Of a DNA stretch of 49,840 nt, positions 1 through 49,840 are shown one piece after another. Numbering within the stretch: the stretch's first letter is position 1; every line of letters starts with the position of its first letter. The notes beneath the pieces are model-generated. The model was not told where the DNA came from and ran no database searches. It worked only from the letters and a program-made list of their open reading frames with translations. The DNA lies in NCBI GenBank assembly GCA_040882425.1, contig JBBEBJ010000242.1, forward strand, positions 1-49,840, read 5' to 3'. Source of the stretch: Chloroflexota bacterium. GTDB taxonomy: Bacteria > Chloroflexota > Limnocylindria > Limnocylindrales > CSP1-4. The position numbers and the translations under genes were made by a program.

Positions 1-613
1 CGCCGAGCGAGCGCATCTGGTCGGTCAGGTTGAGCTCGGTTGTCGTTCCCGACTGGACGCAGATCGTGGCGCCCTCGAGATCCTCGAGCGTCGTCGCGCC
101 TGTCGCGCTCGGCGCCATCATCCCCTGGCCGTCGTAGAACGTCGTCGGACCGAACAGGCCCCAGGCGGTGTCCCGACTGACCGTCCAGGTCGTGTTGCGG
201 ATGAGGACGTCGACCTCGCCGGTCTGCAGGGCGGTGCCCCGTTCGTCGGCCGTCAGTGGGCGGAACTCGACGGCCTCCGCGTCACCGAGTACCGCCGCGG
301 CGATGGCCCGGCAGAAGTCGGTGTCAAAGCCCGACCACTCGCCGGTCCCTTCCTCGAGGAAGCTGAACCCGGGGAGCCCGCCGTTGACGCCGCAGATGAG
401 CTGTCCACGGCTCTGGACGTCGGCCAGGCGCCCCGACGTCGCTGCCGGACTGGCCGTCTCGGCCGGGCTCGCGGTGGCCTCGACGCTGGGTCCTGGCGAC
501 GACTCCGCGGTGCTGACCGGCGAGGGAGTCGGCCCCGGCTCACACGCCGCGGCGAACAGGGCGAACAGCAGCATAACGACGAATCCATTGTGCGTGCGAA
601 CCGGCCTGCGCAT
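1..613 (-). CDS. Polar amino-acid ABC transporter substrate-binding lipoprotein (family-3 SBP), 3'-end cut by window edge
   Basis: Not in the ORF track because it runs off the edge. Reverse-strand translation from ATG 613-611 gives MRRPVRTHNGFVVMLLFALFAAAC (signal peptide plus lipobox Cys). It continues ...RLADVQSRGQLICGVNGGLPGFSF..WSGFDTDFCRAIAAAVLGD..VLIRNTTWT.., typical of amino-acid binding proteins. GGAGGTG lies 7 nt upstream of the ATG. Confidence 0.75.
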   Translation of the reverse strand, partial: MRRPVRTHNGFVVMLLFALFAAACEPGPTPSPVSTAESSPGPSVEATASPAETASPAATSGRLADVQSRGQLICGVNGGLPGFSFLEEGTGEWSGFDTDFCRAIAAAVLGDAEAVEFRPLTADERGTALQTGEVDVLIRNTTWTVSRDTAWGLFGPTTFYDGQGMMAPSATGATTLEDLEGATICVQSGTTTELNLTDQMRSLG

Positions 614-877
614 GGGACGCCACCTCCGCGTGTTGGTCACGACTCGTAGGTCTACCGGTTGCGCGGGGTCACTGGGTCGCCGACGAGCCGCCACTCAGGT
701 CCACCCGGACGGTGCCGAGTGGTATTGCCGCCATACTAGCGCCCGAGGGAAGGGGTTCGGCGAGCGCCGAGGACCTTCGATTGTCGCTCCGGAACGGCCT
801 ATGCTATCCTCCCGCTTCGGCCGTGCCGGGTCCTCGTGTCGCCGCGCCGGTCGTCAGACAGTCGGTAACGAAGGGGA

Positions 878-1696
878 TTGACCATAGCTCGAGACCTGCG
901 CGTAAACCAGATGATCCGGATCCCACAGGTCCGGGTGGTCGACGAAGAAGGTGCCCAGCTGGGCGTGATGCCCACGCCGCGGGCGCTCGAGATGGCGCAG
1001 GAGCGAGGTCTGGATCTCGTCGAGGTCGCCCCGATGGCGTCCCCACCGGTGGTCAAGTTCCTGGATTTTGGCCAGTACAAGTACGAGCTGACAAAGCGGG
1101 AGAAGGAAGCCAAGCGCAAGCAGCGGTCGGTGACCTTCAAGGAGGTTCGCCTCTCGCCCAAGATCGGAGTCGGTGACTTCGACACCAAGGTGAACCGGGC
1201 GATCGAATTCCTCGAGGATGGCGATCGGATCAAGGTGACCGTCCGGTTTCGCGGACGCGAGCTGACCCACCCGGAGCTCGGTCGGAACCTCATCTCGAGG
1301 TTCGCGGATCGGGTCAAGGATCACGGGATCCCGGAACGGACCCCACTGCTCGAGGGCAAGTCGATGCACATCACGATGGCGTCGACCCACAAGCCCAAGG
1401 GCCACGAAGGTCCGCCACCAAAGGGCGGCGACGGTGGGGCAATCCGGGAGGCGACCCCCGCACCGGCCACCACGGCAGGAGCGGCAGGACCACCGGCGGC
1501 CGCGCCGGCGAGCGAAGCCCCGGCAGCAAAGGCCGCGCCGGCCAGGCCCGTCGCGGCGAAATCGGCACAGGCCCCGGCGACGGAGGCGACGGCGAAGGTG
1601 ACGGAGGCCTCGGCTCCGGTCGCGGCGGCCAGGTCAGAATCGAAGAGCACGAACGACAAGACGCCGGCGCCGGAGCCGGTTCGAACTGGAGAGTGA
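878..1696 (+). CDS. infC: Translation initiation factor IF-3 with a long Ala/Pro-rich C-terminal tail
   Basis: RVNQMIRIPQVRVVDEEGAQLGV..ALEMAQERGLDLVEV..VVKFLDFGQYKYE..KEVRLSPKIGVGDFDTKVNRAIEFLEDGDRIKVTVRFRGRE matches both IF-3 domains. It sits in the conserved infC-rpmI-rplT order. The exact start is ambiguous: TTG at 878 or in-frame ATA at 884. Confidence 0.95.
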   Translation: MTIARDLRVNQMIRIPQVRVVDEEGAQLGVMPTPRALEMAQERGLDLVEVAPMASPPVVKFLDFGQYKYELTKREKEAKRKQRSVTFKEVRLSPKIGVGDFDTKVNRAIEFLEDGDRIKVTVRFRGRELTHPELGRNLISRFADRVKDHGIPERTPLLEGKSMHITMASTHKPKGHEGPPPKGGDGGAIREATPAPATTAGAAGPPAAAPASEAPAAKAAPARPVAAKSAQAPATEATAKVTEASAPVAAARSESKSTNDKTPAPEPVRTGE

Positions 1697-1703
1697 GGCC
1701 AGA

Positions 1704-1901
1704 GTGCCCAAGATCAAGAGCCACAAGGCGGCCCAGAAGCGGATCGGCGTGACCGGCAGCGGCAAGTTCATCCGCGTCAACGCCTGGAGTGGCCATCACC
1801 TCGAGATCAAGTCGTCCCGGCGGACCCGGCGCTACGCCGGCAAGTCGCTGATCGGGCCCGTGCACGCCAGGCAGGTCCGTCGCCTGCTGCCGTACCTCTA
1901 G
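1704..1901 (+). CDS. rpmI: 50S ribosomal protein L35
   Basis: MPKIKSHKAAQKRIGVTGSGKFIRVNAWSGHHL is a typical L35 sequence. GTG start 8 nt after the infC stop. Confidence 0.95.
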   Translation: MPKIKSHKAAQKRIGVTGSGKFIRVNAWSGHHLEIKSSRRTRRYAGKSLIGPVHARQVRRLLPYL

Positions 1902-1916
1902 GAGCAGGTCAACCTC

Positions 1917-2267
1917 ATGTCACGAGTCAAGCGGGGCGTCACGGCCCACAAGCGCCACAAGCGCCTCCTCAACGACGCCGAGGGCCGCAAGGGCGCGAAA
2001 TCGCGTCTGATCAAGCCGGCCCGCGAGGCCCTGCTCCACGCGCTCTCGTACGCGACGCGCGATCGGAAGCAGCGAAAGCGCCAGATGCGCGAGCTGTGGA
2101 TCGTCCGGATCAACGCCGCCGCCCGCCAGAACGGCCTGACCTACGGCCAGTTCATTGCCGGTCTCAAGAAGGCCGAGGTCGAGATCGACCGCAAGATCCT
2201 GGCCGATCTCGCGATCCGCGATGCTGCAACGTTTGGGCGCATCGCCGAGCTCGCCAAGGGCGCCTAG
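1917..2267 (+). CDS. rplT: 50S ribosomal protein L20
   Basis: [66 protein letters not shown] is the canonical L20 sequence. Confidence 0.97.
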
Positions 2268-2411
2268 CGGGCGGCCGTCAGGCGTCCGCGATATCCCTTC
2301 GGAGGACCGAGGCGACGCCCCCGCGAGCCATCAGCCCGACGATTTCCTCGACGTCCTGGACAGTCGAGGGCTCGTGATTCACGGCCCACCCAACGCGACG
2401 CAAGGAACCAC

Positions 2412-3452
2412 GTGGACCTCGCCGACCTGACCCGTGACCTCGAGACACTGCGCGCCGATGCCCTGGCATCGATCGAGGGTGCCCCGGACACGGCCAGCCT
2501 CGACGCGCTCGAGCTCGACGTGCTCGGCAAGAAGGGTCGGCTGACGACCATCCTGCGCGGCATCGGGGCGCTGCCCGCCGAGGATCGTCCCAAGGTCGGC
2601 GCCGCGGCGAACACCGTCCGCGTCGCGGTGGAAGCCGCCCTCGCCGATCAAGGTCGGGCGTTGCGCGGCTCGGAGCTTGAGACCCGGCTGGCGGCCGAGG
2701 CCGTGGACGTCACGACGCCCGGACGGCCGGTTCGCCGCGGATCGCTCCATCCGAGCATCGAGGCGATGCGCGAGATCGCCGAGATCTTCGAACAGTTCGG
2801 GTTCGTGACCTACGAGAGCCCCGAGATCGAGGACGACCGGACAAACTTCCAGATGCTCAACATCCCGCCCGACCATCCGGCCAGGGACCTGTGGGACACC
2901 CTGTACGTCGATGTCGAGGGCATGCTGCTGCGGACCCACACCTCGCCCGGCCAGATCCGGGTCATGCATGCGGAGCGCCCGCCGATCCGTGCCCTCCTCC
3001 CGGGACGCTGCTTCCGCTACGAGGCGATCGACGCGAGCCACGGTTCGGAGTTCTTCCAGGTCGAAGGCCTGATGATCGACGAAGGCACGACGATGGCCGA
3101 TCTGAAGGGCCTGCTCGACCAGTTCGCCAAGGCCATGTTCGGGGCCGACAAGCGGACCCGCTTCCGACCTGGCTATTACCCCTTCACTGAACCGTCCGTG
3201 GCGTTCGACGTCGAGTGCCTGGTCTGCGGCGGATCCGGTTGTCCGGCCTGTAAGCGGAGCGGCTGGATGACGATCCTGGGCGCCGGAATGGTCCACCCGG
3301 TCGTGCTCCAGTACGGTGGGCTGGATCCGGAGCGCTACCAGGGGTTCGCGTTCGGGATGGGGCCCGAGCGGATCAAGATGCTCAGGCACGGGATCACGGA
3401 CCTGCGGCTGTTCCTGGAGAACGACCTGCGCTTCCTGGAACAGTTCCGATGA
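2412..3452 (+). CDS. pheS: Phenylalanine--tRNA ligase alpha subunit
   Basis: Class II core motifs are present (..HPARDLWDTLY..LLRTHTSPGQIR..FRYEAIDASHGSEFFQVEGL..GAGMVHP). GTG start follows AAGGAA. The stop overlaps the pheT start (ATGA). Confidence 0.97.
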   Translation: MDLADLTRDLETLRADALASIEGAPDTASLDALELDVLGKKGRLTTILRGIGALPAEDRPKVGAAANTVRVAVEAALADQGRALRGSELETRLAAEAVDVTTPGRPVRRGSLHPSIEAMREIAEIFEQFGFVTYESPEIEDDRTNFQMLNIPPDHPARDLWDTLYVDVEGMLLRTHTSPGQIRVMHAERPPIRALLPGRCFRYEAIDASHGSEFFQVEGLMIDEGTTMADLKGLLDQFAKAMFGADKRTRFRPGYYPFTEPSVAFDVECLVCGGSGCPACKRSGWMTILGAGMVHPVVLQYGGLDPERYQGFAFGMGPERIKMLRHGITDLRLFLENDLRFLEQFR

Positions 3453-5935
3453 GGGTGCCGCTGTCCTGGCTCCGCGACTACATCGACCTCCAGCTCACGC
3501 CGGCGCAGCTGGCCGAGCGGCTGACCCTCCTGGGCATGGAGGTCGAGGCCATCGAGGCCTGGGGTGGCGAATGGGACGACGTCGTGGTCGGCGAACTGCT
3601 CTCGGTCGAGCGTCATCCACGCGCGGATCGCCTGTCGCTGACGCGGGTCAACGTCGGGTCCGGCGAGCCGCTCGAGATCGTCTGTGGTGCCACCAACATC
3701 GCGGCCGGCCAGCGGGTGCCGGTCGCCCTGCCCGGAGCGGTGTTGCCAGGAAACCGCCGGATCGAGCGGACCGAGAAGATGGGCGCGACCAGCAACGGGA
3801 TGCTCTGCTCCGGCGACGAGCTGCGCCTGACAGGTGACGCCGACGGGATCCTGATCCTGCCGGCCGACGCGCGCATCGGCGCACCACTGGCCGAGCTCTA
3901 CGGTGACACCGTGCTGGACGTGGACGTCAAGCCCAACCGGGGCGATGCCCTTTGCCTGGTCGGCCTCGCGCGCGAGGTATCCGCGGTGACAGGCGCTCCG
4001 GTGCGCTTCCCCGAGACCGAACCGCCGGAAACGGGCGACCGGATCGAGGACCACCTCCGGGTGGACGTGGCGGAACCGGCGCTCTGTTCTCGCTTCGTCG
4101 GACGGTGGGTCAGCGACGTGCGGGTCGCGCCGTCCCCGGAGCTGATCCAGATGCGGCTGATCGCCGCCGGCCAGCGGCCGGTCAGCAACGTTGTCGACGT
4201 CAGCAACTACGTCATGCTCGAGCTCGGCAAGCCGATCCATACGTTCGATGCCGCCGCCGTGCATGACGGGCGGATCGTGGTTCGGCTCGCCACGGTGGGG
4301 GAGCGGCTCGAGACCCTCGACCACGTGGGCCGCGAGCTGGAGCCCGAGACGCTGGTGATCGCCGATCCGACGGGACCCATCGGGATCGCCGGGGTGATGG
4401 GCGGCGCGACCTCGGAGATCGGCGACAGCACGACCAATGTGGTCATCGAATCGGCCATCTTCGACCCGGTCAGCATCCGGCGGACCGCGTTCCGGTACGG
4501 GCTGCGCTCGGAGGCAAGCCTGCGCTTTGAGAAGGGCCAGGAACATCGCCTGGCCCGGATCGGGGCGGACCGGACGGCGAGGCTGATCGCGGAGTGGGCT
4601 GGCGGTCGCGTCGCGGCCGGTGTGGTGGACACGAACCCGGTTGAGCCGCCGCCGGTGCGCGTGGCCTTTCGCCCGGAGCGGGTCAACCGCCTCCTCGGCG
4701 TCGACCTGCCGATCACCGAGCAGCGCGACCTCCTGGCGCGCGTCGGCGTCACGACCGCACCCGCACCCGCCGGGACGCGGATCACCGTGTCCGCCGAACC
4801 GAATCCGCTCGAGATCGATCCGGGCGACGCCGAGACGGTCGTCGCCACGATCCCCACCTGGCGGCGCGACCTGGCGATCGAGGCGGACGTGACCGAGGAG
4901 GTCGCGCGGGTCCGCGGGTATGACGTCGTGCCGGAGCTCCTGCCCCACACGCCGATGCCCCACTACCGCAACTCACCGCTGCGACTGCGCCATCTCGCCC
5001 GCGAGACGCTGGCCGGCGCCGGGCTGACGGAGGCGGTGACCTACGCCCTGGTGTCACCGGCCATGGTCGAACGCTTCGGGCCGCTCGACGACCCAGCCGT
5101 CCCCGGCGAAGGTGAGGCCGGTGGACGCCCGGTGACCCTGACCAACCCGCTTTCGAGCCAGCACTCGGTCATGCGTCAGAGCCTGCTCGGGAGCCTGCTC
5201 GAGGTCGTCTCGATCAACCTGCGCCACGGCCGGCCGGACGTGGCGATCTTCGAGATCGGCAAGGGGTATGGCGCAACCGACGACGGTGGCTCGACCCACG
5301 AGTGGTGGCGCCTCGGGCTGGCGCTCACCGGTCCGGCCGAGATCCCCGCCTGGAACCGCCCGTCGCGTCCGTACGACCTCGATGACGCCAAGGGCGTGCT
5401 GGAGCTGGTGGCACGACGCCTGCGTCTCCCGATCCCCCGGTACGCGGCGCTCACGGACGACCCGCGGTTTCACCCAGGGCGCGCGGCGCGGGTGACGGCC
5501 GGCGATGCGCTCGCTGGTCGCATCGGCTCGCTCCACCCTGCGCTTCTCGACGAGCTCGAGCTGCGGGCCGAGGACGTGATCGTTGCCGAGCTCGCGATCG
5601 CCGGGCTGTCGGGCGGCCAGCCGATGGTCCCGCGGAGCGCCACGCCGTCGCGCCATCCGGTCGTGGATCGGGACCTGGCGGTGATCGTCGCGGAAGCGCG
5701 CCACGCGGCCGACGTCGAGGACAGCATCCGGCGCCACGGCGGTCCGCTCCTGCGATCCGTCGTCCTGTTCGACATCTACCGCGGTCGTCCGCTGGGCGAC
5801 GGCGACAAGAGCCTGGCATATCGGCTCGCCTTCCAGGCGGACGATCGAACGCTGACGGAACCCGAGATCGATGGTGCGATCGATGCCGTGACCGCCGGGC
5901 TGGGGACCGACGTGGATGGTCGGCTCCGAACCTGA
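3449..5935 (+). CDS. pheT: Phenylalanine--tRNA ligase beta subunit
   Basis: MRVPLSWLRDYIDL.. N-terminus with a tRNA-binding domain (VVVGELLSVERHPRADRLSL..VCGATN). B3/4, B5 and C-terminal FDX-ACB-like regions follow. 828 aa, typical length. Confidence 0.97.
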   Translation: MRVPLSWLRDYIDLQLTPAQLAERLTLLGMEVEAIEAWGGEWDDVVVGELLSVERHPRADRLSLTRVNVGSGEPLEIVCGATNIAAGQRVPVALPGAVLPGNRRIERTEKMGATSNGMLCSGDELRLTGDADGILILPADARIGAPLAELYGDTVLDVDVKPNRGDALCLVGLAREVSAVTGAPVRFPETEPPETGDRIEDHLRVDVAEPALCSRFVGRWVSDVRVAPSPELIQMRLIAAGQRPVSNVVDVSNYVMLELGKPIHTFDAAAVHDGRIVVRLATVGERLETLDHVGRELEPETLVIADPTGPIGIAGVMGGATSEIGDSTTNVVIESAIFDPVSIRRTAFRYGLRSEASLRFEKGQEHRLARIGADRTARLIAEWAGGRVAAGVVDTNPVEPPPVRVAFRPERVNRLLGVDLPITEQRDLLARVGVTTAPAPAGTRITVSAEPNPLEIDPGDAETVVATIPTWRRDLAIEADVTEEVARVRGYDVVPELLPHTPMPHYRNSPLRLRHLARETLAGAGLTEAVTYALVSPAMVERFGPLDDPAVPGEGEAGGRPVTLTNPLSSQHSVMRQSLLGSLLEVVSINLRHGRPDVAIFEIGKGYGATDDGGSTHEWWRLGLALTGPAEIPAWNRPSRPYDLDDAKGVLELVARRLRLPIPRYAALTDDPRFHPGRAARVTAGDALAGRIGSLHPALLDELELRAEDVIVAELAIAGLSGGQPMVPRSATPSRHPVVDRDLAVIVAEARHAADVEDSIRRHGGPLLRSVVLFDIYRGRPLGDGDKSLAYRLAFQADDRTLTEPEIDGAIDAVTAGLGTDVDGRLRT

Positions 5936-6052
5936 CCGCATCAGACCCGCCACAGCGGTGGGATTCCCTTGCCGCCGCAGGATGGCCGCTGCTACCCTTG
6001 CGCGGCTCCGGCGAGGGCTCAAGCCGGGAGCGCTGACCATGGAGGCAGATGC

Positions 6053-6640
6053 GTGAACCTCGGGGAGTTCCTGGGCGGGATCGGAACCGTCGACCTGCTC
6101 ATCATGCTGTACTTCATCGGGTTCTTCGTCCTCGGCTTCGCCCAGGGGACGATCCGCCGGGTGATCGGGCTCGGGTCGATCCTCTTCTCGTTCCTCTTCG
6201 CCGCCAGCCTGTCCAGCACGCTCGGCTCGTTCCTGGCTGACCACTGGACGCAGTTCGTCCGCGAGTACAGCTACATGATCGGGTTCGGGACGGTGTTCGC
6301 GGCCTCGGCGATTGCCCTGGCCCTCATCTCCCAGAGCTACTACAAGCCGCAGCAGCTGTTCCAGAAGGCCCGCTTCGCCGACGAGATCCTCGGCGGCATC
6401 CTCGGCATCGTGCAGGCGGCCCTGATCTTTGGCGCGGTCCTGGTCATCCTTGACTCGTTCTTCCTGATCCCCGGCATCCCGCCCGATCCCCAGGAGCTGC
6501 CGTTCCTGCGTGACTTCTGGAACGGTATCAACGACACGCAGTTCGCCGTGTTGTTCCGCAACTCGGTCATTCCGGCCGCCTTCGTGCTGTTCGGCCTGTT
6601 CGTGCCCGAGAACATCAAGCGCTTCTACCCGTTCCGCTGA
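6053..6640 (+). CDS. CvpA-family integral membrane protein
   Basis: Four hydrophobic segments (DLLIMLYFIGFFVLGFAQG..GLGSILFSFLFAASL..) resemble colicin V production protein family members. GTG 6053 is preferred over the track start 5969 because GGAGG sits 7 nt upstream of it. Confidence 0.7.
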   Translation: MNLGEFLGGIGTVDLLIMLYFIGFFVLGFAQGTIRRVIGLGSILFSFLFAASLSSTLGSFLADHWTQFVREYSYMIGFGTVFAASAIALALISQSYYKPQQLFQKARFADEILGGILGIVQAALIFGAVLVILDSFFLIPGIPPDPQELPFLRDFWNGINDTQFAVLFRNSVIPAAFVLFGLFVPENIKRFYPFR

Positions 6641-7353
6641 CGCCACCCGAGAGCCTCGACCGCGCGGTCCTGGACCGGGCCATCCTCGCCGGCCCAACCG
6701 TCGAGGCCGGGCGCGCGCTCCTCGGGTCGGTGCTCGTCCGTGACGACGCGACAGGCCCGCGGGTCGGGCGGATCGTGGAGGTCGAGGCGTACATCGGCGA
6801 AGCGGACCAGGCGTCGCATGCCCGGTTTGGCCGCACGGCCCGCAATCGAGTCATGTTCGGGCCTCCCGGTCACGCCTACGTGTACCTTGTCTACGGGATG
6901 CATGCCTGTCTGAACGTGGTCACCGAGCCCGACGATGTGCCGGCCGCGTTGCTGATCCGGGCGGTCGAGCCGCTCGACGGGCTCGAGCGGATGCGCGCCG
7001 ATCGGGTCGCCCGGGCCGGTGCCAACCGACGGGTGACGCCGACCGATCGTGCGGCTGCCGACGCCGCCGGGCGGATCGCCGGGCTGGCCGATCACCGCCT
7101 TGCGAGCGGCCCGGGCCTGGTCGCGGCGTCGTTCGGGCTCGATACCACGTGGACGGGCGCCGACCTGTGCGACCCGGCCTCGCCCCTTCGACTGGAGCTC
7201 GCACCGCCCGCTGGCGGCGGTCTACCATCGGAGCACATCCGGGCGACCCCTCGGATCGGGATCGGCTACGCGGGCGAGCCGTGGACGTCGCGCCCGTGGC
7301 GGCTCTGCCTCGCAGGCCACCCGTCGGTGTCCGGGCCGCCGGGCGCCCGCTGA
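6637..7353 (+). CDS. mpg: DNA-3-methyladenine glycosylase (Mpg/AAG family)
   Basis: GRIVEVEAYIGEADQASHARFGRTARNRVMFGPPGHAYVYLVYGMHACLNVV is the family signature. The conserved N-terminal ..VEAGRALLGSVLVR lies upstream of the track's GTG 6730. No ATG, GTG or TTG is in frame there, so the start was placed tentatively at CTG 6637, which overlaps the upstream TGA. Confidence 0.85.
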   Translation: MTPPESLDRAVLDRAILAGPTVEAGRALLGSVLVRDDATGPRVGRIVEVEAYIGEADQASHARFGRTARNRVMFGPPGHAYVYLVYGMHACLNVVTEPDDVPAALLIRAVEPLDGLERMRADRVARAGANRRVTPTDRAAADAAGRIAGLADHRLASGPGLVAASFGLDTTWTGADLCDPASPLRLELAPPAGGGLPSEHIRATPRIGIGYAGEPWTSRPWRLCLAGHPSVSGPPGAR

Positions 7354-7360
7354 CCGCCCG

Positions 7361-9712
7361 ATGGACCTTCGCTCGGCCGTCCTCCTGGAGTATCCGGCCG
7401 TCCGCGCCCGGCTGGCCGAGACCACCTCGTTCCCGCCGTCGCGCCACCTCGCCGAGACCCTCGAGCCGTCGGCCGACCCGGTGATCGTCGGTCGGGGTCT
7501 CGACGAGACCGACCAGATGCGGTCGCTGCTCGAGGAGCGGCCGGGCGTCGGGATCGGGGGCGCCCACGACATCGGGCCCGCCATCGAGCGCGCGGCCCGG
7601 GGCGGTCGCCTGGAACCGGCCCAGTTCCTGGAGATCGCGGATACGCTCGATGCCACGTCCCGGCTGGCGACGACCCTCGCCGACGAACGCCGGCCGCTCC
7701 TCCGCGACCTCGGCCCGGAGCTCCACGCCCTGCCGGCGCTTCGCTCGACCCTGGCCCGCAGCTTCGACCCGGTCGGCGAGCTCCTCGACACCGCCTCGCC
7801 GCGGCTGGGCGGCCTGCGTGCCGCCGTCCGGGTCGCGTACGACCGGCTCCGCCGGCGCCTGGACGCCCTCGTCGGGGCCGAGCTCGGCAGCGCCCTCCAG
7901 GAACCGATCGTCACGTTGCGCAACGGCCGTTACGTGGTCCCGGTCAAGGCCGAGGCTCGAGGTCGGGTCAAGGGCATCGTCCACGACGCGTCGGGCAGCG
8001 GCCAGACCCTGTTCATCGAGCCGCTTGTCGTCGTCGAGCTCGGCAACGCGTGGCGCGAGGCGCAGGTCGCCGAAGGCGAGGAGGTCGCGCGCATTCTCGA
8101 CGAGCTCTCGGCCTTCGTCGCGGCGAATGCGGCCGACCTCCGTGAGACCCTCGGGGCGCTGGCGCGCTTCGACCTCTGGGCGGCCAAGGCGGCCCTGTCC
8201 TCGGAGATGAACGCCTCGCGCGCGGAGACCGTGGAACGGTTCGAGGTCGAGCTCCTGTCGGCCCGCCATCCGGGCCTGACGGGCCGCGTCGTACCGATCG
8301 ACATCCGGCTCGGCGATGGATACACGGCGCTGGTCGTGACCGGTCCGAACACCGGTGGCAAGACGGTGACGCTGCGGACGCTCGGCCTGCTGAGCCTGAT
8401 GCACCAGGCCGGGTTGCACGTGCCCGCGGCACCCGGCAGCCGGTTGCCCATCTGGCGCGACGTGTTCGCGGACATCGGCGACGAGCAGTCGATCGCCCAG
8501 TCACTGTCCACCTTCTCCGGCCACCTCCGCTCGATCATCAGGATCGTCGAGTCGGCGGGTCCGGGGACCCTCGTCCTGCTCGACGAGCTCGGCGCGGGCA
8601 CCGATCCGACCGAGGGATCCGCCCTCGCCCAGGCGCTCCTCGACCACTTCATCCGGGCCGGCGCCCTCGTGGCGGCGACGACCCACTACGCCGAGCTCAA
8701 GGCCTACGCCCACACCACGACAGGTGTTCGAAACGCCGCGGTCGAGTTCGATCTCGAGACGCTTTCGCCGACCTATCGGCTCACGATCGGGCTGCCCGGC
8801 GGCAGCCAGGCGTTCGCGATCGCCGAGCGTCTCGGTCTCGACGAGGCGATCGTCGACGACGCACGCTCGAGGTTGACCGAATCGCAGCGGTCGTTCGAGG
8901 CGACCCTGGCCGCGATCCGCACAACCGAGGGTGAGACGAGCGACGCGCTCGACCGGGCCAGGGCGGCCGAGCTGCGGTCGGTCGAGCAGCTCCGGATCGC
9001 CGAGGAGGAACGCCGCCGAGCCCGACGCGAGCGCGACGAGGCGGTGCAGGCCGCGCGGGCCGCCGCCGAACGGATCGTCGAGGACCTTCGTGCGGAGGTC
9101 GACCAGGCGCGCCTGGCGCTGGAGCGCGAGACGTTGACCGCGACCGCGCTCGACCAGGCGATCAGCGAGGCGGAGGCCAGCCTCGAACGGCTGCCGGCCA
9201 CCGAGCCCGTTCCCGTGCCCGAGCCGATCGAGACGCGGAGCTGGCGACTCGGCGAGCGCGCGCGCAGCCGATCGGGCGGCTGGGAAGGGAGGATCGCGGC
9301 GCTCGAGCGGGGAGGACGACGCGCGACGCTCGAGGCCGGCGGGATGCGGGTCACCGTGGACGTGGATGACCTCGTCCTCGCCGTGGGCGGCGAGGTGCCC
9401 CCTGCGGAGGCCACGGCCGAGGCCGCACCGAACACGAACGCGTCGGCCCTGCGGCTCGATCGAGCGAGGCACGTCGCGTCGTCGCTCGACCTGCGGGGTG
9501 CGCGCGTCGAGGAGGCGCTCGAGGCGCTGAGCCGCTACCTCGACGACGCCGGTCTGGCCGGCCTGAACAAGGTGCTGATCATCCACGGCATGGGCACGGG
9601 TGCGCTCCGCGACGCCGTTCGCGCCGAGGCGTCCGGCCATCCGTTGGTCCGCTCGCTCCGCCCCGGGGAGCGCGGCGAGGGTGGCGACGGCGCAACGATC
9701 GTCGAGCTGTAG
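7361..9712 (+). CDS. mutS2: Endonuclease MutS2 (MutS domain plus C-terminal Smr domain)
   Basis: Walker A GPNTGGKTVTLRTLG and DELGAGTDPTEGSALA are present, followed by a coiled-coil region. The Smr domain reads LDLRGARVEEALEALSRYLDDA..LIIHGMGTGALR. ATG 7361 (MDLRSAVLLEYP..) is preferred over the track start 7049, whose extension overlaps mpg. Confidence 0.93.
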   Translation: MDLRSAVLLEYPAVRARLAETTSFPPSRHLAETLEPSADPVIVGRGLDETDQMRSLLEERPGVGIGGAHDIGPAIERAARGGRLEPAQFLEIADTLDATSRLATTLADERRPLLRDLGPELHALPALRSTLARSFDPVGELLDTASPRLGGLRAAVRVAYDRLRRRLDALVGAELGSALQEPIVTLRNGRYVVPVKAEARGRVKGIVHDASGSGQTLFIEPLVVVELGNAWREAQVAEGEEVARILDELSAFVAANAADLRETLGALARFDLWAAKAALSSEMNASRAETVERFEVELLSARHPGLTGRVVPIDIRLGDGYTALVVTGPNTGGKTVTLRTLGLLSLMHQAGLHVPAAPGSRLPIWRDVFADIGDEQSIAQSLSTFSGHLRSIIRIVESAGPGTLVLLDELGAGTDPTEGSALAQALLDHFIRAGALVAATTHYAELKAYAHTTTGVRNAAVEFDLETLSPTYRLTIGLPGGSQAFAIAERLGLDEAIVDDARSRLTESQRSFEATLAAIRTTEGETSDALDRARAAELRSVEQLRIAEEERRRARRERDEAVQAARAAAERIVEDLRAEVDQARLALERETLTATALDQAISEAEASLERLPATEPVPVPEPIETRSWRLGERARSRSGGWEGRIAALERGGRRATLEAGGMRVTVDVDDLVLAVGGEVPPAEATAEAAPNTNASALRLDRARHVASSLDLRGARVEEALEALSRYLDDAGLAGLNKVLIIHGMGTGALRDAVRAEASGHPLVRSLRPGERGEGGDGATIVEL

Positions 9713-9734
9713 CCGGGATCGCGGCCAGCCACAG

Positions 9735-12647
9735 CTAGCTGCAGCCGGGAGCCCTGTCGCGTTCGCGGAACCGCAGGTCCACGCTGGTGCCGGGTTGGAG
9801 GAACGTTCCCGGGGCAGGATCGGCTTCGGTGACGACGTCCCCGTCCTCGATGTTGCCGGGTCTCACGTCGCCGACCGCAAGCCCGGCGGTGTTGAGCGCA
9901 GCCGCGGCCTCCTCGAGGGTCATGCAGTAGAGATTCGGGACGACGACGAACCCCTCCGCCGGCGGGACGCACGGCGTGGCGAACGGGTCGAACGGATCGG
10001 GTGGCGCGAACGGATCGCAGACGACCGGTGGTGCGACGATCGGACAGAGCGCGGTCGGGGCGAAGGGTGCCCCCCACGTGCGCCCGAATGGCGCGAACGA
10101 GTTGTTGTAGAAGTACGAGGTCCGGGTCCCCTCGGGACCGCCGCGTACGCCGGCGCCCTTCGCCGCGCGGGCACCCCAGTCCGCATTGGCCTGCTGCCAG
10201 CTCGCGTGGTCGGCCTCGACCCGTGACAGGTCGAAGAAGCCACGCGTCACCTGCGGGCCGGCACAACCCTCCTGCCAGAGCAGGTCCGACGCCTCGTCGA
10301 TCTGGGCGGTGACTCGACTCGTCTCGTCCTGCGTCGGCACGGTCCCCGGCAGGAACAGCTCCCGGACGGTACGCGTCGTGAACGGACCTGGCCGGAGCCC
10401 GGTGAAGGCATCGACCTCGGCGACCTCGAGATCGTCCGGCCGGACGAACTCGGCGATCGGCATGCCGGCGCTGATCTCGCTCAGGATCGCCGACCACAGG
10501 GGCGCTGACGTATCGAGCGAGAGTTTGCCGTCGTTGGGCGTGTTGTCGCTGTTGCCCATCCAGACACCGACCGCGAGCGCGGGCGTCGTGTCGTCGGTTG
10601 GCGGGGCGAGATACCCGTAGGCCGCGACGTCGCGGTTGTCGCTTGTCGTGCCGGTCTTGTAGGCGGCGGGTCGGCGCGTGTCGCCATCGAAGATCGCCCA
10701 CTTGCCCCAGTAGGGGTTGATCCGCCGGTCGGTGTTACCGGCCAGGATGTCGGTCACGATGTATGCGGCACCGCTGCTGACCACGCGAACGCCCCGCTGG
10801 GCGAGATCGCTCAGCGGCCAGACCGTGGTGCCGTTCACGTCGACCACGGATTGGATCACGCGTCGCGGGACGTGGATGCCGCCGTCGGCGATCGTGGCGT
10901 ACGCGCTGAGCAGCTCGATCGGGTGGACCTCCAGGGTGCCGATGCCCATCGACACGACCGGGATGGCCGTGTTCGGGTAGGTCAGGCCGAGGTCCTTCGA
11001 CCGGGTGAACACGCGGTCGAGCCCGGCGATCATCGTGCTCTTGATCGCCGGGATGTTGAGCGAGAACTGGAGGGCGGAGCGGACGCGGACGGGCCCACGC
11101 TCGAGCTTGTCGGCCTGGGTCGGGGTGTACTCGTTGCCGAAGTCGGTGACGACGTCCATGAGCATCGAGGACGCGGTGATCGCCCGGTCGTCGATCCCGA
11201 TCACGTACCCGATCGGCTTGATGGCCGACCCAGGCTGCCGCCAGCCGTCCGCCAGGACGTCGAACTGGGGCTGGAACTTCTCGTTCCCATTCGCCGTGTA
11301 GCTCGCGCTGCCGACGTACGCGAGGATCTCGCCCGTTCGGTAGTCCATGACGGCCGAAGCGGCGTTGTTGATGTTGTGGCCGCGCAGACCCAGGATCCAG
11401 CTGTGCTCCGAATCCGGGATCTTGCGGGCGTCGAGCACGGCCTGCGGATCGTTGGCATTTGGGGCGCGGGCGGCGACGTAGGTCCAGTTCTCGGCCACCT
11501 TCTGCATGTTCCAGTCGAGCGTCGTCGTGACCCTGAAACCGCCCGAGTCCACCCTGGGGCAGTCGTCGGGTGTCTCGGGACAGAAGATCAGGCCGAGGTC
11601 GTGGCGAACCTGCCAGACGAAATGAGGCGCCCGCCATCTGACCGAGACCTGCTCGACCAGCTCGGCGGGTTCGTCCTTGGCAGCCTCGTACTCGGCGGCC
11701 GCGTGGTCGTCGCCACTCAACGGGCTCCGGGTCTTCATCAGGTCGAGGATGTAGTTGCGGCGCTCGACGATCTCTGTCTCGGGTGGGACGACGAGCTTGA
11801 ATTTGGTGCAGTCGGCGCCCTCAGCGACTTCCTCCAGACACACCCGCTCGGCGTTGCGGACCAGGTCGAACCGGGTTGGGGACTGGGGGATCGCGGCCAG
11901 GATGGCGGCCTGGGCGAGGGTGAGCTCGTCGAGCGGTTTGCCGAAGTAGCTCTTTGCCGCGGCCTTCACGCCGTAGCTCTGGTTGCCGTAGAAGTTCTGG
12001 TTCAGGTAGGCGGTGATGATCTGTTCCTTGCCCTCCTCGCCGGGGAAGGCTTCGGTCAGCTTGATCGACTGGATGATCTCGCGGATCTTGCGATCGTAGG
12101 TCGAGCCCTCGAAGTCCTGCGGCCGGAGGAGACGCTGACGGACCAGCTGCTGGGTGATCGTGGACGCACCTCGCGGTCGTCCGGTGACCGTGTCGATCCC
12201 GGCCGAGATGATGGCGAACGGGTCGAAACCGGGGTTGGTCCAGAAGTCCTTGTCCTCGATGGCGGTCGTCGAATCGAGGACCTCGTTGGGGATCTCGTCG
12301 AATTCGACGAGCTCGCGCTTGAGATCGCCCAGGCGGGCGAGCTCGATCTTGCCGGTCCGGTCGTAGACGATCGTCTGCTGCTCGAATTCGATCGCCTTGA
12401 GGACGGCGGCAGGCTCCGGAAGGCCGGCGGCATACTGGTTGTACGTGCCGACGACCACGAGGAGGCCCACGAAGGCGACGACGAACCCGCCGACGAGGAT
12501 GGAGGCGAGGATCGTGCCGGCAACCGTGGCAACGGTCGTGCCGGTCCGTCCACCGGGGCGCCGCGCGAGCGCCCGTCGGCGGCGCTGGCGCCGCGCGAGG
12601 CTGGTCTGCATCTGGGGCCGCACGATAGCATAGGGGGCGTGAACCAA
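9735..12647 (-). CDS. Class A penicillin-binding protein (transglycosylase/transpeptidase) with C-terminal PASTA domain
   Basis: N-terminal TM anchor and a GT51 region (EDKDFWTNPGFD..GASTITQQLVR..KIREIIQSIKLTE). The transpeptidase motifs SAIKP and KTGTT are present. A Pro/Cys-rich linker is followed by PASTA (VVVPNLYCMTLEEAAAALNTAGLAVGDV..GTSVDLRF). TTG start has GGGAGG 10 nt upstream. Confidence 0.9.
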   Translation of the reverse strand: MVHAPYAIVRPQMQTSLARRQRRRRALARRPGGRTGTTVATVAGTILASILVGGFVVAFVGLLVVVGTYNQYAAGLPEPAAVLKAIEFEQQTIVYDRTGKIELARLGDLKRELVEFDEIPNEVLDSTTAIEDKDFWTNPGFDPFAIISAGIDTVTGRPRGASTITQQLVRQRLLRPQDFEGSTYDRKIREIIQSIKLTEAFPGEEGKEQIITAYLNQNFYGNQSYGVKAAAKSYFGKPLDELTLAQAAILAAIPQSPTRFDLVRNAERVCLEEVAEGADCTKFKLVVPPETEIVERRNYILDLMKTRSPLSGDDHAAAEYEAAKDEPAELVEQVSVRWRAPHFVWQVRHDLGLIFCPETPDDCPRVDSGGFRVTTTLDWNMQKVAENWTYVAARAPNANDPQAVLDARKIPDSEHSWILGLRGHNINNAASAVMDYRTGEILAYVGSASYTANGNEKFQPQFDVLADGWRQPGSAIKPIGYVIGIDDRAITASSMLMDVVTDFGNEYTPTQADKLERGPVRVRSALQFSLNIPAIKSTMIAGLDRVFTRSKDLGLTYPNTAIPVVSMGIGTLEVHPIELLSAYATIADGGIHVPRRVIQSVVDVNGTTVWPLSDLAQRGVRVVSSGAAYIVTDILAGNTDRRINPYWGKWAIFDGDTRRPAAYKTGTTSDNRDVAAYGYLAPPTDDTTPALAVGVWMGNSDNTPNDGKLSLDTSAPLWSAILSEISAGMPIAEFVRPDDLEVAEVDAFTGLRPGPFTTRTVRELFLPGTVPTQDETSRVTAQIDEASDLLWQEGCAGPQVTRGFFDLSRVEADHASWQQANADWGARAAKGAGVRGGPEGTRTSYFYNNSFAPFGRTWGAPFAPTALCPIVAPPVVCDPFAPPDPFDPFATPCVPPAEGFVVVPNLYCMTLEEAAAALNTAGLAVGDVRPGNIEDGDVVTEADPAPGTFLQPGTSVDLRFRERDRAPGCS

Positions 12648-12694
12648 CGGTCAGCCGCCTCCCGCTGGGTCGAGACGACTCGGGCCGGGTCCCT

Positions 12695-14008
12695 GTGACG
12701 AGCACCGTCCCGGTGGAGGGCGGACCGCAGCACGGGCTCGAAGGGCTGCTGGACGAGCTCGAATGGCGCGGCATCCTGCACGCGACCACGCCGGGACTCG
12801 CCGCGCGGCTCGCGACAGGGCAGCCGATCTCGGCCTACATCGGCTTCGACCCGTCCGCGCCGTCGCTGCACATCGGCAGCCTCGTGCCGATCTTCGGCCT
12901 GCTCCGGCTGCAACGGCGAGGCGGCCGACCCGTCGCCGTGGTGGGCGGCGGGACGGGGATGATCGGTGACCCATCCGGGCGGTCCGCGGAACGGAACCTG
13001 CTGGACCGCGACGCGCTCGAGGCGAACGTCGTGGCGCTGCGGGGGCAGCTCGAACGATTTCTGGACTTCACGCCTGGTTCGGGTGGCGCGCTGATGGTCA
13101 ACAACCTGGACTGGCTGGGCGAGGTCCGGCTGGTCGACTTCCTTCGCGACACGGGCAAACACTTCACGATCCCGTACATGCTCGCCAAGGATTCGGTGCA
13201 GATCCGGCTCGACCGGGGTCTCTCCTTCACCGAGTTCAGCTACATGCTCCTGCAGGCCTACGACTTCGCACATCTCCATCGGACGCTGGGCGTGGAGCTC
13301 CAGATGGGCGGCGCCGACCAGTGGGGCAACATCACGGCCGGCCTCGAGTTGATCCGGCGGCTATCGGGTGGCGACGAGGCCACCGAGGCGGCCCACGGGC
13401 TCGCGTACAAGCTGCTGCTCAACCCCTCCGGGACCAAGTTCGGCAAGAGCGAGGAGGGGGAATCCGTCTGGCTCGACCCGGATCGGACGTCGCCGTATGC
13501 CTTCTATCAGCACTGGCTGAATGCGGACGACCGTGACGTGGGGACTTACTTGCGCTGGTTCACCGAGTTCGGCCGCGAGGAGATCGAGGCGCTCGAGGCC
13601 GAGACGGAGCGCGCGCCCGAGGCACGGGCCGCGCAGCGGGCGCTCGCCCGTGACATCACCGCCCGGACGCATGGCGAGGCGGCCGCGGCCCAGGCGATCG
13701 CGGACTCGGACGCTCTGTTCGCGAAAACACCGGTTCTGGATCCGGCGATCCTGGAGTCTCTTCATGCAGCGATTGGCGGGTTCTACTTCTCCGAGAACCG
13801 GCTCGCCGCCGGTTCGAACACGCTGCTGACCGAAGCCGGCGTGTTCTCATCGAAGAGTGAAGGTCGACGGATGTTCGGCAGCGGTGGCGTGACGATCAAT
13901 GGCGTCCGGGTTACGGACCCGGACTTCGTCCCGGAACCGATCGCCGGGGAGTGGCTCGACGTCCGGATCGGCAAGCGTCGACGCGAGATCGGCCGCAGGG
14001 CTGAGTAG
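12695..14008 (+). CDS. tyrS: Tyrosine--tRNA ligase
   Basis: HIGS (HIGH-type) and KFGKS (KMSKS-type) motifs. ..AYDFAHLHRTLGVELQMGGADQWGNI.. and a C-terminal S4-like domain are present. Confidence 0.96.
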   Translation: MTSTVPVEGGPQHGLEGLLDELEWRGILHATTPGLAARLATGQPISAYIGFDPSAPSLHIGSLVPIFGLLRLQRRGGRPVAVVGGGTGMIGDPSGRSAERNLLDRDALEANVVALRGQLERFLDFTPGSGGALMVNNLDWLGEVRLVDFLRDTGKHFTIPYMLAKDSVQIRLDRGLSFTEFSYMLLQAYDFAHLHRTLGVELQMGGADQWGNITAGLELIRRLSGGDEATEAAHGLAYKLLLNPSGTKFGKSEEGESVWLDPDRTSPYAFYQHWLNADDRDVGTYLRWFTEFGREEIEALEAETERAPEARAAQRALARDITARTHGEAAAAQAIADSDALFAKTPVLDPAILESLHAAIGGFYFSENRLAAGSNTLLTEAGVFSSKSEGRRMFGSGGVTINGVRVTDPDFVPEPIAGEWLDVRIGKRRREIGRRAE

Positions 14009-14281
14009 GGAACCTCGGCGCCCCGGGTTCCATGGCCGCTCGGCCATCCCGGCGCCGCCGTCGGTCGTCATGCCGTGCGGCATGCCGCGTCACCCACGGT
14101 TTCATGCCAGAAGTCCACCTTGTGGTTCTTCGGCGCGATCAATGGTCGATTCCACGAGGTTGCGGCCTCCAGCAGGCGATCGCCAAGCGTGAACCGACAC
14201 GTCGGGCTGATGAGTCCGCAGCCGCGGGCTCCCGATCGCGGCCCAAGCGTCACCTGCTGGATCGTTGGCAGGAATTCAGCG

Positions 14282-15061
14282 CTAGCCTCTGTGCCGCTTG
14301 CGCAGTCGCGTAATCACGGCGCCAGGATCCAGGCTGCGTTCGGCCAGCAATACCAGGGCGTGATACACGAGATCGGCGGCTTCGCCGGCGAGCGCTTCCC
14401 GCGTCGCGGTGCGGTCGCCACCGTTCGCCTCGACCAACGCGTCGTCCTTGGCGGCGATGAGGACCTCGGTCGCCTCCTCGGTCACCTTGCGGGCGACCGC
14501 GTCCACTCCGCCGCTCAGGAGGTTCGCCGTGTAAGAGCCCTCCGGCCGCCCGGCGGCTCGCGACGCGATCGTCGACCAGAGCGTCTCGAGCCATTCGAAG
14601 CCCTGGGTCGAGCGTTCGGCCGGCGCCCCGTCGGGATCGAAGCAGCTCCGGGTCCCGCGGTGGCACGTCGGCCCGACGGGGTCGACGGTCAGCAGCACCG
14701 CGTCCGCGTCACAATCGGCCGCAAGGTCCACGAGGCGGAGCACGTTCCCGCTCGTCTCGCCCTTGCGCCACAAGCGAGCGCGCGACCGGGAGTGGAAGTG
14801 GACCTCGCCGGTGGCGAGCGTGGCCTCGAGCGCCTCGGCGTCCATCCAGGCGAGCATCACGACGCGCCCATCGGCCGCGTCCTGGACGACTGCGGGCACG
14901 AGACCGCGCTCGTCGTAGCGCAGTTCTGGCCGCTTTGCCGTCGCCGCGGCCCGCCGCTCCGCGCTGGGCGGTCCGTCTCCAGGCGCCCCGGCCCGCCGCT
15001 CCGCCGCCGCCCCGGCCGGCCGCTCCCCGGGTGCGCGGGCCAACCGCTTCGCCGCGGTCAT
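14282..15061 (-). CDS. hisIE: Bifunctional phosphoribosyl-AMP cyclohydrolase / phosphoribosyl-ATP pyrophosphatase
   Basis: The HisI part reads [56 protein letters not shown]. The HisE part reads [38 protein letters not shown] 15061 overlaps the hisF stop (ATGA). A roughly 45-aa Ala/Arg/Pro-rich N-terminal extension contains DNA direct repeats. Confidence 0.9.
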
Positions 15062-15834
15062 GCCACCGCCTGCGGGACGAGCCGAACCGGGAGCCCCGCG
15101 GCGGCCATGGCCGCCTTGACGTCCGCGATCGCGTGGATCCGGCGATGGAAGATCGACGCGGCGAGCACCGCGTCGGCGCCCCCATCGCGGACCGCGGCGA
15201 CGAAATCCGCCGGACCGGCCGCGCCACCGGACGCGATCACCGGAACCTCCACCGTGGAACTGATCGCGCGCAGGAGCGCCGTGTCGAACCCGGACCCCGT
15301 GCCGTCGCGGTCGATCGAGGTGACCAGGAGCTCGCCGGCACCGAGCTCGACCGCACGGCGAGCCCATTCGAGCGCGCCAAGACCGGTCGGCGTTCGGCCT
15401 CCAGCGACGACGACCTCCCACGCGTCCGGAGTCCGCTGCAGCGCGTCGATCGCGACGACCACGGCTTGCCGCCCGAACCGTTCCGCGCACGCGGCGATCA
15501 GCCCGGGATCGGCGACGGCGGCCGTGTTGAGCGACACCTTGTCGGCGCCGGCGCGCAACACGTCGCGCATCTCGTCCACTGTTCGGACGCCGCCGCCGAC
15601 CGTGAGCGGGATGAACGCCCGTCGCGCCGTTCGCTCGACGATGTTGAGGAGCGTGGCGCGTCGCTCGGGCGCAGCGGTGATATCGAGAAACACGAGTTCG
15701 TCGGCCCCTTCGCGGGCGTACCGTTCGGCGAGCTCAGGCGGGTCGCCTTCGTCGACGAGATCGACGAACCGCGTCCCCTTGACCACGCGGCCGTCGGCCA
15801 CGTCGAGACACGGGATCACCCGACGGCGCAGCAT
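15058..15834 (-). CDS. hisF: Imidazole glycerol phosphate synthase, cyclase subunit
   Basis: [39 protein letters not shown].. and ..IASGGAG.. are canonical HisF sequences. Confidence 0.96.
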
Positions 15835-16490
15835 CAGGCGGCCCGGACCAGGTCGACGAAGTTGGCGAGGAGTCGAAGCCCGTCCGTTCCGCTCCGTTCG
15901 GGGTGGAACTGAACGCCGACCATCGACCCACGCGCGACTGCGCTGACGAACGGCCGGCCGTGCGTCGTTCGCGCGAGCACCAGCTCGTCGGCATCGGCGG
16001 GCACGGCGCTGGTCGCGCCGCGGTCGGGTGGCGCGCCCGCATAGGAGTGCACGAAGTAGAAGTCGGCCCCGTCGTCGATGCCGTCGAAGATGGGGTGCGC
16101 CCGTGACCGCTCGACCTGGTTCCAGCCGATGTGCGGCAACGTGGGCGCGTCCACGAGTCGAACCGTCCGTCCGGGCAGCGTCCCGAACGTGACCGCCTCG
16201 TCCTCGTCGCTACCTTCGAAGAGCAGCTGCAGCCCGAGGCAGATCCCGAGGAACGGCCGGTCGGCCGCGAGCCAGGCCGCGATCGGGTCGACCAGGCCCT
16301 GGCGCTCGAGTCGGACCATCGCCGGCGCGGCCGCACCGACACCCGGCACGACGACCGCGTCGGTGCCGACCAGCCCGGCCCGGTCGGCGGCGATCCGGAC
16401 ATCCGCGCCGACACTCGTCAATGCCTGGTGGATGCTGACCAGGTTGCCGGCACCGTAGTCGACGACGGCCACCAGCGGCCGGTTGCTCAT
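15834..16490 (-). CDS. hisH: Imidazole glycerol phosphate synthase, glutamine amidotransferase subunit
   Basis: [59 protein letters not shown] 16490 overlaps the hisB stop (ATGA). Its stop shares 1 nt with the hisF ATG. Confidence 0.95.
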
Positions 16491-17113
16491 CCGAGGCTCC
16501 CCTTGGTGGACGCCACGCCGGCCCGTCGCGGATCGAGCTCGCAGGCAACGCGCAATGCGCGACCCAGCGACTTGAACGCCGCCTCGGCGAGGTGGTGATC
16601 GTTGCGACCGGTGCCCCACAGGTGGAGCGTGGCCCCGGCGGTCCGGGCGAATGCCTCGAGCCCATGCTCCACGAGCTGGAGCGGCAGCGCGCCGACGCGC
16701 TCGCCACGGAACGGGAGCTCGATCACCGCGTACGGTCGACCGCCGAGGTCGACAACGGACGTCGCGAGCGATTCATCCATCGGCACCGAGCTCTGGCCAA
16801 AGCGGGCAATCCCGACCCGGTCGCCGAGCGCCTCCGCGAAGGCGGCACCGAGCACGAGCGCGACGTCCTCGACGGTGTGGTGCTCGTCGACCTGGAGATC
16901 GCCATCGGCGTTGATCGCGAGGTCGAACAGACCGTGGTGGGCGAGCGAGCCCAGGAGGTGGTCGTAGAACCCGATCCCGGTGTCCACGGACGTCGAACCC
17001 GTCCCATCGAGGCCGAGCGTCACCGTGACCGAGGTCTCGCGCGTCGAGCGGGCGACGGTGACGCGCCGCCCCTCCCGGGGCCCCAGCGTAAGCTCGCCAT
17101 GCGGCGTCGTCAT
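16487..17113 (-). CDS. hisB: Imidazoleglycerol-phosphate dehydratase
   Basis: TRETSVTVTLGLDGTG..DTGIGFYDHLLGSLAHHG..DLQVDEHHTVEDVALVLG..GRNDHHLAEAAFKSLGRAL is the IGPD signature. Confidence 0.95.
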   Translation of the reverse strand: MTTPHGELTLGPREGRRVTVARSTRETSVTVTLGLDGTGSTSVDTGIGFYDHLLGSLAHHGLFDLAINADGDLQVDEHHTVEDVALVLGAAFAEALGDRVGIARFGQSSVPMDESLATSVVDLGGRPYAVIELPFRGERVGALPLQLVEHGLEAFARTAGATLHLWGTGRNDHHLAEAAFKSLGRALRVACELDPRRAGVASTKGSLG

Positions 17114-18252
17114 GCCGTCTCCTGTGCGATGGCCCGCGCCGCAGCCACCAGCCTGTCGTTTTCGTCCGGGTCGCGGACGGTCAGGCGGAGGCAGGCCGCC
17201 AACGGGTGCCCGGCCCCGAAGGTGCGGGGCACGAGGCCCCGCCGAAGCAGGCCGTCCGCGACGGCCGCCGAACGTTCCGGCGACCCGAAATCGACGAGGA
17301 CGAAGTTGGTGACCGACGGACCGACCGACCAGCCGGCCTCGCGCAGCGCGTCGCTCAGGCGCGTGCGTTCGCGAACGACCCGTGCGAGGTTCGATTCGAG
17401 GATCGAGTCGTCGAGGAGCGCCTCGGTGGCGATCGTGACCGAGACCACCGACACCGAGCCAGGCGGTCGGTACGGGTTGATCCGGGCGATGATCTGGGGA
17501 CGGGCGATGGCAAACCCGACCCGCAGGCCGGCGAGGGCGTAGGCCTTGCTGATCGTGCGGACCACGATGAGTCGCGGGTAGGCCTGCCGGAGCCCGACCA
17601 GCGACGTCCCGACGAACTCGGCGTACGCCTCGTCGAGGACGACGATCGGGGCCGGGCGGTCATCGGCCTCGGCATCGGCGGCGAGCACTGCCAGGAGCGC
17701 CTCGATCCGGCCATCCGGTTCGGCCAGCGCGGTCGGGTTGTTGGGGCTGCACAGCCAGACCACGGCGGCGTCGCGCGCGGCGGCACGGACCGCATCGGGA
17801 TCGAGGGCCCAGCCCTCGCTCGCCGGGCGCCGCGGCACGGCGACGACGGAGGCGCCACGCTGTTCCGTGCAGACTCTGTACATCGCGTAGGACGGCGTGG
17901 GCACCACCGCACGATGCTCGGCGGCGAGGAACGCCTTGGCGACGAGATCGAGGATCTCGTCGGCGCCCGCCCCGACCAGGAGCTCGTCCGTGCCAACGCC
18001 GTAGCGCGCGGCCGCGGCCGCCACCAACCGTCGGTAGTCGGACGGTGGGTATTCGGACAGGGGCGCATCGAACTCGCCGGCCGCCAGCAGGCGTTGGGCG
18101 AGCGCGGGCGGTGTCGGGGAGGTATTCAGGTCGAAGCGGACGATCGTGCGCGGATCGATGCCGTAGCGTGCCGCGACCTCTTCGTCCGTCGCCTCCCAGG
18201 TGTAGGTGGCAGGCGTCGTCGGCGAGCTGAACGTGACCGGGGTCGGGCTCAT
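17110..18252 (-). CDS. hisC: Histidinol-phosphate aminotransferase
   Basis: Class-II aminotransferase fold with ..VRFDLNTSP..PNNPT..RTISKAYALAGLRVGF (PLP lysine context). ATG 18252 overlaps the hisD stop. The track's longer N-terminus is an Arg/Pro-rich artefact. Confidence 0.93.
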   Translation of the reverse strand: MSPTPVTFSSPTTPATYTWEATDEEVAARYGIDPRTIVRFDLNTSPTPPALAQRLLAAGEFDAPLSEYPPSDYRRLVAAAAARYGVGTDELLVGAGADEILDLVAKAFLAAEHRAVVPTPSYAMYRVCTEQRGASVVAVPRRPASEGWALDPDAVRAAARDAAVVWLCSPNNPTALAEPDGRIEALLAVLAADAEADDRPAPIVVLDEAYAEFVGTSLVGLRQAYPRLIVVRTISKAYALAGLRVGFAIARPQIIARINPYRPPGSVSVVSVTIATEALLDDSILESNLARVVRERTRLSDALREAGWSVGPSVTNFVLVDFGSPERSAAVADGLLRRGLVPRTFGAGHPLAACLRLTVRDPDENDRLVAAARAIAQETA

Positions 18253-19631
18253 CGGTCGTCGTCCCGGAAGCGGATCTCGACGGCCTCGCGGTGGGCCAGG
18301 AGGCCCTCGGCCTCGGCCAGCGTCCCGATCGTCTCGCGGATGCCGGCCAGCCCTTCGCGGGTGACCCGCTGGATCTGGGTGAACTTGCCGTAGGTCTCGA
18401 CCGCGAGGGCGCCCGACGCGCGCGCCAGGCCGCCGGTGGGCAGGACGTGGTTGGCGCCCGTCGCGTAGTCGCCGGCGGACTCCGCCGCCCATCGACCAGC
18501 GAAGATCGAGCCGGCGTTCACGAGGCGATCGATCGTGGGGTCGAGGGGTTCGACGTCGACCGACAGGTGCTCCGGCGCGTAGTCGTTGACGAAGGCGACG
18601 GCGGCATCGAGCGAGGGGGCGAGCGCGATGTGACCGTGATCGCGGAGGGCGGCGGCCAGGATGTCGCGCCGCGAGGCGCGCTCAAGGGCATCGTTCACGG
18701 CTGCCTCGACGGCGTCCGCAAAGTCAGCATCCGTGGTCACGAGGATCGCCGGCGAATCGGGTCCGTGTTCGGCCTGAGTGATGAGATCGGCGGCGACGCG
18801 TGCCGGGTCGGCCGGCGGCGAGGCGAGGACCATGCCCTCCGACGGTCCGGCCGGCAGGTCGATGCCGACTTCCCCGACGACCTCGATCTTGGCGGCGGTC
18901 ACCCAGGCGTTGCCAGGCCCGACGATCCGGTCCACCGGCGGGAGGCCGACGCCGGGTAGGCCATAGGCGAGCGCGCCGATGGCCTGGGCGCCGCCGGCCA
19001 CGATGAATGAGTCGACCTCGAGCAGTCCCGCTGCACCGAGAAGGACCGGGTTGGTCACGCCGTCCCGGTCGGCCGGCGACGCGACGATGACGGTACCGAC
19101 GCCGGCGACCTGCGCCGGCACGATGGTCATGATCAGCGACGACGGGTACGGCGCCGAGCCGCCCGGAACGTATGCGCCGACGCGCGACAGCGGCTGCCAG
19201 CGGCGCTCGATCTCGATCCCGGGCGCGATCGTCGTCGTGGTGGACACCGGTCGCTGGGTTTCGGCGAACCGGCGGACGTTTGCGATCGCCTGGTCCAGGG
19301 CGCGGCGGGTTCGAGCCGGGAGGCGGTCGCGGGCGGCCATGAGCTCGGCTGGTTCGGCCAGGAGTCGCCCGTCCGCGCGGCCGCCGCCGAACTCGCCGTT
19401 GGCTGTGCGGACCGCGGCGTCGCCGCCGGTCCGGACCGCGGCGAGGGTCAGCCTGGCCGATTCGCGGACTGCCGGGTCGGGAACGGCACCGCGCCGGACG
19501 AGCGCGGTGTACGCGCGTCTGGCCGCAGGATCACCTTGGGCGACGGCACCCAGGTCGATCCGCCGCAGGCGCAAGGGGGCGCCCGGCGGGCCTGCGGTCG
19601 GGGTCGCGGATGCGCGCGTCGAGGTGCTCAC
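18249..19631 (-). CDS. hisD: Histidinol dehydrogenase
   Basis: ..PLSRVGAYVPGGSAPYPSSLIMTIVPAQVAGV..QAEHGPDSP..APEHL..GDYATGANHVLPTGG. GTG 19631 overlaps the hisG stop (GTGA). Confidence 0.93.
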   Translation of the reverse strand: MSTSTRASATPTAGPPGAPLRLRRIDLGAVAQGDPAARRAYTALVRRGAVPDPAVRESARLTLAAVRTGGDAAVRTANGEFGGGRADGRLLAEPAELMAARDRLPARTRRALDQAIANVRRFAETQRPVSTTTTIAPGIEIERRWQPLSRVGAYVPGGSAPYPSSLIMTIVPAQVAGVGTVIVASPADRDGVTNPVLLGAAGLLEVDSFIVAGGAQAIGALAYGLPGVGLPPVDRIVGPGNAWVTAAKIEVVGEVGIDLPAGPSEGMVLASPPADPARVAADLITQAEHGPDSPAILVTTDADFADAVEAAVNDALERASRRDILAAALRDHGHIALAPSLDAAVAFVNDYAPEHLSVDVEPLDPTIDRLVNAGSIFAGRWAAESAGDYATGANHVLPTGGLARASGALAVETYGKFTQIQRVTREGLAGIRETIGTLAEAEGLLAHREAVEIRFRDDDR

Positions 19632-20488
19632 GGGACGATCTTCTCGATCGGCAGCACGAGGATGCCGGATGCCCCGGCCGCCTTGAGACGCGGTAGAAGG
19701 TCCCACACGTCGTCGGCCCCAACGACCGAGTGGATGGCGATCATGCCGGCGTGCGCGAGCGGGATGACCGTCGGGGACTCCAGGGCCGGCAGCAGCTCCT
19801 CGATCTCGGCGAGGGTCGTCGCGGGTGCGTTCATCATCAGGTACTTGCGGTCGCGCGCGGCGATCACCGCGGTCAGCATCGTGTCGATCGCGGTGAGCTC
19901 GGCCGTCCGCTCCCGGTAGGCCTTCGGATTGGCCACGAGAACCGCTTCGGACGACAGGACGTCGCCGACCTGGCGCAGGCCGTTCATGACCAGCGTCGAA
20001 CCCGTCGACACGAGATCGACGATCGCCTCGGCGAGACCGAGGCGCGGCGCCACCTCGACCGCGCCGGAGATCGGGATGATTTCGACGGGTATCCCTTGCT
20101 CTTCGAAGAAGCGGCGCGCCGCGTTGGGATGGGCGGTCGCAACACGCAGGCCTGCGAGGTCGGTCACGCCCTGGTACGGCGAGTCGTTCGGGACGGCGGC
20201 GGCGAGGCGGCAGCGCCCGTAGCCGAGCGACCTGACACGTGGCAGTTCCGCTCCCGCCTCGCAGATCAGGTCGTCGCCGGTGACACCCAGGTCGGCGACG
20301 CCATCGCCGACGAACTCGATGATGTCGTTGGTCCTGACGAACAGGATGTCGAGCTCGTAGTTCTGGACCTTCGCGACCAACATCCGGTCGTGCTCGTCGA
20401 AGATCAGGCCGGCGTCATGGAGGAGCCGGAGGGTGGGCTCGACGAGGCGACCCTTGTTCGGGATGGCGAGCCTGAGGCGCGGACTCAT
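19628..20488 (-). CDS. hisG: ATP phosphoribosyltransferase (long form with C-terminal regulatory domain)
   Basis: LRLAIPNKGRLVEPTLRLL..DILFVRTNDIIEFVGDGVADLGVTGDDL..VDLVSTGSTL.., about 286 aa. ATG 20488 overlaps the upstream regulator's stop (ATGA). Confidence 0.93.
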   Translation of the reverse strand: MSPRLRLAIPNKGRLVEPTLRLLHDAGLIFDEHDRMLVAKVQNYELDILFVRTNDIIEFVGDGVADLGVTGDDLICEAGAELPRVRSLGYGRCRLAAAVPNDSPYQGVTDLAGLRVATAHPNAARRFFEEQGIPVEIIPISGAVEVAPRLGLAEAIVDLVSTGSTLVMNGLRQVGDVLSSEAVLVANPKAYRERTAELTAIDTMLTAVIAARDRKYLMMNAPATTLAEIEELLPALESPTVIPLAHAGMIAIHSVVGADDVWDLLPRLKAAGASGILVLPIEKIVP

Positions 20489-20817
20489 CGATCGCCCGCG
20501 ACGGGGTAGGGGGTTGTGCCTGCGCGCGAAGCGGCATCGAGCTTGTCGAGCATGGCCCGGTAGCCCCCTTCGCCGTGGTTGAGCCAGGACGCGATGCGGG
20601 TGATGGTCGCAGTGCTCGCGCCCGTTCGACGCGAGATCTCGGCATAGTGGAGGCCGGCGTCCAGCAGGCGGACGACTGCCCAGCGCTGGGCCATGTCGCG
20701 GAGTTCGCTCAAGGTGCACAGGTCGCGGAAGAAACGTTCCGTCTCGCCGATGTCCTCGAGGCGCAGGATGGCCTCGAAGAGTCCTTCGACGTCGGGAGTC
20801 CGCCAGTCTTCGGCCAT
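20485..20817 (-). CDS. yerC: YerC/YecD-family TrpR-like DNA-binding protein, first cistron of the his operon (HisR-like candidate)
   Basis: LFEAILRLEDIGETERFFRDLCTLSELRDMAQRWAVVRLLDAGLHYAEISRRTGASTATITRIASWLNHGEGGY matches the YerC/YecD TrpR-like family. It is translationally coupled to hisG. Confidence 0.8.
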   Translation of the reverse strand: MAEDWRTPDVEGLFEAILRLEDIGETERFFRDLCTLSELRDMAQRWAVVRLLDAGLHYAEISRRTGASTATITRIASWLNHGEGGYRAMLDKLDAASRAGTTPYPVAGDR

Positions 20818-20842
20818 CGTCTCGGCCGTCCTCTCATATGGT

Positions 20843-20877
20843 TGTAGCGTTGTAGCGTGCTAATACGTTAGCATGCT
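20843..20877. promoter_or_regulatory. Candidate operator in the divergent yerC-his / hisA control region
   Basis: Locally AT-rich 63-bp spacer. It holds a tandem TGTAGCGT x2 (20843-20858). It also holds an inverted repeat AGCGTGCTAA-tacg-TTAGCATGCT (20854-20877, 1 mismatch), with TGCTAA/TTAGCA arms matching perfectly. The repeat overlaps a putative hisA -10 element, TAGCAT 20869-20874. Confidence 0.4.
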
Positions 20878-20880
20878 GAC

Positions 20881-21633
20881 ATGACAGAAGCAAGGCCGTT
20901 TGTGATCCTGCCTGCGATCGACCTGCGCGGCGGCCGGGTCGTCCGGCTCCGGCAGGGGGATTTCGCCCGGGAAATCACCTACAGCGACGACCCGGTCGAG
21001 GTCGCGACAAGGTTTGCGGAGGCGGGAGCGCAATGGCTGCACGTCGTCGACCTGGACGGGGCTCGAGCGGGGGTCCCGGCGCACGGTGCCGCCATCGCCG
21101 CGATCATTGCTGCGGTCGGCGATCGGGCGAAGGTCGAGGTGGCGGGCGGTCTCCGGAACGAAGGCTCGGTCGCGTCCGCGCTCGAAATGGGAGCGGCTCG
21201 TGCCGTCGTGGGGACCACCGCGCTGACCGATCCGGCGTTCGCGGCGCAGATCGTCAGGACCCATGGTCGTGAGCGGATCGCCGTGTCAATCGACGTCCAG
21301 GGCGGTCGGGCCTTCGGCCATGGCTGGACGAACGACACGGCAAGCGTGGATGCGACGGTCGCCATCGAACGACTCGCCGACGCGGGCGTGGCGACGTTCG
21401 AAGTGACGTCGATTGACCGGGATGGCCTCCTCGAAGGCCCGGATCTCGATCTCTACGAGCGACTCGTTGCCCTCGATCGCGGCGCGATCATCGCGTCAGG
21501 AGGCATTCGAACCGGCCAGGACTTCGAGGCGGTGAGGGTGCGGGGCTGCACCGGTGCCATCGTCGGGCGCGCGATCTACGAGGGTCGACTCGACCTGAAA
21601 GCTGTGTTGTCGCCTACCGAGCCACAGGCGTGA
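20881..21633 (+). CDS. hisA: Phosphoribosylformimino-5-aminoimidazole carboxamide ribotide isomerase (HisA/PriA type)
   Basis: ILPAIDLRGGRVVRLRQGDF..WLHVVDLDGA..VEVAGGLR..AVVGTTAL..TSIDRDGLLEGPD..ASGGI is the HisA barrel signature. Confidence 0.93.
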   Translation: MTEARPFVILPAIDLRGGRVVRLRQGDFAREITYSDDPVEVATRFAEAGAQWLHVVDLDGARAGVPAHGAAIAAIIAAVGDRAKVEVAGGLRNEGSVASALEMGAARAVVGTTALTDPAFAAQIVRTHGRERIAVSIDVQGGRAFGHGWTNDTASVDATVAIERLADAGVATFEVTSIDRDGLLEGPDLDLYERLVALDRGAIIASGGIRTGQDFEAVRVRGCTGAIVGRAIYEGRLDLKAVLSPTEPQA

Positions 21634-21655
21634 CCAGGCCCCAGGCCGGAGTCGC

Positions 21656-21709
21656 GGGATCACGCACTGGATCGGGATCACGCACTGGATCGGGATCACG
21701 CACTGGATA
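21656..21709. repeat. Tandem repeat, 18-bp unit x3 (GGGATCACGCACTGGATC)
   Basis: Units at 21656-21673, 21674-21691 and 21692-21709; the last base of unit 3 differs. It starts 23 nt after the hisA stop and abuts the palindrome array. Confidence 0.9.
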
Positions 21710-21957
21710 TTGCCGTGCGAGCAACCAATCGCCGACCCTTGCCGCGGCAGCAAACAAACGCGAGCGGAGGCGCCTCATGTCCTCAAGGCGTGTCACCGAT
21801 TTGCCCCGCCGGCAAGGGATTCAAGCCGCGGTCCACGTCTGACGTCGAGAACACTCCCCAGTTGCTGCAGGTGCAACAGATCGAGTCAGGAGACCGGCCA
21901 CGGCACGTTTGTTTGCTCCGGCAGCAAGGCCAACCCCTGATCTTGCGGCTGCGGCAA
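21710..21957. repeat. Array of six TTGC-N7-GCAA palindromes (module copy 1)
   Basis: Sites at 21710-24, 21739-53, 21801-15, 21862-76, 21913-27 and 21943-57. Gaps between sites are 14, 47, 46, 36 and 15 nt. The 4+4 arms are invariant and the N7 cores are unrelated. The start of track ORF 21710 (TTG) confirms the coordinate register. Confidence 0.85.
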
Positions 21958-21987
21958 CGGATGACGTCACATGACGACTCGTGCGTA

Positions 21988-22043
21988 CCGCCAGGTCTCG
22001 GTCAGTGGCCCGGCGCGCCGCCAGGTCCCGCTCAGTGGCCCGG
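21988..22043. repeat. Imperfect 26-bp tandem duplication spanning the EF-G-like stop codon
   Basis: CCGCCAGGTCTCGGTCAGTGGCCCGG (21988-22013) and CCGCCAGGTCCCGCTCAGTGGCCCGG (22018-22043) differ at 2 positions. The second copy contains the gene's last codons and its TGA. Confidence 0.7.
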
Positions 22044-24128
22044 AACGTGGCCGCCGGCCGCCTCGATCTCCTTGCGGTGCGAGTCGATCACCTTCTCGGC
22101 GATGTGGCCCGGGACGTCGTCGTAGTGGTCCAGCGTCATCGTGAATGAGCCGCGTCCCTGCGCAAGCGACCGGAGCTCCGTCGCGTAACTGGACATCTCG
22201 GCGAGCGGGACATGCGCGCTGATGACCTGCATGTCGTCGGCCGTGTCCATGCCCAGCACGCGACCGCGACGGCCGTTGAGGTCGCGGTTGACCTCGCCCA
22301 TGTAGGCCTCGGGAACCCGGATCTCCACCGCCATGATGGGCTCGAGGAGCGCCGGCCTGGCGTGCTGGACGCCGTCCTTGAGGGCCATGGAGGCGGCGAT
22401 CTTGAATGCCATCTCGTTGGAGTCGACCGGATGGAACGATCCGTCATAGAGCGTGGCCCGGAAGTCGGACAGGGGATACCCGGCGAGCACGCCGCCCTCG
22501 GCGGCCTCGCGGATGCCCTTCTCGACGCCGGCGAAGAACCCCTTGGGCACCGAACCACCCACGATTCGTTCGGCGAACTCGACCCCGCCATCCGGGTTCG
22601 GCTCGAGCTCCAGCCAGACGTCGCCGAACATGCCGTGGCCGCCGGTCTGCTTCTTGTAGCGCCCATGGACCTGGGTCTTGCCGCGGATCGTCTCCTTGTA
22701 CGGCACCCGCGGCGTGTGGGTCGCGATCGCGGCCCCGAACTTGCGCTTGAGCCGCTCGATGATGACCGCGGTGTGGGCCTCGCCCATGGTGCGCAGGACC
22801 TGCTCGCCGGTCGTGCTGCGCTCCAGCCGAACCGTCGGCTCCTCCTCGAGCATTCGGGCCAACGCGGGGCCCATCTTGTCCAGGTCGCCCTTGCTCTGTG
22901 GCTCGATGGCGACGGTCAACGACGGCGCGGGGAACTCGAGCGGCGGCAGCGTGAGTGGCTTCTCGCGGACACTGATCGTGTCACCTGTCTCGGTGACCGA
23001 CAGCTTGGCGACGGCCCCGATCTCGCCGGCTTTGAGCTCGCCGATTGGCTCCTGGTCCTTGCCGTGGAGCAGCAGGAGCTGCCCGATCCGCTCGTCCTCG
23101 CCACGGGTCGAATTCCAGACGTGGGCCTGCGAGCGCAGGGTCCCGGACAGGACGCGCAGGTAGGTCAGCCGACCGACGAACGGATCGGCCGTCGTCTTGA
23201 AGACCCGGGCCAGGAGCGGCCCGGATTCGTCGGCGGGCACCTCGACAGTCTCGCCGGACTTGTCGGTCGCCCTGACCGGTGCCTCGTCCGCGGGGGAGGG
23301 CAGGTAGCGTACGATCGCGTCGAGGAGGGCGCGCAGGCCCATCCCCTTGGTCGCGCTCCCGACGAGGACCGGCGCCAGCACCGAATCCTTGACGCCCTTG
23401 CGCAGGCATGCCTCGAGCTCCGGGTCGGAGATCTCCTCGCCCTCGAGGTACTTCGTCAGCACGTCGTCGTCGGCCTCGGCGGCGGCCTCGAGCAGCTGGT
23501 CCCGACGTCGAGCGACCTCGTCCGCGAGCGCGTCCGGGATCGGGATCTCGACTTCCTTGCCGCCCTCGAGACGCCAGGCCTTGCGGTGGACGAGGTCGAC
23601 GTAGCCCTCGAATGTCTCTGCCGCTCCGATCGCCAGGTGGATCGGCGCGATCTTGGTGCCAAAGGTCGAGCGCAGTGCATCGAGCGCGGCCGACGGGTCG
23701 GCGTTCTCACGGTCGCTCTTGTTGATAAAGAAACACGCCGCGGTGCCGGTCGAACGTCCCAGCGCCACGGCGTGTTCGAGGCCGGCCTCAACGCCGGTCG
23801 AGGCGTCCATCACGAAGAGGACCCCGTCGGTGGCGGCAAACCCTTCGATCACGTCGGCGATGAAGTCGGGATACCCCGGGGTATCGACAAGCGAGGTTCG
23901 GGTCCCGTCCGACTCGAACGTCCCGACCGCGAGACTGAGCGACGCCCTCCGCTTCTGTTCCTCGGGCTCGAAGTCGAGGTGCGCGGTGCCGTCGTCGACG
24001 CGCCCCAGCCGCGTGATCGCACCGGCCCGGAACAGGAGCTGCTCGGCCAGCGTCGTCTTGCCGGCGCCGGCGTGACCCGCCAGGACGACGCTGCGAAGGT
24101 GTGGGAGATCGACGCTCTTCATGGTCAT
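22032..24128 (-). CDS. Elongation factor G-like translational GTPase (EF-G paralog)
   Basis: G-domain motifs AGHAGAGKTT, DTPGYPDF and NKSD. EF-G domains II-V follow (..GRLTYLRVLSGTL.., ..EPIMAVEIRVPEAYMGEV..). ATG 24128 (MTMKS..) has AGGAAGGA upstream. Confidence 0.9.
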   Translation of the reverse strand: MTMKSVDLPHLRSVVLAGHAGAGKTTLAEQLLFRAGAITRLGRVDDGTAHLDFEPEEQKRRASLSLAVGTFESDGTRTSLVDTPGYPDFIADVIEGFAATDGVLFVMDASTGVEAGLEHAVALGRSTGTAACFFINKSDRENADPSAALDALRSTFGTKIAPIHLAIGAAETFEGYVDLVHRKAWRLEGGKEVEIPIPDALADEVARRRDQLLEAAAEADDDVLTKYLEGEEISDPELEACLRKGVKDSVLAPVLVGSATKGMGLRALLDAIVRYLPSPADEAPVRATDKSGETVEVPADESGPLLARVFKTTADPFVGRLTYLRVLSGTLRSQAHVWNSTRGEDERIGQLLLLHGKDQEPIGELKAGEIGAVAKLSVTETGDTISVREKPLTLPPLEFPAPSLTVAIEPQSKGDLDKMGPALARMLEEEPTVRLERSTTGEQVLRTMGEAHTAVIIERLKRKFGAAIATHTPRVPYKETIRGKTQVHGRYKKQTGGHGMFGDVWLELEPNPDGGVEFAERIVGGSVPKGFFAGVEKGIREAAEGGVLAGYPLSDFRATLYDGSFHPVDSNEMAFKIAASMALKDGVQHARPALLEPIMAVEIRVPEAYMGEVNRDLNGRRGRVLGMDTADDMQVISAHVPLAEMSSYATELRSLAQGRGSFTMTLDHYDDVPGHIAEKVIDSHRKEIEAAGGHVPGH

Positions 24129-24218
24129 CGGTTTCGTCGGTCCTTCCTGCTGGTGGGGGACACGGGACGTCCGGGGACGGGGGTGTAGCCATGATAGTCC
24201 GCTATACTCCGGCCCGCG

Positions 24219-24971
24219 ATGTCCGGTCATTCCAAGTGGTCCACGATCAAGCGTCAGAAGGGCGTGACTGACGCCAGGCGCGGTGCCCTCTTCACGAAGG
24301 TCGCCCGGGAGATCTCGGTGGCGGCTCGCCAGGGCGGCGGAGACCCAGATGCGAACTACCGGTTGCGCCTGGCGATCGAGAAGGCCCGCTCCGTCAACAT
24401 GCCGGCCGACAACATCAAGCGCACGATCGACAAGGCGACCGGCGGCGGCGAGGCCGATCAGTACGAGGAGATCGTCTACGAAGGCTACGGTCCGGGTGGC
24501 GTGGCCGTCCTCGTCGAGGCCCAGACCGACAACCGGAACCGGACGGCCGCCGAGGTTCGGTCGGTCTTCACCAAGGCCGGCGGCCAGCTGGCGGGCTCGG
24601 GGGCGGTGGCCTGGCAGTTCGAACCACGCGGCATGATCTCCGTCGCGCGCAACGGTGTGGATGTCGACGAGGTCACGCTCAGCGCGATCGACGCCGGCGC
24701 GGAGGACGTCGATACCGATGATGACGAGGTCATCGGGATCTACACGACGCCGGGCGAGCTCGAGGCGGTCCGCAGGGCGCTCGATGCCGCCGGGGTCGCC
24801 GTCGAGTCGGCCGAGGCGACGATGATCCCCAGGCAGACGGTGGATCTCGATTCGTCGAAGGCGCGGCAGGCGATGCGGCTGGTCGAGCTCCTCGAGGACC
24901 TCGATGACGTCCAGCGCGTGACGGCCAACTTCGAGATCCCCGAGGACGTGTTCGCCGAGGTCGCCGGGTGA
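24219..24971 (+). CDS. yebC: YebC/PmpR-family DNA-binding regulatory protein
   Basis: MSGHSKWSTIKRQKGVTDARRGALFTKVAREISVAARQGGGDPDANYRLRLAIEKAR..NMP is the canonical YebC N-terminus. Confidence 0.95.
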   Translation: MSGHSKWSTIKRQKGVTDARRGALFTKVAREISVAARQGGGDPDANYRLRLAIEKARSVNMPADNIKRTIDKATGGGEADQYEEIVYEGYGPGGVAVLVEAQTDNRNRTAAEVRSVFTKAGGQLAGSGAVAWQFEPRGMISVARNGVDVDEVTLSAIDAGAEDVDTDDDEVIGIYTTPGELEAVRRALDAAGVAVESAEATMIPRQTVDLDSSKARQAMRLVELLEDLDDVQRVTANFEIPEDVFAEVAG

Positions 24972-25585
24972 TCGTCCTGGGCATCGACCCGGGGACGGCG
25001 GCGCTGGGCTACGGGATCGTCGAACGAACCGGTTCGCGGCTGCGCGAAGTTGACCACGGTTGCCTGGTCACGAGTCCGGACCTGAGCTTGCCCGAGCGGC
25101 TGCTCGCGATCCACTCCATCGTCGACGAGCTGCTCAACCTGCACCAGCCGAACCTGCTGGGGATCGAGCGGCTCTTCTTCTCGCGCAACGTCCAGACGGC
25201 GTTCGCGGTGGGCCAGGCTCGCGGGGTCGTGTTGCTCGCGGCCGCACAACACGGGGTAGCGGTCCGCGAGGCCACGCCGAACGAGGTCAAGAGCGCGATC
25301 ACCGGGTACGGCGCGGCGGACAAGGAGCAGGTCCAGCGGATGGTCCAGCTGGTCCTCGGGATGAGCGAGCTGCCCCGACCGGACGACGCCGCGGATGCCC
25401 TGGCGATCGCGACCTGGGTCGCCAACACGGAACGGATCGACCCGACGGGGAGTGGCACGACCGCGACCGCGGGGGTCCTCGACCGGGCGGCCGTGGCGCC
25501 GATCACCCGTGGCGAGACCGGCTATGAGCGGGCCGTCCGCGAGGCCCTCGCGTCGGAGCGTGCCGCCAAGCGCAGCGCGTCGTGA
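24968..25585 (+). CDS. ruvC: Crossover junction endodeoxyribonuclease RuvC
   Basis: IVLGIDPGTAALGYGIVE..LGIERLFFSRNVQTAF.VGQARGV..VKSAITGYGAADKEQVQ.MV..DDAADALAIA. GTG overlaps the yebC stop. It carries a roughly 50-aa C-terminal extension. Confidence 0.93.
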   Translation: MIVLGIDPGTAALGYGIVERTGSRLREVDHGCLVTSPDLSLPERLLAIHSIVDELLNLHQPNLLGIERLFFSRNVQTAFAVGQARGVVLLAAAQHGVAVREATPNEVKSAITGYGAADKEQVQRMVQLVLGMSELPRPDDAADALAIATWVANTERIDPTGSGTTATAGVLDRAAVAPITRGETGYERAVREALASERAAKRSAS

Positions 25586-26181
25586 TTGCCTCGGTTGAGG
25601 GGATCGTCGGTGCGGTCGCGGCCGATTCGCTGGTGATCGAGGTCGGCGGCATCGGCTATCGGGTCTTCGCCGCGCCATCGATCCTTGCTGCGGCCCAGCC
25701 CGGCGGCCGGCTCAAGCTCCACACCTATCACCTCGTTCGCGAGGATCAGCAGGCGCTGTACGGCTTCCGGACCGCGGAGGAGCTGGGCTTCTTCAACCTC
25801 CTCCTGACCGTAACCGGGGTTGGGCCCAAGGTCGCGCTCGCGATCGTCGGCAGCCGACCGACACCCGACCTCCAGCTCGCGATCATGCTCCAGGACCAGG
25901 CGGTCCTCGTGTCGATCCCCGGGATCGGCAAGAAGCTCGCCGACCGGGTCATCTTCGAGCTCAAGGAGAAGGTGGCGGCAGCCGGGGTGGCGGCGGCCGC
26001 GGGTGTCGGGGCGAGCGGGATCGGCGCGGCCGAGAGCGAGGTCGCCGCCGCGCTGCAGGCGCTCGGCTACTCTCTTGCGGAGGCTCGCGAGGCCTCAAGG
26101 GTTGCGCTGGCCGACGCCACGATCGGGGGCACGCTCGAGGACCGGGTCAAGGCCGCGCTGCGGAGCCTGCTCCGGAACTGA
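25582..26181 (+). CDS. ruvA: Holliday junction branch migration complex subunit RuvA
   Basis: MIASVEGIV..VIEVGGIGYRVF..LKLHTYHLVREDQQALYGF..E...F..LL.V.GVGPKVALAI..IPGIGKK.A.R is typical RuvA. Confidence 0.93.
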   Translation: MIASVEGIVGAVAADSLVIEVGGIGYRVFAAPSILAAAQPGGRLKLHTYHLVREDQQALYGFRTAEELGFFNLLLTVTGVGPKVALAIVGSRPTPDLQLAIMLQDQAVLVSIPGIGKKLADRVIFELKEKVAAAGVAAAAGVGASGIGAAESEVAAALQALGYSLAEAREASRVALADATIGGTLEDRVKAALRSLLRN

Positions 26182-26197
26182 TCCGTGGAAACTCGGG

Positions 26198-26674
26198 CTA
26201 CGGCCTCCGACCGGCCAACGCGTCGGCGTGGCGGCCGCGTGGATCGATCGAGGCACGTCCCGACCGCGCGGCGAGCTGGGCGAGCGACTCAGCGTCGAGC
26301 ACCTCGAGCATCGCGTCTCGGACGTCGATCATCACGTCGCGCAACGGACAGGTCGCCTCATCCGGGCACGAGCACGGCTCGTAGTAACGCAGCGAGACGC
26401 AGCTCAACGGTGCGAGCGCGCCGTCGAGCAGCCGCACAACCCGACCGATCGACACGCCCGAGGCCTGGGTCGCGAGCGCGTAGCCGCCATGGGTGCCGAG
26501 CGTCGTTCGGACGATCCCGGCGTGCTTGAGCGTGGCCATGATCTGTTCGAGGAACTTTGCCGGCAGTCGGTTGCGGGTGGCGAGCGTCGTCAACGGGATC
26601 GGGCCCTGACCCTCGTGACGGACCAGGTCGACCAACGCGCGTAGGCCGTATTCGGACCGGCGGGAGAGACGCAC
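26198..26674 (-). CDS. Rrf2-family transcriptional regulator with a Cys cluster
   Basis: MRLSRRSEYGLRALVDLV.......PLTTLA.....P.KFLEQIM..LK.AGIV....G..GGY.LA is the Rrf2 winged-HTH signature. Four cysteines occur in ..LSCVSLRYYEPCSCPDEATCPL.., which is compatible with Fe-S ligation. It lies antisense between ruvA and ruvB. Confidence 0.88.
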   Translation of the reverse strand: MRLSRRSEYGLRALVDLVRHEGQGPIPLTTLATRNRLPAKFLEQIMATLKHAGIVRTTLGTHGGYALATQASGVSIGRVVRLLDGALAPLSCVSLRYYEPCSCPDEATCPLRDVMIDVRDAMLEVLDAESLAQLAARSGRASIDPRGRHADALAGRRP

Positions 26675-26698
26675 GAGCGCATCCTAGCCCCAATCCCT

Positions 26699-26738
26699 AG
26701 TCCCGTGATGGGACTTCGGGCAGAGGATGTGAACATCC
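26699..26738. promoter_or_regulatory. Two short perfect palindromes in the Rrf2 / ruvB divergent spacer
   Basis: AGTCCC-gtgat-GGGACT (26699-26715) and GGATGT-ga-ACATCC (26725-26738), within the 83-bp spacer between the Rrf2 start (26674) and the ruvB start. Confidence 0.3.
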
Positions 26739-26757
26739 GTACGAAATAGCCGCGAGC

Positions 26758-27861
26758 GTGATAGACTTCCGCGCGATGGCCGACGACATTTCGCACATCC
26801 TCTCGGCGGACCTCGAGGACGACACGGACCGCGTCATCGAGGGAACCCTGAGGCCGCGAACCCTCGACGAGTACATCGGTCAGCGCGAGGTGAAGGCCAA
26901 CCTGTCCGTCCTGCTGCAGGCCGCGCGGGGCAGGGGAGAGGCCGCGGATCACGTCCTGCTCTATGGCCCACCCGGCCTCGGCAAGACCACGCTCGCGACG
27001 ATCATCGCCCGCGAACTCGGGGTGAACGTCAAGTACGCCTCGGGTCCCGCCATCGAGCGCGCCGGGGACCTCGCCGCGATCCTCACCTCACTCGAGGAAC
27101 GCGACGTCCTGTTCATCGACGAGATCCACCGGCTCAACCGCGCCGTCGAGGAGATCCTCTACCCGGCGATGGAGGACTACGCCCTGGACGTGATGATCGG
27201 CAAGGGGCCGTCGGCGCGGTCGCTGCGCCTGAGTCTCAAGCCCTTCACGATCGTGGGCGCCACCACGAGAGCGGGCCGGATCAGCTCGCCATTGCGCGAC
27301 CGGTTTGGCGCGACGTACCGGCTCGACTTCTACGCCGAGCCGGAGCTGGCGGCGATCGTCGAGCGATCGGCGTCGATCCTCGATGTCGAGATCGAATCTG
27401 AGGCCACCTCCGCGATCGCCCGGCGGGGTCGCGGTACGCCGCGGATCGTCAATCGGCTGCTCAAGCGCGTCCGCGATCACGCCCAGGTCCACGGCAACGG
27501 GCAGGTCGACGAGGCGACAGCGACGGCCGCCATGCGCGCCATGGAGATCGACGACGAAGGGCTCGACTCGACCGACCGCAAGCTGCTTGCGGCGATCGTC
27601 CAGAAGTTCGCGTCCGGACCGGTCGGCGTCGCGGCGCTGGCCGCCGTGCTGTCCGAGGAGACCGAGACGATCGAGGACGTCTACGAGCCGTTCCTCCTGC
27701 GGCTCGGGTTCATCGATCGAACACCGTCCGGGCGGATCGCGACCGATCTTGCCCGCGCACACCTGTCCGGGCTGGGCTACGAGATCCCGCCGCCGCGACG
27801 CGCGGATCCAGGCATGCCGAGCCTGTGGGACGGCACGGCCACGGCGACCGAGGGCGAATGA
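26758..27861 (+). CDS. ruvB: Holliday junction branch migration DNA helicase RuvB
   Basis: [19 protein letters not shown]......[28 protein letters not shown], and a sensor/arginine-finger region. An alternative start at ATG 26776 sits 8 nt after an extended -10-like TGATAGACT. Confidence 0.95.
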
Positions 27862-27955
27862 CCCGACGTTCGTGGCGGCACCGGGCGACGCCCGGTCCGC
27901 GCCGGCTCGTTCCTCGCCGCGCACTGCCCGTTCGCCTGCCGCGGAGCCGCGGCTG

Positions 27956-29116
27956 ATGTCCGGCGCTGCCCAGTTCACGATCGACGTTGCCCCGCCGGCG
28001 GGCGGCGGGACGCAGGCGCGCGCGGGGCGGCTCAGCCTGATCCACGGCGTCGTCGAGACCCCGCAGTTCATGCCGGTGGGGACCAACGCCACGGTCAAGG
28101 CGCTGAGCCCGGACGACATCCGCGACACCGGCGCCTCGATCATCCTGGCCAACACCTACCACCTCTACCTGCGGCCGGGGCACGAGCGGATCGAGCGGCT
28201 CGGCGGGCTTCACCGGTTCATGGACTGGGAAGGCCCCATCCTGACCGATTCGGGCGGGTTCCAGGTCGTCTCCCTGGGCGACCTGCGGGTCGTCGACGAG
28301 GACGGTGTCACGTTCCGCAGCCATCTCGACGGCTCGGTGCACCGGTTCACGCCTGAGCACGCCATCGCCGTCCAGGAGGCGCTCGGCTCGGACGTGGCGG
28401 TGGCCTTCGATCAGCCCGTCTTTCCCTCGTCGCCACGTTCCGTCGTCGCCGACGCCACCGCGCGGACCCATCGCTGGGCCGAGCGCTCGCTGGCGGTGCA
28501 CAAGCGACCGGGCCAGGCCCTCTTCGGGATCATCCAGGGCGGTCTCGACCCGGAGCTCCGAGCGGAGTCCACGCGGTTCATCGCGAGCCTGCCGTTCGAC
28601 GGGATCTGTCTCGGCGGTCTGGCCGGCGATGAGACGCCGGCGCAGCGCGATGCGACGCTGGACGTGGCCGTGCCCCTCCTTGCCGACGATCCGCGGCCGC
28701 GCTACCTGATGGGGCTCGGCTCGCCGGCGGACCTGCTGGAGGCCGTCCACCGTGGGATGGACCTGTTCGACTCGGTCATGCCGGCTCGCGTCGCCCGAAA
28801 CGGTCAGCTGTGGGTGCCCGGCGGCCGTCTGAACATCCGCAACCAGCGCTTTCTGGACGATCCGGCGCCCATCCAGGACGACTGTCCGTGCCTCGCCTGT
28901 CGACGGTTCTCGCGCGCGTACCTGGCCCACCTGTTCCGGGCGAAGGAGCTGCTCGGATACCGGCTTGCGACTTGTCACAACCTGACCTTCACCCTAGACT
29001 TCATGGCCAGGATCCGAGCCGCCATTCAGGCCGGAACCTTCCCCGCCGCGATGGCCGATTTGCGGGTCCGCGCGGGCCGGGTGAGTGGCGGTGAAGGCGC
29101 TGTGAAGTCGGCGTGA
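27956..29116 (+). CDS. tgt: Queuine tRNA-ribosyltransferase
   Basis: TPQFMPVGTNATVKAL..ILANTYHLYLRPG..FMDW.GPILTDSGGFQV..GIIQGG..Zn site C.C..C...SRAYL.HL. ATG 27956 is preferred; the track ORF's upstream extension overlaps ruvB in another frame. Confidence 0.95.
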   Translation: MSGAAQFTIDVAPPAGGGTQARAGRLSLIHGVVETPQFMPVGTNATVKALSPDDIRDTGASIILANTYHLYLRPGHERIERLGGLHRFMDWEGPILTDSGGFQVVSLGDLRVVDEDGVTFRSHLDGSVHRFTPEHAIAVQEALGSDVAVAFDQPVFPSSPRSVVADATARTHRWAERSLAVHKRPGQALFGIIQGGLDPELRAESTRFIASLPFDGICLGGLAGDETPAQRDATLDVAVPLLADDPRPRYLMGLGSPADLLEAVHRGMDLFDSVMPARVARNGQLWVPGGRLNIRNQRFLDDPAPIQDDCPCLACRRFSRAYLAHLFRAKELLGYRLATCHNLTFTLDFMARIRAAIQAGTFPAAMADLRVRAGRVSGGEGAVKSA

Positions 29117-29158
29117 AGCGCCGGTCGGTAACCTTCAGAGAGACGCGGAGGCGCTGCG

Positions 29159-29323
29159 ATGGGCTCGCGAGATCGACCTGGCAAAGAAGCCAAGAAGAAG
29201 CCGAAGGCCAAGCTGGTGCAGCCCAGCCTGTCGCCGCTCATGGAACCGCCCCGAAACGTCGAGGTGATCCGCAAGCCGCGCAAGGAGAAGCCGGTCGTCG
29301 AGGACGAATCGGAGGAAGGCTGA
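29159..29323 (+). CDS. Small Lys-rich basic/acidic hypothetical protein (54 aa)
   Basis: Below the track's size cutoff. MGSRDRPGKEAKKKPKAKLVQPSLSPLMEPPRNVEVIRKPRKEKPVVEDESEEG. GGAGG lies 7 nt upstream of the ATG. By hand count about 80% of third codon positions are G/C, clearly better than the overlapping 88-aa track ORF. Confidence 0.45.
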   Translation: MGSRDRPGKEAKKKPKAKLVQPSLSPLMEPPRNVEVIRKPRKEKPVVEDESEEG

Positions 29324-29395
29324 TCGACGGGCGGAGCCATCGCGGTCCGCTCCGGCGAGCGGTCCCACGGATCGGATGAGGAGCGTGACGGATAG

Positions 29396-30459
<1,064 letters not shown>

Positions 30460-30463
<4 letters not shown>

Positions 30464-31050
30464 CGGCCGGACCGCGCCGGCGTGAATCGCTCGCGGAGCG
30501 GCGCGAGCGAAAAACCGCGATCGACGACCCGTCCGTCGTGCTCGAGGCGGCAGCCCGGTTCCTCGAAGCGCGGTCGCGGTCTGTCGCCGAGGTGCGGCGG
30601 CGGCTGACCGGTGCCGGGTACCGGGCGGATCTGGTCGAGGGCGCAATCGAGCGCATGACCGAGCTCGGGATGCTCGACGACGATGCGTTTGCCCGCGCCT
30701 GGGTCGAGTCGCGCGACCGGGCGCGACCACGCGGCGAACGTGCCATCCGCGAGGAGCTGCGACTGAAGGGGGTGGAGCGAGATGTCATCGAGGCCGTGCT
30801 GACTGATCGGCGCGAGGGTGTCCGTGAGGGCATCGCGGAGGCCGACGACGCCCCGCTATCGCCGGATCGGATGGCCGCGGAACGTCTCCTGGCTCGCCAC
30901 GTCCATGCCCTCGCCCGGGTAGCCGATCCGCGACAGCGGCGTCAGCGTGCCTATGCCCTCCTGGCCCGCAATGGCTTCGATCCTGAGACCTGTCGCGAGG
31001 TCGCGGCGGGCGTGGATCGCGGGCCGGATGAGGCGGAACCACCCGACTGA
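30460..31050 (+). CDS. recX: Recombination regulator RecX
   Basis: GTGA overlap with the recA stop. Repeated three-helix RecX pattern (..[18 protein letters not shown]...G......V...I.R..ELG.LDD..FA..WV.SR...). Confidence 0.9.
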
Positions 31051-31073
31051 GCCGGGTGCGATGGCTCGAAGGC

Positions 31074-32323
31074 CTACCAGCGGGACGCGAGGTACGCCGC
31101 GTCGAGCGCCACGCCCGCCAGGTTGGCCGAGGCGTTGTTGTGCTGCCATAGGAGGCCAATGAATGTCAGTCCGGGCATCTCGCTGACGCCGCGGACGTGG
31201 TGCGGCGTGCCGAACTCGTCGAGGATCGGCAGGTCCAGCCAGTCGTAGTCCGGGGCATACCCTGTGGTCCAGAGGACCGTCGAGATGCCCTCGGCGGCGA
31301 GATCGAGCTCGGTGAGCCCGGGCGTTCGAACGAGGGCCAGGCACGGTCATCGGGTCCGACCTCGATGCCTGCCTTGTCGGCGAACGTGTCGCACAGCGAT
31401 CGGAAGCGCACGTCGAAGAACTCGTCCGCGAACCGCAGGTTCTCGCTGAGGTCCGGAGCGAACTCCGCGTGCTCGCCATGTGCGCCGGCAAATCGCCCGA
31501 CGAGCCGTAGCCCGTCGATCGCCATTTGCCGCAGGTTCGTGTCGTGCCCACCGTTGTGCCCCGACAGGTGCGGATTGCACGCGAACCGGAGCCGGCGCTC
31601 AGGGAACTGGTCGACCGTGGGGAGGGATGTGCCGAAATCCCCGCCTCGGGCGGCGAGCTGGCGGATCCACCAGAACGAGTCGTAGCCGCGATATCGGCGC
31701 GGCGCGCGACCGCACCGACCGACCGACAGCGTGACCTCCCGGCCGGCCGCCTGGAGCTCCTCGGCCAGCTGAACGCCGGTCTGCCCGGAGCCCACGATCA
31801 GCACGCCACCCGGCGGCAATTGCGTCTCGTTCCGGTAGGCATGCGCGTGGATCTGGGTGACCCGCGGCGAGAGGCCCACCGCCGCGGGCGGGACCTTGGG
31901 CCGGTGGAACGCACCGGTCGCGACGATCACCTCGTCCGCATCGACCGGACCCTCTGACGTCTTGAGGTGGAAGCGGCGGCCGCCGGAGCCGTCCGCGGAC
32001 AGGCGCTGGACCTCAGTCGTGCGGCTGACCGGTGCCCCGATCACGTCCTCATACCGGCGCATCCGGGCCGCCACCGCATCCCGGGGCATGAAGCTGTCGG
32101 GATCCGGATCGTCGTCCGGAAAGCCGGGCAACCCGGTCGTCCAGTTCGGACCGACCAGCACGAAGTTGTCCCAGCGGTCCTGCCAGCCGCCACCCAGGGT
32201 CTCCCGCCGATCGAGTACCACGTGTGGCCGTCCGGCGGTCTGGAGGTGCCAGCTCATGATCAGGCCGGCCTGGCCCGCCCCGATGACGACCGTCTCGATC
32301 GACCGCGGCAGTTCGTCCTTCAT
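31074..32323 (-). pseudogene. Flavin-containing (CzcO/FMO-like) NAD(P)-binding monooxygenase, reading frame interrupted near 31317-31322
   Basis: N-terminal [10 protein letters not shown] and a second dinucleotide motif IVGSGQTGVQLAEEL. After ..AWPSFERP the track frame becomes low-complexity. The adjacent frame reads GLTELDLAAEGISTVLWTTGYAPDYDWLDLPILDEFGTPHHVRGVSEMPGLTFIGLLWQHNNASANLAGVALDAAYLASRW and stops at 31076-31074. The frame switch occurs at a CCCGGG run. Confidence 0.8.
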
Positions 32324-32396
32324 TCGAGAAGTCTCGCATCGGACCGAACCCCAAGCCAAGCCCGAGCCTTGCTTCGGCGCCGCGCCAGCATGTTTC

Positions 32397-32615
32397 TTGC
32401 ACCGGCCGCAAGAAAAGGGCATGGTCTTGCGGCGGACGCAAGCAAACACGGTTCTGTCGCTCCACCGGGCCGATTCCTTGCGCGAGCGGCAAGAAACGGC
32501 CCTGATCGGCTCGCTGATACCGCGAGTTCCAACGCTCCTTGCTCCCTGGGCAAATTCGCAACCGCTGTCGTGGAGCCACCGAGTCGCTGCAGGCGTTTAC
32601 TTGCACCCGGGGCAA
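32397..32615. repeat. Array of five TTGC-N7-GCAA palindromes (module copy 2, opposite orientation to copy 1)
   Basis: Sites at 32397-411, 32427-41, 32478-92, 32539-53 and 32601-15. Gaps are 15, 36, 46 and 47 nt, exactly the reverse order of copy 1. The first site extends to a perfect 8-bp-arm palindrome TTTCTTGC-N7-GCAAGAAA (32393-32415). The start of track ORF 32539 (TTG) confirms the register. Confidence 0.85.
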
Positions 32616-32712
32616 GACCGGCGCGTGCGGGACCGGCGCGGACGTAGCGAGGCGCGGGCAAGACGGGCGCGCGCGGGCGGGGCAAGACCGGCGCGGGCGG
32701 GACCGGCGCCGG
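32609..32712. repeat. GC-rich direct repeats (GGCAAGACSGGCGCG x3; about 31-bp unit x2)
   Basis: GGGGCAAGACCGGCGCGTGCGGGACCGGCGC (32609-32639) recurs as GGGGCAAGACCGGCGCGGGCGGGACCGGCGC (32679-32709). A third partial copy, GGGCAAGACGGGCGCG, starts at 32656. Confidence 0.6.
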
Positions 32713-32789
32713 CGGCGGGCCAGCCGGGATGTCGGACCCAAGCCGGCCCACTCCGCTCCGCCCAGGGTTGCGGCCGCGCAAACCCATGG

Positions 32790-32818
32790 TTGCCGTTCTG
32801 GCCCTCGCGCCGTAGGCT
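32790..32818 (+). promoter_or_regulatory. Candidate sigma-70-type promoter for rny
   Basis: TTGCCG (32790-95), a 17-nt spacer, then TAGGCT (32813-18). This would give a roughly 200-nt leader. The -10 element lies inside the palindrome CCGTAG-G-CTACGG (32810-22). Confidence 0.3.
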
Positions 32819-33020
32819 ACGGGGCAGATCATTCGGCGCCGTTCGCGCGGCGCTACCACGCAAGTCCGGCGTCGATCGCGGCCCATTCATCCTGGTGGGA
32901 GCCGTCTTCATCGATGGGGCGGCGAGCTCCAAGGCGGCCTCGCCTCACACCCACCGGCGATCGCGCCATCGAATAATGAGGCGTCCGGCCGCACAACCCG
33001 GTCCGGATGGGAGGACACCG

Positions 33021-34550
33021 ATGGACATAGCGACGCTCGCGGTGGTAGCCCTCGTGGCCGCCGCCGGCGGAGCCGTACTCGGCGCAGTCGTGCGCAGCTT
33101 CTGGGCCTCGCAGACGATCAAGGCGGCCACCGCCGAGGCCCGCCGGATCGAGGCCGAAGCCCGGGCCCGCCAGAAGGAGCTGATCCTCGAGGCGAAGGAC
33201 GAGAAGCTCCGGATGCAGCGCGAGGCGGAGGAAGAGGCGCGCGCCAGGCGCGGCGAGCTGTCGGGCCTCGAGAGCCGGCTTCTCCAGCGTGACGAGCAGC
33301 TCGACCAGCGCAGCGACATGCTCGAACAGCGTGACCGCAAGCTCCTGGATCGCGAACGCGAGCTGGACAAGACCCGCGACGAGCTCGCCAGGGCCCACGG
33401 TGAACAGGTTGCCGCGCTCGAGCGGGTGTCGGGGATGTCCGCCGTCGAAGCGCGAACGATCCTGATCGAGGCGGTCCGCGAGGAGGCCGAACACGACGCG
33501 GTCAAGCTCGCCCGGGCAATCGAGCGGAGCGCCCGCGAGGAAGCACAGGACAAGGCCCGCGACATCGTGATCACCGCGATGCAACGCGTCGCCGCCGACC
33601 ACACGGCCGAGCACACGGTTTCGGTCGTTCACTTGCCGTCGGACGAGATGAAGGGCCGCATCATCGGCCGGGAGGGTCGCAATATCCGCGCCCTCGAGCA
33701 GGCGACCGGGATCGACCTGATCATCGACGACACGCCCGAAACCGTGATCCTGTCGGGCTTCGACCCCGTTCGACGGGAGATCGCCAGGCTCGCCATCACC
33801 AAGCTGATCGCCGACGGCCGGATCCACCCGGGCCGGATCGAGGAGGTCGTGACCAAGGCCCGTGCCGAGGTCGACGTGGTCATGCGCCAGGCCGGCGAGC
33901 AGGCTGCGTACGACGCCGGCGTCCCGGGCCTGCCAGCCGACATCATCAAGACGCTGGGCCGGCTCAAGTTCCGCACGAGCTACGGCCAGAACGTGCTCAA
34001 CCACGTGGTCGAGACGAGCCACCTGGCCGCGATCATCGCCGCCGAGATCGGGGCGGACGTCCAGGTCGCCAAGATGGGCGGACTGCTCCACGACATCGGC
34101 AAGGCGCTCGACCACGAGATCGAGGGCCCGCACGCGGCAATCGGGGCGAGCCTCGCCCAGCGCCACAACCTGTCGCCCAAGGTCATCAACGCCATCGCGG
34201 CCCACCACCAGGAAGTCGAGTACACGTGCCTCGAGGCGCCCATCGTTCAGATCGCCGACGCGATCAGCGCGTCGCGCCCCGGCGCCCGTGGCGAGTCGAT
34301 GGACACCTACGTCAAGCGGCTCGAGGATCTCCAGGCGATCGCCGAGAGTTTCGGTGGCGTCGAGAAGTCCTTTGCGGTGCAGGCCGGTCGCGAGGTCCGG
34401 ATCCTGGTCCGTCCCGAGGAGATCGACGACCTCACGGCCAGCCGGCTCGCCCGCGACATCGTCAAGAAGATCGAGGAACAGCTGACCTACCCGGGCCAGA
34501 TCAAGGTGACGGTCATCCGCGAGACGCGGGCCGTGGAGTACGCGAAGTGA
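33021..34550 (+). CDS. rny: Ribonuclease Y
   Basis: N-terminal TM helix, a coiled coil, a KH domain ([31 protein letters not shown]) and an HD domain (..[30 protein letters not shown]). ATG 33021 has GGGAGGA upstream. The track's 897-aa ORF is an upstream over-extension. Confidence 0.96.
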
Positions 34551-34756
34551 TCGGCTCAATGTGCCAAAGTGTCGCAGGATGTAGCAGTCACTCGGGAGAG
34601 CGACCCTAGCGCGTCATCATCCGGCGATATTGATGCTGGACAGCCCAACGCCTGTATGCCGCCGGGTGGATGGTGTGCAGGCGCCCCCAGGGCTCCTGAC
34701 CGAGACGACTCCGCCCGTCAGCTGACTCGTGAACTGGCAGGGTCGCCCCAAGAGTT

Positions 34757-35005
34757 CTAGACCTCCACGGGAACCGGGTACACCTCTGTCGCGGGATGAC
34801 CCGTCCGCTCGTGAATTCGCTTGACGGCGTCCGCGTCCGGCGCCTCGGAGAGGCACCACACCATGCCCGAGTCCGGATCCCCCCATGCCCGCTGAAAGTC
34901 GACGCCTTCCTCGCCCTGAATGTCGAGGTCAGCCTGATGAGCCGCCTGTAGGGCCTCCGGCGTGACACCGTGCATGCCGTGGTGAACATCCATGAACTTT
35001 GGCAT
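34757..35005 (-). CDS. DUF4242-domain protein (SCO4226-like small ferredoxin-fold protein)
   Basis: MPKFMDVHHGMHGVTPEALQAAHQADLDIQGEEGVDFQRAWGDPDSGMVWCLSEAPDADAVKRIHERTGHPA is the DUF4242 pattern as I recall it. GGAGGG lies 6 nt upstream of the ATG. Confidence 0.85.
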   Translation of the reverse strand: MPKFMDVHHGMHGVTPEALQAAHQADLDIQGEEGVDFQRAWGDPDSGMVWCLSEAPDADAVKRIHERTGHPATEVYPVPVEV

Positions 35006-35189
35006 CTCGCGCCCTCCAATGGCCTACCGCTCGACCGTCGCGCGGTTGAGTCGCACGACAATCGTACCGCCCCCGTCGACCCGTCGAGGCTGGGCGGGAC
35101 GGCGGGATCGCGACGATGAGACCTGAGCGGGGATCAACCGATCTGAGACGGATCAACTGGGACCGGCTGGGCCAGGAGCAAGACCGTCG

Positions 35190-35420
35190 CTATCGCCTCG
35201 CCAGGATTGCTCCGGGACTCCGCCTGGTTGCGATCTGGGCGTCGATCCAAAGTCGCCCGTGCTCCCAGAAGTCGCCGGACCGTGGCCACCCGCGAAGCTC
35301 GGCCTCGTGCTCCCAGGCATCGCACCAGCGCTCTGCCAGATCGGGGGACTGCCCGAATCGGATGATGTGCTCAAGGCAGCGCGCGCGACGAACCTGGAAC
35401 AACCTCTCCTCAAGGCTCAC
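35190..35420 (-). CDS. Hypothetical small protein (about 76 aa from GTG 35420)
   Basis: VSLEERLFQVRRARCLEHIIRFGQSPDLAERWCDAWEHEAELRGWPRSGDFWEHGRLWIDAQIATRR. The sampled third-position G/C content is about 80%. The longer 138-aa track version has weaker codon bias upstream. No family was recognised. Confidence 0.4.
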   Translation of the reverse strand: MSLEERLFQVRRARCLEHIIRFGQSPDLAERWCDAWEHEAELRGWPRSGDFWEHGRLWIDAQIATRRSPGAILARR

Positions 35421-35840
35421 ATCGACCTCCGACGCTACCGCCCGAGTCAGCGGACGCCACTGGACATGAACCCCCGTCGGTCCGTAGATACTACGCGGCT
35501 TGCACGATCGCAGCCAGTAGTCCGTCTTGCTCGAACAACCATCAGGATCGCCAACGGGAAGGACCGTTGGACTCGAAACGGGCGGCCAGATGGGCCCAGG
35601 CGCCACCCGCGAGCGGTGCCCTGTCCGCAGGTGACGCTAGACTGGTCGCCGGCTCCGGGACGTTCCCGGGTCCGGCGCGATGCTGCATGGATGCGGCACG
35701 GAGGGCGTATCACGCAGGATCGTGGACCACGCGGCGCGACCGGGCCCGGCGACGTCCCGCCCGGATCGATCGGTCGGACGCGTCTCGGCAACAGCGCCAA
35801 CGGCAACGCGCCGCGACCGCCCGGGGCGTGTCGCGTCCTG

Positions 35841-36620
35841 ATGATCGGCGACCTGATCGGCAAACCGGGCCGCATCGCGATCGAGGCGCTGCTGCCGGCC
35901 CTCCGCGAGGAGCGCGGGATCGACTTCGTGACCGCCAACGGCGAGAACGTCGCTGGCGGCATGGGCCTGACCCCCTCGACCGCAGATTCGATCCTGGCCT
36001 CCGGCGTCGACGTCATCACGTCGGGCAACCACATCTGGGACAAGCGCGAGATCTACCCGTATCTCGAGACCACCGAACGCGTGTTGCGGCCGCTCAACTA
36101 CGGCACGCACGAGGTCCCGGGGCGTGGCTGGGGGACCTACCAGGCGCTCGACGGCACGGACATCGCGGTGATCAACCTCCAGGGTCGGACCTTCATGCAG
36201 CCGATCGAGAACCCATTCACCGACGCGGATCGCCTCCTCGACGAATCGTCGGAGCCGCTGCCGCCCGTCCGCCTCGTCGACTTCCATTGCGAGCTGACCT
36301 CGGAGAAGAACGCCTTTGGCCTCTACCTCGACGGGCGGGTCAGCGTCGTGGCCGGGACGCACACGCACATCGTCACGGGTGACGAGCGGATCCTCCCAAA
36401 GGGCACCGCGTACCAGACGGATCTCGGCATGACCGGGCCGATCTGGAGCGTCATCGGGTTCGACCCCAAGACCGTCCTGCCGCGGTTCATCAACGCGTTG
36501 CCGACCCGGTTCGAGGTCGGGAGTGGGACGGTCGTCTTCAATGCGCTGCAGATCGACATCGATCCGGCCACGGGACGGGCGATCGGGCTCGAGCGGATCC
36601 AGCGGCTCATCGAGACGTGA
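35841..36620 (+). CDS. ymdB: YmdB-family metallophosphoesterase (2',3'-cyclic-nucleotide 2'-phosphodiesterase, TIGR00282 type)
   Basis: MIGDLIGKPGR..DFVTANGENVAGGMGLT......L...GVDVITSGNHIWDK.E......RVLRP.NY....PG.G......VINL.GR.FM..DFH.E.TSEK.A...YLDGRVS.V.GTHTH. The rny-ymdB pairing is known from Bacillus. The track's 453-aa ORF is an over-extension. Confidence 0.93.
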   Translation: MIGDLIGKPGRIAIEALLPALREERGIDFVTANGENVAGGMGLTPSTADSILASGVDVITSGNHIWDKREIYPYLETTERVLRPLNYGTHEVPGRGWGTYQALDGTDIAVINLQGRTFMQPIENPFTDADRLLDESSEPLPPVRLVDFHCELTSEKNAFGLYLDGRVSVVAGTHTHIVTGDERILPKGTAYQTDLGMTGPIWSVIGFDPKTVLPRFINALPTRFEVGSGTVVFNALQIDIDPATGRAIGLERIQRLIET

Positions 36621-36621
36621 G

Positions 36622-37584
36622 GTGACGGCCCAAGCGGGGCCGACCGCTCCGTTGCCCCGCAGGCGGCTGCGGCGGCGTCATGACCCAGCACCGGTGCGCG
36701 ATCCGATCGTCCCGCCGGCGCCGTCGCCCGTTGACCTGCACACGCACACTCGCCGCTCCGACGGGGTCATGGAGCCCGCCGCCCTCGTCGCCGCGGCGGC
36801 CGACTGCGGCGTGACGACCCTCGCGCTCGCCGATCACGACACCCTGGCCGGCTACCGCGAGATCGTGGCGGCCGGCGCGGTCCCCGCCGGCCTGCGCCTG
36901 ATCCCGGCCGTCGAGATCAACGCCCTGGTCACCCGGGATCTCGGCCTCTGGGAGGGCGAGCTTCACATCCTGGGCTTTGGCATGGACCCGGACGACGAGG
37001 GCTTCGAGGCCACCATGGCTGCCCAGCGGGCGCAGCGCCGGATCCGCTTCGATCGGACCGTCGATCGGCTGCGGGAGCTGGGACTCGGGATCGACGCGCA
37101 GGTGGCGACGCTGGCGCGCGACGGCAACGACGCCCTGGGCCGCCCGACCGTCGCCCGCGCCCTGATCGCCGCCGGTCACGCCGAGAGCGTCGAGGACGCC
37201 TTTCGCCGGCTCCTGGGACATGGCTGCCCGGCCTACGTGCCGCGCCTCGGTCTGGGCCCGGCGGAGGCGATCGACGCCATCCGGGCGGCCGGCGGTCTTG
37301 CCGCGCTCGCACACTTTCGCGAAGCGCCCGATCGCATCGACATCGTCCGTGAGCTTGTCGAGGCCGGGCTCGGCGGCCTCGAGGTCTACTACCGCACGTT
37401 CGATCGCGCCGCGGTCGAGGCGGTTGGTGAGGTCGCCCGGACCCTTGGTCTCCTCGCGACCGGCGGGACCGACTATCACGGCGACACCGGAACCTATGCC
37501 GAGGCACACGCGCAGATCTGGGTTCCACCCGACGCGGGCGACGAGCTCATCGCCCGGATCGAGCTCCCGTCAGGCGCCCGCTGA
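36622..37584 (+). CDS. PHP-domain metal-dependent phosphoesterase (TrpH/YciV-like)
   Basis: VDLHTHTRRSDG...P..LV..A...G...LALADHDT..G......IPAVEI......ELHILG....GGTDYHG. The start is uncertain: GTG 36622 lies 1 nt after the ymdB stop, and GTG 36694 is an alternative. Confidence 0.85.
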   Translation: MTAQAGPTAPLPRRRLRRRHDPAPVRDPIVPPAPSPVDLHTHTRRSDGVMEPAALVAAAADCGVTTLALADHDTLAGYREIVAAGAVPAGLRLIPAVEINALVTRDLGLWEGELHILGFGMDPDDEGFEATMAAQRAQRRIRFDRTVDRLRELGLGIDAQVATLARDGNDALGRPTVARALIAAGHAESVEDAFRRLLGHGCPAYVPRLGLGPAEAIDAIRAAGGLAALAHFREAPDRIDIVRELVEAGLGGLEVYYRTFDRAAVEAVGEVARTLGLLATGGTDYHGDTGTYAEAHAQIWVPPDAGDELIARIELPSGAR

Positions 37585-38358
37585 CGCCTGGTCCGCCCGG
37601 TCCGCCTGGTCCGGCCCGTCTTTGACGAAGGTCGGTCGGAGCTCGAGCGGTGCGCGCCGACGCCGCGCCCGGAGATTGAGGGCCTCGACGAAGACCGAGA
37701 ACGCCATCGCGGCGTAGATGTACCCCTTGGGGATGTGGAACCCGAGGCCGTCCGCAATCAGCGTCACGCCGATCAGGAGCAGGAAGGCAAGCGCCAGCAT
37801 CTTGACCGTCGGGTGGGCGCGGACGAACTTCGCCAATGGCCCGGACGCAATAAGCATCACGCCCACGGCGATGACCACCGCGGCGACCATGATCGGGACC
37901 TCGTTGACCATGCCCACCGCGGTCAGGACGGAGTCAAGCGAGAAGACGATGTCGAGGAGGACGATCTGGAGAAGCACGCCGCGGAGGGTCGCAGTGGCCG
38001 TCGCGATGGGTGCGTGCGCCTCCTCACCCTCGAGCGATTCGTGGATCTCGGTCGTGGCCTTCCACAGCAGGAACAGGCCACCGCCGATGAGGATCAGGTC
38101 TCGAACGGAGATCGGCTGGCCGGCAATCTGGAACAGCGGTTCGGTCAAGCCGATGATCCAGGAGATCGTCAGCAGGAGGAGGATTCGCATCCCCATCGCC
38201 AGCCCGAGCCCGGTGATTCGCGCCCGATCCCGCACGTTGGCCGGCAGTCGCTGGACGAGGATCGAGATGAAGATGACGTTGTCGATACCGAGCACGATCT
38301 CGAGGACCGTCAGCGTCGCGAGGGCGACCCACGTCTCGGGGTTGGTCAGCAGTTCCAT
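37570..38358 (-). CDS. TerC-family integral membrane protein
   Basis: LATLTVLEIVLGIDNVIFISILV..LP......R..GL..A...R..LL..... and a second ..IVLLDIVFSLDSVLTAVGM. repeat are typical TerC. ATG 38358 (MELLTNPE). Confidence 0.9.
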   Translation of the reverse strand: MELLTNPETWVALATLTVLEIVLGIDNVIFISILVQRLPANVRDRARITGLGLAMGMRILLLLTISWIIGLTEPLFQIAGQPISVRDLILIGGGLFLLWKATTEIHESLEGEEAHAPIATATATLRGVLLQIVLLDIVFSLDSVLTAVGMVNEVPIMVAAVVIAVGVMLIASGPLAKFVRAHPTVKMLALAFLLLIGVTLIADGLGFHIPKGYIYAAMAFSVFVEALNLRARRRRAPLELRPTFVKDGPDQADRADQASAGA

Positions 38359-38408
38359 CCGCGCAGCGTACCCGGTGGAGGACACGTTGCCGGTACCATG
38401 ACCACGCA

Positions 38409-40061
38409 GTGCCCGACACAGTAACCTTGAAACGCGCCCTCCCCGTGCTCGACCTGGTCGGCTCGAGCGGCCCGGTGGCGCCGCGTGTGCCGCCAACCCC
38501 CGCCGACGAGCGACTCGAGGAGTACCTGCCAGAGACCCGCGCCCTGCCCCGCTTCCACGTCTGGACGCTCGGTTGCCAGATGAACCGGAGCGACTCGGAG
38601 GAGATGGCTGGCCGTCTGCTCGCCTCCGGCTGCGAGGAGGCCGAGGGTCTCGAGACGGCCGACCTGATCGTTATCAACACCTGCGCGATCCGCGAAGGCG
38701 CCGAGCAGAAGGTGATCGGACGCCAGGGCCAGCTCAAGGCGCTGAAGGCGGCCAATCCCGGGCTGTGGGTGGTCCTGACCGGCTGCTCCGTTCGCGAGCC
38801 CGATCGGGCGGGGCTGCGCCGGCGATACCCGGCCGTGGACCTGTTCCTCCGACCCGACGAGGAGCCTGAGCTCGTCGATCGGCTCGGCCTCGCATCGGCG
38901 CAGGCGCCGATCGGCGCAGTCGGCTCCACCACCACGGTCGGGCGCACCGTCGTGGGCGCGGCCGATCACCTGTCGGGGACCCGTGCGCAAGCCGTCGGGA
39001 CGGGCACGGTCGCCCGCGGCTCGGCGATCTCCGCCTGGCTCCCGATCATCTACGGCTGCGACAAGACCTGCACCTACTGCATCGTCCCGTTCAGCCGCGG
39101 CCCGGAGCGGAGCCGACCGTTCGACGACATCCTCGACGAGGCGCGCGCCCTTGCCGCGGCCGGCTATCGCGAGGTCACGCTCCTCGGCCAGAACGTCAAC
39201 TCCTACGGGCACGACCTGGCGACCGATCCGCGGTTCGGGCATGTCACGGGCGCACGCTGGGCGGGCCACCAGCTCGATCTCGAGGGGCGCCCCGACCTCG
39301 CCGAGCTGATCCGGGCCATCGATGGCCTGCGGACCGCCGACGGCCGCCCGGCGCTGAGCCGTCTCCGCTTCGTCACGTCGCACCCGTGGGACCTGTCGGA
39401 CCGCCTGATCGAGGCCCTGGCCGAGTGCGACTCGGTCTGCGAACACCTCCACCTGCCGGTCCAGTCCGGGTCGGATCCGGTCCTGCGGCGGATGGGCCGC
39501 CAGTACACGATCGAGCACTACCTGGAGCGCCTCGCCCGGATCCGCGCGGCCGTCCCCGGCATCGCCATCTCGAGCGACATCATCGTCGGCTTCTGCGGCG
39601 AGACCGAGGCCCAGTTCGAGGAGACGCTTGCCTTGCTCGAGACCGTTCGGTACGACCAGGTCTTCGCGGCCGCCTACTCGCCTCGGCCTGGTACGCCGGC
39701 CACGCGGCTCGCCGACGACGTGCCCGCGGCCGACAAGCGCCGGCGGCTGAACGCACTCCTCGCACTCCAGGAGCGGATCGGCCTGGAGCGCAACGAGGCC
39801 TGGGTGGGGCGCGACGTGGAGGTCCTCGTCGACGCGGTCAATCCGCCCCGCGAGCACGACCATCACGACGAGGCGAGCGGGTCGCCGATCGTCGCGCCGA
39901 CGGGCGCCGACGACGTCGGCACGTGCCGGCTCTCGGGCCGAACTCGCACCAACAAGCTGGTTCACGTCATCGGCGATCCGTCCCTGGTCGGGCAGGCCGT
40001 GACGGTCCGCATCGAACACGCCGGCCCGTACGCGTTGCGAGGCGCGCTCGTCGGCTCGTGA
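38409..40061 (+). CDS. miaB: tRNA-2-methylthio-N6-dimethylallyladenosine synthase
   Basis: UPF0004 domain (FHVWTLGCQMNRSDSEEMAG..VINTCAIRE), radical-SAM CxxxCxxC (GCDKTCTYCIVP) and a TRAM domain (GRDVEVLVD..). GTG start. Confidence 0.95.
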   Translation: MPDTVTLKRALPVLDLVGSSGPVAPRVPPTPADERLEEYLPETRALPRFHVWTLGCQMNRSDSEEMAGRLLASGCEEAEGLETADLIVINTCAIREGAEQKVIGRQGQLKALKAANPGLWVVLTGCSVREPDRAGLRRRYPAVDLFLRPDEEPELVDRLGLASAQAPIGAVGSTTTVGRTVVGAADHLSGTRAQAVGTGTVARGSAISAWLPIIYGCDKTCTYCIVPFSRGPERSRPFDDILDEARALAAAGYREVTLLGQNVNSYGHDLATDPRFGHVTGARWAGHQLDLEGRPDLAELIRAIDGLRTADGRPALSRLRFVTSHPWDLSDRLIEALAECDSVCEHLHLPVQSGSDPVLRRMGRQYTIEHYLERLARIRAAVPGIAISSDIIVGFCGETEAQFEETLALLETVRYDQVFAAAYSPRPGTPATRLADDVPAADKRRRLNALLALQERIGLERNEAWVGRDVEVLVDAVNPPREHDHHDEASGSPIVAPTGADDVGTCRLSGRTRTNKLVHVIGDPSLVGQAVTVRIEHAGPYALRGALVGS

Positions 40062-40079
40062 CGCGCTCGTGAGTCGCGC

Positions 40080-41054
40080 ATGAGGGGCCCGGTGGACGGC
40101 TCGCCGCCGCTGATCGTGGTCGGGGGCGCCACGGCAACAGGCAAGACGGAGTTTGCCATCCGTCTCGCCGAGGCACTCCGCGGTGAAGGCCGCCCGGTCG
40201 AGATCATTTCGGCCGACTCCCGCCAGGTCTACCGAGGGTTCGATATCGGCACGGCCAAGGCCACCGAGGCGGACCGGGCGCGGATCCCGCATCACGGCCT
40301 CGACCTGGTGGACGCGGACCAGCCGTTCAGCGTGGCCGACTTCGTCGAGCACACCGCGGCTGTCCTGGCCGACCTCGGCCGCCGCAACGGCGTCGCGATC
40401 CTGGCCGGCGGGACGGGCCTCTACCTCCGGGCGGTTGGTCGCGGGCTGGACACGCGGGCCCTGCCCAGCGACCCCGCCGTCCGCGCGCGCCTCGAAGCCG
40501 AGCTCCTCGCGGGCGGTCTCGCCCCGCTGGCCGAGCGCCTGCGGTCCGTCGCACCCACGCTGGCGGGCCGCGTCGAGCTGCGCAACCCCCGCCGCGTGGT
40601 ACGCGCCCTCGAGATGGCCGAGCTGGGCGGTGATGTGCTCCCGCCCGAACCTCGCGGCTACCCGGGCCCGATCGCCTGGCTCGGTCTCAGGGTCGAACCG
40701 ACGGTGCACGCCGATCGGATCGCGTCCAGGGCCCGGGCCCAGTTCGACGCCGGACTCATCGACGAGGCAAGGACCCTGCGCGAGCGGTTCGACCCTGGAG
40801 TCCCGGCGTTCTCGGCGATCGGCTATCGGGAGGCGTGGGCGGTGCTCGATGGCGAGCTGACGCTCGAGGCGGCGATCGATCTCGACGCGAAACGCAATCT
40901 TGCCTTCGCCCGCCGCCAGCGGACCTGGTTCCGGAGCGAGCCCGGCATCACCTGGCTGGATGCGACACACGAGCTCCCCGCGACGGGGGCGCTGTCGCTG
41001 GTCCGTGACACATTCGGAAGCAGCCCGGGCGGTGATCGCGCGGCATCTCGATGA
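40080..41054 (+). CDS. miaA: tRNA dimethylallyltransferase
   Basis: P-loop GATATGKT, SADSRQVYRGFDIGTAK......HH..D and ..ARRQ.TWFR are typical MiaA. Confidence 0.95.
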   Translation: MRGPVDGSPPLIVVGGATATGKTEFAIRLAEALRGEGRPVEIISADSRQVYRGFDIGTAKATEADRARIPHHGLDLVDADQPFSVADFVEHTAAVLADLGRRNGVAILAGGTGLYLRAVGRGLDTRALPSDPAVRARLEAELLAGGLAPLAERLRSVAPTLAGRVELRNPRRVVRALEMAELGGDVLPPEPRGYPGPIAWLGLRVEPTVHADRIASRARAQFDAGLIDEARTLRERFDPGVPAFSAIGYREAWAVLDGELTLEAAIDLDAKRNLAFARRQRTWFRSEPGITWLDATHELPATGALSLVRDTFGSSPGGDRAASR

Positions 41055-41145
41055 CCTCGTCGATCGCCACTTCCGATCGACGCCCGAGTGCTGAACCCCG
41101 GTCGGTCCGAGAGGCCGCCGAGACCGAACGACTACACTCGTCGGC

Positions 41146-42480
41146 ATGCCGATGCACCAGCTGATCGATCTCCAGCACGTCCCCGAGAAGGCCTTCCTTG
41201 TCGCCGTCGACACCGGCGACGATGCCGGCTGGTCGGCCGAGGATTCGCTGGCCGAGCTGGCCAACCTCGCCGCGACCGCCGGCGCGGAGGTCGTCGGCGC
41301 CGAATGGCAGAACCGCCGCCACGTCGACCCGAACTGGTATGTCGGCAAGGGCAAGGCCGAGGATCTTGCGGCGGCCAAGCGCGAGACCGGCTTCGACATC
41401 CTCGTCGCCGACGACGAGCTGTCGCCGGGGCAACAGCGCGCCCTCGAAGAGCTGCTCAACGTCAAGGTCATCGACCGCAGCCGGCTGATCCTCGACATCT
41501 TTGCGCTGCACGCCCAGACCTACGAGGGTCGCCTCCAGGTGGAGCTCGCCCAGCTCGAGTACCAGCTGCCACGCCTGACCAGGCTGTGGACCCACCTGTC
41601 GCGGACGCAGGGCGGGATCGGGTCGCGCGGCCCGGGCGAGTCGCAGCTCGAGACCGACCGGCGGATCGTCCGGACCCGGATCTCGAAGATGAAGGAACGG
41701 GTCGACCAGGTCCGCCAGCAGCGGGCGACGGCGGCGCGCGGCCGCGACCGGCGACTGTGGCCGACGGTCGGCATCGTCGGCTACACGAACGCGGGCAAGT
41801 CCACGCTGCTCAACGCACTCGTCGGGAGCGAGGCTGCCAAGGCCGAGGACAAGCTCTTCGCGACGCTCGACCCGACCAGCCGTCAGGTCAAGCTCGGGGA
41901 CGGCCAGACCGCGATCGTCACCGACACGGTCGGGTTCATCCACAAGCTGCCGCACCAGCTCGTGGAGGCGTTCCGGGCCACCCTCGACGAGGTCAACCGC
42001 GCCGACGTGCTTGTCGAAGTGGTGGACGCCGCCGACCCCCATTTCGAGGAGCATCGCGTGACGGTCCAGACCGTGCTCGACGAGCTCGGCGCCGGCGACA
42101 AGCCGCGCCTCGTCGCGTTCAACAAGGCGGATCTTCTAGATCGATCCGCGCGCAACGGCGAGGTGCCCGCACCGGCGATCGCGGGTTCCGTGTTCGTTTC
42201 GGCCCTGACCGGGTACGGGATGGACGCGCTGCGCGGTGAGATGGCCGCGCTGCTGGCCTCGCTCTGGGTCGACGTCGACGTCGCCCTGCCGTACGCGGCG
42301 GGTGAGCTCCTCGCCCGCGTCCGCGAGCGCGGCACGATCGAGCTCGAGTACCGCGAGCGCGACGTCCGGGTCCGCGGTCGGGTTGCCCCGTCGCTGGCAG
42401 GCGAGCTCGAATCGGCCGCCACGCGCTGGACGGCGAGGCTCGCCGACGCCGCCGACGAGGTCGCCGCGACCCACCCATGA
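41146..42480 (+). CDS. hflX: GTPase HflX
   Basis: HflX N-domain (..DELSP.Q...LE......VIDR..LILDIFA.HA.T.EG.LQVELAQL.Y.LPRL) and G-domain (GYTNAGKSTLLNAL, DTVGF, NKAD). Confidence 0.95.
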   Translation: MPMHQLIDLQHVPEKAFLVAVDTGDDAGWSAEDSLAELANLAATAGAEVVGAEWQNRRHVDPNWYVGKGKAEDLAAAKRETGFDILVADDELSPGQQRALEELLNVKVIDRSRLILDIFALHAQTYEGRLQVELAQLEYQLPRLTRLWTHLSRTQGGIGSRGPGESQLETDRRIVRTRISKMKERVDQVRQQRATAARGRDRRLWPTVGIVGYTNAGKSTLLNALVGSEAAKAEDKLFATLDPTSRQVKLGDGQTAIVTDTVGFIHKLPHQLVEAFRATLDEVNRADVLVEVVDAADPHFEEHRVTVQTVLDELGAGDKPRLVAFNKADLLDRSARNGEVPAPAIAGSVFVSALTGYGMDALRGEMAALLASLWVDVDVALPYAAGELLARVRERGTIELEYRERDVRVRGRVAPSLAGELESAATRWTARLADAADEVAATHP

Positions 42481-43070
42481 ACCAGCCGGTGCGCCGCGCC
42501 GGTGTGGCGACTCAGGCCGACGGCAGCGCGGTCGTCTGGTCGGTGGCCGATGGTCGTCGCGGCCGCCGCTGGCGAGCCATCACGAAGCGGGGCGGGACGA
42601 TCACCAGCTCGGTGCTCCTCGAGGTCGGGACGGACGGGCGACCGGCTCGCCTGGAGGTCGGGACAACGGCTGGCCTGCTGACGCTCCACCCCGACGCGAC
42701 CGGGTCCCTCCACGGCAATGCGGTCACGCCCGATGGCGTTCGGCACCTGACGCTGGGCTGGAGCGACGAGCACGAGCTCGAGGTCGAGCCAGTGGCCATC
42801 TCGGCCGCGATCACCGCCCATCGACTCGGTAGGTCGGTTCCGGTGGGGGAGGGGACCGTCGTGCCGGTCGTCGCCATCGCCCTGGATCTCGCGGTCGACG
42901 AGGGTGCCCGGAGATACGTCCGCCTCGACGCGACGACCTGGCGGATCGAGCACGACGGGGACACGCGGACGGTGGCCGTGGACGACTGCGGGTTGCCCGT
43001 CTGGCGGTTCCCGGCGGACGCGCCAGCCGGGGGAGGGGACTGGCCGCTGGAGCTCGATCCACAGGTCTGA
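42477..43070 (+). CDS. Hypothetical protein translationally coupled to hflX
   Basis: ATGA overlap with the hflX stop. 197 aa, with non-repetitive, beta-rich-looking composition (..VVWSVADGRRGRRWRAITKRGG..LHGNAVTPDGVRHLTLGW..). It vaguely resembles putative glycolipid-binding (DUF1089-like) proteins, but that is not verified. Confidence 0.6.
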   Translation: MNQPVRRAGVATQADGSAVVWSVADGRRGRRWRAITKRGGTITSSVLLEVGTDGRPARLEVGTTAGLLTLHPDATGSLHGNAVTPDGVRHLTLGWSDEHELEVEPVAISAAITAHRLGRSVPVGEGTVVPVVAIALDLAVDEGARRYVRLDATTWRIEHDGDTRTVAVDDCGLPVWRFPADAPAGGGDWPLELDPQV

Positions 43071-43081
43071 CCACCGTCATC

Positions 43082-43103
43082 GTGGACAACGTGTGGACAA
43101 CGT
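43082..43103. repeat. Perfect 11-bp tandem repeat GTGGACAACGT x2
   Basis: 43082-43092 and 43093-43103. It lies 12 nt after the preceding stop, in a locally lower-GC spacer. Confidence 0.85.
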
Positions 43104-43220
43104 TCGCCCCAGGCGCCAAGGTTCGGTGAAAGTCGTTGATAAGTCCGTAGCCAGGCCATTGACGGCCGGCTATCGTAGTCCTTGCTCGAAGGGGCTGTTG
43201 GACCGAAAGCGGTGTCGCGG

Positions 43221-43484
43221 ATGCAAATCAGCGGCGCTGACTACGGACCGGTAGTTCCTTCGGGCGTTTCTCTTTGTCCGGTATGCGCGACCTATGACCC
43301 GATCGCTGGTTGGTCGACCGAGGGGTTCGACTGGACGACCGCGACACCCGCAGCCCGGGTGACGATCCTGACCCTCGAGGTCAACGAGCGTGACCTCGTG
43401 GTCTACGTCGATGCGCCGAATGCCGGCGCCGACGTGGGCATCGAGGAAGCGCTGGACATCGTGGCGACGCTCGAGGTGCACTGA
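43221..43484 (+). CDS. Hypothetical small protein (87 aa)
   Basis: MQISGADYGPVVPSGVSLCPVCATYDPIAGWSTEGFDWTT..VTILTLEVNERDLVVYVDAPNAGADVGIEEALDIVATLEVH has non-degenerate composition. No family was recognised and the RBS is weak. Confidence 0.4.
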   Translation: MQISGADYGPVVPSGVSLCPVCATYDPIAGWSTEGFDWTTATPAARVTILTLEVNERDLVVYVDAPNAGADVGIEEALDIVATLEVH

Positions 43485-43622
43485 GGCCTCCAAGGCGACG
43501 CACTCCGGCGTTCCGGGGACGGGCCGTCCGGCCCTTGCCGGGTACGGTCGGCCGGGCGACGATGCCGCCAATCCAGGCCGCCCGCGGGCGTCCGGGCGCC
43601 TGTGGCAGGTGGGAGTCGAGCG

Positions 43623-44993
43623 ATGACGACGACCACGGCGGTCCCAGCTGTCCCAGCACGGCCCAAGCCCGGGCTCGGCGGGCTCGAGCCAGAGCTCGGC
43701 GGGGTCGAACCCGTCCTCGAAGGCGAAGCTCGCCCGACGACGGTGCTGTCGAAGGCCCAGCTGTTCCAGATCTCGGTCTTCTGGTTCGCGCTGAACGCGA
43801 TCTGGGGCGCGTTCGAGATCTTCCAGCAGAAACGCGTGGTCCAGCTGATCGGCGATGCCGCGCCGCTGGCGCTGAGTGCGATGGAAATCATCGCGCTGCC
43901 GATCGCGGTCCTGACGATGCCGGTGATGGGCTCCATCTCGGACTACTCGACGAGCCGGTGGGGGAGGCGCCGGCCGTACATCCTGTTCGGGTCGCTGACC
44001 GCGGGGGTGGCGCTGTTCGGCCTGGCCCTGGCGCCGACCTTCCCGGTGCTGGTCGTGTTCTTCGTCCTGCTCCAGCTGACCTCGAACGTGGCTCGCGGCC
44101 CGTTCGCCGGCCTGGTGCCCGATCTGGTCCCGGAGCGCCAGGTCGGGCTGGCCAGCGGCCTGATGGGCCTGATGATCACGCTCGGGCTGGTCGGCGGCTA
44201 CCTGGTGATGATGAGCGGCTACCTGCTCGAGGAGAACTTCACGCTGCCGATGCTGGCCTTGGGTGTGCTCGTGGGCGCGGCCGGGATCGGATCCTTCCTG
44301 TGGATCCCCAAGGGACCGGCGGCCAAGCTGCGCGGGGGGCGATCGTGGCCGCGGATCGCCCTCGAGACCTTCGGGACCGACATCCTCCGCGAGCGGAGCT
44401 ACGTCTACCTGCTCGGATCCCGCTTCTTCATGCTGATGGCGGTCAGCTTCTTCATGAACCTGAACATCCTCTACCTCGAGCGGACGTTTGGGCTGGTTGG
44501 CGATGAGCAGGCGATTTGGGTCCTGGTCGCGCTGGGCCTGTCGCTCGCCGCCACCGCCATCGGGACGATCCCGGGCGCCCGGATCTCCGACCGGATCGGA
44601 CGCAAGCCGGTGATCTACGCCAGCGCGTTCGTCGGCGCGATCGGGATGACGATCGTCGGCCTGGCACCCAACGTCGTCGTGGCCTGTGCCGGGATCGCCT
44701 TCGTCGGGCTCGGCGGTGGCGCCTTCCTGGCCGTCGACTGGGCGCTGATGACCGACATCATCCCGAAGGCCTCCGCGGGCCGCTACATGGGCCTGAGCAA
44801 CGTCGTGGAGGCGACCAACGGGCCCGCGGCCACGACCGTCGGCGGAGCGATCATGTTCGTCGTCGGCGCGGGGCTCGGGCTCGCGGCCGGGGCTCGGGCG
44901 GCGATGCTGATCGCGGTCGTCATGTTCGCGCTCGGTGCTGCGCTCCTGACCCAGGTACGCGAACCGCGGCGGGGGCAGCGCGCGGCCGTGTGA
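43623..44993 (+). CDS. MFS-type transporter
   Basis: About 12 predicted hydrophobic spans. An MFS loop motif reads GSISDYSTSRWGRRRPYILFG and a second-half motif reads ISDRIGRKP. ATG 43623 has GGGAG 7 nt upstream. Confidence 0.85.
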   Translation: MTTTTAVPAVPARPKPGLGGLEPELGGVEPVLEGEARPTTVLSKAQLFQISVFWFALNAIWGAFEIFQQKRVVQLIGDAAPLALSAMEIIALPIAVLTMPVMGSISDYSTSRWGRRRPYILFGSLTAGVALFGLALAPTFPVLVVFFVLLQLTSNVARGPFAGLVPDLVPERQVGLASGLMGLMITLGLVGGYLVMMSGYLLEENFTLPMLALGVLVGAAGIGSFLWIPKGPAAKLRGGRSWPRIALETFGTDILRERSYVYLLGSRFFMLMAVSFFMNLNILYLERTFGLVGDEQAIWVLVALGLSLAATAIGTIPGARISDRIGRKPVIYASAFVGAIGMTIVGLAPNVVVACAGIAFVGLGGGAFLAVDWALMTDIIPKASAGRYMGLSNVVEATNGPAATTVGGAIMFVVGAGLGLAAGARAAMLIAVVMFALGAALLTQVREPRRGQRAAV

Positions 44994-45003
44994 TCATCGG
45001 CGC

Positions 45004-45411
45004 GTGACGACGATCCGCGAGTTCGAGCCCGGCGACGGCGAAACGCTGCGCGCGCTCTGGACGGCGCAGGGCTTCCGACTGATCGCCGACGACGATGCGG
45101 GGCTGGCCCGGTTTGCCGCGCGGAACCCGGGGTTGTTCGTCGTGGCCGTGGACGGCTCTGAGATCGTCGGCTCCGTGCTCGGCGGCTGGGACGGGCGGCG
45201 CGGCTGGCTCTATCACGTCGCGGTCGCGCCCAGCCACCGGCGCCGCGGCCTCGCGACCGAGCTTGTCGGCCTCGTGGAGGGTCGTCTCCGTTTGCTCGGC
45301 TGCCAGCGGTGCCTGGTGATCGTCGAGGCCGCCAACGACGACGCGCTCCGGTTCTGGACGACGCTCGGATACGATCGACGCGACACCTACCAGCTGGGGA
45401 AGACGCTTTAG
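45004..45411 (+). CDS. GNAT-family N-acetyltransferase
   Basis: ..VVAVDGSEIVGSVLGGWDGRRGWLYHVAVAPSHRRRGLATELV is the acetyl-CoA binding motif A (R-R-G-L-A). Confidence 0.9.
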   Translation: MTTIREFEPGDGETLRALWTAQGFRLIADDDAGLARFAARNPGLFVVAVDGSEIVGSVLGGWDGRRGWLYHVAVAPSHRRRGLATELVGLVEGRLRLLGCQRCLVIVEAANDDALRFWTTLGYDRRDTYQLGKTL

Positions 45412-46223
45412 GCGGACGCGCCCGCAGGCTCCCGGTTCCGCTCGGGCGCCCAGCGCAGGGCGAGCGCCCGAGTCGCCTGGTCGAGATCGATGTCGGCCGC
45501 GACCACACCGACCAGGCCGTAGGGGAGGCTGGCGACCAGCCGGCCGTCGGGCGCGATGATCCCGCTGATCGAGCCCTGGTCGGGCGCGGCGACATTGGCC
45601 GCCGCGACGTAGACCGTGTTCTCGAGCGCCCGGCACAGGAGCGCCTTCTCGTTATACGGGTTGGACGCGTCGCACCAGCGGTGGGGGAGGGAACCGTCGT
45701 CGGTCGTGACGTAGTGGGGCGCGAAGACGACCTGCGCTCCCCCGACGGCGAGCGACCGGCTGATCTCCGGGTAGCGGAACGCCTCGTGGCACGTGGCAAT
45801 GCCGAAGGTCAGCCCGGCGGCCGCGAACAGCTGGCGACCGCTGCCCGGGACGTAGTCGGGCTCCTCGGTCGGGTCGATCTGCGTCTTGGGCTGGACGCCG
45901 AGTGTCGAGGCGTCGGCATCGAGCACGACCGCGACGATCTCGCGCCCGGCCGGCGTCGGCCGTTCCATGCCGACGATGGCCACGATGCCGGCGGCGCGCG
46001 TCGCGGCGGTGACCTGGGCGAGGGCGTCGTCCAGTGCCGCGTTCGTGTAGTCGGGGACTGCCCGCTTCTGGCTACGGTGGCCGGGGAGGGCGGTCTCGGG
46101 CAGGCAGACGATCCGGGCGCCCAGGCGGGCGGCCTCCTCGATCGTGGCGATCGCGGCCGGGACGGCCTCCTCGAGGGTCGCGGTCAGCGGCGTCGAGGCG
46201 ACGGCGATGCGAACGACGGACAT
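45408..46223 (-). CDS. Carbon-nitrogen hydrolase (nitrilase superfamily)
   Basis: The Glu-Lys-Cys triad context is present: VCLPE, ..KTQIDPTE.., and GIATCHEAFRYPE. ATG 46223 (MSVVRIAV..). Confidence 0.9.
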   Translation of the reverse strand: MSVVRIAVASTPLTATLEEAVPAAIATIEEAARLGARIVCLPETALPGHRSQKRAVPDYTNAALDDALAQVTAATRAAGIVAIVGMERPTPAGREIVAVVLDADASTLGVQPKTQIDPTEEPDYVPGSGRQLFAAAGLTFGIATCHEAFRYPEISRSLAVGGAQVVFAPHYVTTDDGSLPHRWCDASNPYNEKALLCRALENTVYVAAANVAAPDQGSISGIIAPDGRLVASLPYGLVGVVAADIDLDQATRALALRWAPERNREPAGASA

Positions 46224-46573
46224 GGACCCGAGTGTAGCGCCCGGGCTTCCGGGGATCGTGTTGACGAGTAGTCGTGCCAACGGCGGCCGGTGGTTGGCGG
46301 GGCAGGCATTTGACGTGTCACGGAGACGTCAGACCGTTGACTCACGGACTTGCGCCCGGACGCGCGACGGGTGACGCGATACACGTTGATGAAGGATTTC
46401 GAGTCCTTGCCGCCAGGCATCCAATCGCCCACCGTCGCCGGTGAGCGGCCCCGTTGTCACCCGGGACCAGGTGGACACGCTCGTGGGCCTGCCCCGCCGT
46501 GAGGCCCGAGGGGCCTCGCTGGGGCCGGGATCTCGTTCCGGGGCCAGCGAGCGCTCCGCGAACCGGATAGCGG

Positions 46574-46837
46574 CTACTCGATCAGGTCTGTCGTCCAATT
46601 GCGCTGCTGGAGCGCGAGGTCGAGTCGCCGGAGCGTCTCGGAGATCTGGTCGGCTGCATGACGTTCCTCCTTGAGATCGACCGTCGGGAGCTCTCGGACA
46701 TCATCCTTGCTGCGACGAGAACCGAGCCAGCCACGCGCTCGGCCGCCTTTGCCGGAGACCTGCTCGACTGCGTCAACCGCCATCCGGCGCGCCTTCGCTT
46801 CCATCGTGAGACGAGCCCGAAGGGCGATCGCCTCCAT
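46574..46837 (-). CDS. Hypothetical protein (87 aa), possible small DNA-binding/antitoxin-like protein
   Basis: MEAIALRARLTMEAKARRMAVDAVEQVS..DQISETLRRLDLALQQRNW. Third-position G/C is only moderate (about 72% by hand count). No clear RBS and no partner gene. Confidence 0.35.
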   Translation of the reverse strand: MEAIALRARLTMEAKARRMAVDAVEQVSGKGGRARGWLGSRRSKDDVRELPTVDLKEERHAADQISETLRRLDLALQQRNWTTDLIE

Positions 46838-46899
46838 GACGGTCAGCGGCCGACCATCGAATGCGAGGCGCGTCTCGCTGTTCGTTCGCTGGTCCAGCC

Positions 46900-46940
46900 A
46901 CTTCCGATAATGTTAGTTATGTCTGTGATGCATATCTAAC
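46900..46940. promoter_or_regulatory. AT-rich patch with a dif-like 28-mer and an overlapping 10-bp-arm inverted repeat
   Basis: ACTTCCGATAA-TGTTAG-TTATGTCTGTG (46900-46927). The inverted repeat is GTTAGTTATG-N9-CATATCTAAC (46912-46940, 1 mismatch). This is the most AT-rich stretch I noticed in the window. Confidence 0.3.
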
Positions 46941-47114
46941 AAGAAACAGCTATGCCCGGAAGATCGAGCTCAGGAACCGTCCTTCTTTGTCGCGAGGGGC
47001 ATCTGGTTCCTCCGGGTTCGGGCGTGTGTCCGTACACCATCCGTACGCTACCGCTGTCGTGGCGGATGTCAAGCGTTGGACCCCATTGACGCGGAGCACC
47101 GGTAAGCTGCCTCG

Positions 47115-48141
47115 ATGAAGCGCATCGGGTTCCTGTCATTTGGCCACTGGTCGGATTCCCCGTATTCGCATGTTCGCTCGGCGTCCGATGCCCTGCTCCA
47201 GTCGGTGGAGCTGGCCGTGGCGGCCGAAGAGCTCGGCGCAGACGGCGCCTATTTCCGTGTCCACCACTTCGCACGACAGCTCGCGTCCCCGTTCCCGCTG
47301 CTCGCCGCCGTGGGTGCGCGCACTGCGCGGATCGAGATCGGAACGGGCGTCGTCGACATGCGGTACGAGAACCCGTTCTACATGGCGGAGGACGCCGGAG
47401 CGGCCGACGTGATCGCCGGCGGCCGCCTCCAACTCGGGATCAGCCGGGGCTCGCCCGAGCAGGTGATCGATGGATACCGCCACTTCGGGTATCAGCCCGC
47501 CGAAGGTGAGACCTGGGTATGCCGACATGGCCCGTCGCCATACCCAGGTCTTCCTCGAGCTCCTGCGAGGTGAGGGCTTCGCCCAACCGAACCCTCGGCC
47601 GATGTTCCCGAACCCGCCCGGCCTGCTGCGCCTGGAGCCCTGGTCGCCCGGGTTGCGGGATCGGATCTGGTGGGGCGCGGGCTCGAGCGCGACGGCCGTG
47701 TGGACGGCCCAGCAGGGCATGAACCTGATGAGCTCGACGCTCGTATTCGATGAGAGCGGTGAGCCGCTCCACGTCCAGCAGCGCAAGCAGATCGATGCGT
47801 TTCGGGCAGCTTGGGCGGAGGCGGGCCATGCGCGCGAACCGCGGGTTTCTGTCAGCCGCAGCATCTTCGCCATCGTTGACGACCGCGATCGCGCGTATTT
47901 CGGCCGATCACAGCAGGAGCAAGACCAGGTCGGCTACATCGACGAGAACACGAGGGCGGTCTTCGGGCGATCGTTCGCCGCAGAGCCCCACGTGCTCGTC
48001 GAGCAGCTGAAGGAGGACACGGCCATCGCCGCCGCCGACACGCTGCTCCTGACCGTGCCCAACCAGCTCGGCGTGGACTACAACGCGCACGCCATCGAGT
48101 CCATCCTGCGACACGTCGCTCCACCGCTCGGCTGGCGCTAA
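47115..48141 (+). pseudogene. Luciferase-like (LLM class) flavin-dependent oxidoreductase, frame interrupted at 47514-47520
   Basis: Track ORFs 47115-47573 and 47470-48141 together form one LLM protein: MKRIGFLSFGHW..ELGADGAYFRVHHFARQLASPFPLLAAVGART..RLQLGISRGSPEQ..PAEGET, then ADMARRHTQVFLELLRGEGFAQPNPRPMFPNPPG.. The frames are joined across a GGG run. Confidence 0.85.
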
Positions 48142-48170
48142 CGTCCCGCCGTGCAGGATCGGGACCGTCA

Positions 48171-48734
48171 GTGACCAGATACGTAGTGCTCCTGCGCGGC
48201 ATCAACGTTGGCGGCAATAACAAGCTGCCGATGGCGGGTCTGCGGCAGTTCCTGGAGGAGCTGGGCTATTCGGACGTTGTTACCTACATCGCCAGCGGCA
48301 ACGTCATCCTGAGCTCCGACCGTTCATCGGGCGCCATCAAGCGGCAGATCGAAGCCGCGCTCCCCAAGGCCTTCACGCTTGATAGCGAACTCGTCGCCAC
48401 GCTGGTCCTGAGCCGTGCGCAACTTCGAGCCGTCGTCAACCGCAAACCGAAGGGATTTGGCGACCATCCCGAGACGTACCACAGCGACGCCATCTTCCTC
48501 ATTGGGGTCGACGCGGCGACGGCGATGCAGGTCTTCGACCCTCACCCGGAAGTCGACCGCGTCTGGCCGGGTGATGGCGTCATCTACTCGCAGCGTCTGA
48601 GTGCCGAACGGACCAAGAGCCGGCTCAACAAGGCAATCACCACACCGCTCTACAAGTCGATGACGATTCGGAGCTGGGCGACCACGATCGCGCTCCACGT
48701 TTTGCTGGAAGAAACGACTCGCCGGGAGCGGTGA
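48171..48734 (+). CDS. DUF1697-domain protein
   Basis: MTRYVVLLRGINVGGNNKLPMAGLRQFLEELGYSDVVTYIASGNVIL is the characteristic DUF1697 N-terminus. Confidence 0.9.
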   Translation: MTRYVVLLRGINVGGNNKLPMAGLRQFLEELGYSDVVTYIASGNVILSSDRSSGAIKRQIEAALPKAFTLDSELVATLVLSRAQLRAVVNRKPKGFGDHPETYHSDAIFLIGVDAATAMQVFDPHPEVDRVWPGDGVIYSQRLSAERTKSRLNKAITTPLYKSMTIRSWATTIALHVLLEETTRRER

Positions 48735-48819
48735 TCATGCTGCACTACGTTCGGGAGCTAATGCCCGACCCGACGTCTGGTCTTCCGCCACGGCCAGGCG
48801 AGCAGCGGTAGTCGCGAGA

Positions 48820-49260
48820 TCAGGAGCTCGGCGACGTGACGAACGGGTTCTCGATCCGGACGCCCTCGATGACGTGTCCGTGCTGGAAATCCTCGGTCAG
48901 GAGGACATCGGCTCCCGCAATCCGGGCCGTTTCGAGGATCAGGGCATCCCAGAACGAAAGCTGGTGCTCTTCCTCGATCCGCGTCGCGGCGATGATCACG
49001 CCAGGGTCGATCATGACAACCTGCCACGCGGAGTAGATGTCGACGACCTCCCGGGCCTCCGCGCGGGACAGCGGCCGTGGCAGCTTGCGAGTCGCCGTGA
49101 CGTAGAACTCCTGGAGCACCTGGGTGCTCAGGGTCCCGCTCCGTCGGCCCCACAGGTCGCGGAGGGCAGCTCTCGCGACGGGCTGCTTGGCGGTCTCCGT
49201 CGCGTCGTGCGCGTACAAGAGGACGTTGGTGTCGACGAAGGCCCGTTCAGCCGCGACCAT
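48820..49260 (-). CDS. vapC: PIN-domain ribonuclease toxin VapC
   Basis: FVDTNVLLYA (first acidic residue), ..QVLQEFY.., ..SFWDALILETA.. and ..LLTEDF.. form the PIN acidic quartet pattern. ATG 49260 overlaps the antitoxin's 3' end by 14 nt. Confidence 0.9.
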   Translation of the reverse strand: MVAAERAFVDTNVLLYAHDATETAKQPVARAALRDLWGRRSGTLSTQVLQEFYVTATRKLPRPLSRAEAREVVDIYSAWQVVMIDPGVIIAATRIEEEHQLSFWDALILETARIAGADVLLTEDFQHGHVIEGVRIENPFVTSPSS

Positions 49261-49504
49261 GGCGATCCAGGCGCTCGGCGTAGAGATCGTCACGCGTCCA
49301 AGTTCGGCCGCCGCGTGGCTTGGCCTTCGCCATCAGTTCTTCGGCTCGCGCATGCGCCTGTTCGTAGCGGGCGTCCTCGGAGGCGAGCTCGGTCAGTTCG
49401 CGCGCCAACAGGGCGCTGACGGAGGTACCCCGCTTGGCCGCGATCACGCGTGCGCGGCGGATCACCTCCTCGTCCAGCTGGAGTGTCAGGTTCGTCTTTG
49501 CCAT
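49247..49504 (-). CDS. vapB: Ribbon-helix-helix type antitoxin (VapB-like)
   Basis: MAKTNLTLQLDEEVIRRARVIAAKRGTSVSALLARELTEL is an RHH pattern (beta strand followed by two helices). It lies immediately upstream of vapC. GGAG sits about 9 nt upstream of ATG 49504. Confidence 0.8.
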   Translation of the reverse strand: MAKTNLTLQLDEEVIRRARVIAAKRGTSVSALLARELTELASEDARYEQAHARAEELMAKAKPRGGRTWTRDDLYAERLDRHGRG

Positions 49505-49511
49505 CGTGTCG

Positions 49512-49540
49512 GTGGCTCCACAGCAATTGGCGTGGTCCAC
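49512..49540. promoter_or_regulatory. Candidate VapB operator: two GTGG-N1-2-CCAC palindromes
   Basis: GTGGCTCCAC (49512-21) and GTGGTCCAC (49532-40), each followed by AGC. They lie between a minus-strand -10-like TAAGCT (reverse complement of 49541-46) and the vapB start. Confidence 0.35.
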
Positions 49541-49639
49541 AGCTTATCACGTGGTCGCGCCGACCGACCCTCCCGATCCAGAGGTGCCACGTCGCCCCGA
49601 CCGCTTCAGGTCCGCAGGAGATCGCAGTCCGGCGCGGCC

Positions 49640-49840
49640 TCAACCGCGATCTCGCGGAGCCGATCCGCGAACCAGGGCAGCCTCGATCTCGTCCAGATGC
49701 TCGCCACGGTGCTCGCTGCGGCCAGGGTTGATCGGGCTGTCGGGGTCGTGAGGATAGAGCCGGTCAAGCGGTAGCTCCGCGACACGCGTGTCGGTCTGCT
49801 CGGCGATCCGGAGCGCCAGCTCTGCGGCCTCTCTTGGCCG
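49640..49840 (-). CDS. 3' end of an unidentified CDS entering from the right window edge
   Basis: The reverse frame is open from the edge: ..AAELALRIAEQTDTRVAELPLDRLYPHDPDSPINPGRSEHRGEHLDEIEAALVRGSAPRDRG, ending at TGA 49642-49640. About three quarters of third codon positions are G/C. No family was recognised. Confidence 0.3.
   Translation of the reverse strand, partial: RPREAAELALRIAEQTDTRVAELPLDRLYPHDPDSPINPGRSEHRGEHLDEIEAALVRGSAPRDRG

Follow-up and report, generated by a model that had tools for sequence, protein, structure and literature searches.

Two palindrome arrays in the window

The 49.8-kb stretch of DNA analysed here (the window) contains a 398-bp spacer between the stop codon of hisA at 21633 and the stop codon of an EF-G-like gene at 22032, both genes being identified through Pfam. 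Six exact copies of the 15-bp palindrome TTGC-N7-GCAA occupy this spacer, and we call them array 1. A scan of the window placed their starts at 21710, 21739, 21801, 21862, 21913 and 21943, with start-to-start spacings of 29, 62, 61, 51 and 30 bp, exactly as the first-pass annotation had described them. That annotation had estimated fewer than one chance occurrence of the motif per 50 kb, and the computed expectation of 0.22 for the window agrees. The window holds 11 exact sites, a number reached in none of 100 shuffled sequences. When one mismatch was allowed, only five isolated sites were added, which is the chance level.

The second and fifth sites of array 1 have 7-nt flanks, ACAAACG and CGTTTGT, that are mutually inverted repeats, and a 24-nt inverted repeat connects the regions of these two sites. 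We refer to the five sites that recur in related arrays as S_A to S_E and to the additional outer site as site 1; none of the other family members examined showed an extra outer site at this position. Array 1 lies in a region without any promoter-like or terminator-like consensus. A 30-bp duplication spans the EF-G-like stop codon. The features of both arrays in the window are as follows.

21655-21708, no strand assigned: three perfect tandem copies of an 18-bp unit, directly adjoining array 1 on its S_A side
21710-21724, no strand assigned: site 1 (extra outer site), TTGCCGTGCGAGCAA, 29 bp before S_A, mirroring the D-E pair
21739-21760, plus strand: S_A, TTGCCGCGGCAGCAA with right flank ACAAACG (21754-21760); extended site, an inverted repeat of S_D and its flank
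21801-21815, no strand assigned: S_B, TTGCCCCGCCGGCAA, 62 bp from S_A
21862-21876, no strand assigned: S_C, TTGCTGCAGGTGCAA, 61 bp from S_B; B-C is the interval whose length varies, in quantised steps, across the family
21906-21927, plus strand: S_D, left flank CGTTTGT (21906-21912) followed by TTGCTCCGGCAGCAA, 51 bp after S_C
21943-21957, no strand assigned: S_E, TTGCGGCTGCGGCAA, 30 bp past S_D
32397-32615, minus strand: array 2, five sites of the same family in inverted layout
32610-32727, no strand assigned: imperfect tandem repeats with periods of 15-24 bp, directly adjoining array 2 on its S_A side

Array 2 had escaped the first-pass annotation. Its sites start at 32397 (S_E), 32427 (S_D), 32478 (S_C), 32539 (S_B) and 32601 (S_A), giving spacings of 30, 51, 61 and 62 bp, and its flanks are GCAAACACG at S_D (32442-32450) and GGCGTTTAC at S_A (32592-32600). 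The genes on either side diverge from it: a FAD monooxygenase gene on the minus strand, starting at ~32323, and an RNase Y gene on the plus strand. The two arrays are separated by 10.4 kb carrying yebC, ruvA, a gene for an Rrf2 regulator, ruvB, tgt, recA, recX and the monooxygenase gene. A transposon bounded by the two inverted arrays was considered and rejected, since core genes fill the DNA between them.

The array family and its architecture

The first-pass annotation had proposed scanning relatives for the motif and its spacing. Such a scan, run on one genome per species with a query of three sites spaced ~51 and 30 bp, uncovered a dispersed family with a fixed five-site architecture. It returned 70 loci, 42 of them in high-GC (66-73%) Chloroflexota MAGs labelled Chloroflexia, Limnocylindria/Limnocylindrales, Thermomicrobiales or Anaerolinea. 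The genomes sampled are all MAGs, some of them nanopore-derived with apparent frameshifts. Several gave more than one locus, and a single 2.57-Mb contig gave eight. Together with the two window arrays, the 42 loci provide 44 arrays from about 20 high-GC Chloroflexota MAGs. The sequence flanking these ascertained arrays contains roughly one further array per 80 kb which, as a rough extrapolation, suggests tens of arrays per genome.

Allowing one mismatch per site, the 44 arrays share the architecture A-(61/62)-B-(variable)-C-(50/51)-D-(29-31)-E, in bp. For the B-C spacer, the only lengths seen are 39-40, 50-51, 60-62, 71-73 and 92 bp; they fit best to a period of 10.5-10.6 bp (resultant 0.944), a fit that none of 2000 random sets matched. 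All array spacings fit n x 10.5 - 1.7 bp, and consecutive sites therefore lie on one slightly spiralling face of B-DNA. The earlier observation that the distances in array 1 are close to whole helical turns was thus sound; refined across the family, the step is 10.5-10.6 bp where 10.2-10.4 bp had been proposed, and every interval carries the same offset of about -1.7 bp. A coding reading is ruled out as well by these 10-11-bp steps in spacer length, in agreement with the earlier statement that no frame in the spacer looks coding. One 92-bp spacer harbours a 20-bp internal duplication, which shows a route by which length can change while phase is preserved.

In most lineages the sites read TTGC-R-Y-s-n-s-R-Y-GCAA, whereas the window's lineage has no such R/Y preference in its cores; the claim that the cores are free does not extend to most lineages. 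Throughout the family, a conserved right flank on S_A and a conserved left flank on S_D are inverted repeats of each other. Neither the array family nor the C-terminal domain of the protein described below had a match in Pfam, Rfam or the literature, and our literature searches on the TTGC-N7-GCAA motif and on Limnocylindria palindromes found no relevant paper. The features of a CRISPR array are not met by these 15-bp dyads with differing cores and unequal spacings of 30, 51, 61 and 62 bp. A scan of viral contigs with loose spacing yielded mostly coding repeats (periods of 9, 18, 27 and 54 bp) and iteron-like 22-23-bp arrays, and was uninformative.

The arrays are old. Spacer interiors are 0.36-0.42 identical between copies in one genome and 0.32-0.34 identical between genomes, and the within-genome value is near random for the base composition. 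There has therefore been no recent spread, and the arms, spacing and flanks have nonetheless been kept. Persistence in synteny is demonstrated by locus L032, the orthologue of the array 1 locus, in which the order hisH-hisA-array-EF-G-like-yebC is retained and amino acid identity to the window's proteins is 83% for EF-G-like and 65% for HisA. When the two spacers are compared only the sites align; the B-C spacer is 40 bp in L032 and 61 bp in the window, and the two loci are of different core and flank types. Within a genome all copies are of one core type and one flank type, and these change from genome to genome, the orthologous locus included, which is the pattern expected if all arrays of a genome track one trans-acting factor. 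By rough gene calls, 16 arrays lie between convergent genes, 13 between co-directional genes and 2 between divergent genes. These position calls are approximate, and array 2 of the window actually belongs in the divergent group.

The palindromes could be read as duplex DNA or as RNA hairpins, and the first-pass annotation had offered both a dimeric DNA-binding protein and a hairpin-binding RNA protein as the reader. Among 150 distinct sites the four outer base pairs are invariant, and positions 5/11 and 6/10 are unpaired in 35-40%. The counts at positions 5/11 (AT 32, GT 28, GC 28, AC 28) are those of independent assortment, which bears out the description of the arms as fixed rather than co-varying. 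The array folds as RNA about as well as shuffled sequence (z = -0.94 and -1.40 for the two strands). Rfam returned nothing at the gathering score or at permissive E-values (best E = 3.2 and E = 0.67), and a terminator made of a stem and a U-tract is absent, in keeping with the earlier judgement that the sites are not simple terminators. A known RNA was rejected on the lack of an Rfam match and on folding no better than that of shuffles. Long-range pairing of the S_A and S_D flanks as an RNA helix was likewise rejected: in one genome, 3 of 8 copies have a mismatch between the first base of the S_A flank and the last base of the S_D flank. Because the B-C spacer is quantised at the helical repeat, the evidence points to arrays of double-stranded DNA read on one face, and not to RNA.

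The HTH_31 protein beside the arrays

A hunt for a transcription factor by enrichment among the 143 genes neighbouring arrays returned only two recurrent families, sigma-70/primase, which reflects rpoD synteny, and HTH_31, which became the lead. The HTH_31 gene encodes a protein of ~220 aa, and its stop codon lies just before S_A in 7 of the first 44 arrays. At E <= 1e-5 the databases contain 758 members of the protein family; those that carry a name from their source are without exception called XRE-family or helix-turn-helix regulators, and two are labelled Chloroflexota. We compared 18 loci encoding homologues, eleven of which were fetched after the first seven. A TTGC array follows the stop codon of the homologue in 12 of the 18, always with S_A proximal; the distance from stop codon to array is 13-154 bp in 11 of the 12, and in L195 S_A overlaps the gene end. 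These twelve loci show at least three right-hand contexts (rpoD, DsrE-like and CNNM). L199 carries a decayed TTGC array, L192 and L193 have no array (a search beside the gene for alternative palindrome arrays found none), and the remaining three loci have arrays with other arms. This demonstrated adjacency of gene and array could also arise from a mobile module comprising both. The gene is not encoded in the 50-kb window, and the presence of the protein in the window's genome is assumed.

Pfam matched only HTH_31/HTH_3 in this protein. The C-terminal domain had no sequence match in Pfam, NCBIfam, PADLOC, PHROGs or the PDB, where only the HTH part was matched. In a model of the full-length protein (pLDDT 79.7), the N-terminal domain matches the XRE-type HTH dimers C.BclI, ClgR, HipB and SinR. 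The C-terminal 137 residues modelled alone (pLDDT 86.9, pTM 0.82) are predicted to form an alpha-beta-beta-beta-alpha-beta core, for which the top-ranked and most of the PDB matches are PD-(D/E)XK nucleases, albeit weakly (best E = 7.5e-3, TM ~0.4). The fold matches include EcoT38I, archaeal Hjc resolvases, the small subunit of R.BspD6I, SfsA, XisH and RecU. A GD, a Glu-x-Glu and a Lys occur without exception in 16 homologues sharing 51-78% identity with the first sequence. As modelled, then, the C-terminal domain resembles the restriction-endonuclease/Hjc-like (PD-(D/E)XK) fold; the scores are weak and nuclease activity is not established. A Bacteroidota BetR-type regulator was considered as a homologue and rejected, hhalign giving only a weak match to the HTH.

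The recognition helix of the protein co-varies with the arms of the adjacent array. Proteins with a helix of the LSASEVSRIERG type adjoin TTGC arrays; the L002 protein, a single case from one genome of the window's lineage type (no R/Y preference), has the helix LSESQVSRIERG. The helix ISNAE(V/W)SRIER pairs with ATAC-N7-GTAT arms. In L200, the gene for P0120, with helix ISNAEVSRIERA, is followed by ATAC-N7-GTAT sites at spacings of 62, 50, 51 and 30 bp, and the motif occurred three times in the 465 kb of high-GC sequence then examined, each time in this array. P0119 and P0077, with helix LSQ(A/P)AM(S/T)RFEH, have ATCC-N7-GGAT sites upstream of the gene (L201 and L191); as an example of this class, CATCCGCCCAGCGGATG is found three times within 335 bp.

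A metagenome scan with three ATAC sites at 51/30 spacing as the query yielded 12 high-GC contigs with arrays of five sites or, in two cases, of four; seven of the 12 come from one sample. The spacings in these arrays are 62/63, then 51/61/62/71, then 50-52 and then 30 bp. As in the TTGC arrays, the flanks of S_A and S_D are symmetrical (GAAGTCGACG and CGTCGACTTC) and the arm base adjacent to the flank is relaxed. Two of the 12 contigs, L237 and L238, have their ATAC array starting where the gene of a homologue ends; this homologue shares 61% identity with P0120, and in L237 its helix is ISNAEWSRIERH. Both the TTGC and the ATAC classes comprise a gene-adjacent copy and dispersed copies. Taken together, a single architecture is used with at least two and probably three arm classes (TTGC, ATAC and ATCC), the arm class following the helix class. 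This co-variation is the main evidence that the HTH_31 protein reads the arrays, which remains an inference in the absence of binding data.

Known systems and alternative explanations

By protein, the closest known systems are the XRE/Cro-type HTH dimers, which include the phage 434 repressor, with the operator ACAA-N6-TTGT, and HipB, which has four operators. Their characteristic features, conserved outer arms, a dyad and an XRE HTH gene nearby, are met by the array family. As in those systems, invariant outer arms of 4 bp enclose a variable centre and several operators occur together, with one dimer per site and cooperative reading, both of which are inferred for the arrays. XRE/Cro-type operators, however, form single regulatory regions for adjacent genes, whereas the arrays are multi-site and genome-wide and their protein has a predicted nuclease-fold domain. 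The dispersed chromosomal site families parS/ParB, NBS/Noc and matS/MatP consist of single palindromes, and parS lies within spo0J. Tens of sites, one HTH-type protein and a site at its own gene are common to these families and to the arrays, but the array loci are phased five-site arrays. No ParB-type or ParA-type partner was seen among the array-neighbour genes.

Three other explanations were weighed against binding of the arrays by the HTH_31 protein. In one, the sites act as RNA or single-strand hairpins, whether as a structured non-coding RNA, as an element of a 3' UTR or as terminators that depend on a protein. A location between convergent genes, the 4-bp stem possible at each site and the 24-nt inverted repeat linking the S_A and S_D regions would suit such an element, but a 10.5-bp quantisation of spacers is meaningless for RNA, and arrays are found in either orientation and in divergent spacers as well. 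Together with the invariant arms, which leave no covariation, the unpaired inner positions, the mismatched flank ends, the unremarkable folding and the lack of an Rfam match or U-tract terminator, this makes the RNA explanation scarcely tenable, and a hairpin-binding RNA protein is unsupported. Recognition by a dimeric DNA-binding protein is supported by the helical quantisation, the invariant arms, the folding results and the co-variation of HTH and arms. Such a protein could instead be an unlinked oligomeric regulator, with the HTH_31 adjacency a coincidence of synteny; the best candidate would be a DNA-wrapping protein of the Lrp/AsnC (feast/famine) type. The archaeal Lrp-like protein Ss-LrpB of Sulfolobus solfataricus binds three regularly spaced 15-bp boxes of consensus TTGCAAAATTTGCAA and wraps ~100 bp (PMC1802622, PMC2995911), and the sites of Lrp-type proteins are generally imperfect palindromes of 13-17 bp, arrayed along a single helix face 2-3 turns apart (PMC2995911). 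The palindrome length and the shared helix face are features met by the 15-bp sites at n x 10.5 - 1.7 bp, and by site the Ss-LrpB operator, a 15-bp palindrome of the same form with several sites on one face, is the closest known system. Ss-LrpB is known to bind cooperatively and to wrap its DNA; no binding data exist for the TTGC arrays. Its operators have an A+T-rich centre and lie in the promoter regions of few targets, whereas the arrays have G+C-rich cores, five sites at 6, n, 5 and 3 turns, a location mostly at gene ends and a linked protein that is not an Lrp. The Lrp/AsnC family is absent from the families common to at least two of the 143 array-neighbour genes, although this does not exclude an unlinked gene, and an unlinked binder leaves unexplained why the arm sequence tracks the adjacent HTH_31 helix in three classes. 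We therefore give this candidate little credence.

The main rival is a selfish MITE- or REP-like origin, in which gene and array together form an autonomous element with the PD-(D/E)XK protein as its nuclease or transposase, solitary arrays are non-autonomous copies recognised and spread by that protein, and the palindromes serve the enzyme and not the host. By logic, the closest known system is indeed REP/REPIN with its RAYT. REP/REPINs are dispersed, extragenic, GC-rich hairpin repeats, often at gene ends and in hundreds of copies, and RAYT is an HUH/Y1 transposase of IS200/IS605-like type; a copy lies beside the nuclease-type gene, the repeat class matches the protein class, and the association is long-lived and vertically inherited. 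Multi-copy extragenic arrays, class-specific pairing with a protein and a copy flanking the gene are all found here as well, and the arrays too are long-lived and vertically inherited. The arrays are intergenic and mostly at gene ends or between convergent genes, the gene is found in several different neighbourhoods, and core and flank types are uniform within a genome, as in REP/RAYT. The nuclease-fold domain retains residues of catalytic type and tandem duplications are frequent next to arrays, both of which a selfish repeat would accommodate. The array family is nevertheless not a member of REP/REPIN because protein family, DNA form and repeat anatomy all differ. The array protein combines an XRE HTH with a PD-(D/E)XK-like domain in place of HUH/Y1; the array is 230-300 bp of five short duplex dyads in helical phase, present in tens of copies; and a stable compensated hairpin is not met, with only four invariant base pairs per site. 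A selfish repeat also has to contend with near-random spacers within a genome, which indicate no recent spread while the helical phase and, at every site, all eight arm bases are kept, and with persistence at orthologous loci across the divergence of L032 and the window. Terminal inverted repeats, target-site duplications and conserved element boundaries beyond the sites were not seen, and the two window arrays are separated by core genes (yebC, ruvAB, tgt, recA and recX). The first-pass annotation had named an Rfam family or a known IS/MITE end as matches that would undo its reading; Rfam gave none, and for the latter the features of a MITE are unmet, spacers being only 0.36-0.42 identical and without conserved ends. 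A selfish origin thus seems unlikely to us, though less so than an unlinked regulator.

Binding by the HTH_31 protein remains the explanation that we favour. We think it probable, though by no means certain and without a binding experiment, that the window region is a copy of a dispersed family of phased operator arrays bound by the HTH_31/nuclease-like protein. An XRE-type HTH dimer would read each 15-bp TTGC-N7-GCAA site on double-stranded DNA. Five dimers, or six in array 1, would sit at fixed distances of whole 10.5-bp turns minus ~1.7 bp, aligned along one slightly spiralling helix face where they could touch and build a nucleoprotein complex of ~230-300 bp. The binder would be the ~220-aa protein with its N-terminal HTH_31 and putative C-terminal PD-(D/E)XK-like domain; further arrays would be bound in other intergenic regions, and protein subfamilies with other helices would use the same geometry with other arms. 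Binding to the sites, cooperativity and the function of the complex are all inferred. Our working guess is that a tight DNA-bound complex at gene ends may act as a barrier or as a target of the nuclease-like domain.

If this inference holds, the arrays and the HTH_31 protein would be a new partnership between a dispersed cis-element and its own dedicated protein, in which the protein has changed specificity at least twice and the complex has kept its geometry. They would offer a natural test set for the code that relates helix to arm, for helical phasing on evolving spacers and for the role of a chromosomal HTH-nuclease fusion at tens of sites. Long unexplained intergenic regions would be annotated in a widespread soil and freshwater lineage that is known only from MAGs. 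A bolder version, possible but doubtful at present, is an undescribed chromosome-wide system of an XRE HTH and an active PD-(D/E)XK domain in a class-level lineage of uncultured Chloroflexota. In it, five or six dimers would occupy dispersed, helically phased arrays of at least two, probably three co-evolving classes and would nick, cleave, resolve junctions or block forks or transcription, leaving tandem duplications behind. Were the nuclease indeed active, the system would correspond in function to the REP/RAYT pair, but on double-stranded DNA.

Tandem repeats that are unrelated in sequence make up 16.3% of the non-coding 150-bp flanks of arrays, compared with 3.4% of other non-coding DNA. 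Without proving either, this five-fold excess is compatible with replication stalling at a tight complex or with DNA breakage by a protein; under the proposed mechanism, duplications beside the arrays would reflect recurrent stalling or breakage.

Array 2 and the sequence around the window's arrays

The window carries a second array of the same family, composed of five sites and inverted relative to array 1, the TTGC-N7-GCAA array between hisA and the EF-G-like gene. It lies in a divergent spacer with a FAD monooxygenase gene on one side and RNase Y on the other, and S_E, the terminal site of the S_A to S_E layout, is found 58-74 bp 5' of the start codon of the monooxygenase gene. We identified the following features at the two arrays.

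21655-21708, tandem repeat abutting array 1
21983-22042, duplicated 30-bp unit, across the EF-G-like gene stop codon
32397-32615, array 2
32610-32727, tandem repeat abutting array 2
31857-34550, forward strand, open frame of 897 aa spanning array 2

Only the downstream part of the 897-aa frame is real, and this is RNase Y, recognised by its RNase_Y_N, KH, and HD domains. Upstream, the frame runs antisense to the monooxygenase gene as a high-GC shadow frame. Many arrays are likewise abutted by short tandem repeats of unrelated sequence (the window and other array loci in the range L007-L068). Tandem repeats covered 16.3% of non-coding array flanks, compared with 3.4% of other non-coding DNA.

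Gene contexts and a secondary motif in the Chloroflexota family

At L196, a second array (8255-8462, spacings of 30, 51, 50, and 62) is located just 5' of rpoD, which also has an array downstream, leaving rpoD bracketed by two arrays in this genome. In two MAGs (L002 and L016), the array-adjoining gene for the HTH_31 protein, the candidate binder, is broken over different frames, and the genes may be pseudogenes or may carry frameshifts introduced in sequencing. L002 and L016 share the relaxed core type with the window.

Some sites, in many cases S_B or S_C, are followed by a secondary motif resembling (G)GAWTCGACC or GTTCGACC. It was present in all three arm classes, TTGC, ATAC, and ATCC (for example at L006, L007, L011, L191, L201, and L204), and its reader might be a portion of the protein that stays constant between classes, or a different factor.

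Arrays and modules in Bacteroidota

Three-site TTGC-N7-GCAA arrays with spacings of 50/51 and 29-31 bp were also observed in divergent promoter regions of low-GC Bacteroidota. In nine loci (L003, L010, L017, L020, L039, L041, L054, L060, and L063), a ~330-aa BetR-type HTH protein (PF08667) is encoded immediately downstream of the array, an adjacency that is kept even where the BetR-type proteins share only 27-38% identity. Because no homology between this protein and the Chloroflexota HTH_31 protein was found beyond the HTH, the Bacteroidota arrays and their BetR-type protein look like a separate regulator-operator system, as judged from sequence.

Saprospiraceae genomes contain several copies each of near-identical ~200-bp modules, with three sites per module such as TTGCGGAATCCGCAA (L004, L008, L012, L025, L027, L035, L038, L040, L053, and L069). 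At seven of the ten loci, a module lies 143-149 bp 5' of genes for differing secreted proteins (T9SS-tail, DUF6261, and others); the distance departs from this range at L027, L040, and L069 (18-229 bp).

Sites in other repeat layouts

Viral contigs carry runs of 4-8 TTGC-N7-GCAA sites with a period of 22-23 bp (L073, L081, L098, L119, L125, L159, L160, L167, L181, and L183). These runs are iteron-like or centromere-like and bear no relation to the five-site architecture. In a Lachnospiraceae MAG (L070, 121-294), a 53-bp tandem repeat contains TTGCACATAATGCAA in every unit.

Follow-up and report, generated by a model that had tools for sequence, protein, structure and literature searches.

Helically phased arrays of a TTGC-N7-GCAA palindrome form a dispersed family, probably of protein-docking sites, in Limnocylindria-type Chloroflexota

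The window, i.e., the whole 49,840-bp stretch of DNA analyzed here, is core chromosome. The genes infC-rplT-pheST, mutS2, PBP1, tyrS, and his genes precede a first palindrome array (array 1), which sits between the convergent ends of a hisA-like gene and an EF-G paralogue. Between this array and a second one (array 2) lie the EF-G paralogue (minus strand), yebC, ruvC, ruvA, an Rrf2 gene (minus strand), ruvB, tgt, recA, recX, and a monooxygenase-like gene (minus strand). Array 2 sits between the divergent starts of the monooxygenase-like gene and rny, and downstream of it follow, in order, rny, ymdB, terC, miaB, miaA, and hflX. A first-pass annotation of this DNA had placed array 2 in a divergent FMO/rny spacer, and ORF annotation showed these gene labels to be correct. 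Promoter and terminator scans across both array spacers detected nothing, and a tRNA scan of the window was empty. A -35-like hexamer, TTGCCG (32790 to 32795), and the hexamer TAGGCT (32813 to 32818), separated by a 17-nt spacer, precede rny. Both hexamers are kept in ~15 relatives (the -35 as TTGACC or TTGCCG), and the rny leader is 90 to 92% identical to that of the window in the related loci L166 and L198. Array 2 is positioned 175 to 400 bp upstream of this conserved rny promoter. Coordinates are collected in Table 1.

Table 1. Arrays, neighboring genes, and repeats in the window
Feature	Position	Strand	Remark
hisA-like gene	20881-21633	+	convergent with the EF-G paralogue
Three tandem copies of an 18-nt unit (CGGGATCACGCACTGGAT)	21655..21708	.	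abuts the outer end of array 1
Array 1	21710..21957	.	six boxes, starting at 21710, 21739, 21801, 21862, 21913, and 21943
Box b with flank, array 1 (CCTTGCCGCGGCAGCAAACAAACG)	21737..21760	.	inverted partner at 21906-21929 (CGTTTGTTTGCTCCGGCAGCAAGG)
Tandem duplication, 2 x 30 nt, 87% identical	21983..22042	.	between array 1 and the EF-G gene
EF-G paralogue	22032..24230	-	3' end 75 nt from the array 1 box pair; same arrangement in L081
Flavin (FAD/NAD(P)) monooxygenase-like gene	31166..32323/32339	-	start codon at 32323 or 32339, 58-74 nt from box a
Array 2	32397..32615	.	five boxes, starting at 32397 (a), 32427 (b), 32478 (c), 32539 (d), and 32601 (e)
Box b of array 2 with doubled right arm (TTGC-N7-GCAAGCAAAC)	32427..32447	.	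inverted counterpart before box e
Doubled left arm before box e, array 2 (GCGTTTACTTGC)	32590-32604		inverse of the doubled arm of box b
Tandem repeat block, 15-nt unit GGGCAAGACCGGCGC, ~7 copies	32610..32713	.	begins in the right arm of box e
rny promoter-like elements and conserved ~200-nt 5' leader	32790..33020	+	context, outside array 2
rny	33021-34550	+	divergent from the monooxygenase-like gene

Exact TTGC-N7-GCAA sites (TTGCNNNNNNNGCAA; hereafter boxes) occurred 11 times in the window, all within the two arrays. In dinucleotide-preserving shuffles (n = 100), the mean was 0.22 sites and the maximum 2, with 0/100 reaching 11, and permitting one mismatch added just 5 further dispersed sites in the window, which is not above chance. 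The start-to-start steps between boxes were 29, 62, 61, 51, and 30 in array 1 (gaps of 14, 47, 46, 36, and 15 nt) and 30, 51, 61, and 62 in array 2 (gaps of 15, 36, 46, and 47 nt). Array 1 is two-fold symmetric, consisting of a pair, two inner boxes, and another pair, and its minus-strand reading matches array 2. The arrays run in opposite directions, separated by 10,439 nt, and each turns its 30-51 end toward the segment between them. These gap values and the mirrored orientation had been given in the first-pass annotation, and a pattern scan found them exact to the nucleotide.

A formal alignment of positions 32380 to 32720 with the reverse complement of 21640 to 21975 placed all five boxes in register. 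In a multiple alignment of array 2 with array 1, arms were identical at 40/40 positions, as had been claimed, and non-arm positions were 48% identical, in line with the earlier estimate of about half; high identity was thus not uniform along the copies. The random identity expected at the G+C of the window, calculated from base composition, is ~0.29 to 0.33. The box centers differ (e.g., CGTGCGA and ACCGGCC). In array 1, box b with its flank and the inverted partner form an inverted repeat of 24 nt with 88% complementarity. The 15-nt tandem repeat block beside array 2 re-copies the GCAAG half-box three times, and the second copy of the 30-nt duplication beside array 1 spans the EF-G stop codon (22032 to 22034).

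The same module was recovered from other genomes. One genome per species (596 Gb) was searched with a pattern of three TTGC-N7-GCAA boxes separated by gaps of 13 to 17 and then 30 to 60 nt, and at least 115 loci matched, where the chance expectation is well under one (24 fixed bases and 155 gap combinations, by our own arithmetic). The matches were heterogeneous and comprised tandem repeats, local operator triplets, and coding repeats in addition to arrays of the window type. Among the matches listed, 33 arrays, from MAGs of ~70% G+C, had the layout of the window, and the family in all comprises at least 34 arrays and 168 sites with one common layout. The array-bearing MAGs are labeled Chloroflexia, Limnocylindria/Limnocylindrales, Thermomicrobiales, Anaerolineaceae, or Chloroflexota. 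Other groups of matches were set aside. Those in Actinomycetota, Arthrobacter, and Sorangium were plain perfect 32-nt tandem repeats that contain the motif by chance. Bacteroidota triplets (steps of 30/31 and 51) were local operators beside a BetR/XRE-type HTH gene, which in some loci is divergent from a CsgG-like gene. Viral contigs, considered for a phage or mobile origin, gave 48 matches, none like the window arrays and nearly all of them coding tandem repeats on low-G+C contigs with steps in multiples of 15. A seemingly conserved small ORF by the rpoD arrays proved to be an out-of-frame artifact rich in R, S, and P.

In the common layout, a box pair 30 bp apart is followed by boxes at about 51, 61, and 62 bp, and the complete two-fold symmetric form, with a pair at each end, was found in array 1 and at loci L069 and L079. 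Most family members carry a doubled arm, GCAA[GA]CAA[AC], after box b and its inverse, GTTG[TC]TTGC, before the last box, and inner boxes are often preceded by GATTCC. A position table of the 168 sites, in which the core TTGC-N7-GCAA is present by construction, revealed a symmetric extension to TTnCTTGC-N7-GCAAGnAA, with TT at -4/-3 and AA at +17/+18. The box center is mostly G/C; its commonest form, in many genomes, is RTCnGAY, and it is unconstrained in the lineage of the window.

Several copies are present per genome, with at least 6 in MFD09964.bin.1.240 and at least 3 each in MFD09212.bin.2.111 and swi_bin.62. Each of the 8-kb loci fetched from other genomes held one array, and arrays from the same MAG lay at well-separated coordinates. 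Their locations in other genomes were unrelated (rpoD, uvrB, and pgi), the array at L035 being 67 nt from uvrB. Family arrays are intergenic, with steps that are not multiples of 3. By rough ORF calls, about 8 to 9 of the 24 arrays with callable neighbors lay between convergent genes, a position where promoter operators are unexpected and which speaks against an operator reading.

Across the at least 34 arrays, steps took values of 29 to 31 (38 cases), 40 to 41 (5 cases), 50 to 51 (34 cases), 60 to 62 (43 cases), and 71 to 72 bp (3 cases), counts that are not independent events, as homologous arrays share ancestry. Larger steps (92, 102, 112 to 114, and 124) equal sums of the basic ones and are what remains after one box has been lost or has decayed. 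The sole value outside the series was 19 nt, between two nearly abutting boxes in L074. The increments were ~10.3 bp (a linear fit had a slope of 10.4 bp per turn, forcing it through the origin gave 10.2, and the residuals had an s.d. of 0.5 bp). While the second step was free to be anything from 45 to 75 in the search, all 80 such steps fell on 7 of the 31 permitted values. Because the steps advance in ~10.3-bp increments, all sites lie on one face of B-DNA, and the quantized steps are a constraint on double-stranded DNA. Between orthologous and paralogous arrays, too, the differences are whole turns: the window has a third step of 61 where L081 has 40, L003 has 51 where L082 has 61, and one MAG has steps of 61, 71, 72, and 92. 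Such whole-turn differences are the signature of proteins bound to one face of duplex DNA.

Arrays at orthologous positions allowed the boxes to be compared with neutral sites. In L081, the EF-G/hisA convergent spacer likewise contains an array (steps 30, 51, 40, and 61), and the EF-G and hisA products are 83% and 65% identical to those of the window. In L166, whose recA protein is 98% identical, an array with steps of 30, 51, 61, and 62 lies at the orthologous position upstream of rny, with a single mismatch in each of boxes c and d; between the window and L166, identity was 88% for arms, 52% for filler, and 77% for recA four-fold degenerate sites. L003, L039, and L082 have orthologous arrays just after rpoD. 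Between L003 and L039, rpoD four-fold degenerate sites were 64% and non-arm array positions 44% identical, while the arms of boxes a to c (24/24 positions) and the steps of 30 and 51 were unchanged. Neutral sites are near saturation between genomes with orthologous arrays, with arms and spacing retained. Since orthologues keep both arms and geometry while four-fold sites and filler diverge, arms and geometry are under purifying selection, and the remainder drifts at about the neutral rate. The first-pass annotation had argued for such selection and against a recent duplication, and both the orthologous arrays (L081, L166, and L003/L039/L082) and the ~10.3-bp steps sustain this.

Its expectation that relatives would share the module was borne out at those loci and not at others, many close relatives lacking an array at the same position. 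A metagenome scan with RecX returned 80 loci (52 to 81% RecX identity), among which the gene order EF-G, yebC, ruv, tgt, recA, recX, rny, ymdB is kept, and boxes were found in L166 only. Loci L198, L191, and L164 had no box at all, even with one mismatch permitted; in L198 the rny leader matches that of the window at 92%. The window is ~330 to 360 nt longer than these three, a stretch made up of the array and the 15-nt tandem-repeat block and present in L166. Two further loci, L200 and L220, extend >1 kb past the 3' end of EF-G, with no array there. When the 80 RecX loci were scanned for any cluster of 4-N5..9-4 palindromes, none was found, so array-less relatives do not carry a diverged version. 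The monooxygenase gene is missing in L166, where the array is present, and present in L198 and L191, where the array is missing, so gene and array are gained or lost independently. As many close relatives have no array at the corresponding loci, the arrays are dispensable and turn over between such relatives.

We favor, with moderate confidence, the reading that the window arrays belong to a dispersed family of double-stranded DNA elements that act in cis in Limnocylindria-type Chloroflexota, serving as operator arrays for the cooperative assembly of dimers that probably wrap the DNA. Each box would bind one homodimer of a trans-encoded helix-turn-helix or winged-helix protein, and the 3-turn (30 bp) box pair would nucleate assembly. 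The in-phase inner boxes, 5 to 6 turns apart, would permit face-to-face dimer contacts along one face of the helix, and five or six dimers may then bend or wrap ~220 to 250 bp into one higher-order particle, resembling that of an Lrp/FFRP-type or other oligomeric regulator or nucleoid-associated protein. Near promoters, such a particle could serve as an operator or upstream element (for the monooxygenase gene and rny in the window and for uvrB in L035), and between convergent gene ends (EF-G/hisA; rpoD in L003/L039/L082) it could be a roadblock, a topological barrier, or an architectural element.

If this reading is right, a single DNA-binding protein of Limnocylindria, an abundant uncultured lineage of soil and freshwater, docks at dispersed and strongly selected arrays, many of which lie away from promoters. 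This would give a handle on global regulation or chromosome architecture in a group without genetics. The arrays are also a natural experiment on spacing constraints, with insertions and deletions tolerated only as whole helical turns. Being easily recognized, they could be used as bait for the binder and for asking why close relatives differ in having them.

The box itself has a precedent. Ss-LrpB, an Lrp-type protein of Sulfolobus solfataricus, has the consensus TTGCAAAATTTGCAA, which is TTGC-N7-GCAA, a 15-bp palindrome with four conserved bp per half-site, and it binds three regularly spaced 15-bp boxes cooperatively, one dimer each, with ~100 bp wrapped (PMC1802622). SELEX with Ss-LrpB gave TTGCAA[AAT/ATT]TTGCAA (PMC2715240). 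The Lrp family usually binds arrays of degenerate semi-palindromic targets (PMC1802622, PMC2715240), and the general FFRP box has the form abcdeWWWedcba, with an A/T-only center (PMC2715240). The Limnocylindria boxes have arms and arm spacing identical to those of Ss-LrpB, and the 168 family sites, whose core is present by construction, are palindromes of the 13- to 15-bp, 4- to 5-bp-arm type with symmetric flanks. Their centers, however, are G+C-rich (RTCnGAY or unconstrained) and not A/T-only. The ~3-turn spacing of the Ss-LrpB type is found here in the a-b pair (29 to 31 bp), whereas the other steps are 40 to 72 bp (4 to 7 turns), all in phase. The arrays also differ from the Ss-LrpB region in having five or six boxes in a two-fold symmetric arrangement of ~250 bp, in being multi-copy per genome and often between convergent genes, with no AsnC/Lrp gene nearby, and in their host, a bacterium of ~70% G+C and not an archaeon. 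The first-pass annotation had recognized no described element in this architecture; literature searches on motif strings returned no relevant paper, and that view stands for the family, undescribed within the literature searched, and falls for the box, given Ss-LrpB.

Helically phased multi-operator regions are known for E. coli Lrp at pap and ilvIH, for NtrC, and for LysR-type T-N11-A pairs. They share with the arrays the dimer boxes on one helix face, the 3-turn pair, and the whole-turn spacing, and TGC-N7-GCA fits the LysR-type T-N11-A form. Such regions sit at one promoter, usually beside the regulator gene, whereas the arrays here are dispersed, many of them away from promoters, with no adjacent regulator. 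Phased multi-operator arrays as such are therefore already known, and it is the dispersed, two-fold symmetric, often non-promoter form that is new.

Candidate binders were sought among the genes around the arrays. A jackhmmer search with E. coli Lrp against all ORFs of the at least 115 loci and the window found no AsnC/Lrp gene in the window or beside any array; the single AsnC/Lrp match among the listed loci was in L088, 3.4 kb from its array. The same search with E. coli OxyR found one LysR gene, which was not array-adjacent. All-against-all BLAST of flanking ORFs returned syntenic groups only and no recurrent family, and a Pfam scan of 95 array neighbors gave housekeeping enzymes, rpoD, and similar genes, with no recurring DNA-binding family. 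As the TTGC-N7-GCAA core is also found beside a BetR/XRE-type HTH gene in Bacteroidota, the core alone does not identify a protein family, and its 7-1-7 form, TTGCRTC-N-GAYGCAA, would also suit Fur-like or other winged-helix dimers. The leading model is that the element works like an Lrp-type wrapped array, whether or not it is an Lrp site. The G+C-rich box center, like the lack of an AsnC/Lrp gene beside any array, speaks against an Lrp-type reading.

It is conceivable, although we doubt it, that the arrays are not classical operators and instead position a sequence-specific, nucleosome-like wrapped particle, with 10 to 12 subunits on ~220 to 250 bp, at gene ends and between convergent highly expressed genes (EF-G and rpoD), as an insulator, roadblock, or supercoil barrier. 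Two mirror-image particles could then bracket the ruvCAB-recA-recX segment as a 10-kb loop. If true, this would be a dispersed, selected, architecture-only class of cis-element that has not been described in bacteria.

The main rival to the docking arrays proposed here is a mobile or selfish repeat of a non-autonomous kind, akin to MITEs, REP/BIME elements, or transposon ends, whose boxes would bind a transposase or recombinase and which would have inserted twice in the window. We regard this as unlikely, even if several features fit it. The copy number (at least 6 in MFD09964.bin.1.240), the frequent position at gene 3' ends, and the short tandem duplications at array edges are as would be expected of such a repeat. 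So are the two-fold symmetry of the complete element, with its terminal box pairs (array 1, L069, and L079), and the ~330- to 360-nt block that the window shares with L166 and that L198, L191, and L164 lack. A recent burst would leave near-identical copies, however, and old inert copies would have decayed arms; neither was observed, as copies in the same genome share ~48% of their filler with every arm intact. Orthologous copies, moreover, keep arms and spacing across near-saturated neutral divergence, which indicates selection on resident copies, and their steps vary in whole helical turns. By reading, no target-site duplication was seen at array 1, L069, or L079. Non-syntenic loci shared no recurrent neighbor family, the commonest neighbors included no transposase or integrase, and nothing alike was found in viral contigs. 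The gene order between the window arrays is the same in array-less relatives, indicating that the arrays do not bound a mobile segment.

A MITE was rejected: the ends are inverted, but no target-site duplication was seen at the three complete elements, and copies are dissimilar outside the arms. REP units, which are imperfect palindromes of 20 to 40 nt, fold into stable hairpins, and those of one genome closely resemble one another. REP/BIME elements make multi-copy intergenic clusters, often at 3' ends or between convergent genes, vary between relatives, and are bound by IHF and gyrase. The arrays resemble them in being palindromic units in multi-copy intergenic clusters, often 3' or convergent and present or absent between relatives, but they fix only 4+4 bp, have negligible hairpin potential and helical phasing, and have filler that is unrelated between copies (48% non-arm identity between the window copies). 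The stem-loop of a REP unit is likewise lacking, with 4 to 5 bp pairable per window box and folding z-scores of -0.8 and -1.4.

A further likeness that favors a mobile repeat comes from Geminicoccaceae (Alphaproteobacteria) MAGs, which hold at least 20 copies of a repeat element with five or six boxes of tGTTGCATCnGATGCAACa. This element shares its extended palindrome with the RTCnGAY subtype of the Limnocylindria arrays and likewise has variable filler, many copies per genome, and intergenic positions. It differs in its uniform 31- to 33-bp period, its partly conserved filler (CAACCCGAG), and its phylum, and it is always joined to a block of 4 to 5 direct repeats of GGGTTCGTTCGTCGA at about 21 to 22 nt. 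A literature search on the Geminicoccaceae element found no description.

We consider it highly improbable that the two arrays are paired accessory or synapsis sites that invert or loop the 10.4-kb segment with EF-G, yebC, ruvCAB, tgt, recA, and recX. Like the arrays, res-type and accessory sites (Tn3/gamma-delta res and cer/psi) typically offer places for several dimers in helical phase, and the arrays are inverted, 10,439 nt apart, with the 30-51 ends toward the enclosed segment. On the other hand, the window lacks a recombinase gene, no recombinase domain being found in it, and gene order and orientation in relatives are the same with or without arrays, with no sign of inversion. Elsewhere, each fetched 8-kb locus has one array, and arrays of one MAG are well separated, at rpoD, uvrB, and pgi.

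Just as improbable is a reading in which the arrays specify a structured non-coding RNA, or one whose repeated short hairpins (CUUGC-N7-GCAAG) titrate a protein. The first-pass annotation had suggested a nucleoprotein or RNP scaffold; the nucleoprotein is favored, and the RNP is disfavored by the folding, Rfam, covariation, and spacing results. A hairpin of 4 to 5 bp is possible at each box, and array 2 is upstream of rny and array 1 downstream of EF-G in the same strand sense. However, an Rfam scan of the whole window gave zero matches at the gathering score, and the folding energy of the arrays was no better than that of shuffles (the z-scores above). The arms are invariant in sequence and not covarying, the loops have no conserved motif, and where N7 is RTCnGAY the palindrome leaves a loop of just 1 to 3 nt. 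Motif and flanks are strand-symmetric, step quanta of ~10.3 bp are a property of duplex DNA, and the rny promoter lies downstream of array 2. A CRISPR array (the fixed part being only a 4+4-bp palindrome with gaps of 14 to 47 nt, and no cas domains in the window) and a plasmid-type centromere of the parC/ParR kind (no ParA, ParB, or ParR domains in the scanned window ORFs or among the commonest neighbor families) were rejected.

Tandem repeats were ~3 times as frequent close to family arrays (1.49 per kb within 160 nt versus 0.52 per kb), a comparison confounded by setting intergenic against coding sequence. More speculatively, the tandem duplications at the array edges would be in keeping with slippage of the replication machinery where a complex is tightly bound.

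The rny gene beside array 2 (five TTGC-N7-GCAA boxes, a to e) was preceded by conserved promoter-like hexamers and a roughly 200-nt 5' leader, which was 90-92% identical in two related metagenome loci, L166 and L198, and more conserved than recX coding DNA (77%). The leader contained a GCGCCG-TTCG-CGCGGCGC hairpin as well as a CCGG...CCGGATGGGAGGA segment adjoining the ribosome-binding site. Rfam held no family matching the leader, and the consensus structure that RNAalifold derived from 18 diverged sequences was scant. It was also noted that a palindrome with a spacer of six, TTGC-N6-GCAA, immediately precedes the rny -35 hexamer; this palindrome lies outside array 2 and is shorter by 1 base than the boxes there.

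The monooxygenase-like gene on the other side of array 2 was variable among the window and four related metagenome loci, since L166 lacks it, L198 and L191 have it, and L164 retains a remnant of it some 200 nt long. Between arrays 1 and 2, the sole clear DNA-binding regulator was an Rrf2-family gene, for which we found no connection to the arrays.

Features in and around the two arrays of the window
Feature	Window position	Strand	Remarks
18-nt tandem repeat, 3 copies	21655-21708		adjoins array 1 on the hisA side
cggaTGACGTCAcaTGACGactcg	21958-21980		lies between array 1 and the 3' end of EF-G
2 x 30-nt tandem duplication	21983-22042		EF-G side of array 1; copy 2 runs across the EF-G stop codon
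Rrf2-family regulator gene	26198-26674	minus	between ruvA and ruvB, in opposite orientation
Monooxygenase-like gene	31166-32339		between recX and rny
Tandem repeat, 15-nt period, about 7 units, unit GGGCAAGACCGGCGC	32610-32713		begins within the right arm of box e
Palindrome TTGCGGCCGCGCAA	32768-32781		upstream of rny
rny promoter-like hexamers and 5' leader	32790-33020		conserved: TTGCCG or TTGACC, 17 nt, TAGGCT

Both arrays are bordered by tandem repeats, and the one that starts in box e of array 2 copies the GCAAG half-box again three times. Tandem repeats of variable sequence were found beside many of the family arrays (those of Limnocylindria-type Chloroflexota with the same layout), at 1.49 per kb compared to 0.52 per kb in the remainder of these loci, a comparison confounded by the difference between intergenic and coding DNA. 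The short stretch between array 1 and the end of the EF-G gene contains TGACGTCA, which is a perfect palindrome, and after it a half repeat.

Among the loci from the scan of one genome per species for three spaced boxes, at least eight from Bacteroidota (L005, L024, L036, L041, L051, L080, L098, and L104) carried TTGC-N7-GCAA triplets with A/T-rich box centres, in most cases with steps of 30/31 and 51, adjoining a gene that encodes an HTH protein of the BetR/XRE type, about 330 aa long. In L041 and L104, this gene and a conserved lipoprotein gene were divergently oriented, and the lipoprotein gene had a CsgG-like domain (Pfam match in L041). Triplet and HTH gene together look like a self-contained operator-regulator system. 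Among the matches listed, two Saprospiraceae MAGs had a module some 200 nt long in near-identical form at several loci per genome (L006, L016, L026, L065, L068, L087, L094, and L102). In this module, three AAAAGTTGC-N7-GCAACTTTT boxes with steps of 31 and 51 precede a TAnnTTTG promoter motif of the Bacteroidota type.

A repeat element of Geminicoccaceae was present in at least about ten copies per genome, with at least 22 loci over two MAGs (among them L017, L023, L038, L042, L044, L053, L055, L057, L058, L060, L063, L066, L070, L085, L086, L088, L093, L096, L100, L108, and L110). In this element, GGGTTCGTTCGTCGA is directly repeated 4-5 times, about every 21-22 nt, and then come 5-6 palindromes tGTTGCATCnGATGCAACa at 31-33 nt; the element is intergenic, frequently directly 3' of stop codons. 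Its extended palindrome is identical to that of many Limnocylindria arrays. Finally, among the matches listed, a 32-nt unit, TTGCTCGCTCCGCAAGCGTCGCTCGGTGCTCA, was common to an Actinomycetota MAG (L007, L050, and L101) and a Jatrophihabitantaceae MAG (L062); at different loci of the two MAGs, 4-9 copies of the unit make up a perfect tandem array.
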